Below are positions 1 to 64,000 of a stretch of 64,000 nt of DNA, piece by piece. Numbering within the stretch: position 1 is the first letter of the stretch; every line of letters begins with the position of its first letter. A model generated the notes under the pieces. That model saw nothing but the letters and a program-made list of their open reading frames with translations, did no database searches and was not told the origin of the DNA. Source of the stretch: Desulfuromonadales bacterium (GTDB lineage: Bacteria > Desulfobacterota > Desulfuromonadia > Desulfuromonadales > JACZKF01); assembly GCA_050485365.1 (NCBI GenBank), contig JBJHBH010000006.1, positions 6,985 to 70,984 on the forward strand. The letters are read 5' to 3'. The position numbers and the translations under genes are program-made.

Positions 1-1219
1 CGTCCTTGATCGCCTGCTCTTCGGCCTGCGGCCCCCTTCCGGCGGCCTCGCGCTGGCGCTCGGTCATGAAGATGACGGGCACCATGCGGAAGGTGGAGCC
101 GTTGCCGATTCCCGTGGTGATGAACAGCAGCATGAACATCGCCAGAAAGCCCCAGAAGCTCCCGCCCGCGCCGCCGGAGGGGAGGAAGTAGAGGACGCCG
201 AAGACCGCGCCCATCATGGCGACGAAGTTCCAGAACGTTACCCGTGCGCCGCCGAGCTTGTCGGAGAGCCACCCCCCCAGCGGGCGGATCAGGGCGCCGA
301 CCAGCGGCCCCAAAAAGGCGTATTTGGTCGGATCGACGGCGGGGAACTGGGTCTTGATGAGCATTGGAAAACCGGCGGCGTAGCCGATGAAGGAGCCGAA
401 GGTGCCGATGTAGAGCCAGCACATGAGCCAGTTGTGCTTGCGCCGAAAGATGATCGACTGGTCCTTGAAGGACGCCCTGGCGGTGGCGAGATCGTTCATG
501 CCGAACCACGCCGCCAGCGAGGCGGCGAGAATGAAGGGGACCCAGATGAAGCCGGCATTTTGCAGCCAGACCTGACGCGTCGTATCGCCGCTCGACCAGG
601 TGAGGGGCTCTCCCCCGAAGACGCCGAAAACCCCGGCGGTGATGACCAGCGGCACCACGAACTGCACGGTGGAGACCCCGAGGTTCCCGAGACCGGCGTT
701 GAGGCCCAGGGCTGTCCCTTTTTGCGATTTTGGAAAGAAGAAGCTGATGTTGGCCATGCTGGAGGCGAAGTTGCCGCCCCCAAGTCCGCACAGCAGCGCC
801 AGGACGAGCATGACGACGTAGGGCGTCGAGGTGTTCTGCACGGCGAAGCCGATCCCCACGGCCGGCAGCAGAAGCGAGGCGGTGCTGATCGCCGTCCAGC
901 GCCGTCCGCCGAAGATGGGGACCATGAAGGAGTAGAAGATGCGCAGCGTCGCGCCGGAGAGGGCCGGCAGGGCCGCCAGCCAGAAGAGCTGGTTGGCGCT
1001 GTAGGTGAAGCCGAGGTTCGGAAGATTCACCACGACCACGCTCCAGACCATCCAAACGGCAAAGGCGAGGAGCAGATTGGGGATGGAAATCCACAGATTG
1101 CGCGTGGCGATGCGCTTCCCTCTCTCTTCCCAGAATCCGGCGTCCTCGGGATCCCAGTGCGTCAGCAGATATCCTTCCGAGGCGGGTGGCGGTGCGGCGG
1201 TGCGAACCTCGTTGCTCAT
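1..1219 (-). CDS. narK: MFS nitrate/nitrite transporter, NarK family (3' end runs off the window)
   Basis: Absent from the ORF track because it is open at the window edge. My reverse translation from the ATG at 1217-1219 gives MSNEVRTAAPPPASEGYLLTHWDPEDAGFWEERGKRIATRNLWISIPNLLLAFAVWMVWSVVVVNLPNLGF..., a typical NarK N-terminus with MFS TM pattern. It is last in the nar operon. Confidence 0.85.
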   Translation of the reverse strand, partial: MSNEVRTAAPPPASEGYLLTHWDPEDAGFWEERGKRIATRNLWISIPNLLLAFAVWMVWSVVVVNLPNLGFTYSANQLFWLAALPALSGATLRIFYSFMVPIFGGRRWTAISTASLLLPAVGIGFAVQNTSTPYVVMLVLALLCGLGGGNFASSMANISFFFPKSQKGTALGLNAGLGNLGVSTVQFVVPLVITAGVFGVFGGEPLTWSSGDTTRQVWLQNAGFIWVPFILAASLAAWFGMNDLATARASFKDQSIIFRRKHNWLMCWLYIGTFGSFIGYAAGFPMLIKTQFPAVDPTKYAFLGPLVGALIRPLGGWLSDKLGGARVTFWNFVAMMGAVFGVLYFLPSGGAGGSFWGFLAMFMLLFITTGIGNGSTFRMVPVIFMTERQREAAGRGPQAEEQAIKD

Positions 1220-1296
1220 ATGTTCCTCCGAAAAAATGGTGGTGTGTCCATGCCCGGGATGCTTGTGTCTTCCCCCTTGCTCACCGCCGCGCTCCT

Positions 1297-2637
1297 TCAG
1301 CGAGTCCGGCCCAGACTGACGTCCCGAACCTCACGGCGCCCCTTCTCGGTCTCGCGGACGACGCGCTGCGCCTCCTCCTGCGCCGCCTCGGTTCCGGTCG
1401 AGGCGATGAGCTTCAGCGTCTTCACGCCGCGCACCTCGGTGGTGTACATCCAGATCAGAGACCAGCAGGTGACGGCGAAGAGGAGCATGAAAATCGCGCT
1501 GTTGATTCCGGTGAGGTCGACGAGCATTCCGAAGAGGATGGGAAAGAGGAATCCGCCGAGTCCGCCCATCAGACCGACGATTCCCGAGACGACCCCGATA
1601 TTGTGGGGATATTCGTCTCCGATGTATTTGAACACCGAGGCCTTCCCGAACCCCCAGGCGATGCCGACGACGAACAGAAGTACCGTGAAGACCCAGGCGT
1701 TCAGCCCTAAGTTGAGGGTCACGTCGCCTCGAAGGGTCTGAACGATGACCTGGTGCCTCGGAAGGCACAGCAGAAAAAGAGCGATGCAGGAGGTCCACAT
1801 CACCCACCACGTCACCGTGTGCGCTCCGAACTTGTCGGAGAGCCATCCCCCCAACGCGCGGATCACCCCCGAGGGGAGGACGAAAATGGCGGCGATCAGC
1901 GCGGCGGTCTGGATTCCAAAGCCGTATTCGCTGATGTAGTACTTCGTGAGCCACAGCGACAGGGCCACATAGCCGCCGAAGACGATGGAGTAGTACTGAC
2001 AGTATTTCCAGACCCTGATGTCCCTGAGGGCCGCAAGCTGGTCGCGCACGGTCACTTGACTGCCGACTTTGTGAGCAGGATCGGTGTAGGTGAAGAGCCA
2101 GAAAAGAACGACCGTGACCGCCATCGCCAGCGCGTAGACCTTCGGGACCGATTGCCAGCCATAGGCGACCACCAGGGTCGGCGCGACGAACTTGGTGATC
2201 GCCGCCCCGGCGTTGCCCGCCCCGAAGATCCCCATGGCGAGCCCTTTTCGGTGCTGTGGAAACCAGCGCCCGGTGTAGGCGATGCCGACGGAGAAGGAGC
2301 CGCCGGCCACGCCGACGAAGAGCCCGAGAATCAGAAAATGCCAGTACTGGGTGGCGATGCTGATGAGCCAGATGGGGACGATGGTGGAGAGCATCAGCAG
2401 CGTAAAGACGATGCGCCCCCCGTACCGGTCGGTCCACATCCCCAGCGGCAGGCGAATCAGCGAGCCGGTGAGGATCGGCGTCGCCACCATGAGACCGAAT
2501 TGCGTCTCGGTGAGCTCCAGCCCCGACTTGATCGGAAGGCCGACGATGGAGAACATGACCCACACGGCGAAGCAGACAGTGAAGGCCATCGTGTTCATCG
2601 TCAGAACCGAAACCTGCTTGCGCTGTATGGATGCCAT
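1297..2637 (-). CDS. narK: MFS nitrate/nitrite transporter, NarK family (second paralog)
   Basis: ORF 1297..2670. Preferred start is MASIQRKQ at 2637, preceded by AGGGAGG. 12-TM MFS pattern, immediately downstream of narI. Confidence 0.85.
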   Translation of the reverse strand: MASIQRKQVSVLTMNTMAFTVCFAVWVMFSIVGLPIKSGLELTETQFGLMVATPILTGSLIRLPLGMWTDRYGGRIVFTLLMLSTIVPIWLISIATQYWHFLILGLFVGVAGGSFSVGIAYTGRWFPQHRKGLAMGIFGAGNAGAAITKFVAPTLVVAYGWQSVPKVYALAMAVTVVLFWLFTYTDPAHKVGSQVTVRDQLAALRDIRVWKYCQYYSIVFGGYVALSLWLTKYYISEYGFGIQTAALIAAIFVLPSGVIRALGGWLSDKFGAHTVTWWVMWTSCIALFLLCLPRHQVIVQTLRGDVTLNLGLNAWVFTVLLFVVGIAWGFGKASVFKYIGDEYPHNIGVVSGIVGLMGGLGGFLFPILFGMLVDLTGINSAIFMLLFAVTCWSLIWMYTTEVRGVKTLKLIASTGTEAAQEEAQRVVRETEKGRREVRDVSLGRTR

Positions 2638-2710
2638 GGCGAACCTCCCTTTCGGCTCGGGGCCAAGCATAGGCCCGACGGGACCGTGTTGTCCAGAGGG
2701 ACCTGTGCGT

Positions 2711-3376
2711 TTACCGACGATTCCAGATCACCAGTTGCGGCGCCCGGCTCAGATACTCCAGCGGCAGCGTCACCACATGCACCAGGCGCGAAAACGGAAA
2801 GAGCGCGATCAGCAAAAAGGCGTTGAAGGCGTGCAGCTTCACGATCCAAGGCAGAGCCGCCAGGTACTGGACCTGGGGATCGAGCCGCAGCAGCGACCAA
2901 AGCCACGGCGTTGCGGTGTGCAGATACCATACCGATCCCCAGCGCAGCGTCAGGGCGATCCAGACCCCCGTTGCGACCTGTGCCAGCAAGAGCAGAAGCA
3001 CCACCCAGTCCATGGAGGATGTCACAACTCCGACCCGCGGATCATTGACCCGGCGCAAAATCAGCAGAAAAACACCGATCACCGTCACGACGCCCAGGAC
3101 GAGGCCGGTGACCTCGAGCAGATAGAGCCGCACGGGGCGCCCCGCCAGCTCGCCCCACGCTGCCGGGAAGAGAAAGGCGAGCAGGTGCGCCGCGAGGACG
3201 ATCAGGATCGCGAAGTGCCACGGCACCGATCCCCAGTAGAGCATCTTGCTCTCGAGAAACTGGGAGGAGCGGGTCGAGAAGGAATACCGGTTGAAGACGA
3301 AGCGGTAGATGCCGACGCAAACCGCCAGAGCGACGGCGACATAGGGAAAGACGGCGAAGAGGATCGTGTCAAGCAT
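2711..3376 (-). CDS. narI: respiratory nitrate reductase gamma subunit (heme b membrane anchor)
   Basis: ORF 2711..3424. Start MLDTILFAVFPY at 3376, preceded by AAGGAGG. 5-TM NarI-like sequence with conserved His residues. Overlaps the narJ stop. Confidence 0.9.
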   Translation of the reverse strand: MLDTILFAVFPYVAVALAVCVGIYRFVFNRYSFSTRSSQFLESKMLYWGSVPWHFAILIVLAAHLLAFLFPAAWGELAGRPVRLYLLEVTGLVLGVVTVIGVFLLILRRVNDPRVGVVTSSMDWVVLLLLLAQVATGVWIALTLRWGSVWYLHTATPWLWSLLRLDPQVQYLAALPWIVKLHAFNAFLLIALFPFSRLVHVVTLPLEYLSRAPQLVIWNRR

Positions 3377-3914
3377 GGGCCACCTCCTTGGGTGAGAGGG
3401 TCGCTGAAGCCGCGGATGATTCAAGACAGCTTCGCAGCGCGCGGAGCAGGCGGCTGTACGGGTTCTCCCCTTCGGGGAAGGCGGTGCTCATCTTCTCCAG
3501 GGCCGGAATGAGCCCGTCCGCCACCAGGGCGTCTCTCTCCCGGGAATCGGGCGCCGTCGCCAGGAAGGCGAGGACGCTCACGAGATGATCGACCATCTCC
3601 GGCTCCACCACGAGGCCGTTCTGGCGATAGAGAGCCTGCAGCTTCATCAGAAAGCGGCCGCGCCGGGAGTCCTCCCCCAGAAGCTGCCAGCCTACATAAG
3701 GGGCGCACAGCGGCTGAAGATCGAAGGTGGCCGTATAGAGCTCCTGCAACCGCTCGATTCCGAGCTCGCACACGCCATCGGCGAAGGCGTTCAGGGCCTC
3801 GGCGACCTGCGGCGCGAAGGCGGCGTACGACGCTCCCCTGCGCGCCGTCTCGACGAGCGCGTCGCCGGGATAGTCCAGAAGAGTGCTGAACGACTGGTAT
3901 AGTTCGCGAGTCAT
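3369..3914 (-). CDS. narJ: nitrate reductase molybdenum cofactor assembly chaperone (delta)
   Basis: 181-aa TorD/NarJ-like protein located between narH and narI. Confidence 0.8.
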   Translation of the reverse strand: MTRELYQSFSTLLDYPGDALVETARRGASYAAFAPQVAEALNAFADGVCELGIERLQELYTATFDLQPLCAPYVGWQLLGEDSRRGRFLMKLQALYRQNGLVVEPEMVDHLVSVLAFLATAPDSRERDALVADGLIPALEKMSTAFPEGENPYSRLLRALRSCLESSAASATLSPKEVAHA

Positions 3915-3925
3915 GAAGCCTCCTG

Positions 3926-5386
3926 TCAGCGGCGGCCGAAACCGGCGGCCCCTCGGTGTTCGTGCGGATCGGCGGCCGCTTCGATGGCGGATTCGCGCCC
4001 CATCGGAGGAACGACGATGCGTTCGCGGATCGAGCTCAGCGATGTTGCGCGGAAGATCGCGTCGGCCATCTCGCGGGGCACCTCACGGGTGGCCTGCGCG
4101 ACGTCGTCGGCAGCCGCATCCCCCACCGTCTCGGCGCGCCTCTGCAGGCGAACGGCGATGAGGCGGCGGTAGACGGCCGCGACCTCCTCCTCGTTCCCCC
4201 CCGCGAAGAGGTTCGCCAGATACCGCAGGGGAAGCCTGGCCTTCTCCAGATTGGTGAAGGTCGCCTCGGCCATATCCGCCACGCCGTTCTCGACCTTGGC
4301 CAGCACGGGAAGCAGAGGCGGAACGTAAAAGACCGTGGGGAGGGTGCGAAACTCCGGATGAAGCGGAAGAGCGATTCCCCACTCCTTGACGAAGCTGTAG
4401 GCGGGCGAGCGCTGCGCCGCCTCGATGGTCAGCTCGGGGACTCCGTCGCGGCGGGCCTGTGCGATGACTTTCGGATCGTTGGGATCGAGGATGAGGCTTC
4501 GCTGCGCCGCGGCCAGATCCCTTTCGGGCGCCTTGGCGATCTCCGCGATGCGGTCGGCGTCATAGAGCATGACCCCCATGTAGCGGATGCGTCCGACGCA
4601 GCTGGCGTAGCAGCCGGGCATCTCGCCCGACTCCATGCGCGGATAGCAGCTGATGCACTTCTCGGATTTGCCTGCATCCCAGTTGTAGTAGACCTTCTTG
4701 TAGGGGCAGGCCGAAACGCACATGCGCCAGGCGCGGCATTTGTCCTGATCGACCAGGACGATGCCGTCCTCGCCGCGCTTGTAGATCGCCCCGGAGGGGC
4801 ACCCGGCCACGCAGCCGGCGTTGAGACAGTGGTTGCAGCGCCGCGGCAGATAGAAGAAAACCATCCGTTCGGTGGCGAAGAGTTGCTTCTTCTCCTCCTC
4901 GGAGAGCCCCTTGAGCGAAGGGTCGTTGGCCGCGTAGAGATTGGAGCCCCCCAGATCGTCGTCCCAGTTGGGACCGGCCTTGGGGGTCATCTCCCTGCCG
5001 GTGATCATCGAGACGGGACGGGCCGTCGGCTGATCCTTGCCGGCGGGAGCGTTGAAGAGATCGTCGTATTTGTAGGTCCACGGCTCGTAGTAGTCGTCGA
5101 GGGTCGGCATGTTCGGGTTGTGGAAGAGGTTGAGGAGCCCCTTCCCTTTGCCGCCGGAGCGCAGCGTGAGGTCGTGACCGTCGGAGCGCCATCCCCCCTT
5201 GTAGCGCTCCTGATCCTCCCAGCGGGTGGGGAAGCCCGTGCCGGGCTTCGTCTCGACGTTGTTCCACCACATGTACTCGGCCCCCTTGCGGTCGGTCCAC
5301 ATGTTCTTGCAGGTGATGCTGCAGGTGTGGCAGCCGATGCACTTGTCGAGGTGAAAGACGGTGGATACCTGGGCGCGTATGTTCAT
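3926..5386 (-). CDS. narH: respiratory nitrate reductase beta subunit (Fe-S)
   Basis: N-terminus MNIRAQVSTVFHLDKCIGCHTCSITCKNMWTDRKGAEYMWWNNVETKPG plus further Cys clusters. Canonical NarH. Confidence 0.95.
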   Translation of the reverse strand: MNIRAQVSTVFHLDKCIGCHTCSITCKNMWTDRKGAEYMWWNNVETKPGTGFPTRWEDQERYKGGWRSDGHDLTLRSGGKGKGLLNLFHNPNMPTLDDYYEPWTYKYDDLFNAPAGKDQPTARPVSMITGREMTPKAGPNWDDDLGGSNLYAANDPSLKGLSEEEKKQLFATERMVFFYLPRRCNHCLNAGCVAGCPSGAIYKRGEDGIVLVDQDKCRAWRMCVSACPYKKVYYNWDAGKSEKCISCYPRMESGEMPGCYASCVGRIRYMGVMLYDADRIAEIAKAPERDLAAAQRSLILDPNDPKVIAQARRDGVPELTIEAAQRSPAYSFVKEWGIALPLHPEFRTLPTVFYVPPLLPVLAKVENGVADMAEATFTNLEKARLPLRYLANLFAGGNEEEVAAVYRRLIAVRLQRRAETVGDAAADDVAQATREVPREMADAIFRATSLSSIRERIVVPPMGRESAIEAAADPHEHRGAAGFGRR

Positions 5387-5424
5387 GGGGTGTCTCCTTG
5401 TACCCCTTCCAGGACGGGGCGAAT

Positions 5425-5489
5425 GTAGGGGCGCGATTCATCGCGCCCGGCCGGTACGCTTGTCTGGGCGCAATGAATTGCGCCCCTAC
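5425..5489. repeat. REP-like double-hairpin element in the narG-narH spacer
   Basis: GTAGG-GGCGCGA-TTCA-TCGCGCCC ... GGGCGCAA-TGAA-TTGCGCCC-CTAC. Two 8-bp-stem hairpins bracketed by GTAGG/CCTAC. Confidence 0.6.
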
Positions 5490-5501
5490 CTGATCCCGAT
5501 C

Positions 5502-8500
5502 TCACCATTGCACCTCTCCTTCGAGCTTGCGCACCAGGACGAAGGTGTCGCGGTTGGTGCCGGTCGGCCCCCAGTAGTTGAAGGCGTAGGTGAACTGGCC
5601 GTATCCCCCCGCCATGAGGTTGGGCTTCAAACGGGTGCGGAAGAGGCTGTTGTGGCTCCCGGCGCGTCCGCCGCGCAGCGGGGACTTGGGGACGCTGATG
5701 GTGCGCTCGGGTGCGTGATAGATGAAGGCGATCCCTTTGGGAATCCGGTGCGTCACGACGGCCCGGGTCACCACCACGCCGTGGTCGTTGTAGACCTCGA
5801 CCCAGTCGTTGTCCTTGAGGCCGATCGTGTCGGCGTCGCGGTCGTTGATCCAGAAGGGGTGCAGCCCCCGCGAGAGGGTGAGCATCCGGTGGTTGTCGCC
5901 GTAGGTCGAGTGAATCCCCCATTTGCCGTGAGGCGTCAGGTAATTGAGGGCGATCGTCTTGCCTTCGGGGCGGCTCACCAGCAGATCCTGCAAAAGGCCC
6001 TGATCAAGCTTCGGCTTGTACGTCGGCAGATGCTCGCCATAAGCGAGATAGCTCTCGTGATCGAGGTAGAAGTGCTGGCGCCCCGTCAGGGTGCGCCACG
6101 GCACGAGACGCTCGACGTTGAGGCAGTAGGCGCTGTAAGGGCGCCCCTCGTTGCTGATCCCCGTCCAGCAGGGGGTCGTCAGCAACCGCTTGGGCTGACG
6201 GGCGATGTCGTCGAAGGTGGTGCGCACCGAGCGGCTCTTCTCGGAGAGGTCCGTCAGAGGCAATCCGACCTTCTTCTCTTCGGCGAGGAAGGCCCGGTGC
6301 GCCATCTCGCCGTTGGTCTCCGGCGCCAGGTGCATGATGACGTTGGCGGCGTCCGAAGCCTTGAGGAGGGAGGGGTAGCGCTTGCCGCCCCACTGTTGCG
6401 TCGGCCGGGTGGCGACGAGCTCGTCGTAGGCGTCCTCGATCGACCAGGAGAGCCCGTGCATATTGAGCCCCCCCGCCCGGGCGCCGGGGCCGAAGGAGAT
6501 CATCCGGTTGTAGAGATTGACGTAGTCGCGCTCCACCACGACGAGGCCGGGCATCGTCTTGCCGGGAATCGCCTCGCATTCTCCCTTGCTCCAGTCGCGG
6601 ATCTCGGGCTGGGCCATCTCGGCCGGGGTGTCGTGCTGAAGGGGGACGGCGACTAGGTCGCGCACCGGCTCGGGGAGGTGCACCTGTGCAAGCTCGCTCA
6701 CCTTCTTGGCGATCGCCTGGAAGATGTCCCAGTCGGGGCGCGACTCCCAGCACGGGTTGACGGCCGCCTGCAGGGGATGGATGAAGGAGTGCATGTCGGT
6801 GGTGTTGAGGTCGTCCTTCTCGTACCAGGTGGCCGTCGGCAGGACGAGGTCCGAGTAGAGGGCGGTGGTGTCCATGCGGAAGTTGACGTTCACCACCAGA
6901 TCGAGCTTGCCTTCGGGGGCCTCGTCGCGCCAGATCGCCTCGGTCACGCCGTCCCTGCCCGTCTCGGGGCGATGGAGCTCGAGTGCGTCCCGAGGTAGTG
7001 CTTGAAGAAGTACTCCTGCCCCTTGGCGCTGGAGGAGAGGGCGTTTCCGCGCCAGATGAACCACAGGCGCGGCCAGTTCTCGGGGGCGTCCGGGTCCTCG
7101 ACGGCGAAGCGCAGCTTCTTCTCCTTGAGCTGCTTCACCGCCCAGGCGACGACCTCCTCGTTGCTCTTGGCCCCTTCGGCGTCGGCCTCTTTCATCAGCT
7201 CGAGAGAGTTGCGGTCGAACTGCGGGTAGAACGGCAGCCAGCCGCGTTTGACGGCCCGCACCTGGTGGTCCATGGTGTGCCCGCCGGTGTGGCGGCCGCG
7301 GGTCTCGGCCGGGTTGAGTTGCTCTTCATCGGCCGCCTTTTCATAGCGCCACTGGTTGCTGTGCACGTAGTGGAAGGACGGGGTGTTCTGGAAGCGCGGC
7401 GGCTTGCTCCAGTCGAGCGCCGCGGCCAAGGTTGCCCACGGGGCCTGCGGGGCGAGCTTCTCCTGCCCGACGTAGTGATTGAGGCCGCCGCCGTTCTTGC
7501 CGACGCAGCCGCACAGCATCAGCGCCACGATCCCCGCCCGGTAGGTCAGGTTGGCGTGATACCAGTGGTTGATTCCCGCGCCGATGATGATTGAGCATTT
7601 GCCTCCGGTGCGATCGGCAGTGGCGGCCCACTCGCGGGCGAAGCGCACCACGGTGTTGCGGTCGACGCCGCTGTACTTCTCCTGCCACGCCGGGGTGTAG
7701 GCGGCCCCCTCGTCGTCGTAGTCGGCGGGGTAACCGCTGCTCAGAGTCCCCCGGCGAACGCCGAACTGCGCCATGAGGAGATCGTAGACGGTCGTGACGG
7801 GGATCTTCCCCTCGGCGGTCTCGAGGTAGCGCACCGGAACGTCGCGCCGGGCGCTCTTCTCCTCGGCGAAGTCGGCAAAATCGACGGGGAGGACGGCGTC
7901 GTGCTTCTCGCAGAAGGTGAGGGCCGGGGCGAGCTCGGCGCCGTCGAGGCCGTCCTTCATCTGCAGGTTCCACTCCCCTTTGCGCTCCTGCCAGCGAAAG
8001 CCCAGGCTCCCCAGAGGCATGCGCGCCTCACCGCTCCTCTCGTCCCACACGAGGTACTTGAACTCGCCGTTCTCGGCTTGCGCGTAGCGGTCGGTGCGCG
8101 CCGCCGGCACCATCCGCCCCGCCTTGAAAGCGCCGCCCGCCTCGTCGAGACGGATCAGGAAGGGGCTGTCGGTGTAGCGGGTGACGTAGTCGAGGAAGGA
8201 GAGGGTCTTCGCCCCTGCGTGAAACTCCTTGAGGATGACGTGGTTGACCGCCATCCAGAAAGCGCCGTCCTGGCTTGCGTGGACCGGAACCCACCAGTCG
8301 GCGTACTTGCAGCTCATGTTCAGGTCGGGGGAGAGGACGACGACCTTCGTGCCGTTCTGCTTCGCCTCGGAGAGGAAATGGACGTCGGGGGTTCGCGTCA
8401 TCCCCGGGTTCGACCCCATGACGGTGATGAACTTGCTGTTGAACCAGTCGGCGCTCTCGGCGACGTCGGTCTGCTCTCCCCAGATCTCCGGCGAAGCATT

Positions 8501-9124
8501 GGGCAGATCGCAGTACCAGTCATAGAAGGAGAGGTTCACTCCCCCCATGAGCTGCAAAAAGCGCGATCCGGCCGCGTAGCTGAGCATCGACATGGCGGGG
8601 ATTGGAGAGAAGCCGATGACCCGGTCGGGGCCGTATTTGACGATGGTGTAGACGGTGGAGGCGGCGATGAGCTCAAGCGCCTCCTCCCAGTCGAAGCGGC
8701 GGAAGCCCCCCTTCCCTCTCGCCTGCTGGAAGCGGCGGCGGCTCTGCTCGTTCTCGACGATGGACTTCCACGCCTCGACGGGATCGGCGTGGCGGCTCTT
8801 CGCCTCGCGCCACAGATCGAGAAGGGCCCCGCGCAGATACGGGTATTTGACCCGCAGCGGACTGTAGAGATACCACGAGCAGGAGACGCCGCGTTGACAG
8901 CCGCGCGGCTCGTAGGGCGGGATGTCACCGGCCAGTGGCGGGTAGTCGGTGGCCTGCACCTCCCAGGCGACGATGCCGTCCTTGACCGCCACGTTCCACG
9001 AGCAGCTCCCGGTACAGTTCACCCCGTGAGTGCTGCGCACGACCCGATCGTGCTGGTGGCGACCGCGATAGAAATCTTCCCATTTTCGTGCCTGAGGGTC
9101 GACGATGTCTTTAATCCAGCTCAT
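5502..9124 (-). pseudogene. narG: respiratory nitrate reductase alpha subunit NarG, frame broken once (ORFs 6944..9124 and 5502..7064)
   Basis: The N-terminal ORF has the [13 protein letters not shown]0 motif. The C-terminal ORF has [47 protein letters not shown]. The two ORFs overlap by 121 nt in different frames and together give a NarG-sized protein. Confidence 0.9.
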
Positions 9125-9133
9125 AAGTATCCC

Positions 9134-9643
9134 CTATTCTCGTTCGGACGATGAGAGTCGCTGCCCCTTGAAGCGGTTGCGGCCGAAGATGGCCAGAACC
9201 AAAAAGACGACGCCGATGCCGACCCCGATCTCGGCCAGAATCGATGCGGCGATCTTCGGGGATTCGCTTCCGCTGACTTTTTCAAGGAATGCGGCCAGGT
9301 CGGCCTTCTCCGCGGCGCTCAGAGGACGATCGACATACAGGGCCTCCATGCTGGGGAAGATGTCGAGGCTCGACAGGATGTCGACGACACCGTCCTCCCC
9401 GAAATCGTCCCACATCGCGGTCAGGTCCGGGCCATAATTCGCCCCGGCCGCCTTGCCGAGCCCCGCTCCGCCGACCCCATGACAGGCGAGGCACGGCGCC
9501 CCGCCCGCTTCAAAAGGGATCGCCCCGACGTACAGCGCCTCTCCACGGGCTGGATCCGCCGCCTTCGCCGCCGCCGGCAGCGCGGCGAGCAGAAGCACCA
9601 CAGCGAGCAGAACCGCCCAGCGCCATCGAACCAGTCTTTGCAT
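9134..9643 (-). CDS. monoheme c-type cytochrome with C-terminal TM anchor, first gene of the nar operon
   Basis: ORF 9134..9700. Start MQRLVRWRW at 9643, after GGGAGG. Signal peptide, a single CLACH motif and a C-terminal hydrophobic helix. Confidence 0.7.
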   Translation of the reverse strand: MQRLVRWRWAVLLAVVLLLAALPAAAKAADPARGEALYVGAIPFEAGGAPCLACHGVGGAGLGKAAGANYGPDLTAMWDDFGEDGVVDILSSLDIFPSMEALYVDRPLSAAEKADLAAFLEKVSGSESPKIAASILAEIGVGIGVVFLVLAIFGRNRFKGQRLSSSERE

Positions 9644-9729
9644 ACGCACCTCCCGCCTATTGCAGCATCGTTGCCGCGAACCTCGCCAATCCTTTTCCAA
9701 AGGTTTAGAACATTTTTTTACTCTTCGTT

Positions 9730-9743
9730 TTGATGCAAGTCAA
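9730..9743. promoter_or_regulatory. FNR/CRP-family box candidate upstream of the cytochrome c-nar operon
   Basis: TTGAT-GCAA-GTCAA has one mismatch to TTGAT-N4-ATCAA. It lies in the AT-rich spacer about 90 nt upstream of the 9643 start. Confidence 0.4.
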
Positions 9744-9882
9744 AAACGACGAATTATTTGAGACAATCTTTTCAATGAAATAGGGGGATTAAAAGGAGGA
9801 GAGCTGTAGAGGAAAGAAAATGCGAAAGGTGAGAAAAAACAGGGAATGAGATATTGCGAAAACATTGTTTTACGATATAGAA

Positions 9883-9921
9883 GACAGGTTGGACGATGGA
9901 CCCGGATTCGCCCAACCTGTC
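9883..9921 (-). terminator. hairpin terminator candidate after napD
   Basis: GACAGGTTGG ... CCAACCTGTC, a 10-bp perfect stem starting 10 nt past the napD stop. The tail is only moderately T-rich. Confidence 0.45.
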
Positions 9922-9931
9922 GGTCGAAGCC

Positions 9932-10204
9932 TCAGGCGTGCTCCCCGTCTCCCGGTGGGACGGCCCCTTCTTCATCGGCCCCCTCCAGGCTGAAGTAGGC
10001 GAGATAGACCCCGCGCACCCCGGGGATGTCCTTGAGGGCGTCGATGCGTGCGCGCACCTCCCCCGCCTTCTCCCCTTCGATGAGATAGACGATCTTCTCT
10101 TCGTTCTTTTCGCTGACCTCGAATCCACGCTCTTCGAGAGTCGCCACCACGCTGGGGACATCCTGCTCCTGATTGACCTCGACGAATCCGCTTGCGACGA
10201 TCAT
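9932..10204 (-). CDS. napD: NapD-like Tat proofreading chaperone
   Basis: Start MIVASGFVEV at 10204, after GGAGG. About 90 aa with ...ALKDIPGVRGVYLAYFSLE, a NapD-like fold signature. Located in the nap cluster. Confidence 0.7.
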   Translation of the reverse strand: MIVASGFVEVNQEQDVPSVVATLEERGFEVSEKNEEKIVYLIEGEKAGEVRARIDALKDIPGVRGVYLAYFSLEGADEEGAVPPGDGEHA

Positions 10205-10259
10205 TGCTGTGCCTCCATTTCGAAGGACCCCCTTCTCGGAGAGTCCCGTTGAGTTGAAA

Positions 10260-11123
10260 TCAGGGGGAAGGCGGCGTCCGGCGCCGAAATCCCATTCGAA
10301 CCACATCGTCCTTCGCCGCGCACGCCTCGACGCACCTTCCGCAGTAGATGCAGTTGAGGTCGCGCAGCTCCTCGCCGTCCGTGCGACACGCGACCCTCAC
10401 CCCCATGTAGCAGGCGTCGTCGCACCCCCGGCATCCGCTGCACCCCCTGCCGCCGAGGCGAAGCCGCACCAGGCTGATCTTGTTGAAGAGCCCGTAGGTC
10501 TTGCCGACAGGGCACAGAACCCGGCACCACAGCCGCGGGGAGATGAGCTCAAGGACCAACAGGGCGGCGATGGCGGCGGCGGAGAAGAGAAAAACCGAAA
10601 GAGCCGCCTCGATCCCCCCCGGTCCCAGGGCGGCGCCCATCGCCCGAAACAAGTTCGTCAGGTGCGAAAAATAGGTGCTGAAGAGCGGGATCCGCGTCAG
10701 CAGCGCCGCGCCGAGCAGCAGCGCCAGGACGACGTATCCGACCCTTGGCGAGATGAGCGCCGAGGCTCTTTTCGGACGAAGGCGCCCCATGACGCTGAAG
10801 AGAAAATCCATCGGGCAGATCCAGCCGCAAAAGGCGCGGCCGAATATGAGGTAGAGCGCCACGACGGGCAGAACGGCGACGAGGGCGCTCAGCGCGACCG
10901 TTCCTGCGGCGGATTGGCTCTCGATGAAGGCGAAGACGTCGAGAAGACTCACCGCGCCGAGGACGACCGAACCGCTCAGGCTGCCGACGATCAGATCGAA
11001 ACCGGCGTACTGTAGCACGAAAAGAGCGAAGACGGCCAGCATGACCAGACGCCTCGCGACGCTCCAGCTCTTTCCGGCGTGGCGCTTGCGTGATCGGAAC
11101 GGGGTCGGCTCAGCGGTATTCAC
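10260..11123 (-). CDS. napH: NapH-type membrane quinol dehydrogenase ferredoxin
   Basis: 4 TM segments, FCGWICP and WCRVLCP motifs, and C-terminal 2x[4Fe-4S] Cys clusters. Confidence 0.8.
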   Translation of the reverse strand: MNTAEPTPFRSRKRHAGKSWSVARRLVMLAVFALFVLQYAGFDLIVGSLSGSVVLGAVSLLDVFAFIESQSAAGTVALSALVAVLPVVALYLIFGRAFCGWICPMDFLFSVMGRLRPKRASALISPRVGYVVLALLLGAALLTRIPLFSTYFSHLTNLFRAMGAALGPGGIEAALSVFLFSAAAIAALLVLELISPRLWCRVLCPVGKTYGLFNKISLVRLRLGGRGCSGCRGCDDACYMGVRVACRTDGEELRDLNCIYCGRCVEACAAKDDVVRMGFRRRTPPSP

Positions 11124-11856
11124 GTTCCACCAGCCTCCCCCGCGCCATCATGCGCGGCAGGTTTTGTTCGTAGATGAGGCGATAGCGCTCCTCATGGGTA
11201 CTGTGGAGAACCTTCCGGAGATCCCCCAGGTAGGCGGACTGGACCTCCTTGTATTTTTCGCGGGTGACGACCTTGATGGCCGATCCGCCCAGAGGGCAGA
11301 ACTTGACGCACAGGCCGCACCCGACGCACCTTTCGTTGATGTAGGGCTGGTTCCCCCACTGCCCGTAGTGAAAGTCGAAGACCTTGGCGCCCAGAGGGCA
11401 CGCCTTGCTGCAGGAGAGGCAGACGTCGCCGTTCCAGCCGAAGCACAGGCCGAGATCGATGAGCGCCATCCCCATCGTCACGTCCTCCTTGTCGACCTTG
11501 CGCAAAGCCCCCGTCGGGCAGCGCGGCGGGCACTCCATGCACAGAGTGCACGGCTGGTCGCGCATGTCGGAGATCCGCGGCGTCCCGAAAGATCGCCCTT
11601 CTCCGAGCGGCGTGACGGTGACGGCGTCGTACTTCTTGTTGCGGCATACCCCCGCGCAGACGCCGCAGCTGACGCAGGCGGCACGAAAGCGCCTCTCGGG
11701 CAGGGCGCCCGGGGGGCGGATGGGGCCGCCCTGATTCAGGTGCGGGAGGGGACCCGAGTCGTAGGCCTCGGCCGGCGCTGCGCCGGAGCGCATCGCGACG
11801 GCCGCGGCGGCCAAGCCAAAAGAGAGACGAAAGAAATTTCGACGGGACACACTCAT
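11110..11856 (-). CDS. napG: NapG-type periplasmic 4x[4Fe-4S] ferredoxin (Tat signal)
   Basis: Twin-arginine signal MSVSRRNFFRLSFGLAAAAVA and four CxxCxxC(x)nCP clusters. Confidence 0.8.
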   Translation of the reverse strand: MSVSRRNFFRLSFGLAAAAVAMRSGAAPAEAYDSGPLPHLNQGGPIRPPGALPERRFRAACVSCGVCAGVCRNKKYDAVTVTPLGEGRSFGTPRISDMRDQPCTLCMECPPRCPTGALRKVDKEDVTMGMALIDLGLCFGWNGDVCLSCSKACPLGAKVFDFHYGQWGNQPYINERCVGCGLCVKFCPLGGSAIKVVTREKYKEVQSAYLGDLRKVLHSTHEERYRLIYEQNLPRMMARGRLVEREYR

Positions 11857-11940
11857 CGGAGGGCTCGTTCGGTGCGAAAGAACCCCCCGAAGCGATCATT
11901 CATCGCCCCAAGGGACCCTCACGCGGAACCTGCGAAAACA

Positions 11941-11977
11941 GGATGGAAAATGGGGCGCCTCCCAAAGGAAGCGCCCC
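11941..11977 (-). terminator. rho-independent terminator/attenuator candidate between the napA-like gene and napG
   Basis: On the minus strand: GGGGCGCTTCC-TTTG-GGAGGCGCCCC followed by ATTTTCC. A second long imperfect hairpin lies at 11998-12076, directly after the stop. Confidence 0.5.
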
Positions 11978-12081
11978 GGTCGGCCTTATCGTTTCTTCTG
12001 CCCCCGGCGAGGGCATCAGGAAAAGAAGGAGGGAGGCTAAGTCGCTCCTTCCCGCCCTCACCCCCGCCGGGGGCAGAAGTC

Positions 12082-15000
12082 CTACGCGATGACTTTACCC
12101 GGCTCGGCCTGGCGTCCCTGCGTCCTGCCCTTGTAGATCTTCACGGCGAAGAGCTTGTAGTCGGGCTGGAAGCTGAAGGGGTCGTAAGCGTCGCGCATGA
12201 TCATGTTGATCAGCTTGTACTCGTCGAACCACGGCACGAAAACATAGTCGTAACGCGGCCCCCCCGTCGCCAGGGTGACGTTGAGAACCTTGGCGGGGAG
12301 CTCGACGCGGCCGCGCGGCGACTCGACGATGACCGGATCGCCCTCCTTGATGCGGAGCTTGGCGGCGAGCTCGTGGTTGATCTCGACGTAGGCTCCGGGC
12401 ACGGCGCGGTTGAGCTCGGCGACGCGGGTCGTCATGCTGCCGGTGTGCCAGTGTTCGACGACGCGTCCGGTGCAGGCGCCGTACTTGTACTCGGTGGTGT
12501 CGATGATCATCAGGTTCGACCCGTCCGCCTTGCGGTACTCGTGCCGCAGGTTCTGGAACTCTGCCGGCGACAGGGCGATGTTCTTCAGGGCGTCCATCTC
12601 TTTGTTCGGATCGCCGATGACCTTGACCTGGTAGGTCGAGATCGTCTCGAAGGGCTGGGCGCTGTTCTCGTCGACCTTCTCGGGAACGAAGCGACGCTCG
12701 ACCACGTTGACGGTGTCGTACTTGACGAACTCCTTCCCGTCGAATTTGCAGGCCCACCAAGGATTGGCCCAGATGACGGCGCGCCCGTCCCACCCGGGTG
12801 CGCGGCGGGTTCCGCCGTCGGGGGTGGGGATGTCGATCATCCCGTTGATGAAGGCGTTGGAGTTGTAGAAGCTCGCATACCACCCTTCGGGGACGTTGTT
12901 CTGCCTCTGGTAGGCGCGGTCGGCTTTCATCGCTTCGATGTTCTTCTCGAGCCACGCCCCGTAGACAGGGTTGAACTCCTTCATGTTGCGCAGGTAGTTC
13001 GCCGTGAGCTTGTCGATGTGCGGGTCGTAGGGCCAGGCGTACTGGATCTTGGAGTCGTAGCGCTGATAGCGACGGCGCATCTCGGCGTCGGTGTGAACCT
13101 CCGCCGGGAAGGGGATGCGGTAGCCGTGGTTCTGCTCCAGCAAGACCTTGCGGTTCATGCCCGAGAAGTCGTACCCCGTCCCCTTGGAGAGCACCATGAG
13201 CTCTTCCCAGATATTGGAGGTGAACTCGCGGTTCCACTCCTTCTCCTTGCTGGCGGCGATCGTCTTTTGCATCCAGTCCTTGCCGTCGTACTTCTCCGGC
13301 CAGAACTGCGAGATGTGCCCCTTGGGGAGGACCCCCTTCTCCTCGAGGCGCCGCATGATGAGGGCGAAGATGGTGTGGTCGGGGATGGTGTTGCCGTAGG
13401 GCTCGATGAGCTGCTTGACGACCTGGTAGCGTCGCTCCAGGTTGCCGAAGACGAACTCCTTTTCATACCAGCTCGAAGCGCCGAGGACGACGTCCGAGAC
13501 CATGGTGGAGGAGGTCGGGAACGACTCCATCGTCACGATCAGCGGCCAGGCGGCCCCTTTTTGCGCCCCGGCCATCGCCTGACGGTACGGCCATGCGTAG
13601 GGGAGGCTCTGCCCCGGGTTGACGCAGGCGACGAACTGCACCTTGATCTGCCCGGCGCCGAGGCGGCGGAACATCTCCATGGTGTGGGGGCCGGGCTTGT
13701 CGTGGATCTTGATCTTGGACGTCTCGGCGGCGATCTCGGCGTCGCTCGCCCCCTGCTTCTTCAGATAGGCCGCGCTTCGGTCGCTCCAGATCTTCTCGAT
13801 GCCGGCGCGGTGCGCCGGGTTGGCGACCAGGCGCCCGTAGGGGAGCGCGTGGCACAGGGCGCCGGGGGCGCGGATGCCGCCGCAGGCGTTGGGCTGACCG
13901 GTGAAACTGAAGGAGTGGCGGCCGGGCTTGACGGCCTTGCCGGTGAGCAGGTGCATCGAGTGCAGCGTGGCGTTGGCCCACGTCCCCTGCAGCTTCTGGT
14001 TGACCCCCATGCACCAGGTCGACACCGTATACCCTTCGACGAACCACTTGGCGGCGAGGCGGATCGCCTCCGGGCCGCTGATCTTCTTCCACGAGCGGGT
14101 CGGCGCGTCGTACACGAGGGGGGACTCGCCCTCGAAGATCGCCTCGCTCACGAGCTCGGGCTTGTAGTCCTCCAGGAACTTCAGGAAGATGGCGAACCCC
14201 TTGTAGAGGTCGCGCTGGATCTCCTCCTCGGAGCCGTACCGGTTATTCAGGTTGGGGTAGGTCTTGCGCGGCGTGGCCGAGTAGGTCATGTCCCAGGCGG
14301 TGTCGCGGGTTCCGCCGTAGGTCGTCTTGATCCACGTCTTGCTCACGTCCTCGTGGATGCCGAAGCTCGCGTGGCGCTCGATGAATTTCTTGTCGAGGTA
14401 CTTCCACTGCGCATCGACCGTCCCCTTCTCCACGTCGTAGCGGGCCTTGTCGAGCTCGTGGGCCATGACGTAGAGCATGGAGTTGAGCAGGACCATGTCG
14501 CGGCCGCTGGCGAAGGGGAGCCACAGGTCGGCGATGGTGCCCGAGCGCGTCTTGCGCGGGTCGGCCAGGATGACCTTGGCGTTGGGATTTTTCGCCTTCA
14601 CCGCCGCCATGCGGTTGAAAATGATCGGATGCCCCTCGGCGGTATTGTTGCCGATGAGGAAAAAGGTGTCGGCGTGCTTGCCGAAGTCGGGGTCGGGGAC
14701 GTCGATGTCGTCGAGGCAGCCGTAGGGCTCGTCCTTGCCGAAGTTGTACAGATATCCCACGACGGCCGACGCCATGCAGGTTCGCGGCTGCCCTTCGATG
14801 GCGTTGTTGGCGAGCATGCCGCCCCCCTTGAACGCCTTGTTCATGATGTGCGTCTCTTCGGAACCGAGCTGACCGCTGCCGTAGTAGGCGACGCTGTGAC
14901 GGCCGTGTTCCTTGAGCGAAACCTCGACGGCGTCGGCGACGAACTCGATGGCGTCCTCCCAGGGGACCTGGACGAAGTTTTCGCGCATGTCGACTTCAGA

Positions 15001-15420
15001 GGGCTTGATGCCGTTGGGATCTTTGCTGGTGCGCCCTTCCAGTACGCGGGGGGAGCGCTTGAGGTCGGGCTTGCCGGTGGCGGGGTTGATCCACTCTTTT
15101 CGCACCAGCGCCCCCTTGGGGCGCTCGGGATAGGCGATGGCCCGGTGAAGGTAGAACCCCTTGGTGCAAAGCACGCCCTTGTTGACGCTGCTGGCGAGGT
15201 CGCCCTTGATGGCGAGGACCTTCAGGACCTTGCCGGCGCCGTTCACCTCGCAGTCGGCCAGCATGGTGCAACCGACGGCGCAATAGCGGCACTGACCGAT
15301 GGGGATGGTGCGCACCCCGGCGGGCGAGGAAAAGACAAGAGGGGGCGTGGCGAAGCCTGCGGCCACGACGGCTGCAGAGAGGGCGCCTGCCCGGAGAAAA
15401 TCACGTCTGCTCAGTTTCAT
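12082..15420 (-). CDS. napA: Tat-exported NapA-family molybdopterin oxidoreductase, atypically long (1112 aa)
   Basis: MKLSRRDFLRAG Tat signal and a CRYCAVGC Fe-S motif. NapA-like blocks QPRTCMASAVVGY, TGQPNACG and TGRVVEHWHTGSMT. Large extra segments relative to the roughly 830-aa canonical NapA. Confidence 0.75.
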   Translation of the reverse strand: MKLSRRDFLRAGALSAAVVAAGFATPPLVFSSPAGVRTIPIGQCRYCAVGCTMLADCEVNGAGKVLKVLAIKGDLASSVNKGVLCTKGFYLHRAIAYPERPKGALVRKEWINPATGKPDLKRSPRVLEGRTSKDPNGIKPSEVDMRENFVQVPWEDAIEFVADAVEVSLKEHGRHSVAYYGSGQLGSEETHIMNKAFKGGGMLANNAIEGQPRTCMASAVVGYLYNFGKDEPYGCLDDIDVPDPDFGKHADTFFLIGNNTAEGHPIIFNRMAAVKAKNPNAKVILADPRKTRSGTIADLWLPFASGRDMVLLNSMLYVMAHELDKARYDVEKGTVDAQWKYLDKKFIERHASFGIHEDVSKTWIKTTYGGTRDTAWDMTYSATPRKTYPNLNNRYGSEEEIQRDLYKGFAIFLKFLEDYKPELVSEAIFEGESPLVYDAPTRSWKKISGPEAIRLAAKWFVEGYTVSTWCMGVNQKLQGTWANATLHSMHLLTGKAVKPGRHSFSFTGQPNACGGIRAPGALCHALPYGRLVANPAHRAGIEKIWSDRSAAYLKKQGASDAEIAAETSKIKIHDKPGPHTMEMFRRLGAGQIKVQFVACVNPGQSLPYAWPYRQAMAGAQKGAAWPLIVTMESFPTSSTMVSDVVLGASSWYEKEFVFGNLERRYQVVKQLIEPYGNTIPDHTIFALIMRRLEEKGVLPKGHISQFWPEKYDGKDWMQKTIAASKEKEWNREFTSNIWEELMVLSKGTGYDFSGMNRKVLLEQNHGYRIPFPAEVHTDAEMRRRYQRYDSKIQYAWPYDPHIDKLTANYLRNMKEFNPVYGAWLEKNIEAMKADRAYQRQNNVPEGWYASFYNSNAFINGMIDIPTPDGGTRRAPGWDGRAVIWANPWWACKFDGKEFVKYDTVNVVERRFVPEKVDENSAQPFETISTYQVKVIGDPNKEMDALKNIALSPAEFQNLRHEYRKADGSNLMIIDTTEYKYGACTGRVVEHWHTGSMTTRVAELNRAVPGAYVEINHELAAKLRIKEGDPVIVESPRGRVELPAKVLNVTLATGGPRYDYVFVPWFDEYKLINMIMRDAYDPFSFQPDYKLFAVKIYKGRTQGRQAEPGKVIA

Positions 15421-15452
15421 CTGTCGTCACTCCTTTTGATGGAAGGGTTCAC

Positions 15453-15938
15453 TCAGCGCGACCGGGTGGTGAATATTTCGGCCAATACGGCATCGCCCAC
15501 CGGAGCGAAATCGCCGTTGGACGCGGTGGCCATCACAGCAAACTCAACCGGTTCTCCCCCTTGCTGCGGAGCCTTCCAGGAGAATCTCCAGACCCGAAGG
15601 GTGGAACCCTCGATCGTGTGGGTGAGGAGCCCTCCGGAGAGCTGGGTGTTTGTGTCGTCCGTAACGATCAGATCGCCGCCCGAAGCCCTGACGACGAATC
15701 CCCCCTTCACATCGCCGACGCTCTGAATGTCGCTTTTGACGACGAGGCGCATCCGGTAGGTCTTTCCGGGCCGATACTGTCTGGGGACTCCCTTCATCTC
15801 GAGAGTGGAAACATGGTCGTGAACCGGGGCATGGCAGGTAACACATGTCAATGTCGGAGCACCGTTCTGATAGCCCAGAGCCGGCCCTGCGAGCAGGACC
15901 AACACGACCGCCAGCGGCAGAAACAGCAGATTCTTCAT
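15453..15938 (-). CDS. secreted monoheme c-type cytochrome fused to a beta-sandwich (reeler/DOMON-like) domain
   Basis: Signal peptide, a single CVTCH motif, then ...VWRFSWKAPQQGGEPVEFAVMATASNGDF.... Immediately upstream of the napA-like gene. Confidence 0.6.
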   Translation of the reverse strand: MKNLLFLPLAVVLVLLAGPALGYQNGAPTLTCVTCHAPVHDHVSTLEMKGVPRQYRPGKTYRMRLVVKSDIQSVGDVKGGFVVRASGGDLIVTDDTNTQLSGGLLTHTIEGSTLRVWRFSWKAPQQGGEPVEFAVMATASNGDFAPVGDAVLAEIFTTRSR

Positions 15939-16006
15939 CTCCCTCGCACCCTTTCTTTGGCTTGAAGCAATTGCCTCTCAATCGCCTCTCATCTGAATTT
16001 GGCCGC

Positions 16007-16040
16007 AAAAAAGGCGGGACATTTGGCTGTCCCGCCTTTT
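16007..16040 (-). terminator. rho-independent (bidirectional) terminator after the octaheme gene
   Basis: AAAAAA-GGCGGGAC-ATTTGGCT-GTCCCGCC-TTTT. Confidence 0.8.
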
Positions 16041-16052
16041 CATCACGCGGTA

Positions 16053-17648
16053 TTACTTCTTCTGTGCCATGGCATCCCGCAGGATCTGGGTGCCTTTTTT
16101 GGCCTGAACGATGGCGTCGGTCAGGGTCTCCCTCGCCAGTTCAGGGTTGTGCCAGCCGTCGCTGTTCTCGGCGGTCCACCACTCCCACAGAACGTGGGCC
16201 ACCGAGTGCTGGCGGCGGGCCTGATTGAGAACGTCTTCAGAGACGCCGGCCTTCTGTGCGGCGGCGAAGGTGTCGATCAGGTCGACCAGAGCGGCTTCGG
16301 CCTTGCGCATCTTGCCTTTAGTGTAGTTGCGCACGCCTTCGACGATATTGGTGAGCTCTTCGACCGTCGAGTCGGGGTGGCAGCCGAGGCAGGAGGCCTC
16401 GATGTGGTGCAGCGGACGAACAACCTTGTGGCTGGTGAACTTCTCGCCGGCCGCGTTGGTCTTCTGGGGCATGTGGCAGTCGTGGCACTGCACGCCGGCC
16501 AGCTCATGGACGCTGCCCCAGTAGGTCTCGAGCTCGGGATGCTGGAGCTTGACCAGAGGTGCGCCGGTGACGGCATGGCGGAAGTCGGCGAACTGAACCT
16601 CGTCGAAGTGCGCGAGGAGATCGGTGGCGGTCTTCCAGGGGAAGTGGTTGGTGCGACGGTCGGTCATCGGCACGCGGTCGCCGCTGACGGGCTCGAAGCC
16701 GGGGTTGCACATATACTCGACGTGGCACTGGGCGCACATCAGGTTGGAGTTGCTCTCGGGCATGACGCCGATCTTGCGGAACCCGTCGCGGAAGGAGACG
16801 ACTTCCATCATCCCTGCGCCCTTGTCTTCGGCGTAGGGGCGGGCGCCGTCACGCTGAACGGCGTCGATCAGCGCATCGCGGATGACGCGGGGCTTGGCGC
16901 TGTGGGGGTCGTGGCACTGGATGCAGCCCATGGGGTTCTTCAGAGCCTTGATGACTTCGTGCACGTCGGAGGTGCGGTCGAACTTGGCACCTTTGCCGGG
17001 GTCGCCCATGTAGGCCCAGTCGAGGATCAGGTCGCTCGTCTTGCACTGGACGCAGACAGCGTTGCCGGCCTGAGCGGTCTCGGGGCGGATCTCGCCGGTG
17101 TCTTCGAGGATGTCCCACAGCTTGCCGGTGCGGACGGTGGCGAAGAGATCCTTGAACTGATAGCGGCCGCCGGCGAAGCGGTCGACGGCGATCTGGTCGA
17201 TCAGCATGAAGGGATGGGAGCGGGGCTCGTTGTGCTCCTTGGTGAAACCGTGGGGAGCGAGCAGGACGTCCTGCTTCGGCGAGCGACCCATGGGGAGCCC
17301 TTTTTCGACGCGGGGATGCGCATCGTAATTGATCGTGTAGTAGCTGTCGTACTGGTCGGGGTGGCAGGCACCGCAGGTGGAGAGCTCGAGGCTCGTCGTC
17401 GGGCGGTTCTGGCGGGGGTTGCGAACGTGCGCTTCCATCTCGCCATGGCAGGTGTTACAGGAAAGTGACGCATGGATGGAGCCGGTGTGCAGCTCGCGGA
17501 CTTCGGTGTGGCAGGCGAAACACTGGTTGGGGTTGACGTCCCCGCCCCGCGACCGCGCATCGGCCGACGGCGTACCGGCCCCGCCGAAGACGAGGGCCGC
17601 GCCGACAAGGCCGACCATTGATGCGATGACAAACTTCTTCTTGCCCAT
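16053..17648 (-). CDS. octaheme cytochrome c nitrite reductase (NrfA-related, TvNiR-like)
   Basis: Signal peptide and eight heme motifs: CFACH, CNTCH, CGACH, CVQCK, CIQCH, CAQCH, CHDCH, CLGCH. The fourth is the CxxCK catalytic-heme motif. Confidence 0.8.
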   Translation of the reverse strand: MGKKKFVIASMVGLVGAALVFGGAGTPSADARSRGGDVNPNQCFACHTEVRELHTGSIHASLSCNTCHGEMEAHVRNPRQNRPTTSLELSTCGACHPDQYDSYYTINYDAHPRVEKGLPMGRSPKQDVLLAPHGFTKEHNEPRSHPFMLIDQIAVDRFAGGRYQFKDLFATVRTGKLWDILEDTGEIRPETAQAGNAVCVQCKTSDLILDWAYMGDPGKGAKFDRTSDVHEVIKALKNPMGCIQCHDPHSAKPRVIRDALIDAVQRDGARPYAEDKGAGMMEVVSFRDGFRKIGVMPESNSNLMCAQCHVEYMCNPGFEPVSGDRVPMTDRRTNHFPWKTATDLLAHFDEVQFADFRHAVTGAPLVKLQHPELETYWGSVHELAGVQCHDCHMPQKTNAAGEKFTSHKVVRPLHHIEASCLGCHPDSTVEELTNIVEGVRNYTKGKMRKAEAALVDLIDTFAAAQKAGVSEDVLNQARRQHSVAHVLWEWWTAENSDGWHNPELARETLTDAIVQAKKGTQILRDAMAQKK

Positions 17649-17890
17649 CTTCTTAGCCTCCTGTGATGAGTTTTGGGAACCATTCCCATTTATGGGAACG
17701 CGAACGCACCTCCTGCGAACGCGTCGCCCATCTTCACAGGCTATTTACAGGAAACGTGCCGAGACTGATTAAATTTCTCAACATATCGTATTTACGACAG
17801 TTTTAAGAATGTGCAAAGGAACAGATTCGAGATGTCGAATAAGGCAGGGGTCCAGCGGTCACCGGGAGGTGACCACTGGAGGGGGTCGTG

Positions 17891-19258
17891 TTACACCTGC
17901 GTAACGTCCGAGGGGGTGAGGGCGTGGCGGTTGATCTTTTCCCACAGACTCTTTCGTGAGATGCCGAGCGCTTTGGCGGCTTCGAGCTTTCGATGCTCGA
18001 AATGCGACAGGGCGCAGCTGATGTAGTCGCGCTCGAACTGAGAGAGGGCGTCGCGCAGCGGCTGGTCCGGATCGAAGACGGGCATGGGGGATACGGACTG
18101 CGGACGGCGCCCCGTGAGATCCACCGGGAGATCGTCGAGGAGGATCAGCTCGCCCTTGCCGAGCGCCACCGCCCTCTCCATGGCGTGCCTGAGCTGCCGC
18201 ACGTTTCCCGGAAAAGGGTGCGAGAGCAAAAGGGCGCGCGCCGCCGGCGAGAGGCGCCGAGGGTTGCGCCCCATCCGTTTTGAGAAATGATCGAGAAAAT
18301 ATTCGGCCAGCGGGAGGATGTCTTCGGGGCGCTCGCGAAGGGGGGGGACTTCGATGCTGATGACGTTGAGTCGGTAATAGAGGTCTTCGCGAAACTCGCC
18401 GTCGTCCACCGCCGCCATCAGGTCTCGGTTCGTCGCGGCGACGATACGCACATCGACCAGAACTTCCTTTCGGGCGCCGACGGGCTGAACCGATTTCTCC
18501 TGAATGGCGCGCAACAGCTTGGCCTGCGACGCCAGGGGGATCTCGCCGATCTCATCGAGAAAGAGGGTGCCGCCGTGGGCGAGCTCGAACTTTCCCTGAC
18601 GGTCTTCCACGGCCCCGGTGAACGCCCCCTTGACATAACCGAAGAGCTCGGACTCGAAGAGCGATTCGGGGAGCGCGGCGCAGTTGACACGCACCAGCGG
18701 CCCTTGCCTGCGGATGCTCTGGCGGTGAATCCTCTCCACCACCAACTCCTTCCCCGTGCCGTTCTCTCCGGTGACGAGCACCGTCGAGTCGAGCCCCGCC
18801 ACCGCATCGATCATCTCCAGGACGCGCTGCATCGGCTGGCTTCCGGCGACCATCCGGCATTCGCCGGCAGAGGGGTTTTTCAGCTGAAGGTTCTCTTCGG
18901 CCAGACGACGATTCTCGGTGATATCGCGGCTGATCAACAGGGTGCCGAGGTAATTTTCCGCCATATCGCGGATTGCCGAGTAGGAGTTCTCGAAATAGCG
19001 GCCCCGGTTCTGAATGACGCGGTTGCTGGACTGGATGTCCCCCGCCTTCAGGCTCCCCAGGAGCTCGCGAATGCGCGCGTGGGTCTCGGGCGGATGGATA
19101 TCGAAGATCGGACGGCCGATAATCCTGTCGGCACAGACACTTCGGATTCTCTCGGCGGCGGGATTGCAGATACGGATGTTGTCGAATTCGTCGAGGAAGA
19201 TCACCCCCTCGACCATATCATTGATGATCGACTGGTAAATCGAGAGCTGTTTCAGCAT
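17891..19258 (-). CDS. sigma-54-dependent transcriptional activator (PAS - AAA+ - Fis HTH, no receiver domain)
   Basis: Start MLKQLSIYQ at 19258. GENGTGKE Walker A, GAFTGA loop (KGAFTGAVE), and C-terminal HTH ...[16 protein letters not shown]. Confidence 0.9.
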
Positions 19259-19391
19259 GACATCATCTCCGCGGCAGGCGTTTCGCTTCGGTAACAGTGC
19301 AAATTCTTTACCAGACGCCCGCCGCGCCGACGGCTTGTCGATACCGAAATGAGGGATAGAGTTTAGTCGTACCCATGCAGCGAGTCGCTCC

Positions 19392-20384
19392 ATGTCGCTA
19401 GCTCTGGCATTGCACCTTCTCGCCACCGTTTTCCAGGTCGCAGCGGCCGTTCTCGCCCTTCGGCTCATCGCCGTATCGGGTCGCAGGCTCGCCTGGATTC
19501 TTCTCGCCCTCTCCTTCTCGGTTCGCGTAATCCGTCTCGGCATCCAGACGGTGCTCTATTTCAAGGGGAGCTACCGACTCATCCTTGTGGAGGAGTGGTT
19601 CAGTCTGGCCGTCTCGGTTCTGGCGTTGGCCGGGGTGCTGCTGATCCGCCCCATCTTTCTCGCCTTTCGGGAAGCCGAAGCGGCGAACGAGCGCATGCTC
19701 AAGGAGATCGAGGTCTACAGCCACACCGTCTCTCACGACCTGCGCACCCCGCTGACGGTCGTCCTCGGCCATGCCCAGATCCTCGACGAGCGGCTGCGCT
19801 CCGCGGGGAACGGCGGCGCGCTGTTGCCCAGCGTCGAGGCGATCGCCCAGGGGGCTCATCAGATGAACGCCATGATCGGCACCCTGACGGAGGTGGCGCG
19901 CATCGAAGGCGGTCAGCTCAAGGTCGAGCTTCAGGCCCTCGATCTCGAAGCCCGTATGAACGATCTGCTGAAGCGCTCGGCCGTCGTCGTGCCGCAGGAA
20001 CGGGTGCGCTGTGAAATTCCCAGGGGGATTCCTGCCGTTCTGGCCGACCCCGTTCTGCTGGAGCGCGTGGTGCTCAACCTGCTGACCAACGCGCTGAAAT
20101 ATTCCGAAACCGACAGCGGGGTCGTCCTGCTCACGGCGGAGGCGCGTGCCGACGAAGTCGTGCTGATGGTTCAAGACAGCGGCCCCGGCATCTCGGCGCA
20201 GATGATGCCGCACCTCTTCGAGCGTTTTTACCGGGGCGAGGGCGGCGAACGCGACAGGGAGGGACTCGGCCTCGGCCTCTACATCTGCAAATCATTGACG
20301 GAGATGCAGGGCGGACGCATCTGGGCGCAGAGCGCAAAGCCGCGCGGGAGCATCTTCTGCGTGGCCCTTCGTTACGCCGTTTGA
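19392..20384 (+). CDS. membrane sensor histidine kinase (HisKA + HATPase_c)
   Basis: N-terminal TM helices, H-box SHDLRTPL, and N/G boxes LLTNALKYS and GLGLGLYI. Confidence 0.9.
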   Translation: MSLALALHLLATVFQVAAAVLALRLIAVSGRRLAWILLALSFSVRVIRLGIQTVLYFKGSYRLILVEEWFSLAVSVLALAGVLLIRPIFLAFREAEAANERMLKEIEVYSHTVSHDLRTPLTVVLGHAQILDERLRSAGNGGALLPSVEAIAQGAHQMNAMIGTLTEVARIEGGQLKVELQALDLEARMNDLLKRSAVVVPQERVRCEIPRGIPAVLADPVLLERVVLNLLTNALKYSETDSGVVLLTAEARADEVVLMVQDSGPGISAQMMPHLFERFYRGEGGERDREGLGLGLYICKSLTEMQGGRIWAQSAKPRGSIFCVALRYAV

Positions 20385-20458
20385 GATCGAAGCGCAAATT
20401 CTTCTCTTGACATGAAGACGATCTTCGAGAACAATGAAATCAAATTTCAATTTCTTCC

Positions 20459-21157
20459 ATGGAGCGCCCCATGCCCTCTTCGATTCATCCGCCTGCCCGA
20501 CGCGACGAACGACCCTCGATCTGGCAGCAGGTCGCCCATCGCTTCCCGGCAGGGCGTGACTGTCTCGCCTCCTTTGTGGCCTTCGAAGGGGCGGAGGTGC
20601 TGGCCGGAGCCAAGCCGGCCAATCTCGTCAACGTCACCAACCGCCCCAACGCCTGCGGCGTCAATCTCTACCGCCTGTGGAAGCGTTTCGGGGAGGAGAT
20701 CCTGGAGGGGGCGAAGATACGGGCCGAGCTCATGTGCGACCGGGGAGACTCTTTGCTTTTGCTGCTGTACGACCCGGCGCTGATGAAGGCGCTCCTCGAA
20801 ACGCCCCGCGCCCGGCATTTTCTCGGGCGGGCGGGCTACGGCACCTATCAGGGATGGAGAGAGGCGCTGGAAACGCTGAAAGGGAGGCTGGAAGACGGGA
20901 CCTTCCCGCACGAGATCGGTCTCTTTCTCGGCTATCCCCTCAAGGATGTCGCCGGATTTCTCGGCTGGTCTCCCCTCCCCTTTACCTGCCAGGGGCCCTG
21001 GAAAATCTACGGAGATCCCCGCAGCAGCCTTGAGCTGGCGCAGCGCCACCGGGCCTGTCGGGGCAAGATGGTGCGCAGGCTCTCCAGAGCCGGAGACCCG
21101 ATCCGCTGCATCCGCGGCGCTCGCGGCGATCGACGAAGGAAGGAGGTGGCGATATGA
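20459..21157 (+). CDS. DUF3793-family protein
   Basis: KPANLVNV ... FPHEIGLFLGYPLKDVAGF signature as I recall for DUF3793. Confidence 0.55.
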   Translation: MERPMPSSIHPPARRDERPSIWQQVAHRFPAGRDCLASFVAFEGAEVLAGAKPANLVNVTNRPNACGVNLYRLWKRFGEEILEGAKIRAELMCDRGDSLLLLLYDPALMKALLETPRARHFLGRAGYGTYQGWREALETLKGRLEDGTFPHEIGLFLGYPLKDVAGFLGWSPLPFTCQGPWKIYGDPRSSLELAQRHRACRGKMVRRLSRAGDPIRCIRGARGDRRRKEVAI

Positions 21158-21462
21158 CGATGGTGGTGATCGGAGGGATGGATCGTCTGGGGAAGCATTA
21201 CGAGGCCGAAGCGCGGGCGCACGGGGTCGATCTGCGCATCTTCAGCCAGGCGGAAAAAGGTCTGGGATCACGGCTCGGCAATGCCGATGCGGTGATCCTC
21301 TTCACGGGAAAGGTTTCTCACCGCGCGCGGCGCGAGGTTATGGCGGCGGCGCGCAAGCTCGACATCCCCGTCCATCAGTTCCACTCCTGCGGCGTCTGTA
21401 CCCTCAGAGAATGCCTGCAGGAGCTCTGTCCGAAGAAGGCTCTCGGCAACAGCGCCGACTGA
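21154..21462 (+). CDS. DUF2325-family protein
   Basis: 102 aa, VVIGGMDRLGKHY...AVILFTGKVSHRAR pattern. 4-bp overlap with the upstream gene. Confidence 0.5.
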   Translation: MTMVVIGGMDRLGKHYEAEARAHGVDLRIFSQAEKGLGSRLGNADAVILFTGKVSHRARREVMAAARKLDIPVHQFHSCGVCTLRECLQELCPKKALGNSAD

Positions 21463-21561
21463 GCCGTCCTCCCGTCCTTCCTCCGCGGCGCGCATGAATC
21501 GCGGGAGCCGCCTTCGCTACGGGCGTGATCGATCGCCCCAGAAGGCGGCTCCCCCAAGACA

Positions 21562-23367
21562 TCAGGAGCGCCGGTCGGGCAGGCGCAGTTGCCCCCCCTC
21601 CCCGGAGTTGCCCCCCCCACCTTCCAGATTCAGGCGGAAGCGCGAGATCATCTGCAGAAGCTCTCCGGCCTGCCCCGACAGCTCCTCCGACGCTGCGGCG
21701 CACTCCTCGGAGGTGGCCGTGTTCTGCTGGGTCACCTGATCGATCTGCGAAACGCCGATGCTGATCTGCGAAATCCCCTCGGCCTGTTCGTTGCTGGCCG
21801 TGGCGATCTCGGCGGTCAGGTCGGTGACCTTGCCGATACCCGAGACGATCTCCCCGAGGGAGGCGGCGGTGCGCTCGGCGATCCCCGCCCCGTTGGAGGC
21901 CTTCGACAGGGCGTCGGCGATGAGCGTCTCGGTCTCCTTGGCGGCCTTGGCGCTGCGCGCGGCGAGGTTGCGCACCTCTTCGGCGACGACGGCGAACCCG
22001 CGGCCGTGGGCTCCGGCGCGGGCGGCCTCCACCGCGGCGTTCAGGGCGAGCAGGTTCGTCTGGAAGGCGATCTCGTCGATGACCTTGATGATCTTGGAGA
22101 TACTCTGCCCCGAGGCGTTGATGTCGCTCATGGCGACGACCATCTCTCCCATGCGCCGGTTTCCTTCCTCGGCGGCATCCTGAACGTTGCGGGTCAGCTT
22201 GCGCGCCTCGACGGCGTGATCGGCATTGTTGCGGGTCTGGGACGAGAGCTCATGCAGCGAAGCGCTGATCTGCTCCAGAGAGCTGGCCGACTCGGTCGCC
22301 CCCTGCGAGAGGGTCTGACTTGAGTCGGAGACCTCGACGGCGCGCATGTGAAAGCGCTCTCCGGCAAGGCGGATCTGCCCCATCAGGGCGTTGAGGTTCT
22401 CGTTGGCCTTTTCCAGCGGGTTGCGGATCAGCCCCTGCGCCTTGAAGGTGAAGTCGCCCGAGGCGAGACGCTCGAAGGCGGTGAGGACCTCGTTCTTCAG
22501 GTTCTCGGCAAAGGCGTCGAGAGCCTGCGCCATGGTGCCGATCTCGTCCTTGCGGTTCATCGAGAGGCGGCGGTCGAGCTCGCCGCGCTCGAGCCCGGCG
22601 AGCATATCGACGGTGCGGTTCAGGGGGCGAACGAAGGAGCGGGTCATGAAGAGGGTGAAAAACGCCGCGTACAGAAGCAGCCCCGCCAGAACGACGGCCC
22701 CTCCGGTCATCACGGCGTAGGCCACCTCGGCGTCCGCGCTCTCCAGCGACTGAAGCACCTGGAAGGCGCCGTGCACCTCTCCGACGCGCCACCCTTCCAT
22801 CCGCGCCCCCGTCGGGTCGATGCCGGCGCTGTTGCCCCACAGCGTCTTCGACAGGGCCGGATCGCCGTGGCAGTTCATGCACGTCTCGGAGAGGACGACG
22901 GGGCGAAAGTAGCGCACCGCGTTCATCTGCCGGTCGATCTCGACATATTCGGGGGCTCCGGCGGCGAGGGCCTTGAGCGCCCGCGCTTCGAGCTCATCGG
23001 GTTGGTTTGCCGGATTGCGTGGCTGGAACTTCGGGGTGCGGAAGGTGTACTCCCCTTCCTGCGAGCGCATCATGGCCGCTCTCCACGCCGAGACGACCGG
23101 CACCGCCGCCAGCACCTTGTCCTTGGCCCCTTCCTCGGCCCATTCGCGCAGCATGTCGTGATCAAAGATTCCCATCGCCCACTTGTTCTCCATCTCCTCG
23201 CGGGCCGACTCGGCGGTCAGGCAGATGGCGCGCGCTTTGGCGACGAAGGCGTCGACGGTGCTCGATCGGGCGCTGTTATAGTAGAGCCCGAAGAGGACCG
23301 CCACCAGAAGAGCGGGAAGGAGGATGCCGATGGTCAGGATCTTGGTGCGGATGGAAAGATTCGTCAT
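21562..23367 (-). CDS. methyl-accepting chemotaxis protein with a periplasmic CxxCH (heme-c) sensor region
   Basis: Start MTNLSIRTK at 23367. Two TM segments, CMNCH in the periplasmic part, a HAMP domain, and a conserved MCP signalling domain (...[20 protein letters not shown]...). Confidence 0.9.
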
Positions 23368-23511
23368 TGCAGACTCCGGCGTGAGAAGAGCAGAGGAAGG
23401 AACACCAAACGATGACATTAAACACAATTTTACTCTGATTTGGTAGCATTTTCGACGCAGCCCGTCCCCCTTCCCCCGCCGGAGAGGAAAAGGGGCGGGC
23501 AGACGTCATTT

Positions 23512-24798
23512 TCAGACGACCGTCACGCGGGTTTTGGCGGTGCCGAGAAGCTCGCCGCTGATCCAGTGACGGTACTCCACCGCGACTTCCCAGACCCCTG
23601 CGGGAGCGTCGTGAACGAGCAGATCCCACCTCTGGGCGCTCGTCAGCTCGAAGGCGTCGCCGAGCTCGGACAAAGCGAAAGGATAGGCGTAGCCCGTGTG
23701 CCCCTCTCCGCCGAGTACCTTGCCGTCCATGGAGATGACTTCGGCTTTGAGTTCCGAAGGAAGAATGATCTTGGTGCGGGTATAGCTCGCGTTGACGACG
23801 CGCAGCAGCACGGTGTCGCCCGTCCGGGCCTCAACTGCCACCTTCGGGTGGGTGATGAGGGGGTCGTCCTGGTCGGCGATCACTCCGGTGATGAGGAAGC
23901 GGTTCGGCTCGAAGCGGTGCAGGTGGGGGTTCTCCTCCGGATCGGGGTCCCACGGCTCGAAGGGGCAGGAGATTCCGGCGCCGTGGCCGTGGTTGAGGAC
24001 GCCGTCGTCCGCGCGGTCGTCGTGCCAGCGCAGATCGAAATCGTCGATGACCCAGAGCCCCTCCACGTCGTAGCGCACGAGATCGTCTCGGCGCAGCACG
24101 TATCCGGGGCCGCCGTCGGCGTAGGGGGCGGTCAGATCGCTCCCCTGCGGCGCGGGGGGATCGATGATGAGGAGCCCGTACATCCCCATCTCGAAGTGAA
24201 GGACGGTGTTGCGGTGGCAGTGATAGATGTAGGTGCCGGGGTCCTTTGCACGAAACTGGTAGATGTAGCCGTCCCCTTCGAGCTCGAAGGTGACGTGCCC
24301 GACGCCGTCGTTGACGGGGGAGGCGCCGATGCCGTGGTGATGGATGGTGTGGGGGCCGTGGCTCGGGCGGTGATAGCTGTGGATGAGCTCGCCCTGCACC
24401 GCCCGCATGGTCGGGTTGGGGAACTCGAGCGCGTCGCTGCCGAAGTAGTCGGTGAAGCCCCAGATCTCGATCTCCTCCCGGCGGCCAGAGTCGTCGTTTA
24501 TGGGGATGAAAATCTCGCGGTGGTCCATCTCGCGCAGGAAGAGACGATCGCGGGGCTGAACGTCGGGGGTGCGAAGGACCCGCGGGTCCCCCCAACCATA
24601 CCCCTCAAGGTCGTCCTCGCCGTCGAGATCGTGGCGAAACTCGAACCCGGGGCGAAAGAGTCCGCGGACATCCTCGCCGTCTTCTGCAAAATCGATGCTT
24701 TCGGGCATATCGCAGCCGAACCAGCGGAAGGAATCGGTGTCTTCTACATTCTCGCCGGCGGGCAGGCCGACGTCGCGGGGGATGATCACTCTTGCCAT
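23512..24798 (-). CDS. multicopper-oxidase-like protein without signal peptide
   Basis: HTIHHHG and YHCHRNTVLHFEMGMYG copper-ligand motifs. The N-terminus is not signal-like. Confidence 0.65.
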   Translation of the reverse strand: MARVIIPRDVGLPAGENVEDTDSFRWFGCDMPESIDFAEDGEDVRGLFRPGFEFRHDLDGEDDLEGYGWGDPRVLRTPDVQPRDRLFLREMDHREIFIPINDDSGRREEIEIWGFTDYFGSDALEFPNPTMRAVQGELIHSYHRPSHGPHTIHHHGIGASPVNDGVGHVTFELEGDGYIYQFRAKDPGTYIYHCHRNTVLHFEMGMYGLLIIDPPAPQGSDLTAPYADGGPGYVLRRDDLVRYDVEGLWVIDDFDLRWHDDRADDGVLNHGHGAGISCPFEPWDPDPEENPHLHRFEPNRFLITGVIADQDDPLITHPKVAVEARTGDTVLLRVVNASYTRTKIILPSELKAEVISMDGKVLGGEGHTGYAYPFALSELGDAFELTSAQRWDLLVHDAPAGVWEVAVEYRHWISGELLGTAKTRVTVV

Positions 24799-24848
24799 GA
24801 CGCTACCTCCATATCATCGAAAGACTGTTTTCGTTCCATCGGTCCGCC

Positions 24849-26285
24849 TCAGCGAAGGCGCAGCGAGAAAGTGTGCGCGGCGCCGTGGCCGTTGCCGTGG
24901 CCGTGGAGCATCAGCGTCGCGCGGCGGCTCCCCAGAAACGACAGGGCTCGCCCCTGAAAGCTCCAGCGCCCGTCGCTGCCGACGTGCAGCTCGGTCACCG
25001 CCGGCGCGCTGCCGTCGCCGGGGTGAAGCCCCAGATGGACGTTGGGCTTCGAGCAGCGCCCCTCGAGACGGAGCTGCCCCGAGCGCACCCTGAGCTCGGC
25101 GACGTCGACCTGGATCACCGCATCGTCTTCGTCGAGCTCGCCGTCGATCTGCCAGTGCGTCACCGCCCCTTGCGGGTAGTTCCCCCCCGCGGCGGTCTGC
25201 GACATCTCCACATGGCAGTGCATCGGGTAGACCAGGGGGAAGAGCTCTTCGACAGGGGGCCAGGTGCCGATCTCCGGCGGAACGATGAAGGGCAGCAGAA
25301 GATCGATTCGTTCGAGGGGGGAGATGCTCCAGGTGTCGATCCACCACACGTTTTCGCGCACGGTGCCGTTCTTGGCGAGCAGATAGAAGTGATTGCCGTG
25401 AGGGTGCGGCGAGTGGGTGGCGAGCCCGGCGTTGAGCGAGCGGATCAGGGCGGGCTGCCCCACGTTGCCGAAGGGGGAGAGCTCGGCCTGCGGATCGAGG
25501 CGCCCGCCAAGAACGTGCTCATGCCCTTCCTCGGAGTGGCCCGCAGCGAAGTACCCACTTTTGCCGTTGATGGTAAAGTAGCGCGGCAGGTAGCCGTCGG
25601 TGAACTCGGACGCCGGGACGAAATCGACCGTTGCGAGCCGCTCGTTCTTGTCGGGATCGACGGTGCTGAAGAGCCAGATCCAGGTGCGGGCCGGGTCCCA
25701 GGGGTGGCCTGGGAAGTGGTCTGAACCGCGCCCCGGCGACCAGTCTTTGGTTCCAAGGTCGTTGAAGAGGCGCTGCACGTTCGGGGTCGGATCACTGTAG
25801 GGGGTGTTGTTCCCGACGGTATCGGGCATCACGACCAGAGCGCCGTGCAGACCCATGACGCGGTTGACCGGCGCGTTGAAGGGATCGAGGTAGTAGTAGG
25901 TGCCCGCCTTGGGCGCCGTGAACTCCACCTCGACACTCTCGCCGAAGGGGATGGCGCCGCTGTCGTAGACGCCGGGGACGGCAAAGCCGTGGTCGCCCCC
26001 CCGCTCGATCTCGTTGGTGACGGTGAGGCGAACCGTCTTGCCTTCCTGCACGATCAGAACCGGCGCGGGGATTCTCGGCCCGACATCCGGCGCGCTGAAG
26101 GCCCAGCTGTACACCAGCGTTCCGTCGACCATTTCGGCGTCGACTTCGACCATCTTCAGACTTATAGGGTGGTGCTGCGCCGCCAGAGCGCTGCTCGCGC
26201 GGGCAAAGACCGGCACGATCCCTGAGCCGAGCGCGAACGCGGCGACGCCGCAAGAGCTCATCTTGAGGAAATCTCTTCGTTTCAT
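24849..26285 (-). CDS. Tat-exported multicopper-oxidase-like protein with His-rich C-terminus
   Basis: Start MKRRDFLKMSSCGVAAFALG at 26285, after AAGGGAGA. HSPHPHGNHF and PMHCHVEMS motifs. C-terminal HGHGNGHG. Confidence 0.65.
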   Translation of the reverse strand: MKRRDFLKMSSCGVAAFALGSGIVPVFARASSALAAQHHPISLKMVEVDAEMVDGTLVYSWAFSAPDVGPRIPAPVLIVQEGKTVRLTVTNEIERGGDHGFAVPGVYDSGAIPFGESVEVEFTAPKAGTYYYLDPFNAPVNRVMGLHGALVVMPDTVGNNTPYSDPTPNVQRLFNDLGTKDWSPGRGSDHFPGHPWDPARTWIWLFSTVDPDKNERLATVDFVPASEFTDGYLPRYFTINGKSGYFAAGHSEEGHEHVLGGRLDPQAELSPFGNVGQPALIRSLNAGLATHSPHPHGNHFYLLAKNGTVRENVWWIDTWSISPLERIDLLLPFIVPPEIGTWPPVEELFPLVYPMHCHVEMSQTAAGGNYPQGAVTHWQIDGELDEDDAVIQVDVAELRVRSGQLRLEGRCSKPNVHLGLHPGDGSAPAVTELHVGSDGRWSFQGRALSFLGSRRATLMLHGHGNGHGAAHTFSLRLR

Positions 26286-26564
26286 ACACGTCTCCCTTGG
26301 ATGGAATGACACCTCGAAATGCACGGGAGGGGTGGTCGGTGTGCGAGGATGGTTCGAAACGCAGAGCCGGCCGCACGAGGCCCGGACTTCGGGCGGCGAG
26401 CGGCGGACGGTGGAAAGAAGGGGGGGTAGGTCGGTAGTCCGCCCGGGCCGCACCTAAAGCCCGTGTTCCTTCATACCCCTGGATGAAATAAAACGTAACA
26501 CGTTTATTTCATCGTGCCACCCACAAGGGGTAAAAAGAGACACTTCCGGTGCGGAGGACGGAGT

Positions 26565-28721
26565 TTAGGCTCCGTGAATCTCTCGCTCGACGACGGCCTT
26601 CAGGGCATGTTCGCGGCCGACGACGACGAGCACGTCGCCTTCGAGCAGAATTTCGTCCGGAGAAGGAGACGTGACCTTCACCTCGCCGCGCCGGATGCCG
26701 ATGACGGTGATGCCGAGCTCTTCACGCAGGTTCAGCGCCGCAAGAGAACGGCCGACCCAGGGGGAATCGCTCCCGAGCCCGATCTCTTCCATGAGGAAAT
26801 GAGCGTTATCGCCCCCCTGCAGCTCGTCGCGCTGATCGAGCAGCGCCTGGGCCCTGTCGAGGCTCTCCCGCTCTCCCATGAGTACCAGCCGATCGCCCGG
26901 GAAGAGGAGAAAGTCGGCATCGGGGTCGAAATGGCTGTGGCCGGCACGGTCGACGGCCATGATCGAGGCGGCGGTGCGGGCGCGCAGATCGAGGTCGCGG
27001 ATCTTCTTCCCGGCGGCGAAGGAGCCGGTCTTCAGGCGCACCTCGGCCAGGCTGACGGGCCACAAGGAGATGTCGGAGATGCGGTCCATGGGCGAGCTCA
27101 GCGCATCGACGGCCTGCTCGGCCGCGTCGATGAAGGGCCACAGCACCTTGTCGGCCCCGGCCGCCTTGAACGCCTCGGCCTCGGCCAGGTTGTGGGCGGT
27201 CAGCACGATCTTTCCGCCGTAGCCGCGCTCCTTGAGCGACTTCAGAAGTACCAGGTTCACGTCGCGTCCCGGCGACGAATTGACGACCCACGACGCGTTC
27301 GCCAGCGGGAGGTGTTCGAGAATCTCGGGATCTTCGGCGTCGCCGTAGCGCACCGCGAGCCCTTCTCTGCGGCACTCGGCGACGACCTGCGGATCGAAGT
27401 CGACGCCCAGAACGCTCCTGCGGCGGTGCTGAAGGTTTCTGGCGATATTGCGTCCGTAGCGCCCCAGGCCGAACAGGATGATGTCGAACTCCCCTGCGGC
27501 GGCGCTGCTGTCCTCGTCGCGCTCGCGGTGGGGGATCTTTCGCTCGAAGATCGACAGATACGGCGCGATGCGATTGTAGATCTGGTGCGAGTAGAGGATC
27601 ATGTAGGTCGACAGGCCGATGGTGATGAGCCCCACCAGGGTGATCAGACCCATGGTGTCCATGTCGATGTGCCCGAGGCTCACCCCCAGAGCACCGAGGA
27701 TGAGGGAAAACTCGCTGATCTGCGCGACGGTGAGGCCCGCCAGAAAGCCTGTGCGCTTGCGGTATCCCATGTACCCCATGATCGTCATGACGATGAGGGG
27801 ATTGCCGATCAGGACGAAGGCCGAAAAGATCAGCGAGGCGCCGAGCTGGCTCCCCAGGGTGGACAGATCGAGCTGGGCGCCTAGATTGATGAAGAAGAAC
27901 AGCAGCAGAAAGTCGCGCAGGGTGACGAGGCGCGAGCCGATCGCTTCGCGGTAATGGGTCGAGGCGAGGGAGACGCCGGCGAGGAAGGCGCCGACCTCCA
28001 TGCTGAAGCCGAGATAATCCCCGGCCGCGGCGAGCAGAACCGCCCAGGCGATGGCGAAGAGGATGAGGAGCTCCTGCGAGCGGGCCAGATGCGCCAGGAG
28101 GTTCGGCAGAACGTATCGCATCAGAACCCCGAGCGCGGCGATGAAGACCGCTCCCCGAAGGAAGGTCAACAGGAAGGCGACCGAGACGTGATCGGCCGCC
28201 TCGCCCGCCCCCAGCGCCGTCAGGCCGATCATCGCCAGAACCACGGCGATGTCCTGCACGATCAGAAAGCCGATGGCGATGCGCCCGTGCAGCGCGTCGA
28301 TCTCGCGCTTGTCGGAGAGGAGCTTGACGATGATGATGGTGCTCGAGAAGGTCAGCGCGACGGCGACGTAGAGCGCCCCCACCAGGGACATCCCCAGCCC
28401 AAGGGCGATCAGGAACCCGACAACCGAGGTGAAGAGAACCTGCCCCATGCCAGTGGCCAGGGCGACGCGCCCCATGCTGCGGATCAGGTGCAGGTCGAGC
28501 TTGAGGCCGACGGCGAAGAGCAGAACGGCGATGCCGATCTCGGCCAGCAGGTGAAGGGGCTCCTCGGCGGTGACCAGATCGAGGCCGGCAGGGCCGACCA
28601 GGATGCCGACGGCGATGAAGGCAACAATGAGAGGCTGCTTGAGCTTGATCGCCACCGCGCCCAGAACGGCGCTGATGGCGAGGATGAGAGCCATTTCGGT
28701 AAAGATGTTTTCAGCGATCAT
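26565..28721 (-). CDS. CPA2 (Kef-type) cation:proton antiporter with RCK/TrkA domains
   Basis: About 380-aa Na_H exchanger membrane domain followed by IILFGLGRYGRNIA (TrkA-N) and TrkA-C-like segments. Confidence 0.85.
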   Translation of the reverse strand: MIAENIFTEMALILAISAVLGAVAIKLKQPLIVAFIAVGILVGPAGLDLVTAEEPLHLLAEIGIAVLLFAVGLKLDLHLIRSMGRVALATGMGQVLFTSVVGFLIALGLGMSLVGALYVAVALTFSSTIIIVKLLSDKREIDALHGRIAIGFLIVQDIAVVLAMIGLTALGAGEAADHVSVAFLLTFLRGAVFIAALGVLMRYVLPNLLAHLARSQELLILFAIAWAVLLAAAGDYLGFSMEVGAFLAGVSLASTHYREAIGSRLVTLRDFLLLFFFINLGAQLDLSTLGSQLGASLIFSAFVLIGNPLIVMTIMGYMGYRKRTGFLAGLTVAQISEFSLILGALGVSLGHIDMDTMGLITLVGLITIGLSTYMILYSHQIYNRIAPYLSIFERKIPHRERDEDSSAAAGEFDIILFGLGRYGRNIARNLQHRRRSVLGVDFDPQVVAECRREGLAVRYGDAEDPEILEHLPLANASWVVNSSPGRDVNLVLLKSLKERGYGGKIVLTAHNLAEAEAFKAAGADKVLWPFIDAAEQAVDALSSPMDRISDISLWPVSLAEVRLKTGSFAAGKKIRDLDLRARTAASIMAVDRAGHSHFDPDADFLLFPGDRLVLMGERESLDRAQALLDQRDELQGGDNAHFLMEEIGLGSDSPWVGRSLAALNLREELGITVIGIRRGEVKVTSPSPDEILLEGDVLVVVGREHALKAVVEREIHGA

Positions 28722-28749
28722 GCCGAACCTTTCACCAACATCGCAGCCG

Positions 28750-29478
28750 TCACGCCAGCTGCAGCAGCACCCCGTAGATTAGCGCCCCGGCGGAGAAGGC
28801 CAGGAAGCGGCCGTCGCGCTCATCGGGGAGCTCTTCTTTCAGGACGTTGAGGATGATTCCCCCGGCGAGCAGGGCGAAAAGAACCGAGACGAGGGCCGGA
28901 TGGACGACGTAGACGAGACTGATCATCCATCCGACCAGGATCGCGGCGCTCAGAATCCAGCACCCGTACCGGTGGTAGAGGCGCGGATAATGGTGGCGCA
29001 GCCCCGAATCGTTGACGATGAAGTGAAGCCCCATGGCAAAGGAGAAAAAGCCGAGAGTCGTCCACCCCTGCTGCGCCCGCTGCAGCAGAAAAAATCCGAT
29101 GATGACGTTGTACAGCGCGAACGAGACGAGGTGGAGCCAGAAGACCCGTGCGCCGTCGTCGCTCGGGCTCAGCCGCGCCGCCCGCTCCAGTCCGTAGAAG
29201 AAGACCAGGCCGAGCAGCGAGATGAAGAAAATATGGTGCTCGACCGCAACGAACCACGGTGCGGGGGAGAGAGCCTGCGTCAGATGGAACTGGCTTCGTC
29301 CCAGCTCCGGAAGGATGTGGACGAACACGTAGGCGGTGGAGACCCCGCCCGCGGCCGAGAGCCATCCGCTGCGCGGGACGACGTCGAAAAACCGCAGACG
29401 GCCTGCCCACTGGTGGGTGCCTGCGAGAAAAAACGCAAGCAGGCCCGTCACCCAGACCGTCGTCGTCCAATCCTCCAT
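28750..29478 (-). CDS. polytopic membrane protein, possibly a ZIP-like metal transporter
   Basis: About 8 hydrophobic segments, with HILPE and EELPDE motifs. Family assignment is tentative. Confidence 0.4.
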   Translation of the reverse strand: MEDWTTTVWVTGLLAFFLAGTHQWAGRLRFFDVVPRSGWLSAAGGVSTAYVFVHILPELGRSQFHLTQALSPAPWFVAVEHHIFFISLLGLVFFYGLERAARLSPSDDGARVFWLHLVSFALYNVIIGFFLLQRAQQGWTTLGFFSFAMGLHFIVNDSGLRHHYPRLYHRYGCWILSAAILVGWMISLVYVVHPALVSVLFALLAGGIILNVLKEELPDERDGRFLAFSAGALIYGVLLQLA

Positions 29479-29628
29479 CTCAAAACTCCGGCGTCACCAG
29501 GGTCGCAGCTCCTTCCGGCGAACGACCGTCTCCTTCGAATCGAAAAGTGGAGTTTAACGATTTGCGACGCATACGGCAAGGAGTTCCGCCGTCGGACGGA
29601 CAATCTTCGAGGACGAAGGCAGGACAAT

Positions 29629-30375
29629 TCAGCGTCTTCTGACTTTTTTCCGTTTGTCTTTTCGCACGGTGACGTCGAAGTCGAGCACCAGCGGAAGGTG
29701 ATCGGAATACGGAACCTTCGGGACGCTGAATTCGCGGACGTTGACCCGTGAGCTGCACAGGATGAAATCGAGGTGCCGGGTGGGGTGATCGCTGGGGTAG
29801 GTCGGCAGGCTTTTCGTGTTGGCGTTTCGCAGCCCCGTGGCGGCGAGAAAGAGATCGATCTCCCTTTCGCCCCACAGCGCATTGAAGTCGCCTGCGACGA
29901 TGTACGGCTTCTTGCTCTCTTTCACCAGCTTGTAGAGCGCGCCGAGTTGCCGGTGTCGCACCCGCGACCCCAGCGCGAGATGAACCAGGTAGATGACGAC
30001 GTGATCGAGCTCCAACTCCATCACCAGGCGCTTCATGCCGCAATCGAAAAAGTGGAACCGCTCGTTGCGGATGCGGTCCCGGGCGAGAAAGGCGTTGCCC
30101 TGCCGGCGCAGCACCGGGATGTTGAGCCAGAAGGAGTGCTCCTTGTATTTGACCGAGTACGAGTGGTAGTGCCCGAGGGCGTCGGCCAGCAATTCGGCCT
30201 GGCTCTTTCCCCCCGAACGGTACGAACCGTGATCGACCTCGACGAGCCCGACCAGATCGGGCTGCAAGTCGCGCAAAAAAGCGGTGATCCGCTGCAGGTT
30301 GCGGGTCGATGGGCTCAGAAAATCGATCATCTTCGCCCCTGTTCCGTATCGTATGTTGTAAAGAACGAATCGCAT
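29629..30375 (-). CDS. endonuclease/exonuclease/phosphatase (EEP) family protein
   Basis: LVGLVEVD ... IVAGDFN ... SDHLPL catalytic signature. Confidence 0.8.
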   Translation of the reverse strand: MRFVLYNIRYGTGAKMIDFLSPSTRNLQRITAFLRDLQPDLVGLVEVDHGSYRSGGKSQAELLADALGHYHSYSVKYKEHSFWLNIPVLRRQGNAFLARDRIRNERFHFFDCGMKRLVMELELDHVVIYLVHLALGSRVRHRQLGALYKLVKESKKPYIVAGDFNALWGEREIDLFLAATGLRNANTKSLPTYPSDHPTRHLDFILCSSRVNVREFSVPKVPYSDHLPLVLDFDVTVRKDKRKKVRRR

Positions 30376-30508
30376 CAGACTTCGCCCTTCTCAAGTCGGC
30401 TCGGCCGGACGCCCAGAGCGGGCACGAAAAAAGGGTGCGCCGGATGGGCCACCCCTGAAACTCTCCACTGCAGAAAAGCACTTTCGATCCGCTCAGGGGA
30501 GAACTTGC

Positions 30509-30763
30509 TCAATGATGCCGCAGAGCATCGATGAGCTCTTCCTTGTTCATTCCGGAGCGCCCCGCGATCCCCACCTCCCTGGCCTTCTCGTACAACTCGT
30601 CCTTGCTCCACTCCTCGTATTTGGGCGCTTTCCCCCCTCGCCTTCCCGCCTCGCGGCGCGGCGTGTTGGCGATGCGGGCGGCCTTCTCCTTGCTCATCCC
30701 GTCCTTGCGCAACGCCTCGTACTGTTCGTCGTCCTTGATCTGCGGTCCATGATCCTTGGCCAT
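30509..30763 (-). CDS. small basic protein with Rho-N/SAP-like C-terminal motif
   Basis: 84 aa, with the pattern ...WSKDELYEKAREVGIAGRSGMNKEELIDAL. Confidence 0.55.
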   Translation of the reverse strand: MAKDHGPQIKDDEQYEALRKDGMSKEKAARIANTPRREAGRRGGKAPKYEEWSKDELYEKAREVGIAGRSGMNKEELIDALRHH

Positions 30764-31103
30764 TGCTCACTCTCCTCTTTCGCAGCGCATAAGCCCTATT
30801 CAAAAAATATCAAGAAACCGCGGGGGATCAAACGATCAGGTGAAGGTGCGCAGGAAAGACAAAGGGGGGATCGGGAGCGGCGGCGTCGTTGGCGGGAGGG
30901 AAACGATCGACATGTCCGAACGTCTTTAGGGCCCGCTTTTTTCGATCTGCTCCGGGAGGAAGAGGACCCGGCCGTTGACCGGGGCACCGAGGACGAGGGC
31001 GTCGGCGCCTGCGATCTGCTCGAAGCGGATGCCGGGTGTTAGTAGAAGCGGCGGAAATCTGTTGGTGCTCAGCCATATTTTGATCACAATCATCATTGTT
31101 CGA

Positions 31104-32036
31104 TCAATCCCCTCCCTCCAACTCCTTGCGGTTCCATCCTCCGAGATCAGCGGCGGCCTCATAGGTGCTCTGGAGGAAATCGAGGAGCATCTCATCCGGT
31201 GACGCCGCCTCTCGAACGGCCTTGTAAGGGAGGACGAATTCCTTGAGGTCTGGGTGGTAAAAAGCAGCGTCGGGGACTACCCGGGCGCTGCCAAATCCCT
31301 CGGGCTCCGGATAGGCGTAGGAATAGAAGGCGGGTTCTGGGAACTGCTCGTTTCCCGGCCAAAATCCGCAACTACTCACCTCGTGCGAATAGGCCTCCCG
31401 GGCGACCCAATTGGGAAGGTGCGGTACGCCACCCGGGTGCTCGGGGGCCCGGCGGCCGGAGAAGCGCGTCACCGCCAGGTCGAAAGATCCCCAGAAAAAG
31501 TGCACGGGGCTGCTCTTGCCGATGAAGCGAGCCCTGAATTCTTTCAATACCCTGTCGGCCTGGGCCAGGATGCGCCAGAACCGGTTCGCGAAGACTGCAT
31601 CGTAAGCGGCATGCTGTTCGTCGAGGTCGAAGGGAATGGGGTCAGGGAGTTCGGAAGGTGTCGTGTGAATATCGACTTTCAGATCGAGCTCAACCAGCAT
31701 GGCCAAGACCTCCCGGTAGAAATCGGCCACTGAGCGTGGAATCAGAGACATGGTCCTGACTGAGCCATCACTGGTTTGGAACAGAAGCCGGTGCTCGATG
31801 AAATCGAAGTCGATCTGAAAGGTCCGGCTCCCGTAAGGGATCGGTGAAGTGGAGAGACCGCGGGAGGTGAGGTAAAAGACTACATGCCAGGAGTGATTTA
31901 CCCAGGGGGTCTGCACCAGCCGGATCTTTCCGATGATCTGAGTCCAGAGGTGAAGAGTCGCGCAGGTGTCCTTCCACTCCGTGAATGGGAGGGTCGGCCA
32001 GGCATCCACGTTGTAAATGGGGCCGCGTTCCGACAT
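31104..32036 (-). CDS. DUF5996-family protein
   Basis: 310 aa, with WKDTCATLHLWTQIIGKIRL ... SPVHFFWGSFDLAVTRFSG, as I recall for DUF5996. Confidence 0.55.
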   Translation of the reverse strand: MSERGPIYNVDAWPTLPFTEWKDTCATLHLWTQIIGKIRLVQTPWVNHSWHVVFYLTSRGLSTSPIPYGSRTFQIDFDFIEHRLLFQTSDGSVRTMSLIPRSVADFYREVLAMLVELDLKVDIHTTPSELPDPIPFDLDEQHAAYDAVFANRFWRILAQADRVLKEFRARFIGKSSPVHFFWGSFDLAVTRFSGRRAPEHPGGVPHLPNWVAREAYSHEVSSCGFWPGNEQFPEPAFYSYAYPEPEGFGSARVVPDAAFYHPDLKEFVLPYKAVREAASPDEMLLDFLQSTYEAAADLGGWNRKELEGGD

Positions 32037-32441
32037 CTCTTCCCTCGAATCTTCCGGTGTGACCGCGACTTATCTATATCAACTCCAGTCGAAGGCGCAA
32101 CCGCTCCGGGGTGGCAACATAATGGAGAGCCACACCTGGAGGCGTCTCACAATCGTCTCGCTAGCGTCGCCCGAGTCTTTCAGGATGGGTGGCAAGAGTT
32201 CTTGCAAATCCTGCCTCCCTGAACTCGTTTCAGAAACATGTATCCACAGGAAGACTGGACAACCGGAGCGATCTCTGTGGACCGTTGCATTAACTTCCGC
32301 GTTCGGACGTTGGTTTTAGCTTTTTGCCCGGGAAACGAGCAGGGGTCAGAGCCGCCAATTTCATCCCCCCACCACTCATGCCCGATCAGTTTCCATTACT
32401 CCTTGAATAAAGCGCAGTCCTACAGCAGAAAGGAGGCAATC

Positions 32442-33011
32442 ATGGGAATGAGAATCGGGTACGCGCGGGTAAGTTCTTCAGGGCAAAGACTGGATGTGCA
32501 ACTGGATCGCCTGGCTGACTGCGATCGCATCTTCTCCGAAAAGGCGTCTGCCGCCTCCGCCAAGGGCAGGCCGGAACTTCAGAAAGCCTTGGACTACGTG
32601 AGAGATGAAGACGTCTTTGTGGTCACGAAGCTCGACAGGTTAGCTCGCTCAGTCGTAGATCTGGCAGGGATCGTCCAAAAGCTGGAGGGGAAAAAGGTCG
32701 ACCTGATCGTACTGGATCAGGGGATCGACACCACGACGATGTATGGCCGACTGCAATTCAACATCTTGGCTGCCCTCGGCGAATTTGAGCGGGAACTGAT
32801 CAAGGAAAGGTCCATGGAGGGTCGGCTGAAAGCCATTACCCGCGGAGTAAAGTTCGGAGCCAAGCCGAAACTTAACAAGCAGGAGATCCGTGATCTGATC
32901 AAGGATTTTGAGGCGCCAGGTTGCAGCAAGGCGGAGATCGCGGACCATTATGGGATCAGCAGATCCTCTGTTTACCGGCTCTATGCGGAAAATAGAGCGC
33001 AGGCTCAATGA
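32442..33011 (+). CDS. serine recombinase (resolvase/invertase family)
   Basis: Start MGMRIGYARVSSSGQ after AAAGGAGG. Catalytic Ser motif, ...VTKLDRLARS..., and a C-terminal HTH. Confidence 0.9.
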   Translation: MGMRIGYARVSSSGQRLDVQLDRLADCDRIFSEKASAASAKGRPELQKALDYVRDEDVFVVTKLDRLARSVVDLAGIVQKLEGKKVDLIVLDQGIDTTTMYGRLQFNILAALGEFERELIKERSMEGRLKAITRGVKFGAKPKLNKQEIRDLIKDFEAPGCSKAEIADHYGISRSSVYRLYAENRAQAQ

Positions 33012-33083
33012 GTCGGGCTGATACGCCAATGGCCTCCAAGGAAATCCCTGGAGGCCATTGAGTGCCGAATACGCAATCGCTTT

Positions 33084-33350
33084 TCAGTCATAGACGTTTT
33101 TTCGATGCCCCACGGCAAGGACCAGAACGGTCAGAACCTGATCTTCCAGGTGGCAAATAGCTCTGTAATCTCCGATGCGATACCGCCACAAACCGGCCCG
33201 GTCGCCGACCAATGGCTTGCCGAACTGCCTGGGATTTTCGCTCCCTTCCAGCCGTTCTCTAAAATATTTCAGAATCCGTCGACGAGCCTCGGGGTCCAGC
33301 CGACGCAGATCCGTCATTGCCTGCTCCTGGATCTCAACCCTCCAGGTCAT
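33084..33350 (-). CDS. relE: RelE/ParE-family type II toxin
   Basis: 88 aa, ...LWRYRIGDYRAICHLEDQVLTVLVLAVGHRKNVY. Confidence 0.85.
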   Translation of the reverse strand: MTWRVEIQEQAMTDLRRLDPEARRRILKYFRERLEGSENPRQFGKPLVGDRAGLWRYRIGDYRAICHLEDQVLTVLVLAVGHRKNVYD

Positions 33351-33546
33351 TCAGTTCCTTCTCCGCATCCTCCAGGCTCACCCGGCGTCCGCCGGCTTCC
33401 AAACGAGCCAGGCCGAGCAGGTAGTCTTCCCGATCCTCCAGAAACTCCTGGAGGGCTTGGCGCACGTAAAAAGACTTGCTTCTGCCCGTCTTCTGGGCGA
33501 GCCTCTCCAGCCTTGCCTCGATCTCTTTATCTCGTAGTCCGATCAT
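33334..33546 (-). CDS. type II antitoxin (RHH, RelB/DinJ-like)
   Basis: 70 aa, with the ...RLERLAQKTGRSKSFYVRQAL... RHH pattern. Overlaps the toxin start by 17 nt. Confidence 0.75.
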   Translation of the reverse strand: MIGLRDKEIEARLERLAQKTGRSKSFYVRQALQEFLEDREDYLLGLARLEAGGRRVSLEDAEKELNDLEG

Positions 33547-33758
33547 CCCTTTCCTCCAGGGCAGGTTCCTTTTGGGTGTTTAACTTGTTTAACAGTTTAA
33601 ACACAATGCGGAATCGCGTCAAGGCTGAAGCGCCCGGGGATGCGGTGTTTAATCTTTCTGGTCCAGGGAGGATTAAAACAGCACACTTCCATCGTCTCAA
33701 AAGTCCCACCATCGAGACTGCGAGGAGAATGTCTCGACGCCAGTCACCAATGCGACGG

Positions 33759-34616
33759 TCATACGCGGCTCTTAATCCGGATCGGATTTCGAAAGTTGAT
33801 ATCGCGTTGTGAAAATGGAATTTCTATTCCGGCTTTCTTGAGTCCGTCCCAAAGCGCGAAGTACAGATTGCTGCGGAACAAGTCGGGTTGATGCGCCATC
33901 TTGGCCGTCCAGGTCCGGAGCTCGAACTTCATCGAATTGTCGCCAAACCCCATGAACCGTACGCTGGCTTGGGGGATGTTCAGCACATGTTCATCGGCGG
34001 CAGCCACTTCCAAAGCGATCTTTTCCACTTTGCGCGGATCACTGCCGAAACTGACGCCGAATGGAACACGGATGCGCACCTTTTGGTCTCCGTGACTAAG
34101 ATTGACTACCTGTTCGGAGATAAACTCTCCATTGGGAATGATCATGTCGATGTTGTCGTTGCTCCGAATGGTGGTGCTGCGCCCGCCGATGCGTACCACG
34201 TCCCCTTGCACCCCCCCTATTTCCACACGGTCACCAAGTTGAATCGGTCGCTCGACAAGAATGATCAAACCGCTGAGGAAATTGTTAGCGATGTTTTGTA
34301 ATCCGAACCCGATGCCGATGCTGAGGGCGCCGGCAAAAACGGTCAGCGCGGTCAGGTCAACCCCAAGCGTTTGCATCGCAACCATAAAGCCGAGCGCTAG
34401 GACAACGTAGCCGACAAGACGCGCTATTGCGTCCCTTCGCCCGATCGGCAATCGTACAAGCAGGCGCGCACGCAGCATGCGCCGGACCGTTCGCGCAGCC
34501 AGAATGACCAGCATGAGCAATACGATAAACTGAACCATGCTTACCACGGTCACCGGTATTTCACCGAGATAAAACAGAGGTCGAGCGAAGTTTCCCAAGA
34601 ATTTCGACCAATCCAT
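33759..34616 (-). CDS. MscS-family mechanosensitive channel
   Basis: Start MDWSKFLG at 34616. TM3-beta domain signature ...GFGLQNIANNFLSGLIILVERPIQLGDRVEIGG. Confidence 0.9.
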   Translation of the reverse strand: MDWSKFLGNFARPLFYLGEIPVTVVSMVQFIVLLMLVILAARTVRRMLRARLLVRLPIGRRDAIARLVGYVVLALGFMVAMQTLGVDLTALTVFAGALSIGIGFGLQNIANNFLSGLIILVERPIQLGDRVEIGGVQGDVVRIGGRSTTIRSNDNIDMIIPNGEFISEQVVNLSHGDQKVRIRVPFGVSFGSDPRKVEKIALEVAAADEHVLNIPQASVRFMGFGDNSMKFELRTWTAKMAHQPDLFRSNLYFALWDGLKKAGIEIPFSQRDINFRNPIRIKSRV

Positions 34617-35309
34617 CCTCAACGATCCCCCTTTAGGTTCTCCGTCTCCTAGCCAGCACAACGAGACAGCCTGTCCATGAGAAATCCAGCTTCGTCAGAG
34701 CCAGTCTGATTACAATTGCATGGGTTCTGATAAGATGACATCTTAACCTACCTTGGTTCCCCCATCCTTGATCCGCTCACAAATAAGTAACATCAAAAAG
34801 GAGCTTCATGAAAGAAGGATTCAGCAGGGACGCCAACTAGAACGAGTCCCCAAAAAGAAAAATTTTACCTGCCCTGCTGCATTTTCCGGTGTGCGAGGTA
34901 TTTGCCTGCGGTAGCACCGATAGCAATCGAAGAAAGTTTAACGTAAACCAGTAGACCCTCTTCTGTGAGGCTGATGATGCCCGGATGAGTCGGGATGACG
35001 GAGCCTGCTGCTGCGCTCAGGGTCCCAAACGCGCTCACGATAAAACCCTGGCGTATCCCTTTGTTCCACGCCACGCCGATAACAGGCCAAGCGTACGGAA
35101 GAATAAAGCTGATCTTTCAAGTGACAGGTTGACGACCATGAGGAACATAAACCAGATTGCCGCAATCTCCAATGTGAAGATGCGTTGCAGGAGCATTCGC
35201 AAGTCCATGTACGGCTTCTTATCTGATTGACAGCGAAAAGTGTCTGTGCAACAAAGATCCACTGAAATTATAACAGTTTCGGAAAACTCTCTCCCGAAGG
35301 CTTGCTTCA

Positions 35310-37577
35310 ATGGAAGGTATCAATTTCATCCAGGACTTGGCGATCGTCTTGCTCGGTGCCGGAATTGCCGGCGCGCTGTGCAAGCGCATCGGCCTGTCGG
35401 TGATTGTCGGCTACCTCCTTGCCGGCATCGTCATCGGCCCTCACACCCCGCCTTTTCCCCTCATCTTGGATATCGAAAGGATCGAGACGCTCTCGCACCT
35501 CGGCCTGGTCTTCCTCATGTTCGGTATCGGCCTCGGACTGAGTCTTTCGCGCCTGCGAAAGATGGGGATCTCGACCGTCATTGCTACGGCGCTTGGTGCC
35601 TTTTTCGTCTTCAACCTGACGCAACTGCTCGGAAAAGGGGTCGGCTGGACGGGAACGCAGACTCTGTTCATCGCCGCCATGTTCATGGTCTCCAGTTCGG
35701 CCGTCATCGCCAAGGTCATCCGGGACATGAATCTCAGCCACGAACGTTCCGGGCAGCTTGCCCTGAGCGTCACGGTGCTGGAGGACGTCGTCGCCGTCGT
35801 CATGCTTGCGATCCTAGGTTCCCAAGTCGCCGCCGTCGGCGTCGATACCCCCGACATAGGAGCCCTCCTCATCGCCCTTGTCGCCTTCGTCGTTCTGCTT
35901 GTCATCACCGGACTCCTCTTCATCCCCCGTCTTCTGCAGCGCCTCGACGGCAAGGGCGATCCGGAGCTTCAGACGATCGTCATCGCGGGGTTGCTCTTTC
36001 TGGTCGGGCTCACGGCGGTGAAGTCCGGGTATTCGCTCGCTCTCGGCGCCTTTCTTCTGGGGGCGGTCGTTGCGGAGATGCCGCAAAAACCCGGAGTCGA
36101 GAAAGCCTTCTCCGGCATGCGCGACATGTTCAGCAGCGTCTTTTTCGTCGCCATCGGCATGATGATCGAAGTGAATCTGATGCTGGGCGTGTTGCATTGG
36201 ATTCTGGCGCTGACCCTCTTCACGATGGTCGCCCGCTCCCTTTCGACCGGTTTGGCGCTTATGGTGGCCGGTGCCCCTCCCCGTGATGCACGCCGGGCCG
36301 GGCTCGCCCTGATGCCGCTGGGCGAGTTCACCTTCGTCATCGCGGGCCTTGGGGTGGGGGCGCAGGTTCTGGCGCCGGAGTTCTATTCGATCGCCGTGGG
36401 GGTCTCCATCCTCACCGTCCTGCTCTCTCCCGTGATCAACCGCCACGCAGAGCCGTTTCTGGCAAAGATCGAAAGGGCCGAACCGCGTTTCCTGCAACGC
36501 ACCCTGGAGGCCTATCACAGATGGCTGGCGCAGCTCGGCAACGCACAGGCGGGGCATTTCTGGTGGCAGTTGAGCAAAAAGAGGCTGCTGCAGATGACTC
36601 TGGAGATGCTCTTCATCACCGGCCTGCTCATCTTTTCCGAACGGCTCCTGAGCGCTTTCCAGCAAAGCCGCTTTGGCGCCGCGTTCCAGCCCGAAACGGG
36701 GAGCCTTGTTTTCTGGGCACTGATCGGGGTTCTGGTGCTCGTTCCCCTAGTGGCGATCTGGCGCCATCTCGCCGCCATGGCGATGATCTTCGCCGAGCTC
36801 GCCTCGACGCGCACCCGCATCCCCGGCCCCCTTGTCGAGAACGGCGTCAAGGCCCTTTGCGCCCTCGGTCTTGCCTACTGGATGGCTCATATCCTCCCGG
36901 CCGAATCTCTGCCGCACTGGGGGTGGATTGTCGTCGCAGCGGTGCTGGTGATCATTCTGATCATCTTCTCGCGCCGCTTCATCTACTGGCACAGCCGGTG
37001 GCAGAACACTCTCCAGGACGTCTTCGCCGAGGCCCAGCAGGTCGAAGCTGAGCCGGCCCCTTGGCTGGAGAAGTCCGGCGACTGGGACATCCGTGTACAG
37101 GAGTTTCGCGTGCCGGAGCGGGCAGTGAGCTCGGGGCAGAGGATCGCCGACCTGCATGTGCGCTCGCAATTCGGCTGCACCATCGTGGAGATCGACCGGC
37201 AGGGGCACGCGATCATCGCCCCGGAGCCGACGGAGGCGATCTATGCCGGCGACCGGCTTCTGCTCCTCGGAACGCCCGAACAGATCGACGCGGCGCGCTC
37301 GGGCCTGGGCAAACTGAAGGATGTCGATGAAGTTGCCGATTTCGATCAGGCCCGCCTGGAGAGGGTGCTCGTCCCCGCCGGACCCCGCGCCGGCGGCTCG
37401 CTCTCCGAACTTCAGGTGCAGCGCCAGACCGGGGTGCTGGTCGTCGGGATCGACCGCGCCGGAAAAAGAATCGTGAACCCCGCCGGGGATGAGACGATCA
37501 ACGACGGAGACGAAGCGCTCGTACTGGGGACCCCTGAACAGATCAGAACATTCAGGCGATGGCTGGCTCCCGATTGA
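35310..37577 (+). CDS. CPA2 (Kef-type) cation:proton antiporter with two C-terminal RCK_C domains
   Basis: MEGINFIQDLAIVLLGAGIAGALCKRIGLSVIVGYLLAGIVIGP N-terminus. Two TrkA-C-like repeats (...GDRLLLLGTPEQI..., ...GDEALVLGTPEQI...). Confidence 0.85.
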   Translation: MEGINFIQDLAIVLLGAGIAGALCKRIGLSVIVGYLLAGIVIGPHTPPFPLILDIERIETLSHLGLVFLMFGIGLGLSLSRLRKMGISTVIATALGAFFVFNLTQLLGKGVGWTGTQTLFIAAMFMVSSSAVIAKVIRDMNLSHERSGQLALSVTVLEDVVAVVMLAILGSQVAAVGVDTPDIGALLIALVAFVVLLVITGLLFIPRLLQRLDGKGDPELQTIVIAGLLFLVGLTAVKSGYSLALGAFLLGAVVAEMPQKPGVEKAFSGMRDMFSSVFFVAIGMMIEVNLMLGVLHWILALTLFTMVARSLSTGLALMVAGAPPRDARRAGLALMPLGEFTFVIAGLGVGAQVLAPEFYSIAVGVSILTVLLSPVINRHAEPFLAKIERAEPRFLQRTLEAYHRWLAQLGNAQAGHFWWQLSKKRLLQMTLEMLFITGLLIFSERLLSAFQQSRFGAAFQPETGSLVFWALIGVLVLVPLVAIWRHLAAMAMIFAELASTRTRIPGPLVENGVKALCALGLAYWMAHILPAESLPHWGWIVVAAVLVIILIIFSRRFIYWHSRWQNTLQDVFAEAQQVEAEPAPWLEKSGDWDIRVQEFRVPERAVSSGQRIADLHVRSQFGCTIVEIDRQGHAIIAPEPTEAIYAGDRLLLLGTPEQIDAARSGLGKLKDVDEVADFDQARLERVLVPAGPRAGGSLSELQVQRQTGVLVVGIDRAGKRIVNPAGDETINDGDEALVLGTPEQIRTFRRWLAPD

Positions 37578-37732
37578 TCCGCCTGCGGACAGCTCGTTCT
37601 TTCGTTTCAAATGTGAAGTCACTTTCAGTCTACCGGTTCGTCACCGTGTACAATAGGAGAGTATTCTCACCCAGGAAATCCAATTGTTTCCATCCATAAA
37701 CTTCGGATGGGAACCGATGACCGGAGAACAGC

Positions 37733-38554
37733 ATGCGGATACTCTATGCCACGGACGGCTCACCCCAGGCGCGTTCGGCCGGGGTTTTGCTGTCCAACCT
37801 GATTCTCGCCCAAAACGATCGCATCACCGTCGTTACGGTGGATGATCAAAGTGCCGACATCGATTCCGACGGCATCTTCAAGGGCGCCTCTGAGGATCTG
37901 TCGGGGACTTCGGCTATCATCGAGACCAAGGTGCACAAGGGGTATGCGGACGAGGAGATTCTCGGCGAATGTCAGGATTCGTCGGCCGACCTTCTCGTTA
38001 TAGGCGCGAAGGGTACCTCCGACGCGAGGCGCTTTCTCCTTGGGGGCGTTACGGCTCGCGTGATTCGATATGCGCCCTGCTCCGTTCTGGTCGTTCGCCC
38101 CGATAAGGCATCCATCCGAAAGGTTCTTCTGGCCTTCGATGGAACCGGCCCCTCCTGCGCCGCCTCGGCAGCTCTTCTGAACTTTCCTCTTACCCCCGAA
38201 GCGGTCGTCTATCTCATGGCCGTTCTCCCCCCGATGTATCCCGGTCACCCCCAGAGGGAGCCTGTTTTTCTGCATACCGGAGTCGATGAGCTCAGCGTCA
38301 TCGAAAAGATGTCGCGCACCAGAGATGACTTCATCGCCGCAGGCCGCCGTGCCGTCTCGCATACCGTCCGGGGAGAGACGGCTTCCAGTATCATTGATTA
38401 TGCAGAGGCGCAGGATATCGACCTCATCGTGCTCGGCTCTCACGGGACCAGTCTGGCAGAGAGGTTCCACCGCTTTTTGCTTGGGAGCGTTGCGGAGAAG
38501 GTGGCGCGCTACGCATCGGCGTCCGTCCTGCTGGTGAGAACACCCGGCGAATAA
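37733..38554 (+). CDS. tandem universal stress protein (UspA family), paralog 1
   Basis: Two Usp domains, each with a ...LLVIGAKG... / ...LIVLGSHG... ATP-binding type motif. Confidence 0.85.
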   Translation: MRILYATDGSPQARSAGVLLSNLILAQNDRITVVTVDDQSADIDSDGIFKGASEDLSGTSAIIETKVHKGYADEEILGECQDSSADLLVIGAKGTSDARRFLLGGVTARVIRYAPCSVLVVRPDKASIRKVLLAFDGTGPSCAASAALLNFPLTPEAVVYLMAVLPPMYPGHPQREPVFLHTGVDELSVIEKMSRTRDDFIAAGRRAVSHTVRGETASSIIDYAEAQDIDLIVLGSHGTSLAERFHRFLLGSVAEKVARYASASVLLVRTPGE

Positions 38555-38573
38555 TTGCAGGGGAGAGGTCTTT

Positions 38574-39317
38574 GTGAAAGAGCTCATCTCCATCGGCAGG
38601 AACATTCTCGGGCATATGAAGGATGTCGCGCCTCTGCTGGTCGTGATCACCTTTTTCCAGGGGGCGGTGCTGAGACAGCCCCTTCCTGATCTCCCCGGGA
38701 TCATGCTCGGCCTGGTCCTTCTCGTCATGGGGCTGGGTCTGTTCATGCGTGGGCTCGAAATCGCACTCTTTCCGGCCGGTGAGAGCATCGGGCGCGCCCT
38801 GGTGCGCATGGGAAGCCTGCGCTGGCTCTTCACCTTCTCCTTTCTGGTGGGCTTTGGAACGGCGATGGCCGAGCCCGCTCTGATCACGGTGGCAGACCGT
38901 GTCGCCGCCGCGGTCGTCGAGGCCGGCATGCTTGCCGATACGCCGCGGGCAGCCCAATGGTATGCTTTGGGGTTTCGCCTCAGCGTTGCCTTTGGGGTGG
39001 GGAGCGCCCTGATGCTCGGAGTGCTTCGTACCGTTAAGGGGTGGGCGCTGCACGGCCTGCTTGCCGCAGCCGTCTTCGCCATCGCGCTGATCCTCCCCCT
39101 GGCGCCGGCGGAATTTTCGGCGGTCGCTCTCGATGCCGGGCCCGTGACCCTCTCGACGATTACCGTGCCGCTGGTGACCGCTCTGGGGATCGGCCTCGCT
39201 TCGAGCATCGCCGGGCGCAATCCTCTGTCTGACGGCTTCGGCCTGGTCGCACTTACGGCCATACTCCCTGCTATTTTCGTCCTGGCTTACGGCGCGCTGG
39301 CGGGAGCTCTGGCATGA
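38574..39317 (+). CDS. DUF1538-family membrane protein
   Basis: Polytopic protein with GLGLFMRGLEIALFPAGESIG, as I recall for DUF1538. Confidence 0.6.
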   Translation: MKELISIGRNILGHMKDVAPLLVVITFFQGAVLRQPLPDLPGIMLGLVLLVMGLGLFMRGLEIALFPAGESIGRALVRMGSLRWLFTFSFLVGFGTAMAEPALITVADRVAAAVVEAGMLADTPRAAQWYALGFRLSVAFGVGSALMLGVLRTVKGWALHGLLAAAVFAIALILPLAPAEFSAVALDAGPVTLSTITVPLVTALGIGLASSIAGRNPLSDGFGLVALTAILPAIFVLAYGALAGALA

Positions 39318-40054
39318 GCGGGCTCTTCCAGCCCCCTTTTTCCGCCCTCTGGGACGTTCTGCTCGTCGCCCTGGTCCTCTTTGCCTTTCAGTATCTCGTG
39401 CTACGTCGGCCATTTCCCCGTGCGGGAAGGGTGGCGGCCGGTTTCGGGTATATGCTGGCCGGCCTGATTCTTCTTGTTCTCGGGTTGGAGATGGCGGTCT
39501 TTCCCCTCGGAGAGGTCATGACCGGGCAGCTCCTCGAACGCAGCGGCGCAGGATCAGCCTGGAGCCTTATGCTCGGCATCGGGGCCTTTGCCGCCGCCGT
39601 CACTTTCGCTGCAGTCTTTGCCGAACCCGTTCTCACATCCCTTTCGCAGCGCGCGCAGCAGGTCTCGGGGGGGACGATCGACGCGGTACGGATGCGCCTG
39701 GTGGTGGCCTCGGGCGCGACAATCGGCGTGGGCCTCAGCGTCCTCAGGATCGTATGGGGATGGCACGTCTCCCACTTGGTGGCGCCTTTCATCGTGGTGA
39801 TCTGGATTCAGTCCCGTTACGCCCCACCGGTGATACGACCTCTGGCCTACGATGCCGGTGTTGCCGGAGTTTCGACGATCCTCGTTCCGCTGCTGATCTC
39901 CATCGGTGCAGCTCTGGCCATGGAGATCCCCGGTCGCAGCGTCCTTGCGGACGGTTTCGGACTTGTGGTGATGGCGGCGCTCACCCCCGTGGCGATGGTG
40001 ATGGGGTATGCGCAAATTGCCGGGTATCTGGCGGGGCGTCGCGAAGAAAACTAG
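39314..40054 (+). CDS. DUF1538-family membrane protein (second copy)
   Basis: Similar to the upstream gene (GLEMAVFPLGEVMTG). 4-bp overlap with it. Confidence 0.6.
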   Translation: MSGLFQPPFSALWDVLLVALVLFAFQYLVLRRPFPRAGRVAAGFGYMLAGLILLVLGLEMAVFPLGEVMTGQLLERSGAGSAWSLMLGIGAFAAAVTFAAVFAEPVLTSLSQRAQQVSGGTIDAVRMRLVVASGATIGVGLSVLRIVWGWHVSHLVAPFIVVIWIQSRYAPPVIRPLAYDAGVAGVSTILVPLLISIGAALAMEIPGRSVLADGFGLVVMAALTPVAMVMGYAQIAGYLAGRREEN

Positions 40055-40092
40055 CGCCCCATGAGGCGCTGTATCGAGAGAAGGAGAGTGTC

Positions 40093-40443
40093 ATGCATTT
40101 CAAACTCATCATCGCCCTGGTGGAAGATGCCAAGACAGACGTGATCCTTGCCGCAGCCCGGGATGCCGGGGCCACAGGGGCCACCGTTCTCAATCAGGCC
40201 CGGGGAGAAGGGCTGGAGCAGAAGCGCACCTTTTTCGGCCTCGCTCTTGAAGCGCAGCGTGACATGCTCCTATTCCTGGTAGAGGAGCACCTGAGCCGAT
40301 CGATTCTCGAAACGATCGCCCGTGTGGGGGAATTCGACGATACCCCGGGGACCGGAATCGCCTTTCAGCTCGATGTCGAGGATGCAGTCGGGGTGAGTCA
40401 GCAGATCCGCAAGCTATCGTCCGTCGTGGAGGATGAGATATGA
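40093..40443 (+). CDS. P-II-like signal transduction protein
   Basis: Start MHFKLIIALVEDAKTDVILAAARDAGATGATVL after AAGGAGAG. About 116 aa with a P-II fold pattern. It is in frame inside track ORF 39754..40443. Confidence 0.65.
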   Translation: MHFKLIIALVEDAKTDVILAAARDAGATGATVLNQARGEGLEQKRTFFGLALEAQRDMLLFLVEEHLSRSILETIARVGEFDDTPGTGIAFQLDVEDAVGVSQQIRKLSSVVEDEI

Positions 40444-40844
40444 ACGAGAGAAAAAGGATACGCGTTCGGGACGTGATGACGCCGAACGTCGTGACGGTGG
40501 AAGGCATGCTCAGCATCCGGGAGGCCCTGAACATCATGCGGGAGAAGGGGCTCAAGTGCTTGCTGGTGCAAAAACGCCATCCCGAGGACGAGTATGGTCT
40601 GCTCCTCCTCTCCGATATCGCACGGCAGGTCCTCGCCAAAGACCGGGCGCCGCAGCGGGTGAACGTCTACGAAATCATGGCCAAACCACTGATTTCAGTC
40701 GATCCGGGGATGGATATCCGCTACTGCGCGCGCCTCTTCGACCGTTTCGATATCTCCCGGGCACCCGTCGTCGAGAACGGCGAGGTGGTCGGTGTCGTGA
40801 GTCTTACCGATCTGGTCCTTCGCGGACTTTGTGTTTCAGAATAA
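40440..40844 (+). CDS. CBS-pair domain protein
   Basis: 134 aa with two CBS repeats (VRDVMTPNVVTV ... ISRAPVVENGEVVGVVSLTDL). Confidence 0.8.
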   Translation: MNERKRIRVRDVMTPNVVTVEGMLSIREALNIMREKGLKCLLVQKRHPEDEYGLLLLSDIARQVLAKDRAPQRVNVYEIMAKPLISVDPGMDIRYCARLFDRFDISRAPVVENGEVVGVVSLTDLVLRGLCVSE

Positions 40845-40859
40845 AGGTCAGGAGGTTTT

Positions 40860-41660
40860 ATGCGAATATTGTACGCCACAGACGGCTCTTCTCAGGCGCG
40901 GGCAGCCGGCGTTTTGCTGACGAGCCTGAATCTTTCCCCGAAAGATCGACTGACTATTTTCACGGTGGATGATCGAAGCGGAGAGATCGCCTATGACCAG
41001 ATCTTCACGTCAGCGTTCGAGGATCTTTCGGGGACAGCCGCTACGATCGACACCAGAAACGCAGAAGGCTTTGCGGACGAGGGGATTCTCAAGGAGGCAA
41101 GGCGGTCGGCGTCAGACCTGCTTGTGCTGGGGGCTAAAGGGAGTTCTGTCGGAAGAGATGCGAGACGCGTGCTTCGACATGCGCCCTGCTCCGTGCTGGT
41201 GGCTCGGCAGAAATACACCTCGATGCGCAACATCCTTTTCGCCTTTGATGGAACAGGGCCGTCGATTGCAGCGGCCCAAAACCTTCTTCGCTTCCCCCTG
41301 CCGCCGGATGCAAGAATACACCTCGTCACCGTTCTTCGCCCAATGAATCCAAACCTCCCTCAGCGTGAGTCCGAACACCTGCGCAATGGCCTCGATGCAG
41401 ACCAGGTGCTCGGGGATCTGGATCGAATAAAGGATAATTTTCGTGCTGCAGGGCGGCAGGCTCTCCTCCACACCTTGCGGGGCCACCCTGCCGCGTGTCT
41501 GCTCGACTATGCGAAGACCGAGGAAATCGATCTCATTGTGCTGGGTTTCTATAACACAAGTGTGCCTGAGCGGATTCTGCGCTTCTTCATCGGGAGCATT
41601 TCTGAAAGAGTCGTTCGTCACGCGTCCTGCTCTATTTTGCTGATGAGACCAACCTCTTGA
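40860..41660 (+). CDS. tandem universal stress protein, paralog 2
   Basis: N-terminus MRILYATDGSSQARAAGVLL, nearly identical to the 37733 gene (MRILYATDGSPQARSAGVLL). Confidence 0.85.
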   Translation: MRILYATDGSSQARAAGVLLTSLNLSPKDRLTIFTVDDRSGEIAYDQIFTSAFEDLSGTAATIDTRNAEGFADEGILKEARRSASDLLVLGAKGSSVGRDARRVLRHAPCSVLVARQKYTSMRNILFAFDGTGPSIAAAQNLLRFPLPPDARIHLVTVLRPMNPNLPQRESEHLRNGLDADQVLGDLDRIKDNFRAAGRQALLHTLRGHPAACLLDYAKTEEIDLIVLGFYNTSVPERILRFFIGSISERVVRHASCSILLMRPTS

Positions 41661-42178
41661 GAGTACAATCCCATGGACTTTACAAAATGAGCACTTTCGT
41701 TTTTTCTTTTCCTCTCCTCTTCTGAGGCGAAATCCGAGGCTTCACCCCGCTGAAACGCAAAACTCCTTGCCTCTTCTTGCTATTGTCGTCTTCTCCATCG
41801 CGGCTACGCAGGTGCACCTCGTTCTGGGGTCGATCGACCTTTTCGACCCGCTGCTCCTGGTCTTTACCGCCTTTCTCACCGTCGCGGCCTTATCGGCCCG
41901 CATCCTTTCACGCCCTTTCGGACTTCCGCCACGGCAGGGCAGGGTCCTCGCGTTCAGTTTCGGCACCGCAACTCCTTTGTGGTGCTTCCCCTCGCCCTTG
42001 CTCTTCCTTCGTCGTTCGAGCTGGCCGCCGTCGCCAGTCCCTGGTGGAGCTTGTCGGGATGGTGGTCTATCTGTGGTGGGTGCCGAAGCGGCTCTTTCCT
42101 GTGCCGAGTTGACGCCAAGGTGCATGAGGAGATGCCATCGGGTTCTCCCGGATGGCATCTCCTGCCGCCACTAGCCTC

Positions 42179-43117
42179 TCATGGGGTTTCCGGCAGCGCC
42201 TCCTTTTCCATGCGAGGGCGATGCTTCTCCCATGCGAGGACGAGAGCGCTGGCGACGAAGATGGTGGAGTAGGTCCCCGCAACGATCCCCACCAGCAGGG
42301 CGAAGGCGAAGTTTCGGATGACCGCGCCCCCCAGGAGAAAAAGGGAGGTCACCACCATGAGGGTCGTCCCCGACGTCAGCAGGGTTCGCGAGAGGGTCTC
42401 GTTGATGCTTCGGTTGACGGTGGCGGCGAACCCCTCACCAGGGTACCTGCCGAGGTTTTCTCGGATTCTGTCGAAGATGATGATCGTGTCGTTAAGCGAA
42501 TAGCCGATGATGGTGAGAAAGGCGGCGATGATCGGCAGGTCGATCTCCTTGCCGAAGATCGAGAAGAATCCGAGCGTGATCAGTACGTCGTGCACGAGGG
42601 CGACGACGGCCCCCACGGCGAAGCGGAACTCGAAGCGCCACGAGATATAGACCAGCGTACCGAGGATCGCATAGAGAAGCGCCAAAAGACCTTTTTCCCG
42701 CAGCTCTTTTCCGACCTGAGGTCCCACCATTTCGGTCCGGCGCACCTCCAGCCCCCCTTTGCCGAAACTCTGCTCAAGCGCCTCTTTTATCGTATGCGAA
42801 AATTGCTTCACTTCGGTGCCGCTCTCCTGGGTCCGGATCAGGAACTCATTCGATTGGTCACCGAACTGTTGGATTGTGAGAGAGCGCAAGCCCAGACTTT
42901 CGAGAGCATCTCGTATTTCGCCCGGCTGAGTCGGGTAAACAAATTGAACCTGGATGAGAGTGCCGCCGGCGAAGTCTATACCGTACTCAGGCCCCCCCTT
43001 GGAGACGAGCGAGACGAGTCCGGCAAGGATCACTAAAACGGAGAGCAGGACGGCGATTCGATTTTTCCCGACAAAGTCGAAAGTGCTGTTGGGTCTGACA
43101 ATCTGCATTTGCCTCAC
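42179..43117 (-). CDS. secF: protein translocase subunit SecF
   Basis: FDFVGKNRIAVLLSVLVILAGL ... GIDFAGGTLIQVQF ... SLNDTIIIFDRIREN, a classic SecF pattern. Confidence 0.85.
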   Translation of the reverse strand: MRQMQIVRPNSTFDFVGKNRIAVLLSVLVILAGLVSLVSKGGPEYGIDFAGGTLIQVQFVYPTQPGEIRDALESLGLRSLTIQQFGDQSNEFLIRTQESGTEVKQFSHTIKEALEQSFGKGGLEVRRTEMVGPQVGKELREKGLLALLYAILGTLVYISWRFEFRFAVGAVVALVHDVLITLGFFSIFGKEIDLPIIAAFLTIIGYSLNDTIIIFDRIRENLGRYPGEGFAATVNRSINETLSRTLLTSGTTLMVVTSLFLLGGAVIRNFAFALLVGIVAGTYSTIFVASALVLAWEKHRPRMEKEALPETP

Positions 43118-43267
43118 CTTCTTAACTGGGGTAGACCGGAACTTCCTTCAGCCGGACAGATCACGACTGGCAGGCGCCGGCACAATGCGTCAAGGAGCCT
43201 TATCTCACAGAGACGGTTCGGGCCTGCCCCTTGAAAGGGACAGGCGGTTCACAGTGATCGAACAGAC

Positions 43268-43672
43268 TCAGGAGTGAGGCGGTGGGCGCGGAAGGGAAAA
43301 TGCAGGAAATGCGGCGGATGGGTCGAGAAAGGTCGACTCGCGCTTAAGTAGATGGATGGACCGGTTTGAGGCAGGAAGCGCGATGCTGCACGGAGGTGAA
43401 GCGAAAGAAGTCGGAAGGTTGTCGGCATTCTCCGGCGACAGAGGAGCGGTTGCCGCCAGATCCGGGCTGAAAAAGGGGGCGCAGAGCGCGTCGGCAGGCC
43501 GGTAGCGAAAATCCTCGGCAAGGGCATTTGTCTGCAGCGCCAACAGGAGGATCGCCGGCAGCAGCCAGATCCATGCTCCGAGAAACACGCAGGAGTTTCG
43601 CTGTAGTGGGGCGGATTTTATGGGAAGTCGCTTTTGCATGAAGCCCATGGCCTCGGGTTCAAGGAGAGCCAA
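43268..43672 (-). CDS. hypothetical secreted protein
   Basis: The ORF has a signal-like segment (VFLGAWIWLLPAILLLALQTNALA). No recognisable family. Confidence 0.3.
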   Translation of the reverse strand: MALLEPEAMGFMQKRLPIKSAPLQRNSCVFLGAWIWLLPAILLLALQTNALAEDFRYRPADALCAPFFSPDLAATAPLSPENADNLPTSFASPPCSIALPASNRSIHLLKRESTFLDPSAAFPAFSLPRPPPHS

Positions 43673-44066
43673 TCATACGCCTTAAGCGAAAAGAAATCCA
43701 CATGTGAGAAGGAGGTATAACTGGCTTGAGGTTTCCGTAATTCCCGACCATCAGAACAAGGAAGGCACCCCGTTCATCTGGACACACCTACTCTGTTCTA
43801 CTTCTTGTCTCGATGATTAGCTCGGGAGAGTTAGTGCTTCATTTTTCAACAATCCGATTACTCCTGTGCAATGGGTAAGTGCAATCGAGTTGGAAAAGAC
43901 GGAGAAAATAGACCGAAAAAGCTGACTCTTTTCCTTGGTTTCCTACACATGGATGAAGGGCGATTGAACCTACGTGGAAGCTAGGCGATAGCGGCAGCCT
44001 TCGACAGTAGTTTGACAATGCTGACGGGTGGGTGGGAGAATTGAAAAAACTTTCCAGGAGAGATAG

Positions 44067-45431
44067 ATGGCTTTGGAATCGATTAATCCCACCACCGGGG
44101 AGACGCTGGAAACGTTCGACGAATGGCCCCCGGACCGTACACGGGAAAATCTCTCCGGCGTGAATGCGGCTTGGCTGGACTGGCGTCATACGTCATTTTC
44201 GCAGCGCTCGGACAGCATGCGTCGGGCGGCGCAGGTGCTTCGCCGCAACAAAGACGAATTCGCGCGGATCATGGCGCTGGAGATGGGCAAACCGATCGCC
44301 GGCGGCCGTGCCGAGATCGAGAAATGCGCCTGGGTCTGCGACTACTACGCCGAGAATGCCGAAGCGATGCTCGCCGATGAGCCGGCAAAGAGCGACGGCG
44401 CCCGGGCCTACGCCGCCTTTCGCCCCCTCGGGACGATTCTGGCGGTGATGCCGTGGAACTTCCCCTTCTGGCAGGTCTTCCGGTTTGCCGCTCCGGCACT
44501 GATGGCCGGCAACGCCGCTGCACTCAAGCACGCCTCCAACGTACCGCGTTGCGCCCTGGCCATTGAGGAGATCTTCCGCCAAGCCGGCTTCCCCGAAAAT
44601 GTCTTTCGTGCCCTGTTGATCGGCTCCGGGCAGGTGGAGAAGGTCATAGAGAACGAGACGATCAAGGCGGTCACCCTGACCGGAAGTGACAGGGCCGGCC
44701 GCACCGTGGCGGCCAAAGCCGGGGAGATGCTGAAGAAAACCGTGCTGGAGTTGGGCGGAAGCGACCCCTTCATCGTTCTCGCCGATGCCGATCTGGAGGA
44801 GTCTGCAAAAACAGGTGCGAAAGCCCGCTGCCTCAACTCCGGGCAGAGCTGCATCGCCGCCAAGCGATTCATTGTCGAGGCGGAGATATATGATGCCTGG
44901 CTCGACAGATTTCGGACCGCCATGTCGAAACTGGTGGTGGGCGATCCTCTCGACGAGCGTACGCAGATCGGCCCCCAGGCGCGCGAGGACCTGATGCGGG
45001 AACTGCACCGTCAAGTGGAAACCTCTGTGGCCATGGGCGCCAAAGTGCTTCTGGGCGGCAAGCCGATGGAGCGTCAGGGTTATTTTTATCCTCCGACTGT
45101 ACTGACTGATCTATCGCCGGGAATGCCCGCCTGCGACGAAGAACTCTTCGGGCCGGTCGCCTCGGTCTTTAAGGTGCGCGATGAAAAGGAGGCGGTGGAG
45201 GTCGCCAACGCCACACCCTTTGGCCTGGGCGCCTCGCTCTGGACCCGCAACAGCTTCAAAGGGGAGGCGATCGCCGCACGAATCGATGCCGGGGCGGTCT
45301 TCATCAACGGCATCGTTAAGAGTGATCCGCGCCTGCCGTTCGGCGGCGTGAAGATCTCGGGGTACGGGCGCGAGCTTTCCTATTACGGGATCAAGGAGTT
45401 TGTGAATATCCAGACAGTGTGGGTGAAATAA
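44067..45431 (+). CDS. NAD(P)-dependent aldehyde dehydrogenase, succinate-semialdehyde dehydrogenase-like
   Basis: ALDH motifs VLELGGSDP and NSGQSCIAAKR (catalytic Cys). 454 aa. Confidence 0.85.
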   Translation: MALESINPTTGETLETFDEWPPDRTRENLSGVNAAWLDWRHTSFSQRSDSMRRAAQVLRRNKDEFARIMALEMGKPIAGGRAEIEKCAWVCDYYAENAEAMLADEPAKSDGARAYAAFRPLGTILAVMPWNFPFWQVFRFAAPALMAGNAAALKHASNVPRCALAIEEIFRQAGFPENVFRALLIGSGQVEKVIENETIKAVTLTGSDRAGRTVAAKAGEMLKKTVLELGGSDPFIVLADADLEESAKTGAKARCLNSGQSCIAAKRFIVEAEIYDAWLDRFRTAMSKLVVGDPLDERTQIGPQAREDLMRELHRQVETSVAMGAKVLLGGKPMERQGYFYPPTVLTDLSPGMPACDEELFGPVASVFKVRDEKEAVEVANATPFGLGASLWTRNSFKGEAIAARIDAGAVFINGIVKSDPRLPFGGVKISGYGRELSYYGIKEFVNIQTVWVK

Positions 45432-45432
45432 G

Positions 45433-45447
45433 CGAAAGCGCCTTTCG
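45433..45447 (+). terminator. short hairpin after the aldehyde dehydrogenase gene
   Basis: CGAAAG-CGC-CTTTCG directly after the stop codon. Weak T tail. Confidence 0.35.
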
Positions 45448-45511
45448 GATTTGCGAACGGCCTGTCCCAGTTTCTTCCGCTCGGTGATGTCGCGAGCCAG
45501 AAATGAGAAGG

Positions 45512-46513
45512 TCAGCTCCCCTTCCTTGTGCGGCGGCACCAATGCAACAAATTGGCCGTTTCGCCTCCGACTCCCGGAAGGGAAACCCTGCGCCCGCCAC
45601 ACTCGCAGGAATGCGGGAAGCGCTCAGCGGCGTCCCTGCGCCCCTCGTCCTGCAGGGCGGCGACGAAATAGAGTCGGGCGTCCCAGTTCTTCATGAGCTT
45701 ATAACCGGTCAGGACGGCCAGGTCCTGGTTTCCCAAGTCCATGCTCACCTCCCACCCGGGACCGCGGTCGGAGAACCAGACGTTAATGCGTCGGTGGATA
45801 TCCAGCCCTCGGTGTTGAAAATCGCAAAAGAGAAGTACGCCGATTTTGGCCTGCAGTGCGGTTTCGATGATCTCCGTCACCTCAGGCTCGCGCTCGGGCG
45901 TCTCGGGCATGCGCAGAAAAAGGATGTTCGGCCTGAAGAAGGTCCCGCCGAAGGTCTCGATCCCCGCTTTGAGGTTGTCTCCAAAGCTGGCCGCTGAAAT
46001 CACTGTCCAGGTGGCGAAGATCTTCTCCTCCCGGAAGCTCTCGATAATGCGGGGAAGCTCGTCCGCAAGCGTCTCTTCCCGGACCCGCCCGGTGAGACCG
46101 ACCACCTTGAGGAAGCCCTTGGGATAGCTGAGATCGCGGATGATGGCGAATGTCTGGCGCAGGTGGTTGATCTCTTCCACCGGCACCAGCAGATTGGCCT
46201 TCCATGTGCGCTCCCGTGCGGCGGCGATCTCCCCCGACTTCTTGGCCGCCCATTCGGCCAGAGCGACGAAGAGGCCGCTGCGCACATCTCCGAAGGGAGC
46301 TTCAAGTTGGCGTCGAATGAGGGCGGTATGGATAAGTAGCACGACGATCAGGGCGATGATGGTGAAGGTCGGATTGACTACGATCATGGCGAAGAGGCAC
46401 CCGAGGGCGCCCAGGCGACGGAGACGAGGGAGATGAGGATAACAGGAGTCAGGCCGGAACTGCCCCCGTTGAGGTTGTGAGATCCACCGGTTGAAGGTAT
46501 CCGGCCGAAATGT
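45512..46513 (-). pseudogene. 5'- and 3'-truncated remnant of a cation-chloride-cotransporter-like (SLC12/APC) permease
   Basis: The frame reads FRPDSCYPHLPRLRRLGALGCLFAMIVVNPTFTIIALIVVLL (last TM pair), then WKANLLVPVEE... and FRPNILFLRMPE, the C-terminal domain hallmarks. The roughly 10 upstream TM segments are missing and an in-frame TAA sits at 46514-46516. Confidence 0.6.
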
Positions 46514-46595
46514 TTACTCCCGAATCCCAAGCCGGGTTTCAAAATGCTCCCTAGCCGTGAGTTGATAGACGAAATTGTAAGAAGGTGAGTGATGA

Positions 46596-47048
46596 CTATG
46601 GCCGATTCTGCAGATCTTCGATCAGCGCCTTCATTTCGGAGATTTCTTTACGCTGACTTTCGATGATCTTGTCGGCAAGTTCACGGACGCGCGGATCTGT
46701 GATCTGAGCGCGCTCGCTCGTCAGAATCGCGATTGAATGGTGCGGAATCATGGCCTTCATATAAGACACATCCTCGACGGTCACCTGGCTGCGCACGAGC
46801 CAGAGGGCTAGAGAGAATACGACAGCGCTCCCAACGAAGATACTGATATTTACTCGCCGATTGGTGAGCATGTTCTGCATGAAGGACAGCATGATGACCG
46901 CCATTGAAGCTCCCATCACGAACGCCATGTATGTACGCGTTTCACTGAAACTCACGTGGTCTAACTGGTAAGTGTTCAGATACATAAGCCCCAGCATGAC
47001 AACGGTGGAGGTCGCTATCATGGCGCCGAACCTCGCGTACATCTTCAT
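46596..47048 (-). CDS. DUF305-family protein
   Basis: MKAMIPHHSIAILTSE ... ELADKIIESQRKEISEM. Confidence 0.75.
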   Translation of the reverse strand: MKMYARFGAMIATSTVVMLGLMYLNTYQLDHVSFSETRTYMAFVMGASMAVIMLSFMQNMLTNRRVNISIFVGSAVVFSLALWLVRSQVTVEDVSYMKAMIPHHSIAILTSERAQITDPRVRELADKIIESQRKEISEMKALIEDLQNRP

Positions 47049-47100
47049 AGCCTTTCTCCTTTGGCAGTTTTCCAGGGGATGGGACGAGTTGCGATTGGCG

Positions 47101-47508
47101 CTAGTCAGCCGAAACTACAAGGAAGAGCGCGATCAGCGAGCTCAGGATGAGAATGGAGATCAGAATGGCGATACCCCAAAAGGGAAACATCCTGAAGCCC
47201 TGCTCCTTCATCTCGCGGTAACCATCCCAGTATCGCCACAGGGCGATGGCAAAAATCCCCACGCCGACACCAACGAATACCCCTCCCAGAATGAGCGTGA
47301 GTAGCGGCATCCCTGGATGACTGATCAGTCGTGCAAAGGCAAGCCCGGCGGCGACGGTTGCCAGAGCGGTTCGCATCCAGGCGCTGAAGGTTCTCTCTCT
47401 GGCGAAAAGGGTCCGCTGCAGTGCCCATTCCGACCTGTCCCTTGCCAACTCACGCTTTGATTCCGAGCCGTCCGGAGGGACCATGTTTTCAGATATCTTC
47501 TTAACCAT
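47101..47508 (-). CDS. DUF202 (YidH-like) membrane protein
   Basis: LARDRSEWALQRTLFARERTFSAWMRTALA followed by 3 TM segments. Confidence 0.7.
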   Translation of the reverse strand: MVKKISENMVPPDGSESKRELARDRSEWALQRTLFARERTFSAWMRTALATVAAGLAFARLISHPGMPLLTLILGGVFVGVGVGIFAIALWRYWDGYREMKEQGFRMFPFWGIAILISILILSSLIALFLVVSAD

Positions 47509-47831
47509 ACCCTGATTTCTCTGTCGGGACGGATTTCGAGTCGCTAGGAAACCTTGCGCCAGGTACTCTCTTTATAGTTTTATAACTGCTTTCGTTCGTT
47601 CTTCCAGCAAGCACCTGAATCTCTTGCCGAACGCCAGGCCGCTCTGATGGAGTGAACAGAGAGGCTGGCGCAAGTGCGGTCCAAGCCCGCGGGAAGAGCC
47701 TTGTCCAATTCTCATAGCGCCTGCCTCAAGAGAAAGGACCTGAATGAATTGGCCCTTTTTCGTGTCTGAAACATACCGGCACCAAACTGCGAGGAAACTG
47801 TTTCGGTCCCGAGTGCAACCCTGGAGTGCTC

Positions 47832-48290
47832 TTAGCTCCTCAGTCTTTTCAAAAGATGATAATTTGCTGAGGGCGTCAACCCCTGTCGCATGAAGTACGC
47901 CAGTGCCCTCTTGTTTGTCGGCGTCACCTCCAACTGGATCGCTTTTACGTGGGCTTCGCTCGTTTCGGAAATATAATCCATGAAAGCAGTCCCGATTCCC
48001 TGCTTGCGCCACGCCGGTTTGACGTAGAGTTCGTCGACTGAGACGATATGCCCGCCGTACTCATTGCTCCAGAGATGGATGAGAATGGCATAGCCAACCA
48101 CATCCTCCTTGATCTGGAAAAGGGTGATCTCTCCCTTATGCGGATGAAGTACCAATTCTTTGGCCGTTCGTTGCACCTTTTCACTCGACATCGGCTTACC
48201 AGGTTCATCTTCGCGATAAAGTGCCAGGACCATTTGCTCAAAAAGAGGCAGGTCTGCTTCTTTGAACCGTCGAAACTCTAGCCCATCCAT
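47832..48290 (-). CDS. GNAT-family N-acetyltransferase
   Basis: ...ELYVKPAWRKQGIGTAFMDYI... acetyl-CoA binding motif. Confidence 0.85.
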   Translation of the reverse strand: MDGLEFRRFKEADLPLFEQMVLALYREDEPGKPMSSEKVQRTAKELVLHPHKGEITLFQIKEDVVGYAILIHLWSNEYGGHIVSVDELYVKPAWRKQGIGTAFMDYISETSEAHVKAIQLEVTPTNKRALAYFMRQGLTPSANYHLLKRLRS

Positions 48291-48330
48291 AAAAGGAATC
48301 CTTCAGCAGAGAACTCATCTTAGAGAAAAA

Positions 48331-48379
48331 CCGCACACAGAAGGGCCGTGATGTTTGATCACGGCCCTTCTGTGTGCGG
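48331..48379 (-). terminator. very strong bidirectional terminator hairpin
   Basis: 22-bp perfect stem CCGCACACAGAAGGGCCGTGAT / ATCACGGCCCTTCTGTGTGCGG with a 5-nt loop, flanked by A5 and T4. Confidence 0.85.
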
Positions 48380-48382
48380 TTT

Positions 48383-48952
48383 TCAGGATCTATCGAGGTT
48401 TACCTGTACGGGAACCGGCTTTGCAAGGGAGTTGAAGACCGGGGAGTATTTCTGGGCCATGGCCAGAAGCTCCTCTTTTTCCTCTTCGCTCAAATCGGCC
48501 TCGATCTTGAATGAGACGCGGATTCCCTGGTAGGCGACCGGAATGGTCTCGGAGAGTCCGAGAAAACCCTGCACGTTGAGATCGCCTTCGTAGCGTGATT
48601 CGATCGATCTGATCTCGATCCCCCGTGCCGCGGCGTGGGCGACCATCGCCGTCGTGAGGCATCCGGAGAGGCCGACGAGCAGATACTCGACGGGGTTGGC
48701 TCCCAGGTTGGTTCCGAGCAGGACCGGCGGCTCATCGATTTCGAAGTGCATCGCCTCACGGGAGTCGTCTTCCTGCAGCGCACCGTAGAAGTCCTTGACC
48801 CTGGCCTGGTTGTGCGTGCTGCCGGCCCAGCGGTTCGTCGCACGGAACTTGAACTTTGAGATATCCGGATTGTTTTTGATCACTTCGATGGTGTCAAAGA
48901 GCTGAGTGACATTAATCCCATTGACGGTTTTCATCTCTTTTGCGGTTTCCAT
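48383..48952 (-). CDS. OsmC/Ohr-family peroxiredoxin-like protein
   Basis: ...GANPVEYLLVGLSGCLTTAMV... and ...AQKYSPVFNSL... OsmC signatures. Confidence 0.8.
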   Translation of the reverse strand: METAKEMKTVNGINVTQLFDTIEVIKNNPDISKFKFRATNRWAGSTHNQARVKDFYGALQEDDSREAMHFEIDEPPVLLGTNLGANPVEYLLVGLSGCLTTAMVAHAAARGIEIRSIESRYEGDLNVQGFLGLSETIPVAYQGIRVSFKIEADLSEEEKEELLAMAQKYSPVFNSLAKPVPVQVNLDRS

Positions 48953-48970
48953 CTCTCTTCTCCATTTAGT

Positions 48971-48989
48971 TAGACAGATCAGTCTGTCT
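48971..48989. promoter_or_regulatory. TetR-operator candidate A (upstream of osmC-like gene)
   Basis: TAGACAGATCAGTCTGTCT, with inverted half-sites AGACAGA/TCTGTCT. Confidence 0.5.
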
Positions 48990-49017
48990 TGTTTGCGGGC
49001 AAAAAAACTTCCGCCCC

Positions 49018-49608
49018 TTAGTCGATGAGACGCTTTACCATCTCGACCCCCTGCCGCGCCGGCCAGATGTCATTATAGATCTCCGTCATCGCAATGGTCC
49101 CCCCGAGAATGACAAGATAGTCGTCCGCCAGTCTGTCGGCATCGAGTTCGCCGTAGTTGTATCGATCCGATTGGATCAGTTCGTGCGCCAAATCCCGAAT
49201 AAGACGGCGCAGGCTCTCGTAGTGTTTATGCCCTTCGCGCCTGAGCAGGTTGCGGGGATCGGGGATCTCGGCCACCATGTTCAAAAACGCGCAGCCGCGA
49301 AGCCTGTTCGCCTTCAGCCACGGTTCCACCGATTCGATCACCGCCAAAAGCCTCTCTCTCGGCGTATCGCGGTCCCTGACGAAAGCCGTGATCGCCTCGT
49401 ACTCCGAGGTGTTGCGGTCCTGCAGGTACGCCAGGCAAAGATCCTCTTTGGTCGGAAAGTGGTTGTAGAAGGTCGCCTTCGCGACTCCCGACTTCTCGAT
49501 GACCTCGTTGATGCCGGTCGCCCGGTATCCCTGCTGAAAGAAGAGTTCAGCCGCCGTGCTCATGATGCGCTCTCGTGGAGCTATGTCGGTGCGTTTTTTT
49601 GTTGTCAT
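49018..49608 (-). CDS. TetR/AcrR-family transcriptional regulator
   Basis: N-terminal HTH ...AAELFFQQGYRATGINEVIEKSGVAKATFYNHFPTKEDL. Confidence 0.9.
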   Translation of the reverse strand: MTTKKRTDIAPRERIMSTAAELFFQQGYRATGINEVIEKSGVAKATFYNHFPTKEDLCLAYLQDRNTSEYEAITAFVRDRDTPRERLLAVIESVEPWLKANRLRGCAFLNMVAEIPDPRNLLRREGHKHYESLRRLIRDLAHELIQSDRYNYGELDADRLADDYLVILGGTIAMTEIYNDIWPARQGVEMVKRLID

Positions 49609-49626
49609 GGTGAAACCATATCGCAG

Positions 49627-49644
49627 ATAGACCTGTCTGTCTAC
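49627..49644. promoter_or_regulatory. TetR-operator candidate B (upstream of tetR)
   Basis: ATAGACCTGTCTGTCTAC. Differs from candidate C at two positions (internal T/G and the last base). Confidence 0.5.
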
Positions 49645-49666
49645 CTATTGGAAAATTATTTTCCCG

Positions 49667-50146
49667 TCATTGAAGGCGCGCGACGATTTCATCTACCTGG
49701 GAATTGACCAGGCCGAATTGCGGATCGGTCTGCACCAGGCGTTCTTGAAGAGCCTCCATGTCGCTGCGGTCATCGAGAATGACGTAGCTCGCGACCGGCA
49801 CGGGGGCCTGCTGCAGCCAGGCCGAAATTTCGGCGCCACGGGTCACCTCCGCCAGGCAGGGGGTCACTCCGACAACCCGTCCCCGAGCGTGTGCCCCGGC
49901 TTGAACCAGGATCTCCTCCAGTTCTTCCACACTGGCGCCAATGCGCCACATCGAGGTAACGACAATGGCGGCGCCGGTGCGATCGACCACCGCGTTGAGC
50001 GCCTCGATGTTGGCGCTCTCAAAGAGCTCCCCACGGGCCAGCGTCTCTGCCGTATTCAGCACGTCGTCAAAGTCGAGAAAGAGGATTTTCGCTGCGCTCC
50101 TCGTTTGCTCTTCACTGTGTGCACTCATTTGTGTGACGGTTCTCAT
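49667..50146 (-). CDS. HAD-like domain protein
   Basis: ILFLDFDDVLNT (DxD motif) ... YVILDDRSD. Confidence 0.6.
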   Translation of the reverse strand: MRTVTQMSAHSEEQTRSAAKILFLDFDDVLNTAETLARGELFESANIEALNAVVDRTGAAIVVTSMWRIGASVEELEEILVQAGAHARGRVVGVTPCLAEVTRGAEISAWLQQAPVPVASYVILDDRSDMEALQERLVQTDPQFGLVNSQVDEIVARLQ

Positions 50147-50200
50147 GACTCTTCTCCTCTGCTCCTACCTTTTTTTTCCTACGACTCAACAATAACACAG

Positions 50201-50218
50201 ATAGACCGGTCTGTCTAG
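50201..50218. promoter_or_regulatory. TetR-operator candidate C (upstream of HAD-like gene, divergent from the DUF421 fragment)
   Basis: ATAGACCGGTCTGTCTAG, containing the perfect palindrome AGACCGGTCT. Confidence 0.5.
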
Positions 50219-50279
50219 TGGGGTGATAAGGTTCCAATATCTTTTCACGCATACCTTGCAGCAGGAGGCGCATTTAGCC

Positions 50280-50492
50280 ATGTTTCTCGATAGCGTGCAA
50301 ATTCTGGGGCGAACGCTGATCACGGGGGTCCTCGCCTACATCCTCATCGTTCTTGTTCTGCGGTTGACGGGAAAGCGGACCCTTTCCAAGTGGAACGCCT
50401 TCGACTTCATCGTGACTGTTGCGCTCGGATCGGCCCTTGCCAACGTCATCCTCTCCAGGGACGTCTCTCTGGCGCAAGGGGCGACAGATTGA
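50280..50492 (+). pseudogene. truncated DUF421 (YetF-like) membrane protein, N-terminal part only
   Basis: MFLDSVQILGRTLITGVLAYILIVLVLRLTGKRTLSKWNAFDFIVTVALGS is the usual N-terminus of DUF421 proteins. The frame stops after about 70 aa. Confidence 0.5.
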
Positions 50493-50679
50493 GCGCATCC
50501 GCGCCTTGGGAGAGGAGAACCAAGCTCTTCGGCGGAGGGTCATGCCCGCGCGTATTACGGAGAGAATTTCGTCGCGTGGAAAAACGACGCGGCCACCCCC
50601 TCGGATGAGGAGATGGCCGCGTCGTGAGAAAGTTTCAGGCAAATCCTGAGCAAGTCATGCTCTAAGTACCTGAACTCAT

Positions 50680-50699
50680 TGGGGTGGCGGGAATCGAAC
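50680..50699 (-). other. tRNA 3'-end fragment (T-loop/acceptor), candidate att repeat marking the left end of the element
   Basis: The minus strand reads GTTCGATTCCCGCCACCCCA. No D or anticodon arms lie upstream, so it is not an intact tRNA gene. The sequence composition changes here. Confidence 0.6.
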
Positions 50700-51068
50700 A
50701 ATATTGAAATCTATGGCTTTTTCGGCCACACCAATCGGTCATGCCCCCAATGTTGCCCCCACACTTGTTTGCTCCCATCCCCTCTGAGCATCTCTGAAAT
50801 TATTTTGCGCCACCCAGCATTGCTCCTTCCTTTCTATGCTCTCCAGCGTCGCACTCTCCAAGACAGTTAAATTTTTCACTTTTGCGTATTTTCAACCACT
50901 TGGAAAGAGTGTGTTAATTCTAATGTGTGATAAGTACCCCCCTTTACCCAAAACGCTAACCACCTGTAATTGCAGGGCTTTTTCATTGACACGCGGCGTT
51001 TGCAATGATACCTTTAATCAGAATCAAGGAACCCTCGGGCACTACTTTTTAAAGGAGGAGAACAAAAG

Positions 51069-51341
51069 ATGACAAAAGAGAAAAGGTTCAAGTTTTCCGA
51101 TCACCTCGACCGCTACCCGCCGATCATCGCCAGGGTCGATATTGCCAAACACTTCCCCTTTCTGACGCCAAAGACTATGGCGAACCTCGACTCTTTGCAG
51201 CAAGGTCCGCCTGAAGCAATCCGAGCGGGGGGGCGGACTCTATACCCAACCCCTGCCCTGCTCCGCTGGCTCGACTCTCGGAGCTGTCGCCGAGGCCGAG
51301 GCCGGCCTCGGAAAACCCCTCATCCGCCGGAGGCGGCATGA
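51069..51341 (+). CDS. small DNA-binding protein with C-terminal AT-hook, AlpA/excisionase-like
   Basis: 90 aa. ...LYPTPALLRWLD... followed by RRGRGRPRKTP (RGRP AT-hook core). RBS AAAGGAGGAG. Confidence 0.4.
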   Translation: MTKEKRFKFSDHLDRYPPIIARVDIAKHFPFLTPKTMANLDSLQQGPPEAIRAGGRTLYPTPALLRWLDSRSCRRGRGRPRKTPHPPEAA

Positions 51342-51503
51342 TGAGATCCGGGACAACAAAAGGGACAAAACGACGAAACCCTCGACGTTGGCGCGTCGAG
51401 GGTCCCAATTCTGTTCACTCAATCCCCAGGCCTCCGAAGCCTCCGCAGGAGAATGAGCTATGGATAAAACCGTATCAAATAGCGGCTTAAGAATCAAGCG
51501 GAA

Positions 51504-51539
51504 ACAACGATCACAACGATCACAACGATCACAACGATC
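51504..51539. repeat. 4 x 9-bp tandem repeat (ACAACGATC)
   Basis: Read directly. Lies about 100 nt upstream of the rep-like start. Confidence 0.9.
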
Positions 51540-51635
51540 GAATGCTTGCATTATGCTTGCTAAATGCAAGCAAAACACCGCCGACGATGCTTGCAAAATG
51601 ATTGCATCCTCCCTTTGCACTCTGGGGAGGGTATC

Positions 51636-52469
51636 ATGTCGATAGTCCGAGTTAAAAAAACATGCAGATTCACTGTGTTGGCCAATGACACGCTCCAGGA
51701 CTCTTCTTTGTCTCTGGAATCTTTAGGTCTGCTCGCGAGGCTCCTTTCCTACCCTGATGGATGGAATATTAGAATGGGGCACCTGATGCAAAAATGCAAA
51801 ATAGGAAGGGACAAGCTGCGGCGACTCATCGACGAGCTGCAAGCGGCGGGCTATTTGGAGAGAGACAAAGTCCAGGGACCTGGGGGCAAGTGGGAATGGC
51901 CTTGCACAATCTTCGAGAGTCCACAAGAAAGATTAAAAATTTTGCACGGGAAATCCGTCGACGGTTCACCCGTCGATGGTTCACCCGTCGACGGTGAACA
52001 CGTCGATATATTAAGTACCGATCTAGCAAGAACAGAATCAAAAAAGACCGAGAGAGAAACCACCAACCACCAAAACCAAACCGGGGACGGTGCCGGTGGT
52101 GGTGCGCTCTCTTTCTCAAACGTGAGTCTTAACCAAAGTCAAAGGCAAAGGCGTGGGGAAGCGTGGGCGGCACTCTCTGCGCAGGATAAGGACATGCTCC
52201 CCGACTACTTGAGGATGGGGATGAAGTTTGGAGGCAAGGCCGGCGGCCCGCCACGAAACCCTGCAGGGTGGGCCGTGGCGGCCGAGCGGCGAATCTTAGC
52301 CCAGGGGGGCCTCTCTCAGATCGACGATGCCCAATTTGGGGAATGGGTGAAAAGAGAGACTCGCGCGCTCGACAAAGAAGAAAAGACCGATTTTGCAGGT
52401 GAAGGTGATATGCCTTCCATCCGCTCCAAAGAAGACCGAGAGCGGTGGCGAAGAGAGCTTCTCGCCTGA
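51636..52469 (+). CDS. winged-helix replication-initiator-like protein (plasmid/phage Rep or DnaD-N-like HTH)
   Basis: Start MSIVRVKK after GGGGAGGG. FTVLANDTLQDSSLSLESLGLLARLLSYPDGWNIRMGHLMQKCKIGRDKLRRLIDELQAAGYLER pattern. Internal SPVDG repeats encoded by a 15-bp tandem repeat at 51955-52005. Confidence 0.5.
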   Translation: MSIVRVKKTCRFTVLANDTLQDSSLSLESLGLLARLLSYPDGWNIRMGHLMQKCKIGRDKLRRLIDELQAAGYLERDKVQGPGGKWEWPCTIFESPQERLKILHGKSVDGSPVDGSPVDGEHVDILSTDLARTESKKTERETTNHQNQTGDGAGGGALSFSNVSLNQSQRQRRGEAWAALSAQDKDMLPDYLRMGMKFGGKAGGPPRNPAGWAVAAERRILAQGGLSQIDDAQFGEWVKRETRALDKEEKTDFAGEGDMPSIRSKEDRERWRRELLA

Positions 52470-52475
52470 CCTATT

Positions 52476-52514
52476 AAATCCCGCCACCCCGGGTGGCGGG
52501 ATTTTCATCTTTTG
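52476..52514 (+). terminator. rho-independent terminator of the rep-like gene
   Basis: AAATCCCGCCACC-CCG-GGTGGCGGGATTT followed by TCATCTTTT. Confidence 0.8.
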
Positions 52515-52515
52515 C

Positions 52516-52623
52516 CCCTTCGACCCCTTCGACCCCTTCGACCCTTTCGACCCCTTCGACCCTTTCGACCCCTTCGACCCCTTCGACCCCTTCGACCCCT
52601 TCGACCCCTTCGACCCCTTCGAC
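52516..52623. repeat. tandem array 1: 12 x 9 bp, unit CCCTTCGAC
   Basis: Counted unit by unit. Two units are CCTTTCGAC. Confidence 0.97.
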
Positions 52624-52731
52624 CGTTTGGAGCGTTTAGAGCGTTTAGAGCGTTTAGAGCGTTTAGAGCGTTTAGAGCGTTTAGAGCGTTTAGAGCGTTT
52701 AGAGCGTTTAGAGCGTTTAGAGCGTTTAGAG
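52624..52731. repeat. tandem array 2: 12 x 9 bp, unit CGTTTAGAG
   Basis: Counted unit by unit. The first unit is CGTTTGGAG. Confidence 0.97.
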
Positions 52732-52839
52732 CTGTTGGAGCTGTTGGAGTTGTTGGAGCTGTTGGAGCTGTTGGAGCTGTTGGAGCTGTTGAAGCTGTTG
52801 GAGCTGTTGGAGCTGTTGGAGCTGTTGAAGCTGTTGGAG
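52732..52839. repeat. tandem array 3: 12 x 9 bp, unit CTGTTGGAG
   Basis: Counted unit by unit. Variants are TTGTTGGAG (1) and CTGTTGAAG (2). Confidence 0.97.
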
Positions 52840-53038
52840 CTGCTTTCTGTTGAACAAACTTTTTTGTTGTTTTATATCAAGACATCATCAGCGAAAATTA
52901 GAATAGATGTCAAGAACACAAAAACACTTGACGACGAAAATGCAGAGCGAGAGAATCGACATGTGATTATTTGCACACCCGACTCACCTACGGTGTCGTC
53001 AGGTGCTCAACCAAAAGACTGGAGAGCTAGACGGGATG

Positions 53039-53226
53039 CGCGTTTACAACGAAAACAGAAATGTTTACACGGATAGAATGTTTATCAGGACGTCTCAGCG
53101 TTTACACCGAAAACATCACTGTTTACATATGTAGTCGCTCTTGTAGTCGGTTTGTAGTTTGCCTTGTAGTCGGATTGTAAACAGAGAATGCAGGTTTACA
53201 AACGTAAACAAAAGGGAGGTTTACGA
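53039..53226. promoter_or_regulatory. putative oriT / RHH operator region
   Basis: About 9 GTTTACA/TGTAAAC motifs, including two roughly 30-bp direct repeats (53039-53069, 53098-53127). Five TGTAG(T) motifs are phased at 11-12 bp (53129-53183). The region sits directly upstream of the RHH-T4CP-relaxase operon. Confidence 0.55.
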
Positions 53227-53508
53227 ATGAAAACATCAGCAGTTGTGTCGGTCAGGATCGACCAGGAAACCCAAAGAAGAATTGTCCAGGCAGCAGAGAA
53301 GCAGGGCTCGACGGCGGCGGAGTTTATCCGCCAAGCAGTCCAGTCCGAGCTCGAGCGCCTCGGGGGCGGAGGGATCGAGGGCGCTCTCGCTGCTCTTGAA
53401 AACCGCATCTCCGATCGTCTCTCCCAAATCCCCCGCCTCGTGATCGAGGAAAATCTTGCCGTCGCCCGCCGCGCCCGGGAGGCCCAGGCTCAGCAGGGGA
53501 GGAATTAA
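53227..53508 (+). CDS. ribbon-helix-helix relaxosome accessory protein (TrwA/MobC-like position)
   Basis: Start MKTSAVVSVRIDQETQRRIVQAAEKQGSTAAEFIRQAV after GGGAGG. RHH pattern. Confidence 0.65.
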   Translation: MKTSAVVSVRIDQETQRRIVQAAEKQGSTAAEFIRQAVQSELERLGGGGIEGALAALENRISDRLSQIPRLVIEENLAVARRAREAQAQQGRN

Positions 53509-53510
53509 TC

Positions 53511-55685
53511 ATGGAAAAACGCCACGAAATCCCCTGCCCGACCCGGCCCCCCTGGCGAAACCCTGTAGAAATGATGTGGCTATTTGCCGGCGGCGCGCTC
53601 CTCGGCCTGACCCTTTGCCTTGCGGCCGCATGGGGGGCAGGTGTCCATCTAGACCTGATCAACACATCATGGCCCCCCTGGCGGCAGGTCGCCGCGGCGT
53701 GGAAAATCGGATGGTGGGCAATTTTTGCCCTCGTCGAACCAGGAAAATATGCCCAAAAATATGCGCAAATTTACGCGAATACGGGGGGGAATGTCAGCGG
53801 CTGGTTTGCGGTCGCCGGGCTCGGGGTCATCTCTGCTATCTCTCTTTCTGCGCTGAGCATGGCGTGGTTCTGCTCCACCCCTCCCGAAAACCCTGTCCAC
53901 GTCCGAGGTCGAAAAATTTCGACCGCTCCTGCAGATGCCCAAAAATCCTTGAATGGCTCCAGGAAGCGCAGCGGCGTCGGCCTGCCGGTCCATCCCGACG
54001 TAGAGATGAGTCAGGATCTGGAAAGTAAGCACATGATGATTGTGGGGGCGACGGGCGAGGGCAAAACCACCATCCTCTCCCCCCTGATCTGTGAAGCGAT
54101 CCGGAGAAATGACAAGTGCCTGATTTTTGATCCGAAGCCTGATTTTACAGAATGGATTCCGGGGCATGCCGTGATCCTTGCCCCATGGGACGAGCGCGGT
54201 GCGGCGTGGAATATGGGCGCGGACGTTTTGGACAAAGGGGACGCCGAGACGCTGGCGATGCGCTTCATCCCCGGCCAAGAGGTCCCCTGGGATCCTGGTG
54301 CTCGAATCATTCTCGAAGCGGCGATCATCGAATGCCAGCAGACCAAGGGGCAGAAATGGGGGCCGATCGACATCATCAAAATCCTAATCGACGATGATGA
54401 GATCATGAGAACGGTCAAAGAACACAAGCCGCTCGGCTCGCGCGTGGTCGCTGAGATGGCCAGCAAAACGACGCAATCGTTACTCATTACTCTCTCTGCA
54501 CAGCTCGGACAATTTGAAAATCTTGCCGAGTGGTCGCACGGAAAACCTAAATTCTCTTTTCGAAGATGGCTTCTCGGCCAGGCCGGAGAGGGGACTTGGG
54601 GGACGGTCATCATGGCGGCGAATGACCGGTATCGCTCACTCTCCTCGACCTACTGTCAATCAATAGTCTCTATCTGCACGTCGATCATCTGCAGCCCAGA
54701 TTTCCGCAAAAAAGAAAAGGTCTGGCTCTTCCTCGACGAGTTGCCGCAATTAGGCAAAATGCCTGAATTGTCGCAACTTTTAGCGGTCGGCAGGTCGAAA
54801 GGGTGCCGCGTCGTAATGGGCACACAAGACATTTCTCAAATCAGAGATATCTACGGCGTGCATCAGGCTCAAGCATGGGCAAGCATGTTCGGCACTTGGA
54901 TCATCGTGCGAATCAAGGGCACAGAATCGCCGAAATGGTTTAGCGAACTTCTCGGCGAGCGCGAAATCTGGCGCTGGAGCCCCGGAGCGCAGCGCGACGT
55001 GACGAGCGGAGCGGCGACGAGCGTGTCTGAGTCGTGGCGCAGGGAGCGCGAGCCCGTCATTTTTCCAGACGAATTCACCGATCTTATTGGCGCAGGAGAC
55101 GACGGAATCGACGGGATTTTCTATGTTCCCGGCAATGACACTGTTTATCTGCTGCATTGGGATTTCTTCACGCCTGAAAAGGTCCGCGAAAACCACATCC
55201 AACATACCCCCGCGCGCATCAGAGAAATCCTTAATGGTGGTGGAGTCGCCCCCCCGGCGGCGGCACAAGAAAAAGCGGCACCCGGAGGGAATCAAGAGAT
55301 CGAGCCCGAAGCCAGCGAACCGGAGGCCCAGGAAGTCCCGGAGGCCGAAGTTGAGCCGGAAAAAATCGAGGCCGGCGACCCAGACCCCGAAACCTTTTTT
55401 CCACCCGAGATTGACGAAATAGAAAATTCCGATGATGAAAGTGATGAAAACCACGATAACCAAAACCAAAGCGCAGACGCCCTTGCCGACGTCGGTTCAG
55501 AAATCGCCGGAGGCACTTTTGACGCAATAGTCGACCCCATGAGCGCGGCGGTTTCGGCCATAGAAATCGTCGAAAACATCGCGGGTTCCGGAAGTCATAA
55601 GGCCAACACCCCTTCCCTTGCTGAGGATGTTGCAGGCCTGCTGGTCGGCGGGGAGATCGAAGAACAGGAGACCGAAAAATGCTGA
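53511..55685 (+). CDS. type IV coupling protein (TraG/VirD4/TrwB family)
   Basis: N-terminal TM segments, Walker A GATGEGKT, Walker [13 protein letters not shown], and an acidic C-terminal tail. Confidence 0.85.
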
Positions 55686-58435
55686 GCATCGCAGCAATCC
55701 AAAACCTCAATTACTACAGCAATTTAGCGCAAGAAGACTACTACAACAACGGCGGCGAGCCCCCGGGGCGGTGGATGGGATCCGGAATTTCGGCGCTTGG
55801 CTTGTCCGGCGAGGTCGAATTAGAACAGTATCACCGGATTTTTGCAGGTTATCATCCTGAAACCGGCGAAAAACTTGTGCAAAGCGCTGGCAGCGAGAAC
55901 CACCGTCGGGGTTGGGATTTTTCATTCAGCGCGCCAAAGTCAGTTTCGACCATATGGAGCCAAAGCGACCCGGTGCAACGCTCCGCGATCCAAGCCGCGC
56001 AAGATAGAGCCGTCCAAGCCGCCCTCAAACACCTGGAGAGCGTAGCAATCACGCGACGCGGAAAAGGCGGGGCCGAGGCCGAGCGCCCGGCGGGCCTCGT
56101 GGCGGCGAGTTACGAGCACAGCACGAGCCGCGCCCAAGACCCTCAGCTTCACACACATCTCTTAATTTCAAATCTATGTGCCCGGAATGACGGTACTTTC
56201 GGCACCCTCGAAACGAAAGAGATGTTTAGTCACAAAATGGCGGCGGGGGCCATTTTCCGCGCCCAACTCGCCGCCGAGCTCCAGGCGCTCGGCTATAAAA
56301 TCGAGCGTGACGGCGACTCTTTCCGAATCGCCGGCTCTCCCCGAGAGCTCGAAAAGGAATTTTCGAAGAGGCGCGAAGAGATCGAAAAAAGTCTTGCAGA
56401 ATCGGGACATACCGGAGCGAAGGCAAGCGAAATAGCTGCGCTCGATTCCAGGTCGAAAAAAGAGGCCCGCCCGCGCTCAGAACTGTTTGCCGAATGGCAG
56501 GACACGGGCCGCGAACACGGATATGACCATGAATCGGTTTTGAGTGCAGAAATCGACCCGGAAAAAGCCCCTGCATTCCCTCCCATCGAGGACCTTCTCT
56601 ATAAATTGACCGAGCGCGAATCAACATTCCGCGAGGCCGATATCTGGAAACTCGTGGCCGTTGAAGCGCAGGGGGTCATGAATGCCGAGCAGATCCGCGC
56701 CCAGGTCGAACAGCTCCTCGACTCTCCGGAACTCATCAGACTCGAAAAGCCCCTTTCCGAAGCCACCACCCCCCGCCCCCCGGAGGTCCGTTGGTCCACC
56801 CGGGAAATGGTCCGAATCGAGAAAAACATGATCGAAACCGCCGCCACCCTGGCCGGGCAGCCCTCCCATCAGGTCAGCGAATCAGCGATGGAAGCCGCGC
56901 GGGCGGGGCGGACGCTGAGCGAGCAGCAGGACCAAGCCCTGCAGCACATCACCGCCCCGGGAGGCGCCGCCGTCCTGGTCGGCATGGCGGGAGCGGGAAA
57001 AAGTTATTTGTTGGGCGCAGCCCGGGAGGCTTGGGAAAAATCGGGATACGAGGTCAGGGGCGCGGCGCTGGCCGGGAAAGCCGCGAGCGGTCTACAGATC
57101 GAAAGCGGGATAAAAAGCCAGACGATTCATTCTCTTCTGCGCGAAATCGAAGAAGGGAAAACGACCCTAACCCCCAAAACGATATTGGTGATCGACGAGG
57201 CCGGAATGGTAGGCAGTCGTCAAACGGCGAAACTACTGGAACTGACGCAAAAATCGGGCGCGAAACTCGTCCTCGTCGGAGATGATAAACAGCTGCAGCC
57301 AGTCGATGCCGGAGGCAGTTTTAAGGCGATCTCGAACGAAATCGGGCACTTCGAGCTCACAGAAATCCGGCGTCAGAAAGAAGCTTGGGCGGTCAATACC
57401 GTGCATCAATTTGCGCGGGGCGAAGCAGCCGCGGCGCTCACGGAGTATCACGAGCGGGGACTTCTTCATATCGCGGAAAACCGCGATGGCGCGATAAAAG
57501 ACCTTATTGAGACTTGGAACAATCAAGCCGGCTGTTCAAGCCCAGCAGAGCATCTAATCTTAGGCTCAACGCGCGTCGAGGTCGCGCAACTGAACGACCT
57601 CGCACGCGAAAAAATGTGAGAAAATGGGCTCTTCGGCGCAAAGTGCGAAGTCTCGACAGAGTCCCACGGCAAACTTGAGTTTGCCGAAGGCGATCGAATC
57701 CTTTTCGGTCGGAATTCCAAACAAGTCAATGTCGAAAACGGTGTGCTCGGCACCGTGACGCGGATTTTACCATCACGCGACGGCAAAGGCATGCGGCTCA
57801 CGGTCAAAACGGATGACGGTCGTTCAGTCCAATTCGACAGCGAGAAATACGGCCATATTTCGCACGGTTATGCCGTCACAACTCACAAATCACAGGGCGT
57901 TTCGGTGAAGTGCGCGTATGTTTTAGGCGGGGGCAGCATGGCGTCTAGGGAAATGACATATGTGCAAATGTCGCGATTTAAAGAGGTGGCGCGACTCTTT
58001 CTCAACAAAAAAGAAGTCGAACAATCGCTGAAATCCGCCGCCGCAGCGGCCGGCCTCGACACCATCCCCCCAACCGAAAAAATGATCAAATTCGCCGAAT
58101 CCATCAGCGAATCAGAAGGTTACCCCCTGCCGAAGGGCTATCAAGAAGACTTCTGGGCTTGCCGATCTTATCTCGACAAATATTCAGAGATTTACCTTGG
58201 CGGAAAGAATGATACAAAAACGATCAACGGAGATAAAATCGAGCCTCCAGAAGTCTTCACGCAGATCGAACAAGCAATAAAACAGATGGAAAAAGCAAAA
58301 CAAAAAGAGACTACGCTCGCCTATAAAACTGCTGAACAACAAAAGAATGTTAGTAATACAATGCACGATACCAAACACACTATTGTGCATCAAAACATAA
58401 ATCAACTTGAACTAGAATTAGAGCTTGAAATGTGA
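55679..58435 (+). pseudogene. MOBF (TrwC/TraA-type) relaxase-helicase interrupted by one in-frame TGA at 57617-57619
   Basis: YY...EDYY...GEPPGRWMG relaxase N-terminus, [19 protein letters not shown] His triad, and helicase Walker A GMAGAGKS. Track ORF 57743..58435 (GYAVTTHKSQG motif) is in the same frame, and the codons between them are open and homologous-looking (EFAEGDRILFGRN). Confidence 0.85.
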
Positions 58436-58481
58436 ACCAAAGTATGTATTATTAAGTTACATAACAACAACGGAGGGCAAA

Positions 58482-58601
58482 ATGAAAGAAAATCAGAAAG
58501 AAACAAAAGCAGATCGGTCAATGTCGGCACCAACGCAAGCAGAAAAATATTTTATTGTCATTTTGTTGACGGTCATGGCGACGGTCATTTTGACTAAATA
58601 A
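58482..58601 (+). CDS. 39-aa single-TM peptide (hypothetical)
   Basis: GGAGGG RBS 6 nt upstream. MKENQKETKADRSMSAPTQAEKYFIVILLTVMATVILTK. Confidence 0.3.
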   Translation: MKENQKETKADRSMSAPTQAEKYFIVILLTVMATVILTK

Positions 58602-58622
58602 ACAAATTCAGGAGGTGCAATT

Positions 58623-59048
58623 ATGAGATCGTGTGAGGGTATGGAATGTAAATACGACGAGAAAACTTCGATTGAGTGCAGAAGAGAACTGCTCGAAGGT
58701 GCTACAGATGCGGAACTTGTTGAATTATGGCCGAAGTTTTTGAAAGGCTATCGCGAAGGCAATGAGTTTATCAGTGAAACGTTGCGCACAGAAAAAGATA
58801 TATCCAAATCTGTCGACGAGCCGGGCATTTTCGCAATTATGCGAACGAATGATTCTGTTAAAAAAAGACAATTCGATGTGCTCGCTGAAAAAATAAAAGC
58901 AAAATCACTTATGCCGTACAATATTGGCTACGCTATTGCTCTAATTCTTGTGCAGCGAAAATTTCAGGAGGTCTTTCGATCTGCGCTCATGAATATAGAT
59001 CAAAAAATCGAGAAAGACAGAATCGCTGCCGAAGCGGCTGCAAACTGA
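58623..59048 (+). CDS. hypothetical protein (141 aa), low-GC
   Basis: AGGAGG RBS. No family recognised. Confidence 0.45.
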   Translation: MRSCEGMECKYDEKTSIECRRELLEGATDAELVELWPKFLKGYREGNEFISETLRTEKDISKSVDEPGIFAIMRTNDSVKKRQFDVLAEKIKAKSLMPYNIGYAIALILVQRKFQEVFRSALMNIDQKIEKDRIAAEAAAN

Positions 59049-59083
59049 TTCATAGAATCATGAAATCAACTACGGAGGGCGAA

Positions 59084-59347
59084 ATGACAATGAACAACAC
59101 ACATCAACTGCCGAGCGACGATGAAATGATTATAAATTGGTATTCTCAAATTGAAGACGCCGGACCGGCTCAACCGCTCGCGCGACTTGATGCGCTCATC
59201 GAAGCGGCGCCTGAATCTGTCATGCAAACTGATTATTACCATTACCTGCGTGGCCTTGCCGATGGCCGCCGGCTGCACGAGCACTGGGGCGGTGTCGGCG
59301 GCGTCGATATCTTCAAGGATCTCGAGCCCGTTGTTCTGAAAGGCTGA
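59084..59347 (+). CDS. hypothetical protein (87 aa)
   Basis: The ATG at 59084 follows GGAGGG. The track ORF starts at 59060. Confidence 0.4.
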   Translation: MTMNNTHQLPSDDEMIINWYSQIEDAGPAQPLARLDALIEAAPESVMQTDYYHYLRGLADGRRLHEHWGGVGGVDIFKDLEPVVLKG

Positions 59348-59425
59348 TTCTGACTCTCGCTCCTGGGGAGAGTTGATTAATTAACATTCTCTCCCCCGGA
59401 AGCGGGGGGCATAGGAGGGAAAATC

Positions 59426-61480
59426 ATGGAAATGACACCGCCGCCGGGCGATCTCAGTGTGAAAATTCTTGATTCAGTTTTCGGTGTTGGTTGGCAGTCA
59501 ATTGCGACCGGCACCGACCCGGCGGGCGGCGCGGGGGCGGTGACTCAGATCTTGAGCATGTTCAACGCTCTCGTGCTATCTGCGACGATCGTGATGATGA
59601 TTTATGTGATCATGGTCGGAATTGTGGGAACGGCTCACGAGGGCAAGCCTTTGGGCTCTCGGTACTCGACGATCTGGACGCCGTTGCGCACGATTTTCTC
59701 CGTTTCTCTGTTGATGCCCCTTCCGTGGGCGGGGGTCTCGCTTCTGCAAGCATTGATGATGTCGATGATTTATGGATCAATCGGCTTTGCCTCTGGTGTT
59801 TGGGGGCTTGCTGCTGATCATCTTCAAACCCGGGGCACGATCACGACGAGCGTCGCGACCGCCCCGGCGACGCTTGAAGCAGACTCGCTCACCGCTGCGA
59901 TGCTGCAGATCCGAGCGCGGCAGGCGTCTTTTGTGTTTGTTGGCTATGAAGACCCGGGCGGCGACCTGGAGTGGCGACAAGACCCAGCAAGCATGTCTGG
60001 GAGCTATGTTTTTAACGCAAAAGCGGGACCTTACACTCTCGGAAATGTGTCGATCCCGTGCCCCGCTGGCGCTGATGATCCGCTTTGTGAGGCACGCAAA
60101 GAAGCCTTTTATGAGCTTGTCAGTGCGATCGACCCCGAAGCTATTGTCTTTCTCGAAGACTCGCGCCCAGTGTCGTCTTTTGCTCTGTCAACCGCTGCGA
60201 ATCGCTATGCTGCGCGAATCGCAGAAGCTGCGCCAGCGTCAGCGATGTTTCGCGACGAGCAGAAGCAAATACGCATGAGCGAATGGCGCGAAAAAGCGCA
60301 GAATGACGGCTGGCTCGGCGTTGCATCTTACTATTGGTCTGTATCGAGAGAGAGCCGAGATATCGGTCAAGCAGTCGCAGCGCCCCCGGTGATTGCAACT
60401 GTAACAGCGCTCGAAGTGATCCCGGGTGAAGTTCGCGCAGAGCTGTCGGCTGTCGAAGCTGCTGCGGTTCGATGGAGCGACAGCCGCGCGCGCGAACGTT
60501 CCGGCGGGGCGGGTGGAGGCTACGAGCTCCTCGGCGGGCTCGTCTCATTACCGAGCCCGGCCGAATGGCTCGCCGGTTCCGGCGATCCGGTCGTTCAACT
60601 CGCTGGGGTCGGGCACGGCATGATCTCGACAGGCCATGCGCTTGCTGGAACCGTTGCGGCTGCAGGCACAGCGGCAGCGACAGCGAACGCAGTGTCAGGC
60701 GTTGCGAGCGGGATTCCGATCGTGGGCGGCATTGTGAACGCTGTGGCGACGGGCGCGTCTGCGATCATGTCCGCGGGTCTCACCACAGCGAAATTTTTAC
60801 TCGTTCCGCTCTACGTTCTCGGCGCGACTCTCGCTTACTATGTCCCTGCAATACCAATGATTTTGTGGATTCTCGCGGTTGTCGGCTGGCTGCTCATGGT
60901 CATGCAGTGCATAATTGCCGCGCCGCTCTGGGCGGCGGCGCACGCGATCCCCGAAGGCGAAGGGCTGGCAGGCGCGCACGGGCGGCAAGGGTATCTGCTG
61001 TTTCTCGGCGTGCTGATCCGTCCGCCGCTGATGGTGGTGGGTTTGCTGCTCAGCGCGGTCCTCGCGTCCGGGATTTTCTCCGCGATCGGCTCGGCTTTCA
61101 GCGCGTTTGCTGGCGATTCGATGAGAGACGATATTGTCGGATACGTCACGATGTCGCTCATAATGACCGGCCTCGTGCTCACGGTAATGCACAAACTGTA
61201 CGGATTAATTACGTTTTTGCCTGATCAAGCAATGTCTTACATTGGGCACCTGATGCAGGGCCAAGACTCTTCGAGCGATGAAGCGGCGGTTGCGCGAGCT
61301 GCGAGCGGTGCGGCGCCGGGGCTCGCAGGGAGCGCGGGGCGGCTACAGAGCCTCGGCAGCGGCAGGGCTCCGGGGGCCGGAACCGGCGCAGGAACCACCC
61401 CGCGGCCCGGCGCCGGATCGCCGCCGGGGTCAGGGGCGACGCCGGGGCGAGAGACGATGCATCAACCCGGCAGCGTTTAA
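59426..61480 (+). CDS. polytopic membrane protein, DotA/TraY-like (alternatively VirB6/TrbL-like)
   Basis: N-terminal PPPGDLSVKILDSVFG ... MFNALVLSATIVMMIYVIMVGIVGTAHEGKPLGSRYSTIWTPLRTIFSVSLLMP resembles the conserved DotA/TraY N-terminal block as I remember it. Many C-terminal TM segments and a Gly/Ala/Pro-rich tail. Confidence 0.5.
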   Translation: MEMTPPPGDLSVKILDSVFGVGWQSIATGTDPAGGAGAVTQILSMFNALVLSATIVMMIYVIMVGIVGTAHEGKPLGSRYSTIWTPLRTIFSVSLLMPLPWAGVSLLQALMMSMIYGSIGFASGVWGLAADHLQTRGTITTSVATAPATLEADSLTAAMLQIRARQASFVFVGYEDPGGDLEWRQDPASMSGSYVFNAKAGPYTLGNVSIPCPAGADDPLCEARKEAFYELVSAIDPEAIVFLEDSRPVSSFALSTAANRYAARIAEAAPASAMFRDEQKQIRMSEWREKAQNDGWLGVASYYWSVSRESRDIGQAVAAPPVIATVTALEVIPGEVRAELSAVEAAAVRWSDSRARERSGGAGGGYELLGGLVSLPSPAEWLAGSGDPVVQLAGVGHGMISTGHALAGTVAAAGTAAATANAVSGVASGIPIVGGIVNAVATGASAIMSAGLTTAKFLLVPLYVLGATLAYYVPAIPMILWILAVVGWLLMVMQCIIAAPLWAAAHAIPEGEGLAGAHGRQGYLLFLGVLIRPPLMVVGLLLSAVLASGIFSAIGSAFSAFAGDSMRDDIVGYVTMSLIMTGLVLTVMHKLYGLITFLPDQAMSYIGHLMQGQDSSSDEAAVARAASGAAPGLAGSAGRLQSLGSGRAPGAGTGAGTTPRPGAGSPPGSGATPGRETMHQPGSV

Positions 61481-61504
61481 GTTGCGTTTTGTCAAACATT
61501 TTCA

Positions 61505-61537
61505 AGAGCTTGGGCGATTGTCCAGGCTCTTTTTTTT
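61505..61537 (+). terminator. rho-independent terminator after the DotA/TraY-like gene
   Basis: AGAGCTTGG-GCGATTGT-CCAGGCTCT followed by T8. Confidence 0.75.
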
Positions 61538-61808
61538 GGGCCGAAAATCAGGAAAACGGCGACAACCATTAGGGCGTTGCCCCCCGGTGAATCTGGGGGC
61601 CGCTCTGGCTAACGCGAAAGGCGAAGGGCAAAGGCAAGAGCAAGGGGCCTTTCTGAGTGCTCCCCCTGCCCCCGAGCTCCAGGAAAACCGCTCTGGAACT
61701 CCGGGGCAGATCGGGGGAGAGAGCGCCCCGCACTCGACAAGCGAGCGCCGGGCGGGGTCAAGAAACAGGCAAAGGCACGCTGCGCGAGGTCGAATCATTC
61801 TGCCATCG

Positions 61809-61894
61809 CCGGGTTCCCTCCCTTCCCCTCTCCCCGGCTGCTGCGCTTCGCTGGCATCCCGGGAGGGGTCCCCGGGTCGGCGCCTCGTGGCGCC
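61809..61894. repeat. left copy of the structured inverted repeat
   Basis: CCGGGTTCCCTCCCTTCCCCTCTCCCCGG (29 nt), a variable stretch, GAGGGGTCCCCGGGTCGGCG (20 nt), and hairpin GGCGCC-TCGT-GGCGCC. Confidence 0.9.
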
Positions 61895-62210
61895 CGGCTC
61901 AAGCTAAGGTGTCGGAGTTTTGGGGCTTTTTTTAGACCCGGTTGTTGAGAGAGGTGGTTGATTCGGCCTCGGCGCCTGGAGTGGAGCGACGGCGGAGGGC
62001 CGGGCGGTCTGGTTCCGGGGGAGGATTTTCTAATGTTCTCGCTTTCCATCCGCATACACACTTAAAAACGGACAGACCGCCGTCACCTGAATGATAGCAT
62101 ATACCGTGCCAAAAACAGACAGCAGGCCGTCACTTTATATAGACATCTATAGACATTGCATTTTAAACTGCATACATCATAAAAAACAGACAGCATAGCA
62201 TAATAAAAAG

Positions 62211-62239
62211 TTGACAGTATGCCGTTTATGGAATATCAT
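62211..62239 (+). promoter_or_regulatory. near-consensus sigma70 promoter of the 62293 operon
   Basis: TTGACA, 17 nt, TATCAT. About 50 nt upstream of the AAAAGGAGG RBS. Confidence 0.6.
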
Positions 62240-62292
62240 TTTATGCATGATGAATTAAAACAGCATGCAGTCAGGGAAAAGGAGGTGGTCAC

Positions 62293-62733
62293 ATGCAATT
62301 GCGAGAAGTCGGCCGGAAGATCCAGATGCTTCGAACTGAGTACGTCCCCGCGCAGCGCGACGAGAGCGGAAACCTCATCAGGGGCACAGGGCGCAGCAAA
62401 ATCAAGATGCTCGGGAGTTTTGATTCTTGGGAAAGCAGTATTGACGGCATCGACCAGGAGACCCTTGAGAAACTGACCGACGCCGAACGCGGGGAGCTTG
62501 AAGGGCATTTCGAGCAAAAAAAACGCGATGACTTAGCGCGGAGCTTGCGGCATGCGCCTGGATATATTGTCAACAAACTGCGCTTGCTCGCTGATAATTG
62601 TGAACATGAACAGAGAGCAACAGACAAACAAGTTGACGAGATCCGCGCAGCATTGAGCGAACTGATGAAAGTGAGAAGGGCAGCGAGGCGGAAATTAAAG
62701 AATTCTACCTCGGAAGGCAAGGGCGAGGCTTGA
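62293..62733 (+). CDS. hypothetical protein (146 aa)
   Basis: Strong RBS, charged/helical sequence, no family recognised. Confidence 0.55.
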   Translation: MQLREVGRKIQMLRTEYVPAQRDESGNLIRGTGRSKIKMLGSFDSWESSIDGIDQETLEKLTDAERGELEGHFEQKKRDDLARSLRHAPGYIVNKLRLLADNCEHEQRATDKQVDEIRAALSELMKVRRAARRKLKNSTSEGKGEA

Positions 62734-62737
62734 AATA

Positions 62738-63103
62738 ATGGAGGCGAAAATGGCGGAATTCGGCGGCGGGCTGGAGAGGCTGGCGATTATTATCAGGGCG
62801 AAGGACCGAGAGCTCTTGCAGATGAGAACGGAAATCGAGTGCGAGCTCGCCAAGATCGATGCAGAGCTTGCACGGCAAGAGCAGGAGTACGAAACCGGGC
62901 TACAGAAGTGGACAAAGGCGGCCGTACGGTACGGCAACGGTGAACGCAAACGAGACCCAGGCAGGCCGAAACTGCCGGACCTTATCGACGCGCGGGCGAC
63001 ACATAGCGAGCAGACGCGGCGATGGCGCGCGGAGTTGAATGCTGTCGTCGGTGAGCAAGAGCGGCGAGAGAAGAAACTGAGGGAGAGGGTGGGGGCGAAA
63101 TAG
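62738..63103 (+). CDS. hypothetical coiled-coil protein with AT-hook-like PGRPK motif
   Basis: ORF start 62738. An alternative ATG at 62750 follows GGAGG. Confidence 0.5.
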   Translation: MEAKMAEFGGGLERLAIIIRAKDRELLQMRTEIECELAKIDAELARQEQEYETGLQKWTKAAVRYGNGERKRDPGRPKLPDLIDARATHSEQTRRWRAELNAVVGEQERREKKLRERVGAK

Positions 63104-63173
63104 CCTTTCCCTTTCCTTCCCCACGCCTTGGATCTAAAGGCCGAAACCTGCACCGCCGCAGCCAGAGCCGAAG

Positions 63174-63261
63174 GGCGGCACGGGCCGCCGACCCGGGGAC
63201 CCCTCGCCGGTCCGCCGCGCAGCCAGGCGGAACCGGGGAGAGGGGAAGGGAGGGAACCCGG
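63174..63261. repeat. right copy of the structured inverted repeat (reverse orientation)
   Basis: Contains the exact reverse complements of the 20-nt and 29-nt blocks of the left copy. The plus strand reads GGGGAGAGGGGAAGGGAGGG. Confidence 0.9.
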
Positions 63262-63509
63262 AGGCGAAGCAGAGCGGTAGGACAAAAAGTTAAAGCCCTC
63301 TACTCCGGGGAGTGAGGGCTTGCCCCTGCGTGCAGGGAAGAAACTTGAACCGCTCGGCCAGCATGGCTGGGCCGAATCTTTCTACCCCTGCGTACAGGGA
63401 GAGACAGAGCCCGCGGCGAGGGAAGTGAACACCTGGAGGGGGGGAAGGTGGCCGCTCCCCCCGTCGCGAACCTTAATAAGGTCTACACGTTAGGGGCGAG
63501 AGAGTCAAG

Positions 63510-63734
63510 CTAATACCGAGGCGATGAACTGTTATCGAAAAGGTCAGAGCAAAAGTCTCGAAGTGCTGTAATGGCGCCCTCTATGGTGTCGAATGGTGAT
63601 CCATCCAAGGGCGCGCCCTCTAGATTAAAAGCATAATAGGTCCGATTTGTTCCACCATTCTCCTTGATTTCCTTGCAGGAGATTAGGCGAATCAGGCCGT
63701 CGATGTCGGTAATCCTTTTTCCCTCAACTGTCAT
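63510..63734 (-). CDS. hypothetical 74-aa protein translationally coupled to the integrase
   Basis: Start MTVEGKRITD after AGGAGG. Its ATG overlaps the integrase stop (ATGA). Confidence 0.5.
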   Translation of the reverse strand: MTVEGKRITDIDGLIRLISCKEIKENGGTNRTYYAFNLEGAPLDGSPFDTIEGAITALRDFCSDLFDNSSSPRY

Positions 63735-64000
63735 TGTGTACCTCCTGTTTTCCTTAATGGAATCACCCTCCCCTCCTCTTTCAGCCCGTCCAAATAGTCC
63801 GCCCAGGCCTGCATCATCTTCCGCCTCTCCGGAAGATGCTCTGCAAAATTGTACGCGGCTTTGACCTTGTTCCGCTCCCCGTGCGCGAGCTGTCGTTCGA
63901 TCACGGCCGAAGGCCACCCCTGTTCATGCAGCATCGTTGACGCGATCGACCGGAACCCGTGGCCGGTCATTTCGTCCTTGCCGTAACCGAGGCGACGGAG
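63731..64000 (-). CDS. int: tyrosine recombinase, P4-type integrase (C-terminal part; 5' end beyond the window)
   Basis: ...MTGHGFRSIASTMLHEQGWPSAVIERQLAHGERNKVKAAYNFAEHLPERRKMMQAWADYLD. The frame stays open to position 64000. Confidence 0.85.
   Translation of the reverse strand, partial: LRRLGYGKDEMTGHGFRSIASTMLHEQGWPSAVIERQLAHGERNKVKAAYNFAEHLPERRKMMQAWADYLDGLKEEGRVIPLRKTGGTQ

Follow-up and report, generated by a model that had tools for sequence, protein, structure and literature searches.

The 324-bp repeat block at 52516-52839 of the 64-kb window, the window being the whole stretch of DNA that was analysed, lies within an integrated conjugative element, between the terminator of a Rep-like gene and the oriT core. 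With even confidence, we read it as a real, lineage-specific minisatellite that was generated by slippage and is young. Of the several perfect tandem repeats in the 1.4 kb around rep, the block scores highest. It is non-coding, in that it is not translated as any recognisable gene; it also corresponds to no known RNA and lacks strand structure.

Cutting the block into 9-mers gave three abutting blocks of 12 units each, in an unbroken 9-bp phase and with no spacer (Table 1), exactly as the initial annotation of this DNA had described. That annotation had counted five variant units; there are six, of four kinds, while 30 of the 36 units match the consensus of their own block exactly. The TRF scores of the three arrays are 206, 211 and 207, against 76 or less in the rest of the window, and repeated k-mers of at least 31 bases occur in the window at this block only. 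Array 2 contains a perfect period-9 run of 103 bp (52630-52732). At the borders between blocks there are no intermediate units, except that the first unit of array 2 bears the G of array 3 at position 6. The last unit of array 3 is immediately followed by CTG, and TRF carries this array to 52842; the nearby degenerate unit may be a seed or a decayed terminal unit. On the complement of array 1, where the unit is written GTCGAAGGG, there are 12 G3-4 tracts with loops of 5-6 nt, and three matches to the pattern G3+N1-7 x4.

Table 1. Features in and around the repeat block. Positions are those of the window; a full stop marks features listed without a strand.
Feature	Position	Strand	Description
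AT-hook/AlpA-like protein	51069..51341		Alternative candidate binder
Perfect 4 x ACAACGATC array, then ATGCTTGCA repeats	51504..51539	.	Upstream of Rep-like gene; iteron or operator candidate
Rep-like winged-helix replication-initiator-like protein	51636..52469	+	277 aa from ATG at 51636; longest ORF from 51564
15-bp x 3.5 repeat, palindrome CCGTCGACGG, then A-rich stretch	51955..52006	+	Inside Rep-like gene; candidate internal origin
Intrinsic-terminator-like hairpin and T-run	52476..52514	+	13 pairs, 8 of them G-C; 14-nt arms 100% complementary; ends Rep-like gene 2 nt before array 1
Array 1	52516..52623	.	12 x CCCTTCGAC; units 4 and 6 are CCTTTCGAC
Array 2	52624..52731	.	12 x CGTTTAGAG; unit 1 is CGTTTGGAG
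Array 3	52732..52839	.	12 x CTGTTGGAG; unit 3 is TTGTTGGAG; units 7 and 11 are CTGTTGAAG
Degenerate unit CTGTTGAAC	52847..52855	.	7 nt past array 3; read from sequence
Unique flanks of block			Left GGGATTTTCATCTTTTGCCCC; right GAGCTGCTTTCTGTTGAACAAAC
Promoter-like site TTGACA-18-GATGAT	52884..52913	-	10/12 consensus match only; points leftwards into arrays
Promoter-like site TTGACG-17-GAGAAT	52928..52956	+	Points rightwards to oriT and RHH operon; in 33%-GC spacer
Conserved oriT core CACACCCGACTCACC	52974..52988	-	15-mer identical in L004 and L005
GTTTACA and TGTAGTCGG repeat field	53040..53235	.	Upstream of RHH gene
Ribbon-helix-helix (RHH) protein, TrwA/NikA position	53227..53508	+	RHH_1 at 1.6e-5, NikA-like at 5e-4; candidate binder
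Type IV coupling protein (T4CP), TrwB/TraD type	53511..55685	+	TrwB_AAD_bind at 3e-68
TrwC-type (MOBF) relaxase-helicase	55679..58435	+	TrwC at 6e-86, AAA_30 at 1e-55; C-terminal piece matches TraA_Ti 636-723

The three units share five invariant columns (1, 4, 5, 7 and 8). Five or more such columns among three random 9-mers in fixed phase have a probability of 1.2e-4, so that the C-N-N-T-T-N-G-A-S skeleton is a genuine feature of this locus; the proposal that the arrays are three versions of one 9-mer is borne out to this extent. Arrays 2 and 3 differ at three positions, all of them within the four that separate arrays 1 and 2 (chance about 5% by our own calculation), which together with the five common columns suggests a constraint on the skeleton. 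Read in the register GCGTTTAGA, array 2 is identical at 8 of 9 positions to the GCGTTTACA motif of the repeat field on the oriT side (at 53040 and 53098), a match whose chance we estimate at about 0.02-0.04 and which speaks against slippage. Copies of the units of array 1, array 3 and the upstream ACAACGATC array are not enriched elsewhere in the element, and only array 2 resembles GCGTTTACA.

On its left, the block follows the Rep-like terminator directly, as annotated, the hairpin having a 13-bp stem. The Rep-like protein is matched by HTH_36 at 4e-5 and by the PHROG replication initiation, O-like and DnaD-like families at 1e-15 to 8e-6. In exact look-ups, the longest Rep ORF, two start variants of the RHH protein and the T4CP were not on record; only the 277-aa Rep (P0001) was found, as the same protein in NCBI and Logan, in the latter on a 1,048-bp contig. 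A PDB sequence search with the RHH and Rep-like proteins returned just generic RHH (PutA, RelB) and winged-helix matches above E = 0.2. The three arrays fall, together with the 4 x 9 bp repeat at 51504 and the 3.5 x 15 bp repeat at 51955, within 51.5-52.85 kb, and in the other 60 kb of the window no TRF score exceeds 51.

On its right, the block ends before the GTTTACA/TGTAG field, again in agreement with the initial annotation; the field begins at about 53040 and probably represents relaxosome-accessory and operator sites. The block is flanked by the Rep-like gene, which is convergent, and, at a distance of 390 bp, by the RHH-T4CP-relaxase operon; the spacer at 52850-52949 has 33% GC. Nothing lies downstream of the leftward promoter-like site but a 43-aa repeat ORF. 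The complement of the oriT core, GGTGAGTCGGGTGT/G, resembles the F nic site GGGGTGT/GG (slash, nic), which is given in the F oriT sequence (PMC3074121). The putative nic would lie between 52975 and 52974 on the minus strand, in the surrounding sequence GGTGAGTCGGGTGTGCAAAT, and gene order together with the similarity to F nic would place the block on the leading side of oriT. This is a location with functional precedent, since the stbDRs of R388 sit on the leading side of a MOBF oriT, and as such it is an observation that runs against slippage. CACACCCGAC-like motifs are found upstream of the T4CP gene in three other loci (L011, L060 and L017). The RHH protein is homologous (E = 1e-5) to that of locus L004, where the RHH gene is preceded by an analogous field of GCTGCC. 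The relaxase gene has one in-frame TGA (57617-57619), suggesting that the element may be decaying, in which case neutral expansions would be tolerated.

Four of the six reading frames are open across the block. The initial annotation had taken every frame to be open; two are in fact closed, one plus-strand frame by 13 stops (TAG in each consensus unit of array 2 and TGA in the two CTGTTGAAG units) and one minus-strand frame by 11 (TAA in array 2). Its view that the repeat ORFs need no translation is upheld: past the terminator there is no credible start or ribosome-binding site, and no similar protein is found. The only starts are two TTG codons, one inside rep and ahead of the terminator and one at 52512 that lacks a ribosome-binding site, and that of the 43-aa minus-strand ORF, which is closed by array 2. 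A protein search with the PFD/RLE/LLE ORF against 5.8 billion clusters found no similar protein, the exact repeat ORFs are absent from a collection of 15 billion proteins, and Rfam gave nothing over the block at E <=1. The transferred strand folds less than shuffled sequence (z = +2.9), which rules out a hairpin or single-strand promoter structure. A CRISPR array was likewise rejected, as the units abut with no unique spacers.

The comparison with related elements that had been suggested at the outset was carried out through T4CP relatives, and in these the arrays are absent; the plasmid nucleotide search gave nothing to compare. In that search, positions 50800-56000 of the window had no match among 72,556 plasmids, and a plasmid protein search with the T4CP gave merely TraD-like matches at 24-30%, so that no characterised close relative is available. 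Two loci, L004 and L005, have the same oriT core and the same order of RHH, T4CP and TrwC genes, and their 470-bp gap holds no tandem array. A scan of the genome collection with the single T4CP returned nothing, and a 12-sequence alignment returned 80 further loci with related T4CP genes, of which none exceeds 40% identity. No comparable block is present between genes at any of them, and the few repeats seen there are coding linkers. Judged by sequence comparison, then, the array is lineage-specific, the 82 related loci having nothing comparable. Because T4CP identity to the nearest relative is only 40-47%, the absence there says little on recent function. A candidate proto-repeat in the oriT region of L004, CCGTTGGAGCTGTCGGGG, agrees with array 3 at 15 of 18 positions; this score was reached by 4 of 200 background segments and is not significant after allowing for four units and two loci, and the candidate was rejected.

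Beyond these relatives, the pattern CNNTTNGAS x5 matched at least 120 viral contigs, the matches listed being mostly coding repeats (collagen-like or (LQQ/LER)n linkers). The skeleton is therefore not specific and cannot serve to mark a family. Nor are the units themselves unusual, since similar 9-mer blocks are also found inside genes, and in unrelated metagenome contigs related 9-mers stand in abutting intergenic blocks, for example CGTTTAGAG x4, GGTTTAGAT x4 and GGATTAGAT x2.

Under the minisatellite reading, a short 9-bp seed array would have grown through replication slippage or unequal exchange, and mutant units would then have been amplified locally to give three homogeneous blocks. Positions 2, 3, 6 and 9 vary between blocks yet are invariant within them, which fits amplification better than purifying selection. 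The units stand head to tail, near-identical and free of spacers, they are absent from relatives (at most 47% T4CP identity), and a partial unit flanks them; flanking partial repeats have been described as possible seeds in a study of Borg tandem repeats (PMC9879509). On this account the expansion would be recent and the array dispensable for core transfer or replication functions. Any effect would be secondary: the leading region would begin with 324 bp of additional unstructured DNA, and the block may sequester the neighbouring RHH protein. The 12/12/12 equality lies outside the slippage model, and we treat it as coincidence or as partly a feature of the assembly.

A possible, though tentative, alternative is that the block would serve as a multivalent platform of contiguous sites, each 9 bp taking up one dimer, so that a nucleoprotein filament would form beside oriT. 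The most plausible binder would be the adjacent RHH protein, with the AT-hook/AlpA-like protein as an alternative, and the proposed roles are a centromere-like or chromosome-tethering site of the excised element, a sink for the RHH repressor, or a roadblock that separates the rep terminator from the leftward promoter. Precedents exist for such binding: RHH dimers bind the unspaced 9-bp direct repeats of pCXC100 cooperatively at 9-bp intervals (PMC3074162), and the StbA-bound 9-bp repeat sets beside the oriT of R388 are needed for stability and conjugation control (PMC3098194). The period of 9 bp, over 36 units, falls inside the 7-11 bp range for successive RHH dimers, and, as with the stbDRs, these are 9-bp direct repeats beside the oriT of a MOBF element, on what would be its leading side. 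The short distance to the RHH gene, the likeness of array 2 to the motif upstream of that gene and the retention of the five-column skeleton across blocks are all consistent with this alternative. The element has its own initiator-like protein, and its excised form may consequently replicate and need segregation.

Several observations weigh against a platform. Scans of the element ORFs with Pfam, PHROG and NCBIfam found no ParA, ParM or StbB-like ATPase, the element extending past the 64-kb window, and among the element ORFs of the window the block is not placed at a parA or parM operon. Three different units would require either a very tolerant protein or three proteins. Nor do the units recur at other promoters of the element, in contrast to the StbA, omega and ParG regulons, and the repeats do not overlap a divergent stbA-like promoter. 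An array of this kind is missing from related elements whose RHH protein is homologous, and the resemblance of array 3 to the L004 oriT region does not survive multiple testing. Finally, the centromere repeats known so far are degenerate versions of a consensus, whereas those of the block are near-perfect within arrays.

The repeats could also be real while 12/12/12 is partly a product of assembly, array 2 having collapsed to the graph minimum or the population being heterogeneous; we consider this unlikely. A Logan contig (L001; run SRR31311414, k=31, 1,048 bp) is 100% identical to window positions 51510-52557. It ends where one more base would complete the first repeated 31-mer (52528-52558), which exists only because of the variant pattern N-N-N-V-N-V, and the break is thus where the window predicts it. 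The first 42 nt of array 1 are in this way reproduced by a separate assembly. At its other end, the contig begins at 51510, the first position from which a 31-mer reaches the right flank of the 36-bp array at 51504; such a start would imply a branch at k=31, reads with more copies and copy-number heterogeneity of the 4 x 9 array.

The k=31 assembly therefore breaks at both tandem arrays, and the Borg study found that such regions are often misassembled (PMC9879509). The 103-bp run of array 2 is also what a graph with k of 95-103 would be expected to yield for a longer array (k=99 allows 99-107 bp, and the phase fixes 103), and the window is free of repeated k-mers of at least 95 bases. The count of array 2 is accordingly the least certain, since such a graph gives 12 for any true count of at least 12. 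Against an assembly origin, variants lock the count of array 3 and link it end to end at k >=55, and array 1 is linked by reads of at least 63 nt; for these two arrays, the count of 12 should thus be genuine. The left 42 nt were reproduced independently, and a run of 103 bp can be spanned by ordinary 150-nt reads. De Bruijn collapse as the source of the equal lengths was rejected, as it fits only array 2, at k of about 99, and is excluded for array 1 at k >=63 and for array 3 at k >=55. Equal counts in three blocks are not predicted by slippage, and arrays 1 and 3 at least appear truly equal.

The exact 12/12/12 equality is the single feature that no ordinary process predicts. In a distinctly unlikely reading, the block would be a functional, tripartite cis element of the leading region in which three sub-arrays of 12 sites form a new kind of oriT-adjacent module for establishment, segregation or insulation of integrative conjugative elements, with the 108-bp length under selection. 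On this view the sub-arrays, which differ in sequence and have a five-base skeleton in common, would each load a defined number of protein dimers, or would offer an unstructured platform and then three G-quadruplex units on the incoming single strand. Nothing so far shows the block to be a new kind of origin or centromere.

That the block is an origin or a copy-control iteron array for the Rep-like protein, beside the AT-rich segment at 52850-52950 and comparable to the second iteron set of P1 or F, seems very improbable. Iteron sets flanking rep are classical for these two plasmids. The arrays do come straight after an initiator-like gene and before a 33%-GC segment, and a second perfect 9-bp array is present upstream of rep. 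However, the units are 9 bp long, unspaced and of three consensus sequences, as opposed to iterons of 17-22 bp in helical phase, and the upstream ACAACGATC array is unrelated to the downstream units. No DnaA box occurs in the block or its flanks, the sole 8/9 match in the element being at 51459, upstream of rep. Better origin candidates are 51459-51605 and 51955-52075, the latter with palindromic 15-bp repeats in rep followed by an A-rich stretch; these repeats are presumably arranged like those of lambda O, a likeness that rests partly on the PHROG O-like match.

Barely credible is a repeat peptide, whether (PFD)12(RLE)12(LLE)12, a Rep read-through product (PLR)12(AFR)12(AVG)12 or a minus-strand (LQQ)12: although the unit length is divisible by 3, the changes between blocks fall at positions 3, 6 and 9 plus 2, three of the four kinds of variant are silent in the PFD/RLE/LLE frame and both array-3 variants in the minus-strand LQQ frame, the frame following the Rep TGA is open to 52853, and elsewhere these 9-mers code for the (LQQ/LER)n linkers of phage methyltransferases and for (DPN/ALN)n of an exosortase-like protein, the silent changes do not all belong to one frame, the excess of synonymous changes lacks significance (P about 0.2 for transitions, our own estimate), the only start of frame 1 precedes the strong terminator, and the repeat ORF has neither a ribosome-binding site nor a homologous or identical protein on record in the searches above.

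Should the block be no more than a young minisatellite, as we favour, it offers a clean bacterial case of perfect repeats arising locally and quickly in a mobile element, a process so far seen mainly in Borgs and in the contingency loci of pathogens, and it shows such arrays to be located where assemblies break. If instead it binds protein, it would extend the 9-bp designs of pCXC100 and R388 to an array of 36 sites and three specificities, positioned in the part of the DNA that is first to enter the recipient, and would give a handle on post-transfer stabilisation or insulation of an integrative element.

Several known systems bear comparison with the block. In the omega heptads of pSM19035 and the ParR/ParG parC/parH arrays, short repeats that are unspaced or closely spaced double as operator and centromere of RHH proteins; unlike the block, these have units of 7, 4+4 and 10-11 bp, are of mixed orientation and degenerate, and are not known away from a partition operon. 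Identical or near-identical tandem 9-mers mixed in blocks, including CTGTTGGAG, CCGTTCGAG and CGTTTAGAG, occur in the linkers of phage DNA methyltransferases and in an exosortase-like protein (L210); these sit in long recognisable ORFs, whereas the block has no such ORF. With Borg tandem repeats and bacterial VNTRs, the block shares near-perfect head-to-tail units, lineage specificity, confinement to a mobile element, a partial flanking unit and difficulty of assembly; Borg loci differ in being single-unit, A-rich arrays in archaeal linear elements, just 14-38% of their intergenic units have lengths divisible by 3, and a tripartite equal-copy block is not described among them (PMC9879509).

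The initial annotation held that no described site has a 9-bp design. This no longer stands in view of pCXC100 and R388, while for the tripartite, equal-copy, near-perfect layout we too found no precedent. The type Ib centromere of pCXC100 (Leifsonia xyli) has nine degenerate repeats of one consensus, AGNTGGAAA, in a ParA/ParB operon, whereas the block has 36 near-perfect repeats of three consensus units and no ParA found around it; both consist of uninterrupted, exactly 9-bp direct repeats with an RHH gene near (PMC3074162). The stbDRs of R388 (IncW, MOBF) form two sets of five with 2-bp spacers (an 11-bp period as opposed to 9 bp) and a single consensus, overlap the divergent stbABC promoter and recur as a motif in other promoters, whereas the block has no downstream gene and no dispersed copies; in both, sets of 9-bp repeats lie beside a TrwC-type oriT, on the side that enters first, and the Dtr genes follow the order RHH/TrwA, T4CP, TrwC (PMC3098194).

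Direct reading of 52000-53500, with 52516-52839 split into 9-mers, gave 12 copies of CCCTTCGAC, 12 of CGTTTAGAG and 12 of CTGTTGGAG in three contiguous arrays that keep the 9-bp phase without a spacer, as the initial annotation had described. Six units, of four kinds, depart from these consensus sequences (see the table), rather than the five counted earlier. Tandem Repeats Finder scored arrays 1, 2 and 3 at 206, 211 and 207, respectively, while all other repeats of the 64-kb window scored 76 or less, and across the whole window k-mers of at least 31 bases were repeated only within this block. Columns 1, 4, 5, 7, and 8 are identical in all three consensus units; since three random 9-mers in fixed phase would share columns in this way with a probability of 1.2e-4, the units are related. 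All blocks are exactly 108 bp long, with sharp borders and no mixed border units. Three blocks of exactly 108 bp are predicted neither by slippage nor by any assembler behavior that could be reconstructed.

Features of the window, variant units of the arrays and repeat regions on comparison contigs
Feature	Position	Detail
Chromosomal genes	1-30 kb	nitrate-reductase-like, cytochrome c552, sigma-54 activator, MCP
Cargo-like genes and resolvase	31-50 kb	
90-aa protein	51069-51341	C-terminal RGRGRPRK AT-hook
Winged-helix (Rep-like) protein	51636-52469	matches phage replication-initiator families, including O-like and DnaD-like
Array 1 variant	units 4, 6	CCTTTCGAC
Array 2 variant	unit 1	CGTTTGGAG
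Array 3 variant	unit 3	TTGTTGGAG
Array 3 variant	units 7, 11	CTGTTGAAG
Ribbon-helix-helix (RHH) protein	53227-53508	
TrwB-type coupling protein	after RHH gene	
TrwC-type relaxase-helicase	55679-58435	single in-frame TGA at 57617-57619
DotA/TraY type IVB protein		in conjugative module with TrwB- and TrwC-type genes
Phage DPPY-motif methyltransferase linkers	L088 2512-3426 (-), L120 2-508, L183 1596-2582	
L210 repeat regions	987-2969, 161-300	

The G+C content falls from ~50.5 kb, where the conjugative module starts, and the host is an integrated conjugative element that reaches beyond the window; no tRNA genes were found in the entire window. Just ahead of the G+C drop, there is a possible left boundary of the element: an ORF at 50223-50492 whose similarity to YetF is confined to the N-terminal transmembrane portion (89 aa). 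The relaxase-helicase reads ...LAREKM(TGA)ENGLFG... and its frame runs on into the helicase C terminus; the TGA may be a true nonsense codon, be recoded or stem from a sequencing error. Right after the DotA/TraY gene, inverted-repeat arms (61809-61895 and 63173-63261; one pair of 29 nt perfect, a neighboring pair of 51 nt at 78%) bound a 1.3-kb segment, which may be able to invert or may be an insertion with terminal inverted repeats. Only one further protein, P0002 (39% identity), is clearly related to the Rep-like protein; its gene lies at 5730-6128 of L002, a 51-kb contig of phage- or plasmid-like character that also has genes for two DNA methyltransferases and a member of the DdrB family.

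The nearest type IV coupling proteins (T4CP) share 47% (L003) and 40% (L004) identity with that of the window; in L003, only 190 bp of sequence precede the RHH gene before the contig ends. L004 shares the oriT core and carries an RHH-T4CP-TrwC module whose RHH protein is homologous to that of the window (E = 1e-5). The two genes to the left of this module are not homologous to those of the window, which places the arrays at a module junction. The initial annotation had proposed a search for the arrays in related elements: no tandem array was found in the 470-bp gap of L004, and no comparable intergenic block in 80 further loci from species-representative genomes (T4CP identity, 25 to 40%), where the few period-6/9/12 repeats are coding linkers. 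Known plasmids are still more distant. Upstream of its RHH gene, L004 has irregularly spaced GCTGCC(A) repeats (9440-9760) that parallel the GTTTACA field of the window; the accessory-protein motif seems to be specific to each element.

The best-supported reading, held with moderate confidence, is that the block is a young non-coding minisatellite made by slippage, in which mutant units would have been amplified recently, giving identity within blocks. Positions 2, 3, 6, and 9 vary between blocks and are fixed within them; because they are free between blocks, the within-block identity points to recent amplification and not to per-site selection. This reading is favored because the relatives lack the block, other perfect repeats cluster around rep, there is a hint of copy-number heterogeneity at 51504, a degenerate unit lies in the flank and the relaxase has a nonsense codon. 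The hint comes from L001, a Logan contig of run SRR31311414, which starts at 51510, inside an array of 4 x ACAACGATC (51504-51539), implying that some reads hold more than four of these units.

Similar repeats occur elsewhere. Five copies of the skeleton CNNTTNGAS match more than 120 viral contigs, mostly as coding repeats among the matches listed, and CTGTTGGAG and CCGTTCGAG, on the opposite strand, form (LQQ/LER/LEQ)n linkers in DPPY-motif DNA methyltransferases of phages. Eight metagenome contigs whose flanks are unrelated carry three copies of CGTTTAGAG, and several of these contigs hold intergenic blocks of abutting related 9-mers. In L205 the order is CGTTTAGAG x4, a single CGTTTAGAT, GGTTTAGAT x3 and GGATTAGAT x2, and the blocks of L208/L210, L206/L207, and L212 are similar; in L210, the same family also runs in frame within an exosortase-like ORF (DPN/DLN/ALN repeats). 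Across these contigs, the abutting blocks belong to an SGTTTRGAK family lying both beside gene starts and in that ORF, and 9-bp repeat activity seems to be widespread in their host. Because unrelated metagenome contigs and coding linkers show them, block-wise 9-bp repeats are a recurrent outcome of repeat dynamics. The block in the window is larger, purer, and more regular.

The main rival, possible but rather unlikely, is a protein-loading platform for the RHH or another element protein, for which precedents, the five-column skeleton, a likeness of array 2 and the location speak. Read as GCGTTTAGA, array 2 agrees at 8/9 positions with GCGTTTACA, which occurs twice (53040 and 53098) in the repeat field preceding the RHH gene (chance estimate, 0.02 to 0.04); the other units show no enrichment across the element. 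A likeness of array 3 to the L004 oriT region (15/18) was rejected as not significant after multiple testing. Regarding location, the 15-mer CACACCCGACTCACC (52974-52988) is identical in L004/L005, the nearest full relative (a Geopsychrobacteraceae chromosome), where it occupies the corresponding gap ahead of the RHH gene, and CACACCCGAC-like motifs also precede the coupling-protein gene of L011, L060, and L017. The complement of the 15-mer, GGTGAGTCGGGTGT/GCAAAT, is similar to the F nic region, GGGGTGT/GGTGCTTT (PMC3074121). In R388, the genes across oriT from the Dtr operon are the first to enter (PMC3098194); by analogy, the minus strand would be transferred leftwards from ~52974, which would make the arrays nucleotides 135 to 460 of the DNA entering the recipient. 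The putative transferred strand (52505-52975) is less well folded than 100/100 shuffles (z = +2.9), with no hairpin promoters or priming hairpins, and Rfam gave no family match over the block at E <=1. On this presumed strand, the complement of array 1 (52516-52623, minus strand) reads (GTCGAAGGG)n, with 12 G3-4 tracts and 5- to 6-nt loops, and is predicted to form three canonical G-quadruplex motifs.

A partial assembly artefact, which would be compatible with either the minisatellite or the platform, is less probable still. The Rep-like protein in its version with the shorter start (P0001) is present on L001, whose 1,048 bp are 100% identical to 51510-52557 and end one base short of the end of the first repeated 31-mer of the window (52528-52558). 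This 31-mer is repeated only because units 4 and 6 of array 1 are variants; thus, the fine structure at the left end recurs in an independent assembly of the raw reads at k=31, which is interrupted at the expected point. Perfect period-9 runs measure 30 and 61 bp in array 1, 103 bp in array 2, and 21, 41, and 35 bp in array 3, and repeated substrings reach at most 94 bp. Variants link array 3 through at any k of at least 55 and array 1 given reads of at least 63 nt, while the count of array 2 needs reads of at least 105 nt; a graph at k 95-103 would give its present length for every longer array. Therefore, the count of 12 is probably correct for arrays 1 and 3 and is a minimum for array 2.

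An iteron origin is very improbable, as unit length and spacing are wrong and two better candidates lie elsewhere. Ahead of the Rep-like gene, 51459-51605 resembles an origin or operator: it combines an 8/9 match to the DnaA box (51459-51467), the ACAACGATC array and ATGCTTGCA/GCAAGC palindromic repeats. Within the Rep-like gene, 51955-52075 holds 3.5 copies of a 15-bp repeat with the 10-bp palindrome CCGTCGACGG, which encode SPVDG repeats and are followed by an A-rich stretch, a layout that resembles lambda ori inside gene O.

Contrary to the earlier claim, the frames are not all open: one plus frame has 13 stops and one minus frame 11. The PFD/RLE/LLE frame has no start beyond the terminator hairpin (52476-52514), its sole start being a TTG within rep; in the frame after the Rep TGA (PLR/AFR/AVG), the TTG at 52512 lacks a ribosome-binding site, and the minus-strand (LQQ)12 ORF is stopped by a TAA in array 2. 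No protein similar to the frame-1 ORF was found among 5.8 billion clusters, and both ORFs are missing from an exact-sequence protein collection. Variants are silent in plus frame 1 for arrays 1 and 2 and in the minus-strand LQQ frame for array 3, an inconsistent pattern that is statistically not significant. With no credible start, no similar protein and inconsistent silent changes, a coding repeat is the least credible reading, in keeping with the earlier view that the two repeat ORFs need no translation.

Among described systems, R388, the model TrwC plasmid, carries two sets of five 9-bp repeats with an 11-bp period beside oriT, which are bound by StbA and needed for stability and transfer control (PMC3098194). 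Since both R388 and the pCXC100 centromere, where RHH ParB dimers bind at 9-bp intervals (PMC3074162), carry 9-bp repeats, the 9-bp tandem design is not without precedent, contrary to what had been supposed, and by analogy its position beside oriT has a functional one. A partition-type site fits poorly, as no partition operon was found among the element ORFs scanned, and the arrays show no single consensus, dispersed operator copies or conservation. The closest general behavior is that described for the Borgs: perfect, recent, and fast-evolving tandem repeats that are restricted to the mobile element, accompanied by partial units in the flanks and frequently misassembled (PMC9879509).
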